NCBI RefSeq assembly: GCF_033153115.1
Contig: NW_026889796.1
Span: forward strand, 15,500,001 to 15,564,000
Direction of reading: 5' to 3'
Length of the DNA stretch: 64,000 nt
Source of the DNA: Saccostrea echinata
Lineage: Eukaryota
How positions within the stretch are numbered: the stretch's first letter is position 1; each line of letters begins with the position of its first letter. Position numbers and translations under genes: made by a program. Below, in pieces: positions 1 to 64,000 of the stretch. The notes beneath the pieces were generated by a model. That model searched no databases. It was not told where the DNA came from and saw nothing but the letters and a program-made list of their open reading frames with translations.

Positions 1-1719
1 TGGTTAATGTTATCTCTATACATTTCGTTACAGATATAACAAATATTTGAATTGGATTTTCCTTGTTGCTACTGTTGTCGATGCCGAGTCTTGTGTACCT
101 GTTATTAAAAACTGTTAAAACTCATTCGAAACAATACTGCATCAGTTCTGATTTCAACCGATAATACATTGAAGCTGTTTCTAATGACATCTAAGTCTAC
201 CTGAATATAACTTTACGCCAACATTTACTGCTGTTGTTTCGAAGAAAGATTTGTGGGACTTTATGGTACGCAGCTCTAACGTAAACAAGGATTCAAAATC
301 TTATTTTAAAATCTATTAAAGAAGTGTTAAACGTTATTGTTGCATTCAGGTTTGTTTATTATTAATTTTTCATTTCTTCCCATATTACAATCCACGAATT
401 TTGAAAATCTGTTAACAGTAAGTCAGACTGCATTTGAAGAAAAAAAAATATAGAAATCAACAAATGCATAAACTTCCAGTTAATCCTTTGCCTGTACATA
501 TATATCCGAAATATCAATGTAAATTTTCGTCAATATTGAACGTCACTTCGATGTAAGAAAAAAATAAGTATTTAAGACACCAATTTAGTTGATTTCAGGT
601 TCATTTAAGGAGGTGAATGACTCTAAAATGGCATCATGCCTTTTCTAAAAAAAAGTTCGGTAAAAGTTCGGAGGGTATTCTAAAACAAATTAAGATTACT
701 TTATCAAAGTTTAGCCTTGGTTGTGGACATGACGAAAACAACTAACAACATGAAAATTATTTCTGTTACATTATTTTAGCTTAAAACGCTTAGTTAACAA
801 GAAGGTTGATTAGCTCAGCTCGTTAGCATCTGGTGTTAACAAACTCAAGACAATGTTTTATCAAATAAGATATTCCTATTGTAACCAAACAGAGGGACAA
901 AACAAAACAAGATGTGTTTGTGAAACATTGATGCCCCCTTATGACAGCTCATTGTCAAGGTTAAAGTTTCTCAAATGCAAGTCAAATTCTAAGGTCTTGA
1001 GATCAAAAATGTTGTTTAGCAAGGAAAGGTAATATCACAAGGAATGCACAAGTGAAATATGAAAACCCTAGCACTAACAGTTCAAAAGTTATGACCAAGT
1101 TTTACGTTTTTCAAAAGAAGGTCAAACTTCAAGGTCATTGAAGAATTGAACATCAAATCTCCTTCTACGATTCATTTGATGAAAGAGATAGAATACTTTT
1201 CCTCCAAGAATGGAAAAGTCAAGGTTAAGGTATTCACGCAATGTATAATGAAGGGATATTGAATAATTTTGAATTAAGTGTGTATTGCTAGATAACGATG
1301 AAAGTGAAATGAACCAAATTCATATGATTCAAGGTGCAATTAATTGAACAATAATCAAAATTTCGTAAATTTCTTTGGTGGAGTATTTTTATTTGATAAC
1401 ACCTTCAAAATGCTACCATGATTAATAACATCGGATCATTCATTTATTAGCTACAAAATATGGTCGTTATACATTAATAATAACCTTAACTCAGCCCTTC
1501 TTGAAAAAGTGTAAGAAAATGCTAAATATCAAATCGTACTTTTTCTGGTCTAAAAGTGCCATATGAATTTTTTGCAATGAAAGTAGGGAGGAAGTAAGCG
1601 GTCAAAATGTTTGTTAGGCCAAGAAATTTTAAAATGTCGTTTGATGGTTGTTTGTTAATAGGTCTAAGATCAACTCCAAAATCAAAATATTTTAAGGCCT
1701 GACATCTTTTATTTAGTAG

Positions 1720-2105
1720 TCATATTCCAACATCACCTGCATATGGTGTTAACGTCTCGCAACTGATTGTTAGGCAAGGGCATGATCTGAGTACGATCAA
1801 TTTTTAAACCGGGGCATGCTACCGACAAATAATTGATATTATTTTGTACGTTGGGTCGAATAATGTCTGACATACTAGTATCTCATATCAATTGTTAGGT
1901 CATTGTTTGTAAACTTGATTTGACTACGGATCACTCCGTCTAGCTGATCAATACATTGAGCTCACGGTCGATAGGGGAAGCTTACTTCTCTTAGGCACCT
2001 AATCCATACTCTGGTGTTTCCAGGGGTCCTTGTTTTTTCCTGTACGATCACGATTCGTTTTCTTTAATGGATTTATGAGATTGATCACTGTTTCTTGTCT
2101 TCACC
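1720..2105 (+). mobile_element. Penelope-like 3' fragment
   Basis: Degenerate S.IP.SPAYGV..SQL coding remnant; the 3' part is the reverse complement of motifs at 34520-34680. Confidence 0.6.
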
Positions 2106-3071
2106 CTTTACTTATTAGTAGATTTATCAGAGTCATACATATTGTCGTTACATGAATACATGAAACTCATTTTTAAAAAAAAAAAAAAAAAAAAGTAGGT
2201 CAAAGTCAGGTTCCAGCCTAAAAGGATAATTTACATTTTTTTTTATTCTTATGGTTTTCATTGTATATATATAATTAAATACATAAAAGCTCTTCTCCAT
2301 GGAGTCAATAAATACATTGTAACTGCTTTGCTTTTAAAACTATCTTTGAAAAGAAAGTCAAAGGTCAAGATAATTGTTACAAGTTAGCAGCCTTTGCATT
2401 TTGCAATCATCATTTGTCATCCAATATTTGTGCATATTTTCGGATCGCTACTTCTAACAGTTTAAGACATTCAACCTGCAACCAACGGAAAGACAGCTAA
2501 AGAGACCCTGGCATAGTGACCCATCAGTTTTGCTTTGTATTGCAGGCTGAATAAAAATATACAAGTTATTAGTAGCTCTTTAAAATATTAACTATGTATT
2601 AAATGGCTAAATTATATCTCTTTTTTTATGAACATACATGTAAACCTCTACATGTATTCACAATCATTTAATACTTTCGTTGATCGAAATCACATTGTTA
2701 ATTTCTAGAAAAAGTTCTTACAGCTACAAATGTAAGCACCAATATTATGACTATAAAGGCACTTGCAAGTAATTCTATTATTCATTAATCCTCAGCATGA
2801 GACATAACTTTCAAATATGATGCTACAAATATCATATCTCTTGAAAGTTTTTCATCGATCAGGTAGGCACAATAGGTTATGAAATAACGTGGAGACATTT
2901 TCACATAATTTGTTATCAAATAATCTAATATTAGACAACAACGTCTGATAACATTGTCTTAAACGATATTTTACGATTGATACTTAACCTATATGTACCT
3001 GTGTATGCTATATCGGTATCATATGATGTCAAGTGGTTTGATTACCCTGATACACATTTTCATCAAGCAAG

Positions 3072-6000
3072 ATGCGAATTACTTCATTTTTAGTTTTTGC
3101 TGCCTTTTTTGTCGTAGTTTTTGCTTATAGAGAGGAAATTAAGCAATGTAGATATACCGATGCTTCGGGAAAGACGTATAATTTGAGTCCTTTAATGAAT
3201 GCGTAAGTTATCTTTTTATGTTTCATTTTTTTGGGAAAAAATGCAGTCGCAGAATATAAAAATATCAGTTTTAACAACTTTAATTATTTTATTCAAAGCA
3301 TTATAGTATTTTTTTCATTTCACTTTATTTATTTTTTTCCTATCCAGTATCTAAACAGTAAGATAATAAAATGATAAACAATTGATCAATCCCATTGAAT
3401 TGGTGAAAAAAAATTCACCATCTTCACCTTTTCATTCAATTCTAAAATTGCAAATTATTGTAAGAAATTCTGTAAAATATGATTCTGAAACGATGAACGT
3501 ACAGTGATCAACCTCATTATTCCTATGTAACGTAACAACATGATAAAGCACGGACCTCTAGTAAACCAGAGGTTAGATCAGATGCCTAGGAGGACTAATC
3601 AACCCCTCTGTCGACCCGCCATGAGCCGTCTCTATTGATCAGGTAAACGGGGCAATCCGTAGTCAAAATCAAAACGTGTATGATAAAAAATGGCCAATGG
3701 CCTAACAATTAGTAAAAAATCGACCGAACAATATTTGCAAAGAAGGCCATTATTTGCAAAGACTGACTTTAAAGAGACCGTAGAAACCTCTGTAACATCA
3801 ACTTTTCTGTCAGAAGCCGGCATTGGTTGAAAAATTGACAGTACACAGATCATGACCAGTGATTATTACCAGAACATACTGGAGATATGTAAACCAAATG
3901 CAGACCATTAATTCTATACTCAATAAAACGTCTAAATACGAAAAAGTGAACCTTTTCCCGAAATATCTTAAGACACAAAATTCATTTCTCCAAATATATA
4001 GTAGATCACAAAAAAAAAAATCATATTTCTATTACATTACAATATATTGTGAATTATTTTTAGAAAAAGAATATCTTTCTCGAACAAAGAAATAACAGAG
4101 TTGTTCAATTTTAATCTTACTTGTGAGATTTTTTGGAAAAAAATGGCAATAGATTTGGCAGATACTATGGTGTCTTTTATTACAAGTTCAGTGGGATAAA
4201 TCGAATGACATAAGAATGAAACTGAAATCTGTTAATTGACAAAACCAAATGTCGTAATAAATGTATCTTAATGTCGAATTAAAGCCATAACAAAATATTC
4301 TTCTCGTGTAATTTTTTTTAATAAATTCTGCTTCAGAAAGCAAAACAGATCAATAAAAGAGCACAATCTGTGCTCATGGGAATTCCAACGGATTGTTTAA
4401 TTTGTGAATAATATATATGAATGCTAATTTCATCCTTGCTTTTCTATATTTCACAAAATTCCAGCAAGCCGTTCATATGGATGCAGACATTGTACGTGAT
4501 TGGCAATAATAAATGGGACAACTTAGCAGCCGACAGCACCATGAATGTCACAATTCAGCTGTCTGTATGTCGTAATGAAAAACCAATGATTAGCAACAAC
4601 TGCAGCACCAATGGATCAATATACACTGTAATAATTTATACATACATTATTTTGAAATAATGCAAAAAAGCCTTTCTTTTGAATACCGAAATAAACAACC
4701 ATAGGTATTTTTCCGAATTGCTTTGAAATAACGGTAAAGAAGAGTAATAGACTCCTTTCATATTAAGTGCTGCTTACAGAATGTGTTAATCATTCTGTAT
4801 TTCGAAAAAAAAATGTAAAATTGTAGTAATATAAGACAAAATTGAAAAAAAAAAAAGAACTGTGTACATATTTAAGAAAACCTTTGAATTCCACATTAAA
4901 AACACAGTAATTGAAATTTCTCAAAATCGGTTTAAAGTGACCGTTCATGCTGAGTCAAAATTGAACCAAGTCGAATGATTCTTCATAAGAATACAAAAAT
5001 ATGCATTCAACAATAGCTTACAGTGCTATCTCTGGGATAAATGTCATAAATCAAAAAACCAAAAATGGATACCGTGATAGAAATTGTGTGATTCAAAGAA
5101 AAACTAAATTAAAAAGTATTTTCCGCAGATGTAACATTCTACTTAGTTTCTTTGTGGATTTTGAAGATACTCCTGGTACGTATTGTTTATGTTTAGGGGG
5201 AAAAAAGAGCTATTTTCTCATATTTATGTTGAATCTTTATAATATTTATTAATCATAAGCCGCAGTTTTTGTTCTCTTCCCGGGAATTACATCATATAAA
5301 CAACACATTTTTAGATTCAATTTTTTCTGATATTTTATACATGTAAGTAGCAAGGAACAGCTGAGGTTATACACATGTATACAATATTTGCATAACGAGC
5401 GCCTCCATATAAACAAAAACAAGTCATATAATTATATATAACCATGATGAACCTTGCAACTGCTTTTATTTTAGTTTTATTCTTTCTCAAAGATCATTAA
5501 ATATTTTCTATTTTCGTAATGAAACACTTTTTACTGTTTGTTTGTTTGTTTGTTTTTTTTTTGTTTTGGTTTTTTTTTTGTTTTCCCCTGAAACAGATAT
5601 GAACGTACACTCTTCTTAGTATTACCCGTTGAAAAATCATAACAGCAACTTAAACTTAACGTAAACTTAAACAAGTAAACAAAAGCTATGAGGAAAAAAT
5701 TCATTCTATCAATCCGTCATATTTCTGATAGGTGGACCCCACAAATGGTTGTATTACATGGGGAGACGCCGAAGTCGCAGCTTTTGATCAAGCACCTTAC
5801 AAAGACGGTAGGTTATACTAACTATAGTTCAGAAGTGTTTCATTTCAAAAAATGTTTTAAAATTAAATTTGGAATAGTTATCTGGGAGTTATAGTTTTTA
5901 AGATTTAATGACACTAGTGATAATTGCTGTAATGTACAATTCTCAGTATGGTTTAGTTTTTGCGAACTCCAGTGAGTAAGTACTAGCATCGTGTACAGAG

Positions 6001-7136
6001 GAATATAGGATAATGTACTTTATTTACATTTGCAAATATTTTTCTTAGATGAACCTATTGAAGAGAAAATATGTTCAATTCTGTATGAACTTATTAGGGG
6101 GTCAGAGGTCATGACGTGACCGAATCACACAGCGAGATGATACATGTAGGCCTATCTTGTCTACATATACTATTTCTGTCACAGTGACACTGGTTTCGGA
6201 ACTTCTAAGCCGTTAAAGCGATGAAAAAGATAAAAATTATTTAAACATATGTTGTTGTTTTTTTTCGTGCAACAAATGATCATTAGTTTCTTTCTTCGAT
6301 GTGAAGAATGTTTTTAATTAGCCTAAAATCACGCTTACCTTTTTAACCCGAAATTCCTTTGAAGGTATGTAAACTGAAGACGATACCACCGCTTTTGACT
6401 TCATATATAAAGTCCTCAAGGCATACAGTAATAGTAAGATTATTCTCAGTAGCGATCATTGTTTTTTTCATTATGAACAGCTATTTCCTGAGCTGGACTG
6501 CTGAACACCAATGTAAGTATTCAAATGCTGGAGCGAGGCGAACTCTCAAGACCAAACAGCTTCTAGGTCATTGCGCGTCACAACATAGCAATACGGCGGG
6601 CCGTTCGTGTAATAAATGCAGTTCTTTTCAGAATATTCGTCTCAAATGTAAATAAAAGTAATAATCAACAATGTTAAAAAGTTCACTGGGAAATGAACTT
6701 GGTTGGTACGTGATCAAATCTTCTGAGAAGCCCTTCGGGCTTCACAGGATTTGATCACGTGACCAACCAAGTTCATTTCCCAGAGAACATTGTTGTTTAT
6801 TTCTTAAATAAACTGTTAAATGAAATATCAATTGGAAGAAAATTTTGCCACAAAAGGGACAAAATTTTTCAGTTTCTTATTTGTTGCACAATAGGCATTT
6901 TTCTCGCCTTGTTCGCTCATCTTCTTTAATCCAGTTTGTTAAACCCTATGGTTTCATTTTAAGGAGTATTTTTACAAATGTTCCATGGAAGTGTGATCGA
7001 TCACCCGACAAAATATTCTTCAAACGTCTACTTCATCTGTAATCCAAAGGTCGGTGTTCCCAAACCTATCATGGAGCATGTAAAAGCTGACACAAACCAG
7101 GGTCACTTCCGGGTGGAGACGAAATATGCTTGCTAA
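3072..7136 (+). CDS. Secreted single MRH (mannose-6-phosphate receptor homology)-domain protein, 180 aa, 4 exons: 3072-3202, 4465-4627, 5732-5807, 6964-7136
   Basis: GT-AG introns join in frame (543 nt). Signal peptide MRITSFLVFAAFFVVVFA, then CRYTDASGKTYNLSPL...LSVC...C...GC...SSNVYFIC...HFRVETKYAC*. The six Cys plus the YNLSPL, F.C and T.YAC motifs match MRH/CI-MPR repeats as I recall them. AATAAA at 7160. Confidence 0.8.
3485..3960 (-). mobile_element. Penelope-like 3' fragment in intron 1 of the MRH gene
   Basis: Shares GAACG.ACAGTGATC...GCACGGACCTCTA...AGGAG..AA.CA.CCCC..TGTCGACC with 34540-34660. Confidence 0.6.
6660..6805. repeat. Fold-back palindrome (~145 bp)
   Basis: GGGAAATGAACTTGGTTGGT...GAAGCCCTTCGGGCTTC...ACCAACCAAGTTCATTTCCC. 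Confidence 0.85.
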
Positions 7137-7625
7137 GAGAACAGTTTATTCAGAGTTTCAATAAAATACAAACATGGACAAATACAGTGAATGCTATTTA
7201 AGGTTAAACCTAAAAATTGCACAACTTGTAAATTAAAATTGTTTATCTTTAATGTATAATTATTACTGTAAACAACATGACATTAAATTATTTGCTTAAC
7301 AGTTGTTTTTGTTATTTCTGCCTTCTTTATTATAATATTGCATCCCCCCTTTTTTTCAGCTTGTCGTTTTATTTATCTAGCCTTAAACATAAACTATTCT
7401 TGCATTCAGACCTAAAGAGAAAGCGTATACGTGGCAGTATATTTGTCATTGTTCTGAATAACGTACTAAAACAATGATTTTAAATGGTTTAAAAGGCCAT
7501 GAGTTGTTAGCTGAGTTGTTTGAAGTTGTGTTGCATGAGTTGTTTGAAGTCTATAGATAAAAAATGTTTAAATAGTTATAATAAAAGACATATATTCAAG
7601 AATTTCAATACCAGTAGGACAAATT

Positions 7626-10600
7626 ATGGATTATACAACCGATGACTATACTGTACCTTTGGATGGTGGAGGCATGGAACCTTTGATAAATTCTCAACGA
7701 GGTGTAACCTATTACAGTGGATTTTATGGTAAAACTGTGTACATGTATTTAGTAGAAATCTTTAAAACTGGTTCATTACTCTAAATTGCAAAGTTTAAAG
7801 GTCTACAAGATAGTAGATTTTTTTCCCATATGACAGACATTTAAGATTAAAACAATTATATTCTTTAACATAAGAAATTTTTGTATATTTGAATTATGAA
7901 ATATTTGATTTTTTTAAATTCATACATAAATCTTGCTTGATAAAATCTTGAAAACAAAGAAGCAATGTCTATAATTTATTTAAGAATTACAGCTATATAG
8001 AATAATCATCTAATATTATTCCATCCGATCTCCTTTAAACTGTCAGCTCGCCAATTCTCGAAACTTGTTAATGCTTGGTTTTTTGTCAATCTAGTCTATA
8101 CCCATAGTAATCTTTTATAAAGACAGGGACGTAAAACTTTAATTCCTTAGCGGACATCAATTTATCAAAGGGCCATTTTGAATCTTGCAAATTAGCTAAT
8201 ATTTTTATTCAAAAATAAAAAAAATAAATAAATAAATAAGAAAGTGCAAAACATACAAGAATTCTGAGACAATATTTCATTATTTTACTGGGCGTTTCAT
8301 TTCTGTGGATTATTTACGATAAGAAATATCGTGTTTAAGTCCTATAGAATACATGCAATCTTAAGCTTTAATCTTTTTTTCTTTTTTTTTTTGTGAACGT
8401 GCATTTTTAGTAAATACCAACAAATCTCAGTACCTTTTTAAATAATAATAACAATAATTAATAAAGGATTACAATAATTATTTCAATTATTACTTGACAA
8501 TGTGAGCAAAATTTGCTACTTCATAAACGAATCATATTTGCATTAGCTTTAGAATTTTAAGTAAATGTTAAAAGTTACGTCGATGGTCCATCCAGATACC
8601 AATTAAACTTACTTCCATAAACAAAAGGCAAGAAGATTAAAAATATACAGGTATTAACAATTATTTTGATTTAAAAAAAAACATTCATCATGCTAATTCT
8701 GATTAGCACACGATGAATGTGAATAGTAATCCGAATTAACGGATATCCGGGAGATTTATTATGCAAGGGGGAAAATTGCTATATAGTAAAATTGTCCCGG
8801 GAAAAAAGTTTGCTATATAGTAAAGTATCCGGAAGGACTGTTTGCTATATAACAATAATTCCGAGGGGGGACTTTATCATAAACATTCCTGAAGAAGGTT
8901 TGCTATGCGGAAGGCTTTTATATGAACCGGAATTCAAGATATTAAAAAAAGTTTCCTATTAAATCGAACTGGTAACAATAATTGCTAAAAAAGTTTCATA
9001 GTGAGACAACAGTGCTGACTTTTAATACTTTTAAATGCACAAAATAAAAAAAAAATAATAGAAGAATCTAAATGTTTTTAACTGCATACAATTTTTCTTC
9101 AATGTCAAGCTGTTCATACTGTAGAAATAAGGTAACTTAATTTTTAGTTTTTTTTTGTTATCAATTTTATAGGTATCAATAACTGATTTCAACTACATGA
9201 AGATTATGTTCCTTATTATCAGATGTACAATATATATTTTGCCAACCTCCCCTTCTCTCTCTCTACTGTCATGTTGTCATGCCACCTGTTACAAGATGAC
9301 TCTGCCGTGTATATTTGTACATATTTAAGGAATAACTGTCTAATTTTTTGGATTCATGATGTGATCAATCGAGTGGCTTGCGTGATAATTTGCATAAACG
9401 CCGAAGGCGTTTATGCATAAAATTATCACGCAAGCCAATCGATTGATCATCGTCATGAATCCAAAAAATCTGACAGTTATTCCTTATATTTACATGCTCC
9501 TGATTCTGCAAATTCCCGTGCTAATAGCCCCGCTTCTGTCTCTATTTGTCCCGCCCCGCACGTGATTTTTTTTAACCGCGCCTATCGATGAACCAGTAGA
9601 TTTATGTAGAAATAAAATATTTTTACAACTTGTAATTTTATCTCGGACAAAGACATTGGAAATGTAAATATATGAGTATAAAGCACGACATATTACATTC
9701 ACAGAGGACAACGGTGAGGACGTTTTGAATCTACACACTTTAAATGGAGAGTCCGATGGCGACACTGATTCAGGTATTGTGTTAAACCTCAAACATTACA
9801 GGTATTAAAAAACTTACCAATAAGGAGGGAAAAAAATACGTCAAAAAGACTTAAATCAATCTAGGAGAAGAGTTCATGGAAACATTTACGTACAATAGAC
9901 AAATAACAAAAATATTTATAAAGATGTGAAGAGTTTACAAGACGTTTGTCAATTTATATACAGTAAATTATCAAATATATCGTGTGGGTAAAAAAATAAG
10001 AACAATTTTTTATGACTTTGTCTAGCATTGTACCTCAGAAACTTAAGCTTTGGTTAGTATAGTTTTACTCGAGTAAAAATAATATACCTGGGTACCAGGG
10101 CCCTGATTTACAAGAGAACTTATGGGACCAAAATTTAAAATTTGTGAATTACTTTCTTCCTTACATTTATTAAGCTAAAGTTTTTGGTCTTAGTCGTAAG
10201 TTCTTTTGTAAAACTTGGGCCCTGACAGATAAAAATTAAAGTACAGTGTGGAAAAAAAGTCTGTATAATTCATTAAAAGATAACTGGTGATCGATCAAGT
10301 TGATATCGCTGATTACATTCTTTTTTATGCCCCCGTATCGAAGATTCGGGGGTATATAGTTTTTGCCCTGTCCGTCCGTCTGCCTGTCTGTCTGTTTGTC
10401 TGCAAAAACATTAACATTGCCCATAACTTTTGATTGGTGGGAGCTACGGCTTTCATATTTCACAAGTGTATTCCTTGTGACAAGACCTTTCTTTGGGTAC
10501 CACCATATTTGACCTTTTGACCTTGACCTTGGAGTTTGACCCAGTTTTGCAAAATTTTATCCAACTTTAACCTTGGCCATAACTTTTGAATAATTGGTGC

Positions 10601-10673
10601 TAGGGCTTTCATACTTCACACGTGTAATCCTTGTGACAAGTCCTTCCTTTGGATACCAACAGCTTTGACCCTC

Positions 10674-10704
<31 letters not shown>

Positions 10705-10819
10705 GAAAAACTTCAACATTGGACATAACTTTTGAACGATTGGTGCTTCAGCTTTCATACTTCACATATGTAATTCTCGTGATAAGACCTTCCTTTGAAT
10801 ACTAACAACTTTGACCCTT

Positions 10820-10850
<31 letters not shown>

Positions 10851-13800
10851 GAAAAATTTTAACCTTGGCCATAACTTTTGAACCGTTGGTGCTAGGCCTT
10901 TCATACTTCACTTATATAATCCTTGTGACAAGTCCTACCTTTGGATACCAACAACTTTGACCCTTTGACCTTGGAGTTTGACCTACATTTGAAAAACTTT
11001 AACCTTGGCCATAACTTTTGAACCGTTGGTGCTATGGCTTTCATACTTCACATATGTAATCCCTGTGACAAGACCTTTCTTTGGATACCAACAATTGTAA
11101 TCCATTGACCTTGACCTTGATGTTTGACTTACTTTTGAAAAACTTTAACCTTTTCTATATCTATTCAATGGTTGCTTCTAGGGTTTTCATATTTCACAGG
11201 TATATTCCTCGAGACAAGACCTTACTTGGGGTATCAACATATTTGATTTGCATTAGAGAAAGTTTTACCATTGCTATAAGTTGTCATACGGGGGCATCAC
11301 AAACAAATCTTGTTTTCAGATGAAACTGATGAAGAAGAACAAAATGAACTTTCACGAAACGAAGCCAAAATAATCATAACAATACTACCAGGTAAATAAA
11401 ATACGGCTCTGTGTATATTATAATATGCATCCAGACATAAGTTTCTTTGACCTGCGATCCTTCTGTCATATTTTCATTTTACCTCTAGAGGACATCATAG
11501 TGCGTAGAAATTACATATTCCTCAAGGAGGAGCTGTCAGCCGGATATATATGCCCTTTTCTGTATCAGGAGGGGATCCTTTCTGATCATGATCTTGACAT
11601 AGCTTGTAGTCCCAATCCCAGATGTGTACAGCTGGATATACTGCTGAAACTTCTGCTCCGCCACGGGAGATCTGCATGCAACAAATTTGTCAACATCTTA
11701 TCAGCAAGCGGATATGGTTACATTCTTCATACTTTAAAAAATACAAAGGACTTTAAAACCAAAGAAGGTAATTATGTTTGGTATATAAAATGTGTCTTTC
11801 TTAAATTGTTCTTTAGTTTTTCTTAATAACATAATATCAAATACTGTGTATATCTTTACATAAACAGAACTTAATACGCATCTCCTTTTTTATAGATTGC
11901 TCACAGTGGCAAAGTGATATAACAATACACCATATAAACATGGAAGAAACATTCCTGTGCAAAACCATTGAAGCAATCTCCATCGCTGATTTCATGTTAC
12001 AAGAGCTACTAGACGACAAATTCTCTCTTTATGACCATGACGAGATCCAAAATCAGAATTCGAAATCGAGGCGGTCTAGAGCTCTTCTTAAGAAGGTTAT
12101 AAAAGATGACCCTGTCGTTTTGAACTGCTTCCTTTGCGCTGTCGACTGCTTACGTCATGTGTTACCCGGGGTGTCAGTCATCGAACATATGAAGAAAACA
12201 AACCTCAGCAAGACAAGAGGTAAACGTCTAATTACCATAAATTTAAGAGGGGTCGCTATAGTAGTAAAATATAAATTTAAAAAGTACATTTAATTACATG
12301 ATAAGAAGGATGCTTTATTTGACAAACACGATTTTATTTTTCCCACAGGTGGTAGTGAAAAACATGTCAGTGTGTTATTCCAAGATGAGCATTTGCTGAA
12401 AGTGGTCGATGGTAAGACAAACAGGTTCCAAAATCTATGTGTGTTTAAGTGAAAAGTTTTTCTCTAACTTGAGTTCTATAACTTTGTAATCGACAATAGA
12501 CACAGTGCTTGCAGAGTGTCTATTGACAATTAAAAGATTAAGGAACTCGAGCTGGGAGAAAAACCGGTGACTAACAAGCAGATATTATGGAACCATTTTC
12601 TCCCTTTACTTTACTAAAATTCTTCAAAACTTTGCCTATCTGAACATTACTACTGAAAGAAGCAAAAAGAAATATAACGTAGCACAACGGAACCGCATAA
12701 TAGGTGTAGCTATAGCCTAATGGGAGAAAAATGTTTTTTAAACTTTGATTTACATGGTTATATATGAGTCGCATCTGCTCTCGAGATAACTGTCAAATTT
12801 TCTTCCTTTTGACATATTTGACATGGTTTCATTTACAGTGAACTGTGAAGATGACGATGGTGACCATGTACTCATTTTCAAATTCAGAAATCAACATCTG
12901 CGGAAAATACAGGAATTGGAAAAGGTGCTAGTGCGCAGAATCCAAAACAATGATTCAAAACTAGATGAACTGGCCATCAGATTCATGCATATGAGCATAC
13001 AGGATGGCCATGCCGGGTCCATAGTTCTATATTTGAAGGCCCTGACAAGTACTGCAGCAGAGAACCTGGACAAAAACAGTTTGAAGACGTTTATCCAGAA
13101 GATTCTCCAGGATTCTCAAATCTTGGGACTCCTTCCATTGGGAACTCTACAGCTTCAAGTAGAAACAATAACAAGTGGATTCATGGAAGGTTCTATCCTG
13201 TATATTACTGTGAAATCATCATTGTTCGTGGGGACCAATGTTCGTGAATTTAAACCTTATCCACCATTATTTTGTAATCGTTTGATTCATTGAATCTAGA
13301 GTAAACGAGTTACCCACGAAATTACATCACCGCAAACCAGTAAAGTTTTGCTCAACCACGACATAATGACTCCTCACGAACTAAAATGATTCCACAGTAT
13401 TATGCCTGCACTTTCTAAGAAATTTAGATGTTTTTTTTTATTTCGATACCAGTCACAAGGGTTTCCAAGAGGCAAATATTTGCTTGCCTTTGACTATGTC
13501 ATGTAGAAGTGTATTCGAATTTCTGTCTCTCTCCTCGAGCTCCGAATGGACCTAAAAGGGTGTGGTTTCTTGTAAAAGGTCGTCTTTGAAACTCTCTGCA
13601 TTCTGTTGTTTAAAAATCAACTGTTATATACCTATAAAATAGTTGTGCTAAGGATGCAGATATGTTATAAGTATACATGTAGGATGCAGAAGTGACCCTT
13701 ATTTAATGTTTGATAATTTAGCATGGTAGGTTTAGCAGGTTTATTTCCATTTAGTAATGTTGATAAAACTTGCATTGATTATAAAACTGAATTAAGATTC

Positions 13801-16408
13801 AGATTCTTCCCCAGACCAGAATATTGGATCAAAAATCAGGTATTTCTTTTTACTACTATATCATCTACAGGTGACTATCGGATAATGGGACAACCATTTG
13901 ATTCTGAGGAGGGGGCAGATTTTGGAAATAATCTGTTCTCGAAAATACACTTGTATGTTGAAAATAAATAAACCGACCTTAAGTTGCAAGAAATTAAATA
14001 ATTTAACTCGAAAACATTTGCCATCCCCCACCCCTTCTCAAAATCAAGTGGTCGTCTGCTAAAAGTTTTATGAGCGGCCCTGTCTCTTAGTATTTATTAG
14101 TCAAGTACTGACGAATCTTACATAATCCAAATTGAACTTTAGTCCATAGGGTAGGTCCCAAGCCAGAAGATACCAGGTATTTTTAACCATAGTTTACCGC
14201 TTGTGTGTTTTGTTTGACATTAACAAAAGAATTTTCAAAAATCTTAAATGAGGTTTAAATTTAATTTCTTTAATGGATTGAAAGGAAAGCAATGGGAAGT
14301 CGACAGAAGTTCTCTGGTTGAGTTACTTGCAGACAACAGAACAATATTGGAGGACGAGTTAGAACCATTTCGTTTTCTTACACGCTTCCAACAAGATGGC
14401 ATATTTTCAGAGAAAGAGGTAAACTGGATTAAGAGGCTGGGTAGTAGGCGAAATAGAGCAAGAGGATTCCTCAGTTTATTGCAAGGCAAGAGAAAGTCTG
14501 CTTTGGAAGTCTTTGTGGACGAATTAAAAATATCAAAAGAAACTTTTATATTGGAGCAGCTATTTCCTTCGACACCCACAGCTTTTCAGTGCAAAGGTAG
14601 AGTGATTAGAAATTGTTGTATGTAGCCTGAATTTGGTTTTCATTATTATATTAACTTTATTTCCTAAAAGTGAAGTTACTGCAACAAATTCTAAAGAACT
14701 TTTATTTTAAATTCACAAAGAAAAGTCATACAACAGCAAGACCTTGCGTCCAAATGAACTTGCAATCGGGATTTAAAGTCATTAGCCCCATTTCCTAGCT
14801 AAACTTTTAAAAGAAGCTGTGTACAACTATATAATTGTATTACAGAATGCCAACGTAGTACAATCTTAAAGAATTACAACGAGATTCGCGATGAAATAGA
14901 TGTGAGAATTTTAGACTACACTGATCCGCCCTGTCACTCACACCACACGAATTATAAAGACAGCAGGGGACGGTACAGAACGCCCCAGGCCCTCCTTAAG
15001 CATGTGCTGGAGTGTGACACAGCTCTGGACAGATTCAGTAAGGTCTCTAAATCCATAACATCATTGACCAGGTTTACAGAATGCAACTGCAACTGTCCAG
15101 GTATTATACTGAGGCTTTGGGCATCTTAGATTGTGTCTTATCCACTGCATTGGGAGATTACATCCGACTTTTCTTAGCAGGTTACAAGAACTTTACAACT
15201 TTAACCCAGAGGAAGCAAAATGTTTACAATTTTCGGATTTCAACTGTATTACGGAAGAAAGGTTAGTTAAGCACTCTACTTTCTACAAGATCATTTCCGA
15301 TTTTCTTCTTTGTCGAAATGTGTATTCTGGCTTTCATTAAATGACTTTTTATGTACTGCATAACCAATTTCTTAACTGGGTATATGTGAGCCAGCACACC
15401 CGCCCTCTTCCACTCCAATAATGATGTTGACCTGTGCAACTTACTTTGTGTCAAGTTACAACTACCTTATCAGGTACAATATTTCAAAGTTTCTATGTTG
15501 AACGATATGAAAGTCCATACTTTTTCTGCACAATTCCTTTCACTTGTCCAAATGGCGTTTCTCGGTCAAGGTCAGGACACATATACATATCGTTCATACA
15601 AAAATTACCATAGTTTTAGCTGGCATTTCCTCAAAATTTATTTTGGAAGGTGTACTACATCATTTAGCAAAACAAAAGTTGCACAAAGGTCCTCCATTTA
15701 TTGGAACTGCAGTAGGGAATTACATATATTTTTTTGTGATCATGTTCTTGCACTTAAGTCAACGTCTTGATGCAACTTTGGAGCGTAAGCAATCCCTATC
15801 TAAAGTATGAGCTTCGTATCCTCGACACAAAGTTAAACACTAAAATAAAATATATCACTTTTTGGCCATTAATCTTCACCTTTTAAACTTGGGTGTTGGA
15901 GTTGATTAAGCAATTAAAACTGAACGAAACTTGAGCAGCTCTTGTCCACCAACATTGGAAAATTTATTTAGCTCTCTGTCTCATATCTTAATACAGAGAA
16001 ACCAACTGACAAAAAAACATTACATAACTCTCCAGAAAAAGATTTACCAGTCCCTGCATTAAAAAGGGAAAAGTCCTCTCTAACAAACAGTATGTATTTT
16101 AATTCAAGAATATTTTAATTAAGTGTACTTTAATTCATGAACATTTAAAAAAAAAAAAACCCTCACTTTTTATCTATTAGCATATAAATTGTTCATTATA
16201 AATGCTATCAATTATCTCCCTTTTTTCTCCTGCAGAAACAGTCAAAACAAAAACCCCCTTTACATCTCTACAACCAAAGATTGTCACCTTTAATGTAGAA
16301 GAATTGCCTGTCCATTCCTACACAACAGAAAATAGAGGACTTCATGATACCAAGATTCAAGAGAAGAAAACAAGCAAACGTGCAACAAAAAAGATGGTGA
16401 AAAAATAA
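7626..16408 (+). CDS. Multi-CARD (death-fold) protein, ~700-770 aa. Core exons 11320-11391, 11489-11767, 11896-12219, 12349-12411, 12839-13189, 14285-14596, 14846-15100; probable 7626-7728, 9705-9773, 15181-15261, 15997-16089, 16236-16408; possible 15650-15784
   Basis: Every internal exon is bounded by AG/GT, is a multiple of 3 and is phase 1-1. CARD-like translations: IVRRNYIFLKEEL...LYQEGILS...LLKLLLRHG...FVNIL; LLADNRTILEDELEP...QQDGIFSEKE...RRNRARGFLSLL...FVDELK; plus two more divergent ones. The first and last exons are less certain. Confidence 0.75.
9326..9487. repeat. Fold-back palindrome (~160 bp)
   Basis: TAAGGAATAACTGTC...GCATAAACGCCGAAGGCGTTTATGC...GACAGTTATTCCTTA. Confidence 0.88.
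10325..11313 (-). mobile_element. Non-autonomous Helentron-like (HINE) element with an internal ~146-bp tandem array
   Basis: Subterminal inverted repeat ATGCCCCCGTAT/ATACGGGGGCAT, hairpin CCCCGTATCGAAGATTCGGGG, (GTCC/GTCT)n tract, repeated GACCTTGACCTTGGAGTTTGACC; inserted in a T-run. Confidence 0.85.
12456..12565. repeat. Imperfect fold-back palindrome
   Basis: GTTTTTCTC...CAATAGACAC..loop..GTGTCTATTG...GAGAAAAAC. Confidence 0.65.
13206..13399. mobile_element. Short Tc1/mariner-type MITE
   Basis: TACTGTGAAATCAT...TTCGTG / CACGAA...ATGATTCCACAGTA, TA-flanked. Confidence 0.7.
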
Positions 16409-16773
16409 CCAGCTGTTTAATGCATTGACTGGAATATACAATAAGATTGCTGTGATCTCTAAATTGGATACTTCTTTTTTCTGAAATTATACAAGAAGAA
16501 TTGGCTGCCGCTTTATTTGATTTTATTTTAAATATAGGTAACCTCTTTGTAAGATCAATTTGTGAAAAGTTGCCTAAGATAAATGAAATCCTTAAAAAAA
16601 TTGGTACTTATTTGTTAACAGAATTTATAAAACTACATATATATACATGATTGTAAACATGTTTTTTTTAATTCATGTATAAAGATTGAATATTGCATAA
16701 GCTATATATCCATTCCTGGAAATGTCCCTTTCCCCCAAGAAATATAATATAAACAACTGTCATAAGCCCAGAA

Positions 16774-19700
16774 TCACTGACTACTGTTCATCATTAGAAT
16801 TCTCCTTTTTCTTTCTGTCTCCATAGTTTTAGCTTTCTCCCATACACTTTGTGTTGGGGCAGTTTCCATAGCACTTAGTGACAACAACCTATCGGTGAAT
16901 GAAAATGAATATTGTTAATTGATAAAAACATTGTTGATATACATGTATCTAAATAAGGCCAGAGCATGACACTTCAAATACTAAAGGGCCATGGGAGACA
17001 TCACTCACCTGAGCACTGTGGCTAGGAAAAAAGCAAAAATCAGTTCAGTATTGAAAAGCTTAAATGCATAAGTGGTCCCAACCTACCCCTAAATGGGGGA
17101 TTGGGGAGGATAATTTGAACAAAATTGAATCCACACTAACTAAAGATGCTTACATATTTCTTTGACTAACTGTTGCTTTTTTCCCTACAAGTTTGAACTT
17201 TCATTGTGGTCCCACTCTACCCCTGAGGGTCATGATTCATACAAACTTGAATCTACACTACCTGAAGACGTTTCCATATGACCAATCATGGCTTTGCTGT
17301 TCTTGAGAAGAAGATTTTTCCTTTATATTCCATGTAAAACTCTGATCATCGACTGTGACCCCATCCTATCCCTGGGAATCATGATTTGAACAAATATGAA
17401 TCTACACTACCTGAGGAATCTTCCATATAAATATGACCAATCATGGCTTTGCTGTTCTTAAGAAGAGGATTTTTTAAGATTTTTCCTATGTACTCCTATG
17501 TCAAACTTTGATCATCCATTGTGGCCCCACTCTTGCCTCAGGGTCATGATTTGAACAAACGAATTTACACTACTTGAGGATACTTCCATATAAATATGAC
17601 CAATCATGGCTTTGCTGTTCTTGAGAAGAAGATTTTTAAAGATTTTTCCTATGTACTCCAATGTTAAATTTTGATCGTTCATTGATCCTATACCCTATCC
17701 CGGGTGATCACGATTTGAACAAACTTGAATCTACACTATCTGAGGATGCTTCCATATAAATATGACCAATCATGGCTTTGCTGTTCTTAAGAAGAAAATT
17801 TTTAAAGATTTTTCCAACATTTTCCTTTGTAAAAGATTTTTCCTTTATACTCCTACGTAAAATTTTGATCGTTCATTGTGGCTCTACCCTACCCCAGGTG
17901 TCATGATTTGAACAAACTTGATTATCCTTCGTCCTCTTACGTACATTCATAGCTAAATATGCAGTATCCAGCGCATGCGCAGATAATGACCACTAATTCA
18001 TAGAAACAATAAAAGTTTTCCCGCCACTACCCATCATAGTTAATTCAGTGCTCGCTCAGAGAAGACCACCCGCGTTGTGTATCCAGTTTCTTTTTGTTTT
18101 TTACGTATTTGTGGACATTTTCATCTGTTATTTTTATTTTATTACTTTATTATGGATGAAAATCAGGAATATATTATAATTCAACATCGTTCGGACTCAC
18201 CAAGTTCACGTTCTGAGAAGAAATCGACGGCGACGGACCAAGAGATGCTGGCGCCATTAGTTAACATGGCAGGGCACGCTGCCTCAGAGCAGTTGACTAA
18301 AGTGCCCACAGAGGCTTCAATGCCAAACAATTGTGGTTCAAATCCCACCTTTTCTGTGGCATTGCCACAACTGAGCAACGCTAGCTCAAATATTGGAGTT
18401 CATTTCTCGCAACAAATTCAGGCAGAGGATGGGTGTAATTCGATTTTTCCTTTATACTCCTACGTAAAATTTTGATCGTTCATTGTGGCTCTACCCTACC
18501 CCAGGTGTCATGATTTGAACAAACTTGAATCTACACTATCTGAGGATGATTCTTGAGAAGAAGATTTTTAAAAGATGCCAATAATTTTTCCCTAATTTGT
18601 AATTATCTCCCCTTGAAGAGGGTGTGGAACAAACTTGAATCCCCTTCACCCTAGGATACTCTGTGCTAAGTTTGGTTCAATCTGGTAAAGTGGTACTGGA
18701 GAAGATGAAATTGTGAAAAGTTAACAACGACTATGACAATGACAGACAACGGATAAATTTCGATCAAAAAAGCTCACTTGAGCCTTTGGCTCAGGTGAGC
18801 TAAAAGTGTTAAAAATTCTGTATTATCAATACCTGACTAAATTCAACAATGTGTGAAAGTCATCCACTGACATTGATTTTGGATCTGTCTTCCTTATTTC
18901 TACAAAGTCATCTTGGATTGACTGAAATGTTAAAAGAAAATTAGCATTAACTTGCATACCTCTAAGAAACTGTTGAATGCTAGTAGATATTCCAGTTCTT
19001 TCATTCTTATCATATTATTTACCTTTTGCATGGTGTCATCAATTGTGTATTCCAGAAGTTTACAAATGGTCAGATAACTCCTCAAACGACCCAGAAATTC
19101 CGCAGTGAGAAGGACATCAAGCTGTGAGAAATGTCGCTGTAGATTTTCTATTTTACAGGCTGGGTTCATAGGTACCAAACAATCACTCTGCAATGATAAT
19201 GATGTATTTAACCATAACTATTCATAATTTTAAACATGGATTTTGAATTATTAAAATAACACTTTATTTCTAATTATTTTATCACATTTGTTTTTTGGTT
19301 GACATCAACAATACAAAGAGCAGTTCCAAAGTTCAAAGTCTAATAAAGTAAAAGTCAAGGTCATACGCAATGTACATGTGAGAGAGGTCTGCTAGCAGAT
19401 GTTGCCTTATTTTACATACTTACTGGTATCAAGATATATACTTACTGGTAAGATAGACTTTGCTTCAGATAAAATCAGAACGGAAACATTGGATAAGAAA
19501 TCTTGTCTATGGAAGCGAAAATCATATTCCACCTTCTGCCAACTAATCAGGTTTCCAAGAGCTGTAATGTTCCTCACTCCTGAAAAGATGAGAAAATTAA
19601 ATCAACAATTGAATATCAAGTAACACTTCAACAAAGCTATGTTTGGATCTGAATTTTGTAATCTTGCAGAAACACTGAAAATTTGCTTCAATAATGACCA

Positions 19701-22700
19701 AAGTACTTTGAAACAAACTATTCCACAAATCATGAAATTACAACACAGATATAAGTGGAAAATCACATCACTTTTATTTGTCACGAATTTGATATAAAAT
19801 GTATTATTCACCAAGACTGAATAGTCTAACATTGCCAGAAAAAGGCCCCTTTATGAGCTTTGGTTAAGTTCGTAAGAGTTAAGATTTCTTAAGCTTTGAA
19901 GTATAACACTGTGACTGACCTACTGCTTCCAGCTGTCCTGGTTGTAGCTGTGTCTCGTCGATGATAAGAGAGGTATCTGCAGCCAGCTGTAACACACCAC
20001 TCTTCAGCCTGTTAGCCGTGTAGTCCTTCTCTGGACACAGTCTCAAGCTGTTCATGTTTTCAATGGACAAGGGAAGAAAGTGACACTGTAAATCATGAGA
20101 TATTTATTTTAAAATATATTTCCCAAATGCAAATGACATGATCAACCCCCCCCCCCCCCCCCCCACCCCCTTTCCCCCATTTTTATGCCCATCACTCCTT
20201 TGTATCATAATTTAGGTCAGGTTCAATTTTTCTGACCAAAATTTCATACAGTATTATATACTAAATGCCATGAATTCTCTTAGATAATGTTATCCAGATC
20301 ATCAAATTATTACCTTAGTAGTAAGTGCTTCCATGAAAGTGTGTATTAGTTGTCCATATTCTTTACTTGGGGGACAGTGGGTGATATTCAAACTAAACTT
20401 CCCTAATGGCATCACATCAGCTCTTCCATACCTGAATACACATACATTCAAAATGAAAATAATTTTTTTTACACTTAATATATATTTTTTCTGAAAATAA
20501 CACTTGTTATATTATAATTGGAATAAATATGCAATAAATCAATTACTGCCTTACACAGAGGAGATCAAATGACACAGGAAGTATTCCGCTGCCAGCGAGT
20601 CTCCCAGCATGACCTGTTCAAGAGCTGACAAGATCTGACGTCGTAATGTGAAGATCTCTGTCCTAAGGGAACTTACATCTGTAAAAGATATAGAAACAAA
20701 ACATAATATCAATACCACACACAAAAAAAATAAATATATTTATATTACTTAAATAAAACCTTATACGTCTTTACCATTTCAATTTTTCAGCCATATTTAA
20801 AGAAAGAGAAATGGTTCTTTTCAATACTTTTGAAACTGTACCTTAATAACTTTTGAAACTGTACCTTAATATCTTTAAAAACTATCTATGCCACAGAGGA
20901 ACAGACAAAAACCTTTAATATGACATTTAAAAAATTTCATTATTCTTTTACAGAGCTCAAAGGCATTGCACACACTTTAAACCAACTATTATTCACGTCA
21001 TCTTTTATCCTCGAATCGTCAGTTTGAAACCAATCCGCAACAATTGATTTTCGCGACTGAGGAAACATTTTCTACATATACAAAACAATTAGTTTGGGGC
21101 GATTAATATTTGCGAGTTAAAGTATGTCGCAAAACTCGCGAATATTACTCACACACGAATAAAAGTTGGTTTACAGTAAATGATCCCGTTACCTGAGTCT
21201 AATTTGATTTTCTCTGTCGATACATGGGGGTTATTATGCTTCAGTTTGTGGTGAACCAAAGCGTGAAGTCTTGGCACCAGAGAAGGGGGCGGGGCATGTG
21301 CGTTTTTCTCCTCCATGGGTTCCTCGTAACCATCGATACTACTCTGTAAGCCATCGGATCTGTCAACATGAAATTAAAAAAAATTCTTCACTCCACCTCA
21401 AATTAAGCTGAATTTTTTAAATTCATTTGATAAAATAATGCCAAAACCATTCATCTAATTTATGTACCTATTTTCTTCATGGAAATGCGCCAATGATGGA
21501 TCAACTGACAGAACCCCTATAAATTCGACCATATCATTAACTGCAAACCCGTCCATATCTTCATAAATCTGTAGATTGAATAGCATAATTTGATAACCAT
21601 GTTACTTGCAAAAGTTTACACTGACTAATAAAATAAATGTTGAAATTTTGTCAGATCTTGCTACAATTTTAATATTTGGTTACAAGAATTAATACTACAG
21701 AATAAACAAATATGAGGATACCTTCACTAAACATGGCAGTCCCTTTTCTCCATTTAAAGGGAAATTTAGATCCGTGTTATTTCTAGGTACTGATCCTATA
21801 ACCAGAGAAAACCAAATTTTATTAGAGCTGGACATTTAGCGATTTATGCCATTTGTGAAATTACATTGTGCACTTATACACAGGTCAGAAAAATTTGGTG
21901 GGAGTCTAAACAGCCATTTAAACAATATGTTTTAGAATTACAAACTCGCAGACAAATGAATTGAATAATGGTGACAGATTAGATGCTACATGTGCAATAG
22001 TTACAGAATACTGAGTAGCATTTAAATTGAGTTATTAACCTTCCACAACATCTGCCCTTGGTCTTTTGTTGGCAGTGTCCTCAGATTTACTGTCTGTCCC
22101 CTCAGTGTCCTCCTCCATGTGAGTGTCTGACTGATGTTCCTGGTCCTCCTCCTCCAGGCCTCGTTTTGACCTACTGGAGGCCACAGAGGATGTTGGAAAA
22201 CTTTTCTTTCCTGCTTTGTCTGAATATCCGTTTCGAAGTTAAGGAATCTTGTACAATTTTTCAAAATGCCCACCAGGCTTGCTGTGATTAACTTTTTACA
22301 AGCCTGACAGTAATTTTTTTTTTACATGCCTATAGTCCAGTACTGGTATTTTGGACACAGAATTTAGCTATGAACTGAAACTAATATTAAGACCGAAGGA
22401 TATTGACTTGACCCATTCAGTTTCTCCTGGAATTGGGACACAGTACAGGGTCTGCCTCTCCATTGTTACATTTTTATCTGAATCCATGTTAATTTCTTGA
22501 TGTTTCTAAAAACATAAAATTGCATAACTTTTCTTTTTTAATTAACATTCAATCTTTGCTCAACCTGGAAAAAGGATGATCTCATCCATAGCAGAATTTT
22601 TTTTTGTTTTTGTTGAATGACATTCACAGTTTTCTTATTCTAACAGTCTTTTTTTTTTTTTAAATTAAACTAGATTGTGCTATTCTAAAGTATGATAATT

Positions 22701-25700
22701 TACATGGTCTATTATGATTTCAATCATATTGAAACTTAATTAGTCTGCAGGCCTACTTTTGCAAATGTCTGAAAAGGAATTATTTGCATATAGAATATGA
22801 AGTGTGTGTATTACATACGGCACATTCTGCTATATCCTTGTACTTCCCCGACTTCATCGAGGTAGTGTTTGTATTGACGTCCGACACTTCATACTCCCCC
22901 ATGTAGAACTCAGGGTCAAACATGTCCTGGACCATACACCTGTAGCGCACCAAGGAATTCGGCAGGAGACAGTGAAGAGGTGTATCATTTAAACTGGGTA
23001 TCTAAAAATGTGAAAATAGGTATTGGCATTTTTAAAATCTGTTATAATTGTTGGAGAAAATGTTTTAAAGTCTGTACCTTACTAAACCTAGCTGAAACAT
23101 AGGAAATATAAGATCCCTTGATCTTAAATACTTCTCATCTTCAAGGTCTAAACAAAATCATTTTTAAATTGATCTTACCCAAAGACGAGCTGTTTCAGAG
23201 TTTGTCTTGCTATGAAAGTATTCTTGGACCTTTTCAGAACTTGCTGATCCATGTTTATCTACAATATACACAATCATTCATTAATAGAGTCATTAGAGTG
23301 TTTATGAGCAAGTTGTCTTGACAAAAATTATCAGTGTCACATTTGCTCACTTTTGAGATGCATGCTCCAATTTGTACCATTCACTTCATATAAAATAAAT
23401 TATTTTTTATTTTTGCTTTATATGACAGACACAGTAATATAATTTCATTTTTTTAACTCTTTCCCCCTCAGAGCTTTGAAGATAAGGCGTTACTGTATAC
23501 TCCCGTAGCAAGCCACTGCTGCAGCCTTATCTCCACAGCAGTCTAGCATCAGTGATAACCCCATTTACTCAGGCATTTTCAGAAATAAAGAAAAAAATCA
23601 CAGTGCTTTATATTTATTCTTATTACTCTCAAATTATTGGGTAAAAGTATATAAAACCAAGTATTTTTATTTTCAGCACAATCTCATCTTTACAATGATG
23701 ATAATTTAAAGCCAATCCTTTATTTTTAAACTAAGAAAAAGTTTGGTAAATGTCATGAGTCAGTGTATATACACACATCATTCATGACGAAATATTTAGA
23801 ATTTAATCATTTTACAGTCAATAAAAAGGTTTCAATGTCTATTTTGGTATGTGAAAAGATCCACATTTTGCATAGATGCACACTGCGAAGTTTACACAAA
23901 CGGATAATCTTTTTAATTTCTTTTTTTGGCCAAGTAAGCCTTCTTTTCTGCTTCAGTGATTTTGTACCAGACACGGTCTTCCTTTCTCTTCTGTGCATTT
24001 ATTCGCCGTGCACTTTTATTTTTGTGATGCACATAGTCTATAATAATGTTTGGATAAAACATATCACCCAAGAAATCTTTTGTTGTAGTTGTTTTTACAC
24101 AAAAATCGGCTCCAGAATACTGGCCATGTGACTTTCAACTCGCACGCCATGAAATGTCGAAGGTTTTCTGGCCAATTATAATGTTCCAAATTAATTTTTT
24201 CTGCACAAATGAATTCTTTAGGAATATATGTATTCAATTCAGCATCCTAAAACCCATAAAGTTTATCTAAATTGTCGCGTGAATAGAAATAATCTCACCG
24301 TACATTGTTCGTAATCCGCCATTTTGAATTAACAACTTTTGTTTTTCCTACCATACAAGGTAAAAACCATCTTTATTTATAGGTACACGTGAATTGATGA
24401 CAGTGCACATACTTTATTTTTGTAGGCCAATAATAACGCTTCAATTTGATACCTGCCCCAAAGTTGCCGACGTCATAGTCTCGTTTTCACATAGTCTTAA
24501 AATAACAAGACGTCGAAAGGCGCTTGTGTGGAAATTCTGTATAGGCGTCGAGAGACGCTAGTGCGGTAATCATGGATGGGCGTCGAGAGACGCTTGTGCG
24601 GAAAACCTGGCTAGGCGTCGAGAGGCGCTTGTGAGGGGGAAAGAGTTAAACCTTAAACTTACAAATATTTCAAACAAAGCACAGCGCTTTCAAAAAAAAA
24701 AAGGCAGAGTAAAGGACAGTTTGAAAAAAAAGAAGAGATTATTTCATCAGGAAATGTAACCAAATTTCATTGATTTTGATACGTCAAATATTCTATATAT
24801 TTTAAGAAAATTTATAAATGGAGAGCAATCTCCACATTCAGACCAAATATCCAAACATCACACTTTGTCAATAATGCCTGAAACAACACACTTCCAGACC
24901 TACATACTTCCAACGCTTGGTCCTTGAATAGTAACTATGCACCTTTAACAGGTCCTGTGCAATCACCACATTTAGCTATGTAGGTCGATTTTTCTACATA
25001 GCTTCATTTAGCCACTTAAATTAGCTTTATTTAGTTATTTTAAAGCAAGTTTTCACAAGTTTGCTTCTTATTTAAAATAAACAAAAAATTGCAACTATAT
25101 GACTACTATTTGTACTCTAAAGTTTTAAAAAAGTAACCAAGAGCAATTATAAACATTGCTGCTTTTTGAACATTTTTAAGTGAAAGATGCATTTCCACTG
25201 TTTGAATTACTGTACACCACCTTGTGTGTGGCTATTGTATGGATAATATTTGTTATCCAGGTTCAATCAAGGGTGTACAGTGATTTACTCCAGGTTTTAT
25301 TCCATACACCCTGAGGCTGAAGGGTGTATGGAATAAAACCCAGGGTAATCCCTGTACACCCTTGATAAAACCTGGATAACTAATATTATTTCCTATGAGT
25401 TTAACATTAGATTTGATTGGTTTGTAGAAAGACTATTTCTACCTATGTAGCTATTAATAGCTACCTAGGTATTTAAACCTACTGCAAGTATCTACTTCTA
25501 CCTACTTTCACCTGTCTTTCAAAATAAAATCAAATGATGATTATGGCGCATCTTTAAAACAGGTCAAACTTTTATTTATCATCTTGTGCATTTGCACGGC
25601 AAAATTCAGGGTGTTAATTTGAAAACTTTATGACGGTGGAGAATGGAGAGGAAATTCATTAAAAAATCATTCCAAAAACATTCGCGATTATATTTCAGAA

Positions 25701-37532: not shown

Positions 37533-38183
37533 TTGGTATTTCTTAACTCTTAAATCACGCGTAGAAACTTCCGATTTGTCAGTTCTATCATTTTTTCGAT
37601 TCTTTATGACAAATGACATCTTTATGAAAAATGTAAAATATTTCTCATTTTTATCGACATTTCGCTTTATTGAAAAAAAAAATATAATAATAAAAATAAG
37701 AAGATTGATGACGTCACGAATTTTTGACAAAATTGCATTGTGGCAACGTCACGTCATAGATACGGCGCCATTTAGTTGCAAGCGGACGTGTGAAATATTA
37801 GGAAATAAAATATTTGAGATTTTTTCATGAAGTTTAAAGTTATTCTAACTCATTGCAGCGCATACAAGGCAAAAAGGGTAAAATATACCTTGTTGTTAAC
37901 AAAATCGTTTCAAAGCGATTGTATCTTTATTTTAGAAGTTGTTTTGATCAGGACAACAAAGTTTTCACTGAAGAAAGTATATTACATGTATCCTAGATAT
38001 CTTATTATGAACCATCTTTCAATGCAATGCATTCGTACTTCTTTCCATCTTCTTTTGGCGGAAAAATAAAATGAAAAAAATGGTTTGCATTTATAATATT
38101 TAGTATTTTTTTTAATTTTACAGAAGAGAGGGGGTGGTTAATAAATTGAAATGACATTTGCTAGAAGTTTTTTTTATTTACAG

Positions 38184-40746
38184 CTTAAGCCTTACGAAAG
38201 AAGGGTGAGTCCCAAACTACTACACAGGCCTGTTCTGGATTACAGTAATATTACAGATGGCCGCTCAGGGTCATATACCACTCAGGAAACATTCCGATTT
38301 CCCGCCGAGAAAGATGCGACATTTACTGTCAACTGTAACACAGACGGAATTCGGAGCCTTGGTCCATCCTATTCTGTGGAGAAAAACAACACCATTTTCC
38401 CAGACAAGCCTGCTCACAAGGATAACCAAGCTGACCACTATTCTCTGGGTTTACCAAAATATGGAAACCCTAACGAACACGATTGGACGGATGTTCCTTT
38501 ACCTGGGAACGTTACGCCTGTAAATTCACAACATAGAGAAAAAGGCCATAGCTCAACAGAGGACGAATGTACAAACTTCAGAAAAAACTCGATGCTGAAA
38601 AACAGAAATCTTTTAGTGTCAATGACGGAAACATGGATTCTGGGGTTGGGAAACCATTATGGGGGCCATCTTATCGCACTGTGGACTATACAGTGTATTC
38701 GTTAACAGGGTCTGGCGAGTCAAACAGAGAATACCAGACTTGGTCTGGACTGCAGACCTCGGACGGCAAATATAATTTAGTAAGTGTCATTAATCACTGT
38801 TAATTTAAAACCCCAGTCACATTTCCAAAAACGACAAACGGCCAACGGTTTATGAGACAAGAATAGGATTCTTCGGGCAACAATCAGCAGTTTATCGACC
38901 CTTGTCTTGCCAGATTTTGACCTCTTTTTTGTCAGCCGACCAATTTTTGTCCGTCGGGCCAAGATATATTTTTTTTTTCTACGTCGGTGGCCGATTTCTT
39001 CGATTAAAGCAGTCAGTGAATAGTCCGTCGACCAACCTTCGATCATCATCCGACCATCGGCAGACAGTTTGTGAAGTCGGTCGGCCGACATTTAGGTATT
39101 GTGTTTTCAAAAAATGTCGACCGACAGTGAAAATCAACTGCTCCGCGTCGCCCGATAATCATGTTTTTTTTTCAGCCGACGAAACGAGAAAAATTTGGTT
39201 GCCCGACCATCGGTTTAAATGTGATTCAGGTTAAAGTGGGAGTTCGGGGGTGGGGTTTGGATTTTTTATGACAAAGTGACAAAAGAACTGAGTTTTCTTT
39301 CCCCCGGTATTTATAACATTTTCATAAGAGAACAACAGATACCCATGGTTAGGTGTGGCGGAATATTATTATCTCTTGAAAGCTTAAATTTCTCCTCAAT
39401 CTCTGGTCCTTCTATCTGAACATGTTTTATGTTTACATGTTTTCTGTTTATTTTTTTTCTTCTTTTTAATTCGTTTTATTTATTTACTTCTGTATCATAT
39501 TCAAGTGAAAACTTGGCTTTCATGAAATTCTGATATATTGATCGATATTCATTTTTGTGAATTCTTAGATTAAATACTGGGTATATTAATAAAATGCTTA
39601 TTTTGATTATTCTCCTTACATTTCCATCAAACCTTAATTATTAATAATAGAATGATTTTTTTTTCAGAGAGACAGGATTAACAGTCCTTTGTCTGATGAA
39701 TGGAAAAAAAAGATTGATGAATTGGTAATTTTATCTATAAATTCCAAATTTGGTATGAACGATGAAGTTTAAAACTCTACACTCGCTTCATAAGAAAGTG
39801 TTTCATTCGAAAAAGTAGGCTCATCATCTTTGCAAAACTGAGATACAGTGAAAACTTTTATATTCTAATTAGTGTAATCTTCCTGTCTTTCCAGTTGCAC
39901 CTCGTTGACGCAGTTGATGAAATGGAAACAGGAGGCCTAGGATTGGTCCATACAGAGCAAGATAAAGTTTATATGGTACAGGATTGTTTATGTCTAAATA
40001 TATAAATAAATAATTTACAATTAAATTTAATTGATATATATATACATGTATATTTTAATCTTATTACTCCCCAACCCCAATATCTTCAATATCCTTAGTA
40101 AAACTAAGAAGAATTCACAAAAATATAATAGTATATATTTCTTTCTAGAAAAAGGGATTATTTATTTTTTTCAGCCTATGGTTTTGGCTTCAACTGAATC
40201 CAGACACGAGGATGTAAAACAAAACATAGACTATACTCGATTCAGACCAAAAAAATCAGAGAGAAAAATTGGGCCGCTGTGTCAGACACCGCCCTTATGC
40301 GGTATGCTTTCATGTCATCCTCCATAAACAACAGAATTTAGAATGTAAAAAAAAAAATAAATCAAGGATAATGTTGCACAAGAACTTTTTTTTTTAATTT
40401 CCAGAGAAAAACACGCAGCCATGGAGAAACATTGACAAAAACTGGTCACATGGGCAACGACCCGATGTAGATTACTGGCAATTCCTAATTAATAAATCTG
40501 GTAAGATCTAACAAGACATTAATGCTCAAATATTGCAATATATTAAAAAGTTGATTTAAAGTTTTAGTAAATCAATTAAAAACTAATAAAACACTAAAAT
40601 AAAAGATATATATTGTTATTTGGTTTCACATTGTTAATTGTCATTCATACAGTGAAATTTTTGTTGACCTGCTTTTCAGTGTTAAAAAATATTTGGTGCT
40701 AATTTCACTTTACATTTTCTTCTTTTTTTTAGGTTTTGGATTCTAA
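38184..40746 (+). CDS. Uncharacterised spliced gene with an apparent 1-nt frameshift near 38566; exons 38184-38779, 39668-39724, 39895-39975, 40175-40301, 40405-40500, 40733-40746; start exon unresolved (possibly ~36600-36635)
   Basis: Six exons with strong AG/GT signals join in frame to a stop (...FLINKSGFGF*). The first is 596 nt and needs one extra base (GAA[A]TG) to link the two ORF-track frames. No family recognised. Confidence 0.65.
38809..39231. mobile_element. MITE (PIF/Harbinger-like)
   Basis: Imperfect TIR AACCCCAGTCACATTT/AAATGTGATTCAGGTT; CCGAC/GTCGG-rich interior. Confidence 0.55.
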
Positions 40747-43109
40747 TATATACTGCATTCAAAGATGTAGCAGTTATGGAAAATTACAGAATGGACGAGT
40801 GCAGTTTTTTTTTAATTATAAAAAAAATAAATGAAATTCATTCATATTTTTTAAAAAGCAGCTATGTCAGTGCTAAATTGATAACGTTTTTAACAATTTA
40901 TTGTTATCGAAAAATAAATGAAATTTGAAAATATTAATGTTCTCATTACTGTTTCAATTTGTTGTTATTAAACCATGTTAAAAATATCAAAGGAAGTTTC
41001 CGAGATCCAATTTCTTTATTTTGCACCAAATGTTGTCAACCTATAAGATTCGACGACCAAAAAAATATGTCTAGTACATGTATACTCCAAAATACATACG
41101 CTTATCTTGCAAGTTCGCAAAAACAAGAGACAGTAACGTCTCTTCACTTTGGCCAGACTAAACTCAAAATATTTAATGTTAGCATGGCAGATACACGTAT
41201 AGCGGGGACCTCCATTTTTACAATTTTTGAAGACCTTCGTGTTTAAAGTACCAAGAAAATCCAAAACATTACGAACTTTGTTTAAAAAGCATGCTTTCAA
41301 AAGGGCCTTACACATAATTTGGGGTATCCCTGCCTAAGTACAAAATTTAGGCCTGTTCTGAGCTTTAAATAAGTGATGTTTTAAAAATTCTATTTGATAC
41401 AAAGTGGAGACTGCATCTGACGTACATTTAACATTTATCTAAATTGTAAGGAATGTATCCAACTTAAAAGAAGGTATACATACACAAACAAAATCTGCAC
41501 ACATGGGGAATATTTTGAATGCCCTTTTCCCCCTGAAATGTACATTACATGCTGCTTTTGACTCTTTATAGACTCGAGGAGAAAGAAAACATGATTCTCA
41601 CTTATCAGTTTATACTTGACGAAACTCTGGTTAAGTACAACATTTGGGTCATTTATATAAGCTTTAAATGGACCAGGTGCTAAAAAGTCCAATTAAACTA
41701 TACAACTTATGAGCAGAGCAGACACGGACCTCTGAAAATATATGAGGTGAGATCGGGTACCGTGGAACGGTCAAAGACTCTTGAAAAGAAAAAAAAAATC
41801 CTTCAGAGATCATCATGAGGCAACTCAGCTGAGAACTGTGTCACATGAACATTTTTCTTTCCCAAGGGATGCTTTTTGCAAAAAAAAAAACAAAAAAAAA
41901 AAAAACAAAACAAAACATAAAACGAGAACTTCGATCTTCGTTCTATAAACCTTTTCTTTGTTGTCAGATGTAACACTATCTCACCTTACCAAATTGATCA
42001 AGCAGGTATTGTTATCAAAATTTGTTCATCATCTGTCTGGCATCTTTCTCTTTGTCATACCTTGATTTTTCAGTTTCTTCTCCAAAACCAACAGGTCACC
42101 TGAAACCATACTTGTCTCAATGCATCCTAGGATAAAATGTTCTCAAATATTTTCATATAAGGGGCCATTGCTTTCCCCAAAAGGTCATTATGTATTACCA
42201 AATGATAAAAATGAGGTAGAGTTGTTTTAAAAAATCTCAAGAATCAAAAATGTCAAGTAATACGAATTGCTCTCTAGATTGGTTCAGTAAATCTATAAAC
42301 TAGGCTAGAATGACTTTAGCCCTAGTCCCTTTTGTCAATTCTTTGACGTTATGAGTTTTGTCCTTCAGTCAAATCTCCTTTCTTTACTTTTATGTTCTGG
42401 TCCGGATTACCGGTAAGTACAAAATTTAAAAAAAAAAAAAAGGCCTCATATGATTTACTGTGAAATAAAGAAATAACAACATTTCTCCAACATAAAAGAC
42501 AATAAATAAAGACACTCCAAACAAAATTTGATGAATTCATATTTTGACATATACAGCTACATTGTTTCTGTACTTTCTGGAATTGGTGCAAAAATATACA
42601 AGTTTGAGAAGTTTTTTACTTGTACATGCAAGTGTGCAACGGTAAATTTAAGTAACATTACGAAAGCATGAAACATATCAAAATGAAAATAAAATTGGAT
42701 ATTTATAAACTCTTTTTAAACAACTTTATCACACAATAAAGCATAAAATTTAGAAACAATGCTTTATAATACATTATCCCAAACAAGCATTTGCATTTGA
42801 CGTTTACAATACAGCACCTTAAAATAGACGTAAATGATACATGAAGCATCACACAATCCCCCCCCCCCCCCTCTAGATTTTTCTGTCCAACTACCATTTA
42901 AGAAAAATGGGAATTTTAAAGCAGACTTTTAAAATTTAAAATTGCCAAAAAGGTGCTGCCTGACTGCAACATGCATGAACTCACAGTCTGATCAAATGGA
43001 ATTATGATCACTGGGACCAATACTACATATGTAAATTACCTGATATTTGACCTTTCATATTCAGTCTTATTCTCTATCAACTTTCATGTGAACTAAAAAG
43101 ATGAATATC

Positions 43110-43142
<33 letters not shown>

Positions 43143-44223
43143 AGCTATAAAGCAAAAAAATTACATAATTTCTTTTAAAATAAACATAAGAATTTTCTCT
43201 TTGTTGTAGAATAAATATTTTTTCCATTATTTTTTTATTGTAAATAAACTATGAAACATCCATGTAAAAAAAAATTACAGATGGGTAGATACTAGGAGAT
43301 GACTTAAACTAGTTTTGCTGTTTTACCAAACCAAAATATTCCATCGATACCAAAAAAGTAGGACAGATTTTCCTTCCAACTTTAAATTACCTGATAGGGG
43401 AAAATAATCTGATATAATTTTATTAAAAAAAAAAAACTCATTCAGATTTCCAGTTTAAGACTGTGAACATTTGGCATTTGAACACATGACTACTGACTTT
43501 TATGTAAAGTGCTTCATTGAACTGCACTGTTAAGAGAATTATCAAGACATGATACACGTCAGATGCATGCTAAGTTTAGCTGAAAAAATGGGGGGAAAAA
43601 ACACTTCAACTGGTTTTGTCCATTTAAAAAAGCCCTTCAGCACATGTACTCAGAACGTAAAGTTCACTGAAGGCATTTCAAGATATCATGCAAAACATTT
43701 TAAAGTGGTCTGATAACAGATTTGTGAAAGATACAATGTATACAGCTTTGATTTTTTTTATTATTACTGTTAATGTCAGGGCCATTATTGGCCCAAAATA
43801 ATGAATAATTTACCTTAAAAGAAACCCTCCAATGTTTTAATACATTATATGTATCAACAGGATCACATACTTTAAAATGTGCTACTAGGCTATAAAATTT
43901 AAAGTTTTATTCATACACCAAATGGATGTACATGTAGGATCTGCTCTTTCATTGTGTAAGTACAGTACCTGATTTACACAGAATAATCACCCCTTTTATG
44001 CTACATACATAACATACAGCAAATTATCAAAGTTTAAAATGAATTTACCTGACAGATTCTCTCTTATTGAACCTTTGGCTCAGGACAGATTAAAATGGAT
44101 AAAAAAAATATCCACAGACTTAATGTAAAATTAGTTGTAAAATTAAATTAACATTTACATTTTTACAAATATTCTTAATTGATAGTTATAATCATATTAA
44201 AGTATAACTTAATACATTCATAA

Positions 44224-44367
44224 TACAGTGAAAACTGTCAATCCGACACCTGTACAATTCGTTACACTGTGAATTCATTCCCATTTCATATGTTCTTTCC
44301 ACTGTGCAATCCAACACCCTGTTTATTTCGACACCAATGTATGTCGGATTAGACAGGTTTCACTGTA
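44224..44367. mobile_element. Short Tc1/mariner-type MITE in the UBAC2 3' region
   Basis: TACAGTGAAAACTGTC.AATCCGACA / TGTCGGATTAGACAGGTTTCACTGTA. Confidence 0.75.
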
Positions 44368-44569
44368 TCTGCACTATGTAATATAAATTTGCAAGTGAGC
44401 TAGAAGTACAAATAAAGCGGATGTACATTGTACAGGATCAAAATTAAAAACACTATTTATTTACAGTGACTTATTACCGTAAGGCATTTGGTAATTCAAC
44501 CATATCTTTGGTGAGAATCATCATTTTTAATGAGAAAATGATCTTTTAATGTAAGGCCAGCAAGGACTG

Positions 44570-47500
44570 CTAAGATTCTTGGAGCAGAAAATTTGTTGCT
44601 GTATTGAGGTCATTATGAGACATAAGTAAGGCCCTTCTCACACTTTCCTCTGTAAATCCCATATCCACTAGCTGCTGGATCTAAAACAAACAACTACACC
44701 TTCAATCTTCTGTTAAAGTTGTCCGAGTTCTTCGATGACTCTTTCTTTGAATCTGACAGTTGCTGTTGCATTAAATTTGCTGTATATATGATAATCTGCA
44801 AGTGACCCCCCCCCCCCCAAAAAAAAACAACAAAAACAAAACCAAAGAACTACAGCTTTATTTTTGATTTCTATTGTAGATTTAAGTCTTTACCTGTTCT
44901 TGTGATGGTGGATCAGCTGCTGGGACATTTCTCTGCCTTAATCCTTCATTTATTTCTGCAAAATCTTCTGCATCATCCATTGCTCCAAACAGTCCAGGAC
45001 CATTCTGATAATTAAACAAAAATGGCTTGCACTTATAGTTACATGCCTACAGAAACAAAGATGACCAACAACTAGGGGACATATGTTTCTAAGATACACA
45101 CATTTAATTTACAAATAACAAGGTGAAATGTCATTCACTCATTGTCAAAGTAAACTCCAATGTTGGAATATGTGATCAATCCAAATCTTTTCTACTACAG
45201 GTAGTGACAATGTCATCCTCAATAGTTAGGATCATGTTTCAATATTAATTCAAAGTTCAAAGGTCAAGGTCAAGTTAGAGATGTCATGTCATCCAAAACA
45301 GAGATAGACACATTTGATTTACCAGTGATTTGATCAAAGGTCAAGGACAAGTTGCTTAAGCTCATTTTACCTAGTAAAGTTAGAAGGTATATAATAAAAA
45401 TAGGTTATCCTCAACAAAACTAAAATTGTCTATCTACCAATATTAAAGCCAAGAAAAACTGGCATGGGAGTATGGCAGTATTTTAAACATTTTTTCTTAT
45501 TTTGTTTATGTTGAAATCCAACACACATTTTCTAACATCAAGATTTAAGGTCTATGCATGATATTAGAAGATCATGATTGGAAAAAGTCATTCCCAACAG
45601 ATAGGCCAAATGGAAATTTCAAGCCAAACTAACCTGAGGTGAAATTTCAAACAATTCACATCTTTTGCTCTAAAACGATCTTTCCTGATTTGGATAGTAA
45701 CATGCCCCTGATCTCAGATTGAAAATCTAGGTCTTACCCGATTTGGATAGTAACACAGTCCCTGCTCTCGGATTAACTGCGGTAATATCTGTTGTTCTGT
45801 ACTGTTTTTAAGATTGCAAAACAGTCCTTGCTCTTGGATTGACTGCAATAACACCTGTTGTTCTATCAGTGTCCTTCCTGATTTGGATTGTGAAGTGGTA
45901 CCAGCTCTCAGATACCTGCTCTCTGATTGACTGTATCAGTGCTCTACCTGATTTGGATTGTGAGGTGGTACCTGCTCTCGGATTGACTGTATCAGTGTCC
46001 TACCTGATTTGGATTGTGATGTACCTGCCTTCAGATTGACTGTATCATGTCCTACTGATTTGGATTGTGTGGTGGTATTTGCTCTTGGATCGACTGTATC
46101 TGTGTCCTACCTGATTTGAATTGTGAGTGGGTCCCTGCTCTGGGATTGACTGTATCAGTGTTTTACCTGATTTGGATTGATAGGTGGTACCTGCTCTTGG
46201 ATTGACTGTATCAGTGTCCTACCGGATTTGGATTGTGAAGTGGTACCTGCTCTGGGATTGATTGTATCAGGGTCCTACCTGATTTGGATTGTGAAGTGGT
46301 TCCTCTGGGATTGATTGTATCTGGGTTTTGTGAGGTGGTCCCTGCTCTCGGATTGACTGTATCAGGGTCTTACCTGATTTGGATTGTAAGGTGGTCCCTG
46401 CTCTCAGATTGACTGTATCAATGTCTTACCTGATTTGGATTGTGGTGTTGTACCTGCTGTCGGATTGACTGTTAGGTAAAACTTACCTGATTTGGATTGT
46501 AAGGCGGTCCCTGCTCTCGGATTGACTGCAATAACACCTGTCGTTCAATCTGATCCATCCTCTCCTGTCTCTGAAGCTCTAGAGTGGCTCCCATGGGGAG
46601 AACATAGTCTTTAGGTTCTGCAGAGTCAATAAATCTACCAAAAACTTTATACACAGTTCCAGCAATCACACTGGGTATCACAATTAGCTGCTGGATTTTT
46701 AAAAAGTTCTTTCTCCATAAAATTCCAGATATCTAAAAAATTTAAAACAAATGAGCAATATAATTTAATGCAGCTGAATTCTTAATGAATGGGAAGTCTT
46801 ACATAAGCATAATCCTAAGTCAAATATGATCTGTGAATAAACAATATACTGGACAGATAACAATCAGCAATCAATATTAATGGTCACCAGACATAGGTCA
46901 CTGGGATAAACAACTGTTCTACACTGTACAAACTAAAAATGTGTTCACAGGACACAAATGCCCAGCCCAAATATAAATGAAAAGAAATGTAACTTGTACC
47001 TTTGGTCTGAGTTAATAGTAAAATATAATGAAAGAGGGGAAAATTTTCAAATATTATAACATTCTGCCCATTACAGTACAATATACTGTATACAGGCAAA
47101 ATTTCACTCCAGTTTTATTTTTGCCCCTTTTCCCTCTTCAGTGGGCAAATTCAGAACGGAGTCAATTAAACAGAGGTATCTCTTTCTTATAACACCACAT
47201 GTGTGTGGAACAATTTTTAAAGGAAGAAATCATTTTGAAGTGTGTGATAAATTGAAAATAACACAAAATAACACAGGAAGAAAATAACCCTGTACACAAT
47301 ATCATTGATGATATATATACAACTTCCTGTTAGAGAACAAAACATTCATGTATATAATTGATGATATGTAAAGAACACTGTATCGTTGGTAAATACATGT
47401 ACATGTATATACATCCTGTTAAAAAATAATACTAACTTTTCTTGAAAAACTGTTTGAATTTAATTTATAACCCTCTACTGTAATGCATAAACATTGCCCT

Positions 47501-50500
47501 GATACTTACAATTCCACAGAATGCTACTATCAAGGTCTCTAAAGAACCGCTAGCTACCTGTTAAAGAAAAGAAAGGAATAATATGATTTTCTTCATTAAG
47601 GTTCATAAACCTATAAAATGCACTTGCTTTAATGCTTATGATTTTCCAAAAGAAATGTATTTGTTAAGGTATGTCACTCGTGAAATTTGTTATATCAAGG
47701 ATTTTTTGAGAAGTATATTTTGGATAAGTACTCATATAGTATGACTCAAAATCGCAGAGAAAATGGGGAGTCAGTGTGCATCTAACTGAGCTACAGTACA
47801 ATTAAGTTGACCTTTTTGCACTTAAATTGTAACTCTTTGGTTAATCACTTTAACCGTTATCATATTTTATAAGATGTAACCATGGCAATAAACATAATCT
47901 TATTTTACGTAAAACAGTTTGAATAATATTTATCATTGAACAAATCATGCAAATTAATGCACGTAAATTATTGTGTGACCTTTTTGCACTAAAAAAGTCT
48001 CATATTTGGGGTATTAAAAATCTAAATAGGCAATAGGATATTTTCTTGTATCAAACTTTTTACAACTTATTTGCTAATCGGTCAAAAGTATCGAGTAGTT
48101 TAAAATAATGAAAGAAAAAGTTGGGGTCAGTGATGTAAATTTTGAAATATTGGTCAAAATATGCGATTTTCAGACAAAAAACTGTGTAAATTTTATCTCA
48201 ACTTCCTTAATATATCTTCATTTCTTGGCATTGTTTGTTGAGCGAAGGTGTAAATTTTGTTATAAAAATATAAATTGAGACCTATATTTAATATTCCAGG
48301 CATATCATAACGGAAAATATTCTCTGAGTAAAAGTATGTGAGGCTAAAGTTCCAAGATATTAAATTTAATAAATGTGTAGATTTGCAGAATTTTCTGCTA
48401 AATATCCTTCCGCCACAAGAAATAGTTCCTTATAAATCTTGCTTCTTTGTGAATTTTTGAGCAGTTTTTTAATTGAATGTTGAACATTTTACATTGTTTA
48501 ATCTAAATATGTTATAAGGATTGAATTGTAATAAATAGTTTTTAAGTAAGAGGTTCTGACTGAAATTTTCTAAAAGGCTGACGAGTGACATACCTTAAGT
48601 AAAATACAAACAAGCATAGCATAGCTTGCAGGGCAAAATTGGACAATAAAGACAATTCAACTTGACAAATTCATAAAGGAATAATAGACATTTATGTCAT
48701 TAAGAGTTATCTCTCTTATCAGAGTATCAATGAACCTTAAACCCAGCTTATATACCGGTAAGTGAAAGATCAGAAAACAAACCAATAAAAACATTAACTA
48801 ATATTGTATTCTATTTCTATTCCAACTGTGTAAAAAAAAAATCAAGTATAAAGCATAGCTGATGTTCTATCTTTATAAGGACATTGTAGTTTTGAATGCA
48901 TTAAACAATAATACCTGTAGACCCAGGAAATACTGGAAGGATTTCCCAGTCATCGGGATTCCTAAAACATTTCCAAGTTCTATTCTTGGAATATCCATAA
49001 AGTATGGTACAAAAAATGGGTAAATTAAACATAATCTACAAAACAGAAAAATAATAATTGTACATATACATGTATAACAAGAAGTCTGTGAGCCAATGCT
49101 CACTAATAATACCCCCGCTCTGATGTGAATACACAAGTTCGGTTATAGACAAAGACAGTGATAATTAGGAAATTGACATTGGATTTGTAAAAACTGAATC
49201 CCAACATATGGCATGCCTAAACAAAGACTGTGCTAAAATTTGAAGCATCTGCGATAAGTAGTTGCTGAGAAAACTACGACCAAAATTTGCTATGTATGTT
49301 TCGGACAGACGCACGGATAAACAGGAAGTTGACATCGGATTTGTACAAAAATGAATCCCACCATATGGCATGCCTAAACAAAGAGTGTGTTAAAATTTCA
49401 AGCACCTGTGATGAGTGGTTGCTGAGAAAACTGCAACCAAAGTTTGTTATGTGTTGTACGGACAGACGCACGGATAAACAGGAAGTTGACATCAGATTAG
49501 TACAAAAATGAATCCCACCATATGGCATGCCTAAACAAAGATTGTGCTACAATTTCAAGCACCTGCGATGAGTAGTTGCTGAGAAAAGTACGACCAAAAT
49601 TTTTTATGTATGGTACGGACAGACGCACGGTTAAACAGGAAGTTGACATCAGATTAGTACAAAAATGAATCCCACCATATGGCATGCCTAAACAAAGATT
49701 GTGCTACAATTTCAAGCACCTGCGATGAGTAGTTGCTGAGAAAAGTACAACCAAAATTTTTATGTATGGTACGGACAGACGCACGGATAAACAGGAAGTT
49801 GACATCGGATTCGTACAAAAATGAATCCCACCATATGACATGCCTAAACAAAGATTGTGCTAAAATTTCAAGCATCTGCAATGAGTAGTTGCTGAGAAAA
49901 CTGCGACCAAAATTTGTTACAGACAGACAGACAGACAAACGGACAGACACACAAGGGTAAAAAACAGTATACCCCCCTCTCCTTCGGAGCGGGGGTATAA
50001 TTAACAAGAGGCTGACAAGCAAAATTGCTTAACTGAGTCATTATTCTTGACCAAGTTGTTGTTGCTTTCACTCAAATAACATCTGTCAATGTCTTAAATC
50101 ACATGACTAAACTGAAATATGCTCCAAAATACTAGTATAAACAAGAGAGCACAGTCCAGGTTTTATTCCTATTTCAATGCACTAGTTATGCTATATTTAA
50201 ATAAATTTACAGCTGATTGCAAAAAAAAAAAAAAAAAGGGACATCCCAATCTCATAAACTTTAAATGTGAAATTCCAATATGAATGGGTATACAGGTCCA
50301 AAAGAGGGCTTACTGAGCCACAAGTTCCTAAAATTAAGGGAATGTTACTCCTCATATTGCCAAGATGTACATAAATTTGTACACTCTCACAGCTGAACAT
50401 ATAAAGATTTATGGGAATCAAAAATACTGAAATTCTTTGTGTTTCAAATTCAACAACTGTACAAGTATCGATCTGATCATTTGTAATGTGTTCATTTGAT

Positions 50501-53500
50501 CTGATCATTTGTAATGTGTTTTTATTTTAGCAAGCACTCTTACCCATCTGCTTTTTAACACATTTTGATGCAAATCAGAATATGATTTTTTTTAAAAATC
50601 AAATTCTTTTGAAAAGGGGAGAATAAATGTAATAGAAAGCTTACGGGCCAGATGGCAATGGCTCCATATTGAAATGCATAAGTTTGCAAACATGGACAGC
50701 AGACAGCTCTAATACACTTCCAAATACAAAAAATCCTATCAGCTGTGACTGGAAAAAAATTGTATTATAAATAAGCAATCATATTTCCAATATCTTAAAC
50801 CATATAATTTTATATTGTGCATAAAATACATGCATATGTTTCAGTGCATATTTTAGTGATACTTTTCTTTCTTACAGATGGATATTTTCTATCACTACAC
50901 ATTTTTGTACAACATCAATTTTTGAAATGATTTTTTATCAGTTCTGTCAAGAAATTAACTGCATGCAGCATTACCAGTACTGGTTAGTACATTTCTTATC
51001 TAAATAACCACTGTTCACCAGTACTGGTAGTACATTTCATATCTAAATACACCACTGTTCACCCTTGCCTCAAAGTTTTCTTTTTTTTTTTTAAATTGCA
51101 CAATTATACCTAAAAGCTATTCAGAACAATTAAATGTATCTTGTGTAATTAACATGTCAAATACATATTCATAATATACATACTGCAAATTTTCTTGAAC
51201 CATATCTTCTTTCAAAAGTTCTAAAATAGTAAAACAGAATGCTTCCTATCATGAGGTCCTTGACGTTCAGAAAGGCGATTCTGGCGGTGAGGAGACGCCA
51301 CAGTTGTAGTTTCTCTACAATAAGGGAGTGGTGGTACACACACAGATGACGGTACTGACTCAGGGGGAAGTTGATGAGGACTGACGACAAGAAGCTGGCT
51401 CCCAGAATGCATTTGCACACCGGTGCTTTATCTGAAATATACACAGATGTATATATTGAAAACATGATGACTTTAAAGAAAAATGTTTTTAAAAATGACT
51501 ATTGAAGGAAAATTGTACTGCAGAATTAGATGTTATCAAAAATTCAATCCTACGTGTGGATGGACAATCAATGAATGTTATTTGAAGTTTAAAGGGGACT
51601 AATATCAATGTAAAATAATTCTGCCACAGATGAATACGTGAAGTAGATGTATATAACGGTATATGTCATTTAGAAATTGTAACATCCAGATGTAAAGTTT
51701 TTAATGATTGATTTAAACTTAATTATCATGAATAAGCTTATAAATCTTATTTTGTATTTTTATCTTTTCGTATATATCAATATAAATGAAATGGACATCA
51801 AATACATTTGCAGTGCAGTTACACCTGCAGTAACTAGTTTTTAGTCTTTTAACATTGACATTCCCAACTTTGGAATAAATGTTGCTATATTTTCCAACAG
51901 GCATCTCACTGTCTCTATAGATCCTCTGTTATGATGCCAGGGTTACAAATGCTAAAAGATCTAATTATATGTTATATGTACCTCTAATGATTTAGAAGAT
52001 ATGTTATATATACTTTATGCTCCTCATGTACCATCATGTATGAAACACATGGTTCAGTTAAATTTACTACACAATTTCAAATGACTGCAGGAAAGTCAAA
52101 TAATAACTTTTTAAAATGTTTTTGTGAAAAATACGAAGAATAAGTTCTAATATTTCCCATGCTCACATAAACAAACAAGGACAATTTTCCATGTTGAAAT
52201 ACCGCTTACAAAGTCTTCAAAAGTAATAAGAATCCAATTTTTATAACTTGATACTGGTATTCGTACATTTGCCATGCTACTGGTGTTATTCGTTGTTGCT
52301 TTGTTATTTGTTGACTAGAAATTAAAAGTTAATGCATTTAATTAAAAATATGTATTACTAAGTTTAGTTCTGCTCAACATTTATTTTACACGGTATTACT
52401 TCTCATGTACATTGATCATAGTGATTTTATTAATTAGCATAAAAATATCAAAGTAGTATACGTAGTAAACAAAATTTACACTGTCATCATGTACATGTGT
52501 CGTTATGCTGCATCTTTGTACATACTCGCCATAAAGGAATGATAAATCACATTAATTGATAATTCCCAGTACATGCACACAACAAAGCATCTCTAAACCA
52601 TTTCAAACTTTAAATGGCCATCTGAGGTGAGAATATGTGAGTACACCTAAGAACCGATTGTTTCGAACCATGGAATACACATAAAATTTGTATTCACTGA
52701 TAGTACAGCACGGGAATACAGGCAATTGTCCACAAATGGACTTATACAATGGAGTGGAGAAAAACCCAGATTTTACCATTGTAAAACAATTGTTTGTATA
52801 TGAGAGCATGGAATTAGTAGATAATGATGTAAATATTTTAAGTAAAATGCTTGGGAAAATGCTTCATATATTTCCAAAAGCGATTTGAAAAACTGGCATT
52901 TTCCAAACTCTGTATTTTTTTGTATTTTATTTAACCCATAATGCAATTCAACACTTTAACTCATTTAGCTGATTGGTTGGTTTGTCAGTCACATTGGTGC
53001 CTCATTTAGCATGTAAATTTAGTCTGACATCACAAGAAATAGTTTCCTTGACCTGTTAAAAGTGTTCAAAAGCAGCAATATTAACACTATCTTTCCCTTA
53101 GATTCCTTCTTTAAAACTCTCTAGTATAAATATTAGTAGTCATACACTTGTAATTTTTGTTTTTTTTTAAATAAAATGCAAAATTGTGAAAAGTTGCATA
53201 GACCGTTCCACGATAACTGCGGTACTGCTCTTTTGCAGGGCAAAATTATAGGCCTATACTTTGGTGAAATATGACGTAAAAGAAATTGTTTATTATGTGT
53301 CATTTAATTATCTGTCAACAAAAACTGCGCCAAACGTTATTAATTTGCCCTGCAAAAGCTTAGTACTGCAGTTATCGTAAAGGGGCTAATTGAAATAGCT
53401 AATTAAAGCTACTTCAAGTAGCTAAATAAAGCTACGGTAGGTAATTCAAGCTACGTACATGTAGCTAAATCTAGTGATTGTACCAGACCTGCTCATATCT

Positions 53501-53598
53501 AATTAAATGCGTAAATTTCTTTCACATATGATAAAATACAGATTAAATATGACAACAAATTTCTTACAAAATCCCGAAGCACTGTTTAGCTGCCACAT
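44570..53598 (-). CDS. UBAC2: Ubiquitin-associated domain-containing protein 2 (rhomboid pseudoprotease + UBA), 339 aa; exons 53598-53568, 51431-51184, 50748-50645, 49035-48915, 47557-47510, 46732-46487, 45004-44894, 44680-44570
   Basis: The spliced ORF is 1020 nt. Motifs: SGFYKAP, QLWRLLT, FRTFERRYGSRKFAS, LPSGP, MGATLELQRQERM, and the C-terminal UBA IQQLVDMGF...RAL....DLNTATNFLL. Confidence 0.96.
45684..46530. repeat. ~57-bp tandem repeat derived from the 3' end of UBAC2 exon 6 plus its donor site (about 12-14 decaying copies)
   Basis: Unit CCTGATTTGGATTGTGAGGTGGTCCCTGCTCTCGGATTGACTGTATCAGTGTCCTA. The copy at 46481-46530 is the real exon end. Confidence 0.92.
47668..48594. mobile_element. 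Kolobok-type non-autonomous transposon in UBAC2 intron 4
   Basis: TTAA|GGTATGTCACTCGT ... ACGAGTGACATACC|TTAA: perfect 14-bp TIR, TTAA TSD, RR..YY ends. Confidence 0.88.
49077..50000 (+). mobile_element. HINE-type element with about five 157-bp internal repeats, in UBAC2 intron 3
   Basis: Subterminal inverted repeat ATACCCCCGCTC/GAGCGGGGGTAT, hairpin CTCCTTCGGAG, (GACA)n tract; CCATATGGCATGCCTAAACA recurs every ~157 bp. Confidence 0.88.
53198..53390. mobile_element. MITE with ~50-bp TIRs in UBAC2 intron 1
   Basis: ACGATAACTGCGGTACT...TTTTGCAGGGCAAA / TTTGCCCTGCAAAA...AGTACTGCAGTTATCGT. Confidence 0.75.
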
Positions 53599-54389
53599 AG
53601 TTCATTCCATGGGATAATGACGGCTAAAAGTAAGAAAACAGCATCACCACTGCCTCTGTCCACTGTTTCAAAACCGACAATGTATACCGGAATCTAATGT
53701 ATGAAACAAATATCTAAACGGAAACGGTCATAAGATGCGAAAAATTCAGACTGTTCAGAATATTTTTTTAATCAAAAAAATCAAAATTAAACGTTTAAAA
53801 AACTGTTCTGTTACATGATCTTCATGTAGCATAGGCCTATTTGGTGGTGGTGGTGGTTGTTTAACTCCAACCCCTAAATAACTTTACTAAACAGGCCAAA
53901 ATTCGATATGGCGGCCAAATTATTTCCCATATATGGAAAATCTCAATGCATTGTGGGATAGGTTATCCTCTGATTTTGGAGTCTGCAGTCAAAATATAAA
54001 TAAGAGTCCTGGAATAAAAAAAGAGAAGGGTTCATGTACTTAATGCCCAGAAGGTATTCATAGTCTCGGATTGGATGTCATTATATGATAATGTCTCTTT
54101 TTCACTTGTCCGTGGCTATATCCAGTCTCTATCCAGAGAACTTTCTCCTTCCCGCTACATCCAATCCTCCCTTAGCTACATATGTAACGTCAAAGCCACA
54201 TGAAGGATATGCCTTATTCTAAGTTCAATAAGATAAAACGTTTTTTTTACTAATCACATTATAGCACTCCAAGCTAGCATGAAATTAAATCACAAATTTG
54301 TCAAAAACAATTAGATTATTGTTTTTGTTTTTTATCGCCTGTGTTTTGTGTTGAAAAAAAAATCTTAGGTGTTTGTCTTTAAATCATGA

Positions 54390-55130
54390 AACTTTATTTC
54401 TGGGGAACTCATAAAGGTGACAATGTTGAAAAAAAACTACATCTTGATTTTTGTAAGCAAATACTAGGAGTTAAAAAATCTACATGGAATGCAGTAATAC
54501 TGTTGTTTATGCTGAGTTATGTAGACTTCCTCTGTTGTACAAAAGGATGTTTTCAATGATAAAATTTTGGGATAATATATTAGCCAATGATAACTGTATT
54601 ATTAGAAATTGTTATAAGAAAATGTACATTAACTGTGAATCTCATGCACAAAAAAATATGGGCTTTTCAGGTGAAGAAATGCTTAAATGGTCTTGGTTTT
54701 AGTGAAGTTTGGGGTAAACAACAAATTAATACAGCTACCTTAAAATCTATTAAACAATGGATCTTGGATCAGGCTAAAAAAGAAATATTTTCTAAAATAG
54801 AAAGTTCACAGAAATTTTCTTTCTATGAATATCTACTTGTTCAAAAATGTATATCAAAGTTAAGAATATCCTTACACCTTTTAGCTATTGAAACTGGGAG
54901 ATATAATAAAACAAACAAAGCCCACAGGAAATGTTTTTCCTGACATACTTGTGTTGAGGACGAATATAATTTTCTACTAGTATGTCCTGTTTATGCAAAT
55001 TATCGAAGCAAATTTATTAAAAATATTTCTTTAAAAAACTATCCATGTATAAATTTTTGCAATTGTTCAATACTGAGAACTTTAAGGATATGTGTAACCT
55101 CGGTAAATACAGTGTACATATTTATTATAG
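54390..55130 (+). mobile_element. 5'-truncated, degraded LINE (ORF2 C-terminus)
   Basis: Frameshifted remnants HLDFCKQILGVKKST, VYAELCRLPL...IKFW, ISKLRISLHLLAIETGRY, VEDEYNFLLVCP.Y, typical of the C-terminal zinc-knuckle region of non-LTR elements. Confidence 0.85.
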
Positions 55131-55743
55131 CATAAGGCGAAGAGGAGATCTTGTAATCCAATAATTGTAATTTTTTCTTTCTTTTTATTTCACTATTATT
55201 TATGTACATGTACGTACACATTGTTCTCCTGTAAATTTCCACTTCTGTACTGTATCTGATTGTATGATATTGTATATACTGATTGTATTATATTGTATAT
55301 ACTGATTGTATTATATTTTATTATATATTTGTTCAATAATACAGGATTTTTGCATCCCTGATATGAACACAGGCACGCGCCCTGTATTACACACCCTGTA
55401 TCAGCACCCTTTATTTTACCCTTTATCACACCCTTTATTACACCTTTCCGGAACATCTCTGTATTTTTCATTCGGAGTACCTCGGATCTTTTTCTATTAA
55501 TTGTTTATAATGTTTATTTAAATTGTAAATTTTCATCAGATATTTTATGCTATTCAAAATAATTATTTGTTTAATTCATAATTATTTCATTTCTTATCGC
55601 TGTATGCATTGCCTTTGGAAAAAATTTATGAGAAAGGAAATTCAACGAAAAAAAAGAACATATTCAATTATTAAGAATTAATTAATTTACAGGTTTATTT
55701 ATGATTTTTTTGACACTATTTTCAAATATATAATAAAAACAAC

Positions 55744-55816
55744 AATACATGACAAAATCTGTATCACACCCCATATCAACCCTCGACCAATATCAGCCCT
55801 CTGGCCTTCGGCCCTC

Positions 55817-55847
<31 letters not shown>

Positions 55848-55874
55848 GGTGTGATACAGATTTTGCCATGTATT
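55744..55874. repeat. Fold-back palindrome (~130 bp)
   Basis: AAAATCTGTATCACACCCCATATCAACCC...GGCCTTCGGCC...GGGTTGATATGGGGTGTGATACAGATTTT. Confidence 0.88.
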
Positions 55875-56959
55875 ATTCTCTATGTATATACTGATAAGCT
55901 GTAAAGCTTAAAGTAATAAAGAAGAAGAAGTGCAAGAGGAAAGAGCTAATTAGCTAGCCGAGGTTATAGACAAGTAAACAAAATGCAATACTCTATAAAC
56001 ACGTAGTATAAAGGAAAGGGAGTGACTGCACTTCCTTGCAGAAATGGTCATTTGCTGTTAATTTTTGGGAAATTTTCACTGAAAGGTTGTTTGAGCCTCT
56101 CAAATTATGGTGGTACTGTTGTTTAATCTATACCCCCCACCCCACCCCATGTTATCGTATATCCTAAAAGAGACGGGGAATCTAACCCCACTTTCTTTGC
56201 TGCCACCTTCCCGCTCTATATCTCTTTCAATTCCTATGCATGGTCATGATTTATGTGCCAATTTTGCGAAAACTTAAATTAAGGGGAAAAAAAGCTTTAA
56301 TTTCACTTCAATGTAATGCGTGCATGAATAGTTAACAATTCCTTCGCATGGTAATGATTTTCGTGCAAATGCACGGACGCATTACAGTCCCACTTTAAAG
56401 TATTCCTGATTGATAAAAATTCATTAATGTAAAAGTAGGGAATAATAGTAGTTGTCATTTACTTCATCAATAGTGTATTCATGATCAGTTAACAAAAGAG
56501 TTGTCATTTACTTCAATGTAAGGTATGCTTGATCAATTAACAGAAGAATTACACATATAAATATTACTAAATAATGGAAAATGACTTTTTTATATCCGTG
56601 GGATTTTGAACAAAGTGGTATGTTTTACTGGTATAGAATGGGAGAAATTTTGGAGTTTTGACAATTTTGGACTTTTTTTTTCGGCTTGTCAAAGTTTTTC
56701 CAAGTGAGTTGATTTTTTTTTTTTTTTTGCGTGGCTGCCCTCCCCGGATCAATATCGACATACTACATGTACGTGCCTGTCATGTAAATGATCGTGGCAA
56801 TTGTTGGCAATTTCATAGCGGTTGTTACATGTAAAATCGGTATGATATACACAAAGAATTAAGATAACGATTTTCAAGGTTGACACTAAATGCTCATTGT
56901 TTATAGCAAAGTATTTTAATATAATAATTTTAATATAATCTTCTCATCAGATTAAAATA

Positions 56960-57121
56960 ATGGTGTCAGCCAAACCATTCAAAAATCAGAAATACCGAAA
57001 GATAAAGAAGGAATGCATCAAAAAGAGGGCGCTGTTCAGGGACAGTGAATTTCCTCCCGAGGGTACCTCCCTATTTTACAGCAGGGCAGCCCCGGCAAAC
57101 ATTGTCTGGAAACGACCAGAG
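56960..57121 (+). CDS. CAPN5: Calpain-5-like protease, first coding exon only; the rest presumably lies beyond the window
   Basis: MVSAKPFKNQKYRKIKKECIKKRALFRDSEFPPEGTSLFYSRAAPANIVWKRPE, followed by the donor GTGAGT. Acceptor CAG at 56948-56950. Matches the calpain-5 N-terminus (Q.Y..L...C.....F.D..FP.....W.RP). Confidence 0.85.
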
Positions 57122-57666
57122 GTGAGTATCAATCAATAATATAGTGATAGGTGACATGAAGAAACTCGTGAAAGAAAAAGGTAAAAGTTAAGAATATTGA
57201 TCGACCTAACAAAATCTACAAACAGCACAAATTTGTGAACAGGGTAAAAAAAGGACCCTTGGGATTTCCAGAAATCAACGATTTTATGGATAGTCGGTTG
57301 ATTTTTTTTCTTTTCGTGAACAGCCAACGGAGTGTAATTTTTAGAAATTCCTTTCCAAATACGACTCTAAGATTTTGCCCAAATGTACATAAATGACGAA
57401 AATTAAACGACAGAAAATTGGAGGGGGTGGGGGGTGGGTGTATGTTGTGCATTCTTAAGAGGCTACTACAGCAGTAAAAATGTTTTGAGCAGAATTACTA
57501 GACAGCAATAAACTTTTGAAGTTGTTTTAGGTAAAAAAAAAACAGCAAGACAATAGAAAACTTTCAATATCATCTATTTCAACTACACATATCAATATAT
57601 TTTACAAAAATCAAATTTAAGGTCGACCTCCAAAAATAATCTAAAATCATTAAGAGTCTCTCAGAC

Positions 57667-60600
57667 TCATTTTTCATAATATCTTAGTCCCAAAAACTTT
57701 AAAACACGGGTTTTGATGCTTTTTCTTGTCTTGGTTGGAGAGGATTTCTGAAGAAGAAGAAGAAAAAAAATTGTACGCACAAAAAATATTTGAAACTGTT
57801 TAAGAAAAGTCAGTCAAATAAAGAGACGTTTTAAACAGATTTTAATACTTTTATGAACGTCAAACAAAAAAAATACCTTTTCTGAACATGTTCCATGAGC
57901 ATGTTTATCCTCCAAATTTTGCATGCTTGATAAGGGGTTAGGAGTATACTTGGTTTGATTTAGCTTTTCACTCTGAAAGAAAAGGAAAATATAGCCATTT
58001 ATTGTTAATATCCTATAGGAGAAAAATTTAAAGCATTTTTGAATTTCATCTCTCTAAGGGGATGTAAAAAAAATTAAATAAAATGTTATTTACCTTCGGG
58101 CTGTCCTTGAAATAGTCTATATTGAATAGGAAGAGTTTCCTGGGTACAAACAATACATTGTTATTCTCCTCATTAGCTTCCATTTCTCTCTCTATGCTGG
58201 AATTCTTCAATATGAAAATAATTGAAAGTTAATTTTTGATTCCCTTGTAATTGTAATTATTAATTAAGAATACCTCACACACATTAAGAATACTGGTTAC
58301 AACAGTAACAGCTTATGGAGGGTGTGTCGAAGAAAACGTATGAAAACTATTTCAAAATATTAATTTTAAAAATTTCAAAATTTTAATTTTAATATTATTA
58401 AGTATCGAATTACTTTAACAAATCTATAGAAATATTTCTATGCAATAGTTTGCTTTATTCTAAAATAAACAGAACTTTAATAAATCAGCTTTTTAAATTT
58501 GATTTTACATCGAACATTGAATCTTTCAAAGCTATAACTTCACATGTATAATAATAATCTCATCCGTACCTTAATGAGTCGATCTTTTTTCTTTTCCTCC
58601 ATTCTCTGGAAAAAAGTAAAATTAAATATTAATGTTAATATTTAAGTAAAACATATTAACATTCAAACACAACTAACATGTGTATATCACATGAGAAACA
58701 ACTTTTTTTTATGAACTTCTAAAATGTACCTACCACAAGCTCCCCGTGGACTGCTTTCATCATTTCAAATTTTCTGTGTATATCTGCTCGAATGTTGGTC
58801 ACATAATTGGTCCTTTTGGCTACCGTTTCCTATTAATATGGAAGAAAAAAAATTTATGATTTACAATGATTTACAACGGAAGTGGTATTTTGTTTGAAAC
58901 ATGTTTATTAATCGGACTTAAATAATCATAAATTATAAGTCTTAAAATATTAAGTTGATAATATCAATGCCTAGACAATTGATCAATTCGTTATTGATAG
59001 ATTATCAATCAAGGTGATATCACAATAAGTTGAATATCAAATCGTTTTGACATTTTTGAAATATCTATAAGCAAGGATTAGCACTTCTTCAGGGAAAAAA
59101 AAATCTGAATCCATCATATCATTTTAATCAGTTGTTTTACTCACCAAGCATTCCTGCAGAACTTTCCTTTTAACATCATGAGCAGTTTTCTTTCTTTGAG
59201 ATTCGATCTTAAAATATACAAATAATTAATAATAATAATGATAGAAATAAAAGATAAGTCTTTTCGACGAAAGAATTGGTTTATGCAAGTATTAAAATTA
59301 CCTCATGAAGTCATATCGATAATTAAATGATATTAATTGGCGAGTACTTCATACCTTAAGGTCTCCATGAACAACCTCCATTAGTTCCCTTTTTCGCATC
59401 ATGTCGGCCTGTATTTTCTCCATCTTGCTTAACTTTCTGGCTATAGTGTCCTAAAATTGGTATACATTGACTACATTTAAGATAACTTGATTCTAACTCA
59501 CTGTTTATTAAATCAAGATTAAATGGTGAGTACTACGTACCTTAAGTTCTCTGTGCACAGCATCCATTAGCTCCCTTTTTCGAATCATGTTGGCCTGTAT
59601 TTCCTCCATCTTGCTTAACTTTCCGGCTATAGTGTCCTGGAATTAGTATACATTGGCTACATTTAAGATAACTTGATTCTAACTCACTGTTTATTAAATC
59701 AAGATTAAATGGTGAGTAGTACGTACCTTAAGTTCTCTGTGCACAGCATCCATTAGCTCCCTTTTTCGAATCATGTTGGCCTGTATTTCCTCCATCTTGC
59801 TTAACTTTCCGGCTATAGTGTCCTGGAATTAGTATACATTGGCTACATGTAAGATAACTTGATTCTAACTCACTGTTTATTAAATCAAGATTAAATGGTG
59901 AGTACTACGTACCTTAAGTTCTCTGTGCACAGCATCCATTAGCTCCCTTTTTCGAATCATGTTGGCCTGTATTTTCTCCATCTTGCTTAACTTTCTGGCT
60001 ATAGTGTCCTGGAATTAGTATACATTGGTTACATTTAAGATAACTTGATTCTAACTCACTGTTTATTAAATCAAGATTAAATGGTGAGTACTACGTACCT
60101 TAAGTTCTCTGTGCACAGCATCCATTAGCTCCCTTTTTCGAATCATGTTGGCCTGTATTTCCTCCATCTTGCTTAACTTTCCGGCTATAGTGTCCTGGAA
60201 TTAGTATACATTGGCTACATTTAAGATAACTTGATTCTAACTCACTGTTTATTAAATCAAGATTAAATGGTGAGTACTACGTACCTTAAGTTCTCTGTGC
60301 ACAGCATCCATTAGCTCCCTTTTTCGAATCATGTTGGCCTGTATTTTCTCCATCCTGCTTAAGCTTCCGGCTATAGTGTCCTGGAATTAGTATACATTGG
60401 CTACATGTAAGATAACTTGATTCTAATTCACTGTTTATTAAATCATTATTAAATGGTGAGTACTACGTACCTTAAGTTCTCTGTGCACAGCATCCATTAG
60501 CTCCCTTTTGCGAATAATGTCGGCCTGTATTTTCTCCAATTCTCTTAACTTACTAGTTGTGGTGTCCTGGAATTAGTATACATTGGCTACATTTATATAA

Positions 60601-61868
60601 CTTGATTAAAATTCACCGTTCATTAAATCAACATTAATTGGTAAGTACTACGTACTTTAAGCTCTCTGTGTACAGCCTCCATTTGATCTTTCTTCCTCAT
60701 CATGTCGGACCATATTTTTTGCATCTCGTTTTTCTTTCTTGTTACGGTGTCCTAGGATAAGTATACGTTTAGTACATTTTAAAGTTCATGCTTCTAATTC
60801 ATTGTTCATAAAATATACATGAATCAGTGAGTACTACATACCATCAGCTCTCTATGGATATCTTGCATTAACTCCATTTTTCGCATCACGTCGGCCTGTA
60901 TTTTCTCCCTTTCGCTTGACTTTCTGGCTGTAATGTCCTACAATTATACATTGGTTTCATTTTAGAAAATATGCTTCTTATTCACTGTTCCTTAAATTTA
61001 CATTAATAAGCGATTACTATACGTACCTTTAGCTCTCTGTGGATAGCCTCCATTTTATCTGTCTTCCTTGCCATGTCGGACCGTATTTTGCGCATCTCCT
61101 TTGACTTTTTGTTTATAATGTCCTATGAAAAGAATATTTGTAAATAAGTAAATCATAATTCTGCACAACTTGCCTATAATTAATTACAATTTTGAACAAC
61201 TGATAATTTAGTTGATTCAAATATAGGTTAGGCAAATTAAACTGGAATGGGGGTGTCCTTTATATCTCACTGCATCCTTTTCATATTTTTAATATTTATA
61301 AATTATACATAAAACTCTTCGACTTTATTCGATTTATTTATTTCATCCAGGGTTGAGATATTAGATAATTCCAATTTTACTTACAATCATTTCTTGGTGA
61401 ACTTTCTTCATAAGGGCTTTCACAATCTTCTTTCTTTTTCTGTCTTCTGACTCCATTGCCTTACACAAATAATTAAATACAAAAATAAACAAGGATTCTA
61501 GGAGCATTGATGCACATGAACAGCGCGTATTTATTTTGATAAATTATCACCAATAGATAAATTAATTACCTCCAATCTCTCTTGCCTCTCTACCTCCTCA
61601 GCCCAGTTATAACTAAACTTTAAAATCTCAAGTTTGGTCTCCTAAATTAAGACAATTAATGACATCAGATAATTTAAGCACAAAACACTTTCAACTTTTT
61701 TTATCTATTCACAAAATTGAAAAATTAAAAAATAAAAAATTAGATAAATGAACAAAAAGTTCCAGCAATCAATGTCTGTATGTATATTAGTATTAAACGT
61801 AAACTAAAGCTTTGGTATACGCTTACCCCTTTGTCACTGAAATCCAGTATTTCACTGTAGTCCATCAT
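57667..61868 (-). CDS. Unrecognised ~543-aa protein with eleven 32-aa helical repeats; 19 coding exons: 61868-61827, 61641-61570, 61459-61385, 61122-61027, 60937-60842, 60751-60656, 60566-60471, 60380-60285, 60194-60099, 60008-59913, 59822-59727, 59636-59541, 59450-59355, 59207-59145, 58829-58734, 58605-58570, 58204-58094, 57972-57877, 57747-57667
   Basis: All exons are AG/GT bounded, phase 0 and stop-free (1632 nt in total). Repeat exon consensus DTIAGKLSKMEKIQANMIRKRELMDAVHRELK. A 5'UTR donor lies at 62002. The acceptor of the 58204 exon is the least certain. Confidence 0.85.
59340..61125. repeat. Tandem array of ~186-bp units (10 copies), each one 96-nt exon plus ~90-nt intron
   Basis: Low-coordinate exon boundaries recur at 59355, 59541, 59727, 59913, 60099, 60285, 60471, 60656, 60842 and 61027. 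Central copies are nearly identical and outer copies have diverged. Confidence 0.97.
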
Positions 61869-62035
61869 AAATATTTCTTAATTCTACAAAAGAAATAGTA
61901 AAAAAGAGTGTTTACTTAGTTTTTATAACTGTAACTCAGAAATTTAATTCGTAAATTAACCAAATTAAGTAAATATTTCATAGCTGCATTTCACATACTG
62001 ACCTGCTTTCTGCTTAGTTCCTTTGTTTATGGTGA

Positions 62036-62082
62036 TGATTGTGACGTCAACTAAACGCCAGATAGCTATGACGTCACAATCA
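62036..62082. promoter_or_regulatory. Two perfect CRE sites (TGACGTCA) in an inverted repeat at the 5' end of the nested gene
   Basis: TGATTGTGACGTCA (62036-62049) and TGACGTCACAATCA (62069-62082) lie 35-80 bp upstream of the 5'UTR donor at 62002. Confidence 0.5.
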
Positions 62083-63287
62083 CAAAAGAGCAGACAACTT
62101 TCACTCATGCCCATTCTTTGGCCCGGAACATGAAAGCCCGCATGAAACAGGCGTTGTTAACGTGCAAGTATGTCCTGTCTCGTAACAAAATTATAAAAAG
62201 CTATGTATTCAGTGAGCCAATTATGAGCGACTGATTTCTTTTAAAGTTATTGACTTACTTGATTTAAACATACTATAGTATTTCTTAATATAATTTCATG
62301 TAAATTACTTGAATCTGACTCGTTGTGGAAAATTTTATTTTAAAAAATGCTACCCTCTGCGATAAAACCATGCCTTGAAGCGTGATAGAACGTAGCAACA
62401 GTCAACATTGATCGAGAAACCACGCCTTCCGGCGTGATAGAACGTAGCAACGGTCTACATTAATTGACGACGGGTGATATTCCAAAAAAAAAAGTACTGA
62501 CTGCACAGAATTTATGTGCTAACGGTTCATTAAATATAATTAAGATTGCATTTAGTTGAGGGTAACAATGAACTTCTTCATCCCTCGGAAACAGTTTTCA
62601 ATGTCGGCCGCCCCTCCATTCATGATAACTTATGGCTTTGTTCAATGTTTGCCCTACATGTATTTTTTATATTATGTTCAGTAGTATGGATTTTAGGTAA
62701 TTGTACATCGAATAATGCTACATTTTCATCAAGTGATACATGTAAGTCTCCAAGCTGGTTTTAAATCATTTAAAAGTATTTAAAAAATAATGAATAAGGT
62801 TATAGACAAATGTTTATTTTCGATTTTTCAAATTCAAGACATCAATATACTTGATGACTATTAACGATAGTAAAAACCAAAATTCATTGACCGAGGCAAA
62901 TGGTTCAATCAATCTGCTCATGCATTCTCAACTTGTTTGACCAGCTCGTGTATGTTACAGTTAAGGGCGTTTGTTTTGATCCATCATAGTTTAATTGTCC
63001 TTTCATGTGAATATTTACACGTAGGTCGAATCGAACTATTAGTTTTATTTGAAATAATCCTTTGAATATCATGATTTTACTTATGGCAAAAATCTTGTCG
63101 CGAGCCCATTGCAGAGGTGTCTGAGAGAGGAACGAATGACAACTCAGCAAGGGAGATTCAAGGCTGTTAACTTCTGTAGAGGCGTCGGAACCGGGGGAGG
63201 GGATGGGGATGGTAGACATAACATAGGCATTGAAATTTGGGGCTTATAGCCCCCATACGGTTTTTATTTGGTTTAGCCCCCATTTCT

Positions 63288-64000
63288 ATGTCCCCGTATC
63301 GAAGATTCGGGGTTATGTACACTGTAGTTTTTGCCTTATCCGTCCATCTGGCTGTCTGTTTGTCCGCAAAAACTTTATCATTGTTCATAACATTTGATTG
63401 GTTGGAAGTATGGCTTTCATATTTCACATGCGTATTCCTTGTGACAAGACCTTTCTTTGGGTACGATCATATTTGACCTTGACCATGGAGTTTGACCCAG
63501 TTTTGAAAAAAATTACTGAACTTTAACCTTGGCAATATCTTTTGAACAATTAGTGCTAGGAATTTCATACTTCACATGTGTAATTCTTGTGACAAGACCT
63601 GTTTTTGGATATCAACAACTTTGACCCTTTGACCTTGAGCTAGGAGTTTGACCTACTTTTGAAAAACTTTAACCTTGGCCATAACTTCTGAACGGTTGGT
63701 GCAAGGGCTTCCATACTTCACATATGTTATTCTTTTTACAAGACATTCCTTTTGATACCAACAGCTTTAACCCTTTGACCTTGACCTAGGAGTTTTACAT
63801 ACTTTAAAAAAAATAATCTTGGCCATAATTTTTGAACGGTTGGTGCTAGGGCTTTCATACTTCACACATGTAATTCTTGAGACAAGACCTTTCTTTCGGA
63901 TATCAACAACTTTGACCCTTTGACCTTGACCTTGGAGTTTGGCCTACTTTTGAAAAACTTAAACCTTTGCCATAATTTCTTGAACGATTGGTACTACGGC
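63288..64000 (-). mobile_element. Second copy of the same HINE family, cut off by the window end
   Basis: Same hairpin CCCCGTATCGAAGATTCGGGG and same ~146-bp internal repeat as 10325-11313. Confidence 0.85.

What the first reader, a model, noticed from the sequence alone, without database searches (positions are those of the whole stretch)
9705..16408. Modular CARD-CARD-X-CARD-CARD protein with one domain per symmetric phase-1 exon
Seen: three clear and one degenerate CARD-like domains, each encoded by its own phase 1-1 exon (279, 324, 312 and 255 nt). They surround a 351-nt exon encoding an alpha/beta domain with a GSIVLYL motif. No NACHT, caspase, kinase or TIR domain is visible. The N-terminus is acidic and the C-terminus basic. 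Established: death-fold domains mediate homotypic innate-immune and apoptotic assembly, and class 1-1 exons are the typical shuffling modules. Inference: an undescribed scaffold or decoy with combinatorial splice isoforms; the middle domain may be TRADD-N- or SEA-like.
Basis: partly seen in the sequence, partly recalled or inferred. Interest (0 to 1): 0.75.

Follow-up and report, generated by a model that had tools for sequence, protein, structure and literature searches.

The report
Oyster multi-CARD adaptor with TRADD-N-like core
This is a real, expressed oyster gene whose protein strings three or four caspase-recruitment (CARD) modules around a small alpha/beta domain that looks like the docking domain of the cell-death adaptor TRADD, so it is probably a lineage-specific immune or cell-death adaptor that has not been tested.

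Summary
On the + strand there is a multi-exon gene. It is RefSeq XP_061194349.1, "uncharacterized protein LOC133202527", Saccostrea echinata.

**Exons.** All have AG/GT borders and all are phase 1-1.

**RNA support.** Spliced RNA contigs join the 351-nt exon to the two exons after it and on to the tail. They also show one 93-nt cassette exon, included or skipped.

**CARD domains.** Three exons encode CARDs. A profile of the family's CARDs matches the Apaf-1 CARD at about E 1e-10. The fourth exon is a divergent, shortened CARD relative (profile-profile P 1e-4, no Pfam hit).

**Middle domain.**
- It models at low confidence as a beta-alpha-beta-beta-alpha-beta plait.
- A Gly-Ser pair at the strand 2-3 turn is invariant in 18 of 18 relatives. 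This matches the hallmark of TRADD-N domains and the SEA self-cleavage motif.
- Protein-language-model searches with two members point to TRADD-like_N.
- Pfam, profile and fold searches do not confirm it.

**Family.** At least seven loci in this genome carry this domain, mostly next to CARD exons.

**Verdict.** This is a new variant of the known bivalve "death-fold plus TRADD-N" adaptor class. The 5' end is unresolved. No CARD-exon skipping was seen.

The parts
7626..7701 (+). Possible first coding exon (ATG, acidic, donor in phase 1). Untested.
   Evidence: Read from the sequence and translated. It is the only upstream ATG-bearing frame I found that ends in phase 1 before a GT. No RNA or homology support.
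9705..9773 (+). E1, 69 nt, phase 1-1, acidic (net -7), no ATG in frame. Predicted only.
   Evidence: AG/GT borders and open frame. Not covered by the reads call and not in the RefSeq model.
11320..11391 (+). E2, 72 nt, phase 1-1, acidic (net -5). Predicted only.
   Evidence: AG/GT borders and open frame. Depth was 0 in the bin 11300-11471 in all 4 runs, which proves nothing for so short an exon.
11425..11427 (+).
   Evidence: P0001 begins 21 residues before E3. Position.
11489..11767 (+). E3, 279 nt, CARD 1.
   Evidence: Pfam CARD 18.5 bits, E 0.0021, below cut-off. Its paralogue exon scores 39.9 bits. RNA contig over 11541-11749.
11896..12219 (+). E4, 324 nt, CARD 2.
   Evidence: Pfam CARD 17.5 bits, E 0.0042, below cut-off. 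The ortholog fragment P0002 scores 27.7 bits. RNA contig over 11920-12076.
12349..12411 (+). E5, 63 nt, short strand-like linker exon before the middle domain.
   Evidence: AG/GT borders, phase 1-1. Present in P0001 and conserved in P0002, whereas the read-through intron text around it is not.
12839..13189 (+). E6, 351 nt, middle alpha/beta domain X (TRADD-N/SEA-like plait).
   Evidence: AF2 beta-alpha-beta-beta-alpha-beta, pLDDT 62 and 66. ESM Atlas TRADD-like_N clusters. Family alignment A8. RNA contig from 12838.
13015..13020 (+). Invariant Gly-Ser (residues 59-60 of the E6 product) at the predicted strand 2-3 turn.
   Evidence: Invariant in 18 of 18 sequences. Position in the models.
14285..14596 (+). 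E7, 312 nt, CARD 3.
   Evidence: Pfam CARD 34.7 bits, E 1.9e-8, above cut-off. Joints 13189|14285 and 14596|14846 in RNA contigs of 2 runs.
14846..15100 (+). E8, 255 nt, divergent shortened CARD-like domain.
   Evidence: No Pfam family. Fourth-domain alignment A6 against CARD alignment A7: hhalign probability 56, P 1.1e-4, 82 columns. Counterparts in the paralogue and in L027/L030.
15178..15261 (+). E9, 84 nt, basic linker. RNA uses the acceptor at 15178 and RefSeq uses 15181 (tandem AG acceptors).
   Evidence: Joint 15100|15178 in 2 runs. P0001 lacks the extra residue.
15997..16089 (+). E10, 93 nt, phase 1-1 cassette exon.
   Evidence: Included (joints 15261|15997 and 16089|16236) in runs X1 and X2. 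Skipped (15261|16236) in X1 and X3. Absent from P0001.
16236..16408 (+). E11, last coding exon, basic tail, stop codon at 16406-16408.
   Evidence: Translation. RNA contigs run on past 16450.

Best explanation
The locus is an expressed gene of the oyster Saccostrea echinata for a cytosolic adaptor without any enzyme domain. The protein has two CARDs, then a small alpha/beta plait domain, then a third CARD, then a shortened CARD-like domain and a basic disordered tail.

I read the middle domain as a divergent member of the TRADD-N kind. In that kind, the exposed sheet with its Gly-Ser turn docks a partner; in TRADD the partner is the MATH domain of TRAF2. The CARDs would recruit CARD-bearing partners by like-with-like assembly. 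The protein would then link an upstream signal to CARD-dependent effectors such as CARD caspases or Apaf-1-like and BCL10/MAVS-like proteins.

**Shown:** the exon structure, splicing of E6 to E11, the three CARDs, a family of at least seven such loci, and the invariant Gly-Ser.

**Inferred:** TRADD-N kinship, the partners, and any role in immunity or cell death.
For: **Exons and gene model**
- Exon geometry.
- A public protein model, P0001 (633 aa), joins E3-E4-E5-E6-E7-E8-E9-E11.
- Spliced contigs carry GT..AG joints from E6 to E11.

**CARDs**
- Pfam hits.
- Profile A7 against solved chains: Apaf-1 CARD E about 9e-11, then CARD11, NOD1, RAIDD, ICEBERG and caspase-9.

**Middle domain**
- Two AF2 models give the same beta-alpha-beta-beta-alpha-beta order.
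- G59-S60 is invariant in 18 of 18 sequences down to 17% identity.
- Kaur et al. give a tiny-residue-Ser motif in the strand 2-3 turn as the hallmark of TRADD-N, with Ser67 of TRADD contacting TRAF2 (passage).
- ESM Atlas first hits for two members that are 21% identical (0.94 and 0.95) are the same cluster, in which 18% of members carry TRADD-like_N; other listed hits are clusters with higher shares.
- The oyster DEDD TRADD-like_N exon has the same G-S-I-V at the aligned place.

**Family**
- Seven X loci in the genome.
- X is followed by a Pfam-supported CARD exon in 4 of the 7: the window, the C47 paralogue, L027 and L014.
- The C47 paralogue keeps the whole order CARD, CARD, X, CARD, fourth domain.
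- Orthologue fragments are 63-75% identical in exons, while read-through intron text is unalignable.
Against: **Against TRADD-N kinship**
- No TRADD-N model hits the domain: 0 of 18 members at E up to 10.
- Genome scans with PF20694 and PF13820 find other loci and not these.
- hhalign against a DEDD-clade alignment gives P 0.1 and probability 0.55 out of 100.
- Profiles A1 and A8 find no TRADD chain among solved structures.
- The models are of low confidence (pLDDT 62 and 66).
- Fold searches return only generic ferredoxin-like folds, and no TRADD appears in any list of 50.
- The ESM Atlas gives no alignment or E-value.

**Other gaps**
- E3 and E4 are below the Pfam cut-off on their own.
- The CARD exons were not folded, so the six-helix test was not run.
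- E3-E5 are not linked to E6 by any contig.
- The 5' end and start codon are unknown.
- No partner, localisation or induction data exist.
Confidence: 0.55

Rival explanations
1. Decoy or brake. A CARD-rich protein without an effector could cap or soak up CARD filaments, as CARD-only proteins such as ICEBERG do for caspase-1. The degenerate fourth CARD would act as a non-propagating end.
For: No enzymatic domain on P0001. The family CARD profile also matches ICEBERG at E 1.6e-6. The fourth domain has lost part of the helix 2-3 region relative to the other CARDs (alignment A5).
Against: The middle domain and its invariant Gly-Ser are conserved across 7 loci, which a simple decoy would not need. 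Adaptor and decoy cannot be told apart from sequence alone.
Confidence: 0.2
2. Self-cleaving tripwire. X would be an intracellular SEA-type module that cuts itself between Gly and Ser at the strand 2-3 hairpin. The two halves would stay together until pulled apart or degraded, which would free the C-terminal half with its CARDs. The logic resembles FIIND-CARD in CARD8/NLRP1.
Against: The SEA Pfam model hits 0 of 18 members and does not hit these loci in the genome scan. No SEA appears in the top 50 for the better model. The same G-S-I-V is found in DEDD, which is not known to me to self-cleave (recalled). SEA domains are extracellular, whereas this protein is flanked by CARDs. Cleavage depends on strain, which sequence cannot show.
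Confidence: 0.12
3. A decaying or mis-annotated member of a fast-evolving gene family with no function of its own.
For: The fourth CARD is degenerate. The RefSeq start lies in a putative intron. Only 3 proteins at E below 1e-10 were found among 1.84 billion representatives.
Against: All frames are open, the splice sites are canonical, the RNA is spliced, and exon-specific conservation is seen in related species and in a 28-35% identical paralogue with the same order.
Confidence: 0.05

Closest known systems
Bivalve lineage-specific Death-like + TRADD-N proteins (Kaur, Iyer, Burroughs, Aravind 2021, PMC8195603)
   Same: A small RRM-like domain with a tiny-residue-Ser turn is joined to Death-superfamily domains. 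The genes are expanded in oysters, and architectures vary between paralogues.
   Different: The text I read names DED as the usual partner, placed before TRADD-N, with effector domains after it. Here the partners are CARDs on both sides and there is no effector. The domain escapes all three TRADD-N Pfam models. Their architecture tables are supplements and I could not see them.
Vertebrate TRADD (TRADD-N followed by a Death domain)
   Same: The order is plait domain, then a death-fold domain, in an adaptor without an enzyme.
   Different: There is a CARD in place of the Death domain, with two extra CARDs in front. There is no sequence match to TRADD_N. TRADD itself was reported absent from lophotrochozoans (PMC11463336, passage).
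DEDD/DEDD2 (DED + TRADD-like_N)
   Same: The same Gly-Ser-Ile-Val turn is at the aligned position. The oyster has its own DEDD orthologue (L009, 45.6 bits).
   Different: Profile-profile P is only 0.1. DEDD has a DED before the domain and no CARD.
SEA domain
   Same: The same generic plait, with a G-S-hydrophobic motif in the strand 2-3 loop.
   Different: No Pfam SEA hit and an intracellular context. The structural match is not reproducible between the two models.
Tandem-CARD proteins (RIG-I/MDA5 2CARD) and Apaf-1 CARD
   Same: Bona fide CARDs, with the best profile match to Apaf-1 CARD. There are two CARDs in tandem at the front.
   Different: No helicase or NB-ARC domain. The CARDs are split by the plait domain.

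Membership tests
CARD (Pfam PF00619) | Match to the family profile above the curated cut-off | tested here: met
   E7 scores 34.7 bits against a cut-off of 23.9. P0001 has 3 stretches, 52.6 bits. E3 (18.5) and E4 (17.5) are below the cut-off alone, but their relatives L006 (39.9) and P0002 (27.7) pass. Profile A7 matches Apaf-1 CARD at E about 9e-11.
CARD (Pfam PF00619) | Six-helix death fold | not tested
CARD, for the fourth domain (E8) | Profile match to CARD | tested here: inconclusive
   No Pfam family for E8 or for its 3 counterparts. hhalign A6 against A7 gives probability 56, P 1.1e-4, over 82 columns. Profile A6 finds no CARD among solved chains.
TRADD-N superfamily | RRM-like two-layer alpha+beta sandwich with a four-stranded sheet | tested here: inconclusive
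   Both AF2 models give beta-alpha-beta-beta-alpha-beta, but at pLDDT 62 and 66. Fold searches give only generic ferredoxin-like hits.
TRADD-N superfamily | Conserved tiny-residue-Ser motif in the strand 2-3 turn (Kaur et al., passage) | tested here: met
   G59-S60 is invariant in 18 of 18 sequences. It lies between the second and third strands of both models.
TRADD-N superfamily | Match to PF20694, PF09034 or PF13820 | tested here: not met
   0 of 18 members match at E up to 10. Genome scans with PF20694 and PF13820 hit only the DEDD and NCOA6 loci.
TRADD-N superfamily | Significant profile-profile match to a known clade | tested here: not met
   A3 against the DEDD-clade alignment A4 gives P 0.1 and probability 0.55 of 100. 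The alignment is colinear over 109 columns with the Gly-Ser aligned. Only one clade was tried.
TRADD-N superfamily | Fusion to Death-superfamily domains | tested here: met
   CARD exons flank X in the window and the C47 paralogue and follow X in L027 and L014.
TRADD-N superfamily | Binds a MATH/TRAF partner through the sheet | not testable with these tools
   Needs binding assays.
SEA domain | Match to PF01390 | tested here: not met
   0 of 18 members match. The genome scan hits 3 other loci only.
SEA domain | G-S-V-V-V-type motif in the strand 2-3 loop | tested here: met
   The motif is G-S-I-V-L in the window, G-S-V-V-I in the paralogue and L027, and G-S-I-I-I in L032. The motif definition comes from the PMC6954182 passage.
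SEA domain | Autoproteolysis with halves that stay associated | not testable with these tools
   Needs the protein.
SEA domain | Extracellular, membrane-proximal context | not tested
   I ran no signal-peptide or membrane-helix predictor. By eye, the exon translations show no long hydrophobic stretch, and the neighbouring domains are cytosolic CARDs.

The most novel reading that the evidence does not exclude
The middle domain is an intracellular SEA-type self-cleaving module. It would cut at the invariant Gly-Ser and hold its two halves together until force or degradation separates them, which would then release a CARD-bearing fragment that seeds signalling. That would be a second, independent invention of the 'autocleaved tripwire plus CARD' logic known from FIIND-CARD in CARD8 and NLRP1. 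It would also raise the question of whether the Gly-Ser turn of TRADD-N domains in general has a chemical and not only a binding role.
Probability: 0.12. Interest if true: 0.8.

Novelty: new variant of a known kind. Interest (0 to 1): 0.45.

Why it matters
Oysters lack a recognisable TRADD (PMC11463336, passage), yet they have greatly expanded cell-death and innate-immune gene sets.

A family that pairs a TRADD-N-like plait with CARDs would be a candidate link between TRAF-type signalling and CARD-dependent caspase or NF-kB pathways in a commercially farmed group that suffers mass mortalities.

The strict one-domain-per-phase-1-1-exon layout is repeated in paralogues with different CARD numbers. 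This makes it a clean example of exon shuffling building adaptors.

The Gly-Ser turn shared with SEA domains gives a simple, testable question about self-cleavage.

Tried and rejected
**Middle domain, sequence route**
- Pfam on the exon product and on all 18 family members gave no TRADD-N or SEA hit. The commonest weak hit was Anoctamin_N 'alpha-beta plait' in 6 of 18, best E 0.006, below cut-off.
- Profiles A1 and A8 against solved-structure sequences gave only chance-level rows.
- hhalign against the single DEDD exon and the DEDD-clade alignment was not significant.

**Middle domain, structure route**
- Two AF2 models were searched with Foldseek pdb, pdb_via and pdb_via_wide.
- SEA came first only for the poorer model. 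TRADD never appeared in a listed top 50.

**Exhaustive HMMER with the E6 product**
- 8 hits at E up to 0.001.
- P0004 is an ankyrin/NACHT protein. P0006 is a repeat protein. Both matched through short repeated stretches, and I set them aside as spurious.
- P0007 and P0008 were not examined.

**SEA comparison**
- I tried to build a SEA alignment from the oyster genome for a profile comparison. The SEA hits are split by introns and cover only model positions 2-58, so I dropped it.

**Considered and rejected**
- NLR, caspase or kinase fusion: no such domain on P0001.
- RLR/MAVS-type protein: no helicase, and no membrane anchor seen by eye.

- This means E5 plus E6 were never folded together.

- The distribution of the family in other bivalves, because full-length proteins were outside the length window.
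- The 5' end.
- Induction by pathogens.
- The supplementary architecture tables of PMC8195603.

Full report
**What is there**

The window is G000:C47:15500001-15564000 of a 923-Mb assembly. Its G+C content is 30-37%. A frame scan gives a chain of + strand exons. Each is bounded by AG and GT, and each is in phase 1-1:

| Exon | Coordinates | Length (nt) |
|---|---|---|
| E1 | 9705-9773 | 69 |
| E2 | 11320-11391 | 72 |
| E3 | 11489-11767 | 279 |
| E4 | 11896-12219 | 324 |
| E5 | 12349-12411 | 63 |
| E6 | 12839-13189 | 351 |
| E7 | 14285-14596 | 312 |
| E8 | 14846-15100 | 255 |
| E9 | 15178-15261 | 84 |
| E10 | 15997-16089 | 93 |
| E11 | 16236-16408 | ends in TAA |

**Public model**

An exhaustive HMMER search with the E6 product returned a 633-aa protein that is 100% identical over the domain (P0001). 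It is on record as XP_061194349.1, uncharacterized protein LOC133202527 of Saccostrea echinata. Its sequence is the string E3-E4-E5-E6-E7-E8-E9-E11.

**RNA**

One search for runs found six candidates holding up to 0.19 of the sampled words. I laid four of them on 11300-16450.
- All are assembled contigs, so depth means little, but the joints are clear.
- The joints are 13189|14285, 14596|14846, 15100|15178, 15261|15997 and 16089|16236. Each is GT..AG and each appears in runs X1 and X2.
- One 3457-nt contig of X2 runs from the start of E6 through E11 and on into the 3' untranslated region.
- A joint 15261|16236 in X1 and X3 skips E10, so E10 is a cassette exon.
- The E9 acceptor used in the RNA is 3 nt upstream of the RefSeq one.
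- E3 and E4 are covered by short contigs (11541-11749 and 11920-12076) that stop inside the exons. The intron bins read 0, apart from a repeat at 13192-13535.
- No contig links E3-E5 to E6. No joint skips a CARD exon.
- E1, E2 and a possible ATG exon at 7626-7701 were outside the stretch laid and remain predictions.

One argument favours upstream coding exons over the RefSeq start. In the paralogue, the open frame holding the first CARD has no ATG before the CARD. It must therefore be entered by splicing in phase 1.

**The CARDs**

- Pfam on six exon products found CARD in three: E7 34.7 bits (cut-off 23.9), E3 18.5 and E4 17.5.
- On P0001 the three stretches add up to 52.6 bits, E 4.6e-14.
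- The paralogue's counterparts score 39.9 and 32.4 bits.
- A ten-sequence alignment of the family's CARDs (A7) finds 68 solved chains at E up to 0.1. Apaf-1 CARD is the best natural match at about 9e-11. CARD11, NOD1, RAIDD, ICEBERG, caspase-9, CARD8 and NLRC4 follow.
- I did not fold any CARD exon.

**The fourth domain**

- E8 has no Pfam family and no second hit in the genome by direct search.
- By position, the paralogue has a counterpart with the same opening helix.
- Two more compact family genes, L027 and L030, have a full-length domain there. None of these three counterparts hits Pfam CARD.
- The four aligned together (A6) match the CARD alignment A7 with hhalign probability 56 and P 1.1e-4 over 82 columns.
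- In the joint alignment, E8 lacks part of the helix 2-3 region.
- 'Degenerate CARD' is therefore reasonable but not proven.

**The middle domain**

*Sequence searches.*
- In 1.84 billion representatives, only 3 proteins reach E 1e-10: the gene itself and two fragments of 75% and 64% identity. One more 31% relative reaches E 1e-7.
- Word-seeded searches add short unnamed fragments: 5 proteins, then 17 with a profile, of which 0 carry a precomputed TRADD-N family and 1 carries CARD.

*Structure.*
- AF2 on 9 and then 18 aligned sequences gave pLDDT 62 and 66, with the same order strand-helix-strand-strand-helix-strand.
- No TRADD chain was listed in any search.

*Evidence pointing to TRADD-N.*
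1. Kaur et al. define the superfamily by an RRM-like fold and a conserved tiny-residue-Ser motif in the strand 2-3 turn. G59-S60 of X is invariant in 18 of 18 sequences that fall to 17% identity, and it lies at that turn.
2. The domain always sits among death-fold domains.
3. The ESM Atlas first hit, for X and for a 21%-identical relative, was the same cluster at 0.94 and 0.95. In that cluster 18% of members carry TRADD-like_N. Other listed hits were clusters with higher shares, and all ten best family-bearing hits agreed. The tool itself warns that this is a lead and not a test.
4. The oyster's own DEDD exon (PF20694, 45.6 bits) has Gly-Ser-Ile-Val at the place that aligns with Gly-Ser-Ile-Val of X.

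*Evidence against it.*
- 0 of 18 members hit PF20694, PF09034 or PF13820.
- Genome scans with two of these models miss the loci.
- The profile-profile P is 0.1.

I put TRADD-N kinship at about 0.6.

**SEA alternative**

SEA domains cleave themselves at GSVVV or GSIVA in the loop between strands 2 and 3 (PMC6954182, passage). The halves stay bound (PMC10556640, passages). X reads G-S-I-V-L, and its relatives read G-S-V-V-I, G-S-I-I-I and G-S-V-I-L. This is the basis of the novel reading. It has no support from Pfam SEA.

**Family**

Profile searches of the genome find 7 loci with X:
- **The window.**
- **C47 at 1.14 Mb.** The order is CARD 1.157 Mb, CARD 1.150 Mb, X 1.141 Mb, CARD 1.139 Mb, fourth domain 1.136 Mb, on the minus strand.
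- **C56 at 8.116 Mb (L027).** CARD, X, CARD, fourth domain within 2.2 kb.
- **C41 (L014/L029).** X then CARD.
- **C25 (L030).** X, a CARD by alignment only, then the fourth domain.
- **C56 at 20.64 Mb (L032).** X, then a CARD-looking frame with no Pfam hit.
- **C56 at 8.143 Mb (L039).** No CARD frame was seen in the 1.5-kb flank. A CARD2-like frame lies 5 kb upstream.

In the two paralogues I checked, every domain frame has a pyrimidine-rich AG acceptor and a GT donor available in phase 1. These sites are predicted and have no RNA support.

**Literature**

- Kaur et al. 2021 (PMC8195603; passages and section 11 read) describe oyster expansions of NCOA6- and DEDD2-clade TRADD-N proteins with a Death-like domain, 'usually DED', plus effector domains.
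- In its main text, CARD occurs 4 times and never with TRADD-N.
- Its architecture tables are supplements that I could not open, so a CARD-TRADD-N entry there cannot be excluded.
- Searches brought up no paper on a CARD-flanked TRADD-N protein in molluscs. I saw the other hits as listings only.
- PMC11463336 (passages) reports no TRADD in lophotrochozoans.
I did not test it.

**Verdict**

The gene is a new variant of a known class of invertebrate death-fold adaptors, with an open and testable question about its central domain.

Noticed in passing
window 10404-11246 (also 63170-63473, and L014 929-1150): Intron 1 holds a tandem array (period 146/286, 82% matches). Its translated frames recur near the window's end and beside another family locus, so it is probably a common oyster repeat or MITE-derived satellite.
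   Followed up: no
window 9340-9470: A near-perfect long inverted repeat (hairpin of roughly 60-nt arms) lies about 250 bp upstream of E1, followed by a GC-rich stretch with CACGTG at about 9550-9565. It could be a MITE or part of the promoter region.
   Followed up: no
window 13192-13535: An intronic stretch with high summed contig depth in all four runs, many loose ends and irregular joints. It looks like a transcribed dispersed repeat and not part of this gene.
   Followed up: no
window 16253: All four runs read C where the assembly has A. In the E11 frame this changes Thr to Pro. It is either a polymorphism or an assembly error.
   Followed up: no
window 16409 to about 18600: RNA contigs that carry E9-E11 run on for about 2.1 kb past 16450. 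This means either a long 3' UTR or an overlap with the next open frame at 18044-18472.
   Followed up: no
window 15176-15183: Tandem AG acceptors 3 nt apart at E9. The RNA contigs use the upstream one and RefSeq the downstream one, a difference of one residue.
   Followed up: partly
L009 (C25:3134467-3134640) and L010 (C35:1904274-1904447): The oyster DEDD TRADD-like_N exon occurs twice with identical 114-aa open frames on two contigs. C35 is only 1.96 Mb long. This is either a retained haplotig or a recent duplication.
   Followed up: no
   Followed up: no
L027 (C56:8114056-8117397): A compact relative packs CARD, X, CARD and the fourth domain into 2.2 kb with introns of about 80-420 nt, against 5 kb in the window. 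It would be a handy template for cloning the family.
   Followed up: partly

What the first reader, a model, noticed from the sequence alone, without database searches (positions are those of the whole stretch)
57667..61868. Hidden 19-exon antisense gene built by serial duplication of an exon+intron cassette
Seen: what looks like a 186-bp satellite is, on the minus strand, ten consecutive AG|96-nt exon|GT units. An 11th diverged copy lies at 58829-58734 and a partial one at 61459-61385. Unique exons on both sides splice in frame from an ATG (61868) to a stop (57667). Every intron is phase 0 and no exon has a stop. The ORF track misses it entirely. Inference: a lineage-specific ~543-aa protein whose length can be tuned by unequal crossover or exon skipping, since any exon can be dropped without a frameshift. 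I recognise no family for it.
Basis: partly seen in the sequence, partly recalled or inferred. Interest (0 to 1): 0.9.

Follow-up and report, generated by a model that had tools for sequence, protein, structure and literature searches.

The report
Oyster repeat-protein gene grown by exon duplication
The apparent 186-bp satellite is the middle of a real minus-strand gene whose 96-nt exon plus 90-nt intron was copied in tandem, one of 13 such genes in this genome encoding an uncharacterised, oyster-restricted helical repeat protein; it is a clean example of a known way of lengthening genes.

Summary
Observation confirmed. On the minus strand, 19 coding exons run from ATG 61868 to TGA 57667. All are phase 0 and total 1632 nt (543 aa). 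Ten are consecutive AG|96 nt|GT cassettes with a 185-186 bp period.

It is a gene, not a satellite. The genome holds 13 loci with the same head exons, cassette array and tail exons. Of 106 cassette exons, 104 keep AG and GT exactly 96 nt apart and 102 are open in frame 0. The other frames are mostly closed. Intron lengths drift from 86 to 109 nt, and all 77 short introns carry an in-frame stop. dN/dS is about 0.3.

All 13 loci share a near-invariant 95-bp promoter/leader block with two TGACGTCA sites in a perfect inverted repeat. That block occurs exactly 13 times in the genome.

Every window exon maps end to end, in order, onto RefSeq proteins of the oyster Saccostrea cucullata. Two isoforms there differ by exactly one 32-aa unit.

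Canonical array length varies from 5 to 12 units among paralogs, and five window units form a window-only clade. No Pfam, PDB or Atlas relative was found.

No RNA data could be reached, so splicing in this species is inferred. The scan had other notes on this same stretch. The look-ups returned none for the paralogous loci.

The parts
62036..62082 (-). Promoter element: perfect 14-nt inverted repeat with a 19-nt spacer. Each arm holds a CRE-type palindrome TGACGTCA (62042-62049 and 62069-62076).
   Evidence: The pattern has 4 matches in the window against 0.39 expected. The pair is present about 180-210 nt upstream of the ATG in 10 of 13 paralogs; the other three keep one site, with the second mutated.
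61996..62090 (-). Near-invariant core promoter plus leader block. It includes the putative non-coding exon 1 (5' end unknown, 3' end 62003) and its GT donor (62002-62001).
   Evidence: The alignment of 13 loci is almost invariant from 62084 to the donor, while sequence further upstream does not align between subfamilies. The block occurs exactly 13 times in the 923-Mb genome, once at each family locus. The transcription start is inferred, not shown.
61827..61883 (-). Exon 2: 15-nt leader after the TTTTGTAG acceptor, then coding exon 1 (ATG 61868, family-conserved ATG 61865; 14 aa, MMDYSEILDFSDKG).
   Evidence: The peptide is 93-100% identical in all 13 loci and 93% identical to S. cucullata P0003 residues 1-14.
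61570..61641 (-). Coding exon 2 (24 aa, ETKLEILKFSYNWAEEVERQERLE).
   Evidence: Identical in amino acids in 11 of the 12 other loci; L013 has one substitution and L023 a one-residue gap. Against the six subfamily-B loci compared, the peptide is 100% identical at 85-86% nucleotide identity, so every difference there is synonymous.
61385..61459 (-). Coding exon 3 (25 aa). Its last 10 residues resemble the end of the repeat unit (LMxxVHxE).
   Evidence: maps to P0003 residues 89-112.
59355..61122 (-). Ten tandem cassettes: 96-nt phase 0-0 exons (coding exons 4-13) separated by 89-90-nt introns. Exon starts are 61122, 60937, 60751, 60566, 60380, 60194, 60008, 59822, 59636 and 59450.
   Evidence: Units 5-9 form a window-only clade, while edge units group by position with paralogs.
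59145..59207 (-). Coding exon 14 (21 aa linker).
   Evidence: maps to P0003 residues 177-197.
58734..58829 (-). Coding exon 15: the diverged 11th copy of the 96-nt unit.
   Evidence: It has a positional orthologue in 11 of the other 12 loci and maps to P0003 residues 198-229 at 72% identity.
58570..58605 (-). Coding exon 16 (12 aa).
58094..58204 (-). Coding exon 17 (37 aa) with the family motif FVPRKLFLFNI..FKD. An alternative in-frame acceptor lies at 58190/58189.
   Evidence: The motif is invariant in S. cucullata relatives.
57877..57972 (-). Coding exon 18 (32 aa, unrelated to the repeat; holds HAHGTCSEK).
57667..57747 (-). Coding exon 19: basic tail ending RVLKFLGLRYYEK, then TGA.
   Evidence: 91% identical to the C-terminus of P0003.
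57575..57666 (-). Probable 3' UTR. A variant poly(A) hexamer AATATA lies at 57601-57596.
   Evidence: Homology with the distant subfamily-B paralogs stops between 57527 and 57652 in seven of the eight loci (57791 in L023); hexamer. The 3' end is inferred.

Best explanation
This is an intact protein-coding gene on the minus strand with one non-coding and 19 coding exons (543 aa). It belongs to a 13-member, apparently oyster-restricted family. Its centre arose by repeated tandem duplication of a 186-bp cassette made of one symmetric phase 0-0 exon (96 nt, 32 aa) and one minimal intron (about 90 nt). Unequal crossing-over between cassettes adds or removes whole 32-aa units without breaking the frame. 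That explains why paralogs differ in unit number and why the middle units of each array are nearly identical, introns included. Every short intron carries an in-frame stop, so the units must be spliced out precisely. Because all exons are symmetric, skipping any of them also stays in frame.

The rest is inferred, not shown. The protein is an intracellular, strongly charged, methionine-rich, largely alpha-helical rod. It has a very conserved 38-aa head (YxEILDF, KLEILKF), a disordered tail with a conserved PRKLFLFN motif, and a basic C-terminal helix. The number of 32-aa units sets the length of the rod, or the number of binding modules, between head and tail. Transcription is probably driven by a twin-CRE (CREB/ATF-type) inverted repeat just upstream of the leader exon.
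For: Gene model.

Family-wide constraint:
- 13 loci carry 106 units; 104 have AG and GT exactly 96 nt apart, while intron lengths range from 86 to 109 nt.
- Frame 0 is open in 102 of 106 units. The other five frames are closed in 51-106 of 106.
- Exon GC is 42% against 24% for introns, and all 77 short introns carry an in-frame stop.
- dN/dS is 0.16-0.64 among close paralogs and 0.24-0.34 between subfamilies. Exon 2 is identical in protein to the six subfamily-B loci compared, at 85-86% DNA identity.
- All 13 loci have the same head, linker and tail exons with AG/GT flanks.
- Between subfamilies, homology starts at the promoter block and in seven of the eight loci ends within about 140 nt of the stop, so what is conserved is the transcription unit.
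- The promoter block occurs exactly 13 times in the genome.

Cross-species evidence: every window exon maps end to end and in order onto S. cucullata RefSeq protein P0003. Five junctions are contiguous there: exon 3|unit, unit|unit, unit|exon 14, exon 14|exon 15 and exon 18|exon 19. Isoforms X1 and X2 differ by exactly one 32-aa unit. Two further family genes have isoforms that lack whole in-frame modules.

Array dynamics: edge units group by position across five paralogs, each group with 96-100% support. Window units 5-9 form a private clade, and L014 carries a 4-unit higher-order duplication. Central exons are 96-100% identical and central introns 94-99%.

Helical rod: an AF2 model of P0003 has one helix over residues 66-233 with pLDDT about 90 over residues 100-190, and a disordered tail at 310-385. 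The window units are 43% charged, 9.4% Met and contain no Pro.
Against: It is therefore unknown whether that species has more cassettes than its models use.

The closest paralogs are recent segmental duplicates (flanks 87-89% identical). Their agreement is partly shared ancestry rather than independent constraint.

The coiled-coil reading is weak. The hydrophobic moment of the unit is not above shuffles (23% of shuffles reach it). No single periodicity stands out. The homodimer prediction gave no verdict.

No evidence bears on the cellular role.
Confidence: 0.82

Rival explanations
1. The gene family is real, but this copy is a silent recent duplicate, or only a few of its ten cassettes enter the mature mRNA. 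The central, nearly identical units would then be mostly skipped pseudo-exons, and the real protein would be much shorter than 543 aa.
For: The central units are so recent (0-4% divergence, introns as similar as exons) that selection has had little time to act on them. The S. cucullata models contain only one or two canonical units plus the diverged one. Two of the 13 loci (L018, L023) already carry stops in their units, and two others (L020, L023) each have one unit that has lost its GT donor. Other first-stage notes claim that this genome often amplifies exon-intron junctions into arrays (unchecked).
Against: The window copy has no stop, no frameshift and no lost splice site in any of its 19 coding exons. 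It also keeps the intact promoter block. Older, diverged units at the array edges are just as intact as the central ones.
Confidence: 0.12
2. It is a non-coding 186-bp satellite whose open frame and AG/GT flanks are accidents, copied along with the repeat unit.
For: Copies of one unit are not independent, so ten open units alone prove little.
Against: Units diverged to about 50% protein identity in 13 loci still keep the frame, the exact 96-nt length and the splice dinucleotides, while their introns accumulate indels. dN/dS is about 0.3. Unique head and tail exons and a conserved promoter flank every array. Homologous annotated proteins exist in another oyster.
Confidence: 0.02
3. Each 32-aa unit is an independent ligand-binding module rather than a spacer, so copy number tunes valency. 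Candidate ligands are actin (the WH2-like idea in another note on this stretch) or metal ions bound by the Met/His-lined face.
For: Specific polar residues are almost invariant across 102 units: H28 and K20 in 100 of 102, E30 in 99, R19 in 96. That is more than a plain spacer helix needs. Four Met positions plus H28 and K20 fall on one helical face.
Against: Neither single units nor whole relatives match Pfam WH2 or any other Pfam family, even at permissive E-values. The AF2 model runs one continuous helix through the unit junctions, unlike the helix-plus-extended-LKKT shape of WH2 (general knowledge). Nothing supports metal binding beyond composition.
Confidence: 0.08

Closest known systems
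Saccostrea cucullata RefSeq proteins XP_062616274.1 ('golgin subfamily A member 6-like protein 1 isoform X2', P0001) and its isoform X1 ('trichohyalin-like', P0003)
   Same: All window exons map colinearly, in order and end to end onto P0003. Head and tail are 88-93% identical and units 44-72%. The proteins share the same head motif, repeat unit, PRKLFLFN motif and basic KF(F/L)GL tail.
   Different: The S. cucullata models have 1-2 canonical units against 10 here, a duplicated head (residues 1-38 and 50-87), and an extra segment of about 65 aa (residues 244-308) with no counterpart in the window gene. Their names are automatic and reflect charged helical composition only. No golgin or trichohyalin domain is found.
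Oyster sperm bindin (Moy et al. 2008, as summarised in PMC5712786)
   Same: It is an oyster gene whose protein carries a variable number (1-5) of tandem repeat units. The review states that oysters use multiple genetic mechanisms to diversify these repeats. From my memory of the primary paper, not re-read here, these mechanisms include recombination and alternative splicing.
   Different: Bindin repeats are about 130-aa F-lectin domains of a secreted acrosomal protein under positive selection. Here the unit is a 32-aa helical segment of a protein with no signal-like N-terminus, under purifying selection (dN/dS about 0.3). There is no sequence relationship.
Classical genes elongated by tandem duplication of symmetric exons, such as fibrillar collagen 54-bp exons and nebulin/titin repeat exons (general knowledge, not tested here)
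   Same: Equal-length, same-phase exons are duplicated together with their introns. The frame is preserved on gain, loss or skipping of a unit.
   Different: The cassettes here are very young and regular (186 bp with minimal 90-nt introns), so the array reads as a satellite. The same array has expanded independently in 13 paralogs.

Membership tests
Gene elongated by tandem exon+intron cassette duplication | Repeated exons of equal length and equal phase, with canonical splice sites | tested here: met
   Ten (plus one) 96-nt phase 0-0 exons, all with AG..GT; 104 of 106 across the family.
Gene elongated by tandem exon+intron cassette duplication | Introns between the repeated exons are homologous to each other, so the whole cassette was copied | tested here: met
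   Adjacent central introns are 94-99% identical and 90 nt long. The tree built on exon plus 85 nt of intron gives coherent unit clades.
Gene elongated by tandem exon+intron cassette duplication | The repeated exons are spliced into the mRNA | not testable with these tools
The only evidence is indirect: unit|unit junctions are contiguous in S. cucullata RefSeq proteins.
Non-coding satellite DNA | No constraint on reading frame or unit sub-structure | tested here: not met
   Frame 0 is open in 102 of 106 units against 0-55 of 106 for the other frames. Exon length is fixed while intron length varies. dN/dS is about 0.3.
Golgin A6 / trichohyalin (names given by RefSeq to relatives) | Match to the family's Pfam domains | tested here: not met
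   No Pfam match reaches its cut-off in single exons or in seven S. cucullata relatives.
WH2 actin-binding repeat (idea of note s1-803642) | Match to the WH2 profile; a short helix followed by an extended LKKT-type segment | tested here: not met
   No WH2 hit at E up to 10 on units or up to 1 on whole relatives. The AF2 model has an uninterrupted helix across units. Actin binding itself was not tested.
Dimeric heptad coiled coil | A 3.5-residue hydrophobic periodicity and self-association | tested here: inconclusive
   A long helix is predicted with high confidence. However, no periodicity or hydrophobic moment rises above shuffles, and the homodimer prediction returned no verdict.

The most novel reading that the evidence does not exclude
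An oyster-restricted family of 13 genes uses a spliceable 186-bp exon+intron cassette as a fast-evolving dial. Each 32-aa unit, with its invariant R19-K20, H28 and E30 and a Met-lined face, would be a discrete binding module. Unequal crossover (between paralogs and perhaps individuals) and cassette skipping (between isoforms) would then tune valency or reach, under a shared twin-CRE promoter that ties the whole family to one signalling input.
Probability: 0.2. Interest if true: 0.6.

Novelty: new member of a known kind. Interest (0 to 1): 0.4.

Why it matters
It shows that a stretch any repeat finder would call a satellite is coding sequence, and it gives a precise 20-exon model for it. It also defines an uncharacterised family of 13 loci in this genome and at least ten in S. 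cucullata, with a head motif, a 32-aa unit, a tail motif and a distinctive promoter. The family is a tidy natural series (5 to 12 canonical units) for studying how tandem exon arrays expand, homogenise and are spliced. The mechanism itself is textbook and the protein's role is unknown, so the value lies mainly in annotation and as a model case.

Tried and rejected
- **Joined protein:** Exons were searched one by one by reference, and whole-protein work used the database proteins P0001-P0016.
- **Pfam:** eight exons and seven relatives gave only sub-threshold noise.
- **PDB sequence search with P0003:** nothing.
- **ESM Atlas with P0003:** no feature hit; the structure hits were generic long helices with TM below 0.35.
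- **Exhaustive HMMER search with the unit profile against 1.84 billion representatives:** two proteins, both S. cucullata.
- **Three word-indexed searches** (whole protein, family profile, tail only): S. cucullata only. How well these libraries cover other molluscs is unknown, so 'oyster-restricted' is provisional.
- **Complex prediction on a homodimer of P0003 residues 88-235:** no verdict. It is not evidence either way.
- **Fourier and helical-moment tests for a heptad pattern:** not significant.
- **Literature search on the RefSeq names plus 'oyster':** no papers.
- **Earlier-findings look-ups for notes on the paralogs:** none.
Full report
**1. The observation**

Tandem Repeats Finder reports a 186-bp array at 59332-61054 (9.3 copies, 87% matches). 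Read on the minus strand, a simple pattern search finds ten consecutive AG|96 nt|GT units. All are open in one frame, with exon starts from 61122 to 59450. An eleventh, diverged unit lies at 58829-58734.

I rebuilt the whole model from the sequence. It has 19 coding exons, and every exon length is a multiple of three. Every exon is open in phase 0 and every intron is GT..AG. The total is 1632 nt, or 543 aa, from ATG 61868 to TGA 57669-57667. No ORF of 70 aa or more lies in 57.5-62.5 kb, so a prokaryote-style ORF list does miss the gene.

**2. Is it more than a satellite that happens to be open?**

Ten copies of one unit are not independent, so I looked for independent copies. A profile of the 32-aa unit (A1) searched against the window's own 923-Mb genome gave 108 exon-sized matches, 105 of them without a stop, clustered in about a dozen places.

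I fetched twelve of these loci and analysed them together with the window:
- There are 106 units in 13 loci. In 104 of them an AG and a GT sit exactly 96 nt apart.
- Frame 0 is open in 102 of 106 units. The other two sense frames are closed in 106 and 94 units, and the antisense frames in 51-97.
- The introns between adjacent units vary from 86 to 109 nt, while the exon never changes length.
- Exons average 42% GC and introns 24%.
- All 77 short introns would introduce an in-frame stop if retained.

This is the pattern expected of spliced coding exons, not of neutral repeats.

**3. The same gene at every locus**

Each of the 13 loci has the same unique head exons, linker exons and tail exons in the same order, with AG/GT flanks. 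The loci fall into two subfamilies: A (the window plus L013-L016) and B (L017-L024).

Coding exon 2 (24 aa) is identical in protein in 11 of the 12 other loci. Against the six subfamily-B loci compared it is 100% identical in protein at only 85-86% DNA identity, so every difference there is synonymous.

Pooled dN/dS is 0.24-0.34 between subfamilies (dS 0.66-0.89). Among the five close paralogs of subfamily A it is 0.16-0.64.

Between subfamilies, DNA homology begins abruptly at 62084. In seven of the eight loci it ends between 57527 and 57652, shortly after the stop codon. What is conserved is therefore the transcription unit. Two loci (L018, L023) carry stops in their units, and two (L020, L023) each have one unit without a GT donor. 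These may be decaying copies.

**4. Promoter and leader**

Aligning the 330 nt upstream of the ATG in all 13 loci shows a near-invariant block of about 95 bp. It has three parts:
- a perfect 14-nt inverted repeat (62036-62049 and 62069-62082, 19-nt spacer), each arm carrying the CRE palindrome TGACGTCA;
- a conserved leader;
- a GT donor at 62002-62001.

The intron that follows ends at a conserved TTTTGTAG acceptor, 15 nt before the ATG. TGACGTCA occurs 4 times in the window against 0.39 expected. The 95-bp block occurs exactly 13 times in the genome, once per family locus.

Its 5' end is not known. In several paralogs the first ATG is absent and only the second is kept, so the conserved start is 61865.

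**5. Evidence from another species**

An exhaustive HMMER search with the unit profile against 1.84 billion representative proteins found only two proteins. Both are RefSeq predictions from the oyster Saccostrea cucullata. Word-indexed searches added thirteen more, all from that species.

The window's genome is not S. cucullata, since exon identities are 33-84%.

Every window exon aligns end to end and in order with the 401-aa protein P0003:
- exon 1 to residues 1-14;
- exon 3 to residues 89-112;
- units to residues 113-144 and 145-176;
- exon 14 to residues 177-197;
- exon 15 to residues 198-229;
- exon 19 to residues 380-401.

Several predicted junctions are thus contiguous in an independently built model.

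Isoforms X1 and X2 of that gene differ by exactly one 32-aa unit. Isoforms of two other family genes lack whole in-frame modules of 28, 53 and 54 aa. To my knowledge NCBI's pipeline proposes alternative isoforms only with transcript support, but I could not verify that here.

**6. How the array grew**

A maximum-likelihood tree was built from 46 units of the five subfamily-A paralogs, using each exon plus 85 nt of intron. Units 1, 2 and 3, the last canonical unit and the diverged unit each group by position across paralogs, with 96-100% support. An array of at least five or six distinct units therefore predates the gene duplications.

Window units 5-9 form a window-only clade. They share a residue (N16) that none of the subfamily-A paralogs has. 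L014 carries a four-unit higher-order duplication.

Canonical unit number ranges from 5 to 12 among loci. In the window, adjacent central exons are 96-100% identical and central introns 94-99% identical. Edge units drop to 65-71%. This is the classic signature of unequal crossing-over in a tandem array. Whether unit number varies among individuals was not testable.

**7. The protein**

The units are 43% charged, 9.4% methionine and proline-free. Across 102 intact units several residues are almost invariant: K20 and H28 (100 of 102), E30 (99), L31 (97), R19 (96), I13 and M17 (90 each).

An AlphaFold2 model of P0003 gives one helix over residues 66-233, with pLDDT about 90 over residues 100-190. 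The tail (310-385) is disordered and ends in a short C-terminal helix.

The protein is not a clean heptad coiled coil. No periodicity or helical moment exceeds shuffles, and a homodimer prediction returned no verdict.

No Pfam, PDB or Atlas relative was found. The RefSeq names (golgin A6-like, trichohyalin-like, ELKS-like, interaptin-like) reflect composition only.

My working model is inferred. The protein is an intracellular helical rod, and the unit number sets its length or its number of modules. A strongly conserved head (YxEILDF, KLEILKF) and a tail (PRKLFLFN, basic KF(F/L)GL end) would be the interacting ends. The near-invariant polar residues suggest that each unit does more than act as a spacer. 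The WH2-like idea in another note on this stretch is not supported by the profile searches or the model.

**8. What could not be done**

Exons were searched singly by reference. How well the protein libraries cover molluscs is unknown, so 'restricted to oysters' is provisional.

**9. Verdict**

It is a real, probably functional gene lengthened by tandem exon+intron duplication, and it encodes a protein with no characterised family.

The gene is neither unique nor truly hidden. It is one of 13 paralogs, and its relatives are already, if only automatically, annotated in another oyster. The mechanism is well known. The interest lies in how clean the case is, in the family-wide variation in array length, and in the conserved twin-CRE promoter.

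Noticed in passing
window 62036-62082, and the same block in L013-L024: A perfect 14-nt inverted repeat carries two TGACGTCA (CRE-type) sites. It is conserved upstream of all 13 family genes and is found nowhere else in the genome as a block. This suggests common CREB/ATF-type regulation.
   Followed up: partly
window 57667-57690 vs L013, L014, L015: Three subfamily-A paralogs end at ...KFLGLK followed by a stop. The window copy has lost that stop and reads four residues further (...LGLRYYEK).
   Followed up: partly
L014 (G000:C47:12792000-12801999), units 2-5 and 6-9: A four-unit (about 750 bp) higher-order duplication lies inside the array. Unit 6 is a chimera of a central unit and unit 2, a footprint of an out-of-register crossover.
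   Followed up: partly
L023 (G000:C47:9752000-9760000) and L018 (G000:C29:33839000-33847000): Units here carry in-frame stops (three in L023, one in L018). L023 also has one unit without a GT donor and a one-residue gap in exon 2. These copies are probably decaying.
   Followed up: no
G000:C10:2740300-2743783, C11:2886899-2888125, C33:33803719-33804480, C29:28506127-28506222: Further weak or fragmentary matches to family exons lie here without the promoter block. They may be fragments or more distant relatives.
   Followed up: no
P0003 (S. cucullata), residues 1-38 and 50-87: The conserved head (two exons in the window gene) is itself duplicated in tandem in the S. cucullata protein.
   Followed up: no
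window 63519-64000: A separate 146-bp tandem repeat (3.3 copies, 80% matches) runs off the window end.
   Followed up: no
window 54484-54943 (+): Two overlapping ORFs of 72 and 118 aa look like the tail of a retroelement ORF. They were not checked.
   Followed up: no
window 58349-58392: A 23-bp AT-rich minisatellite lies inside intron 16. In S. cucullata the corresponding position holds an extra coding segment of about 65 aa that is absent here.
   Followed up: partly
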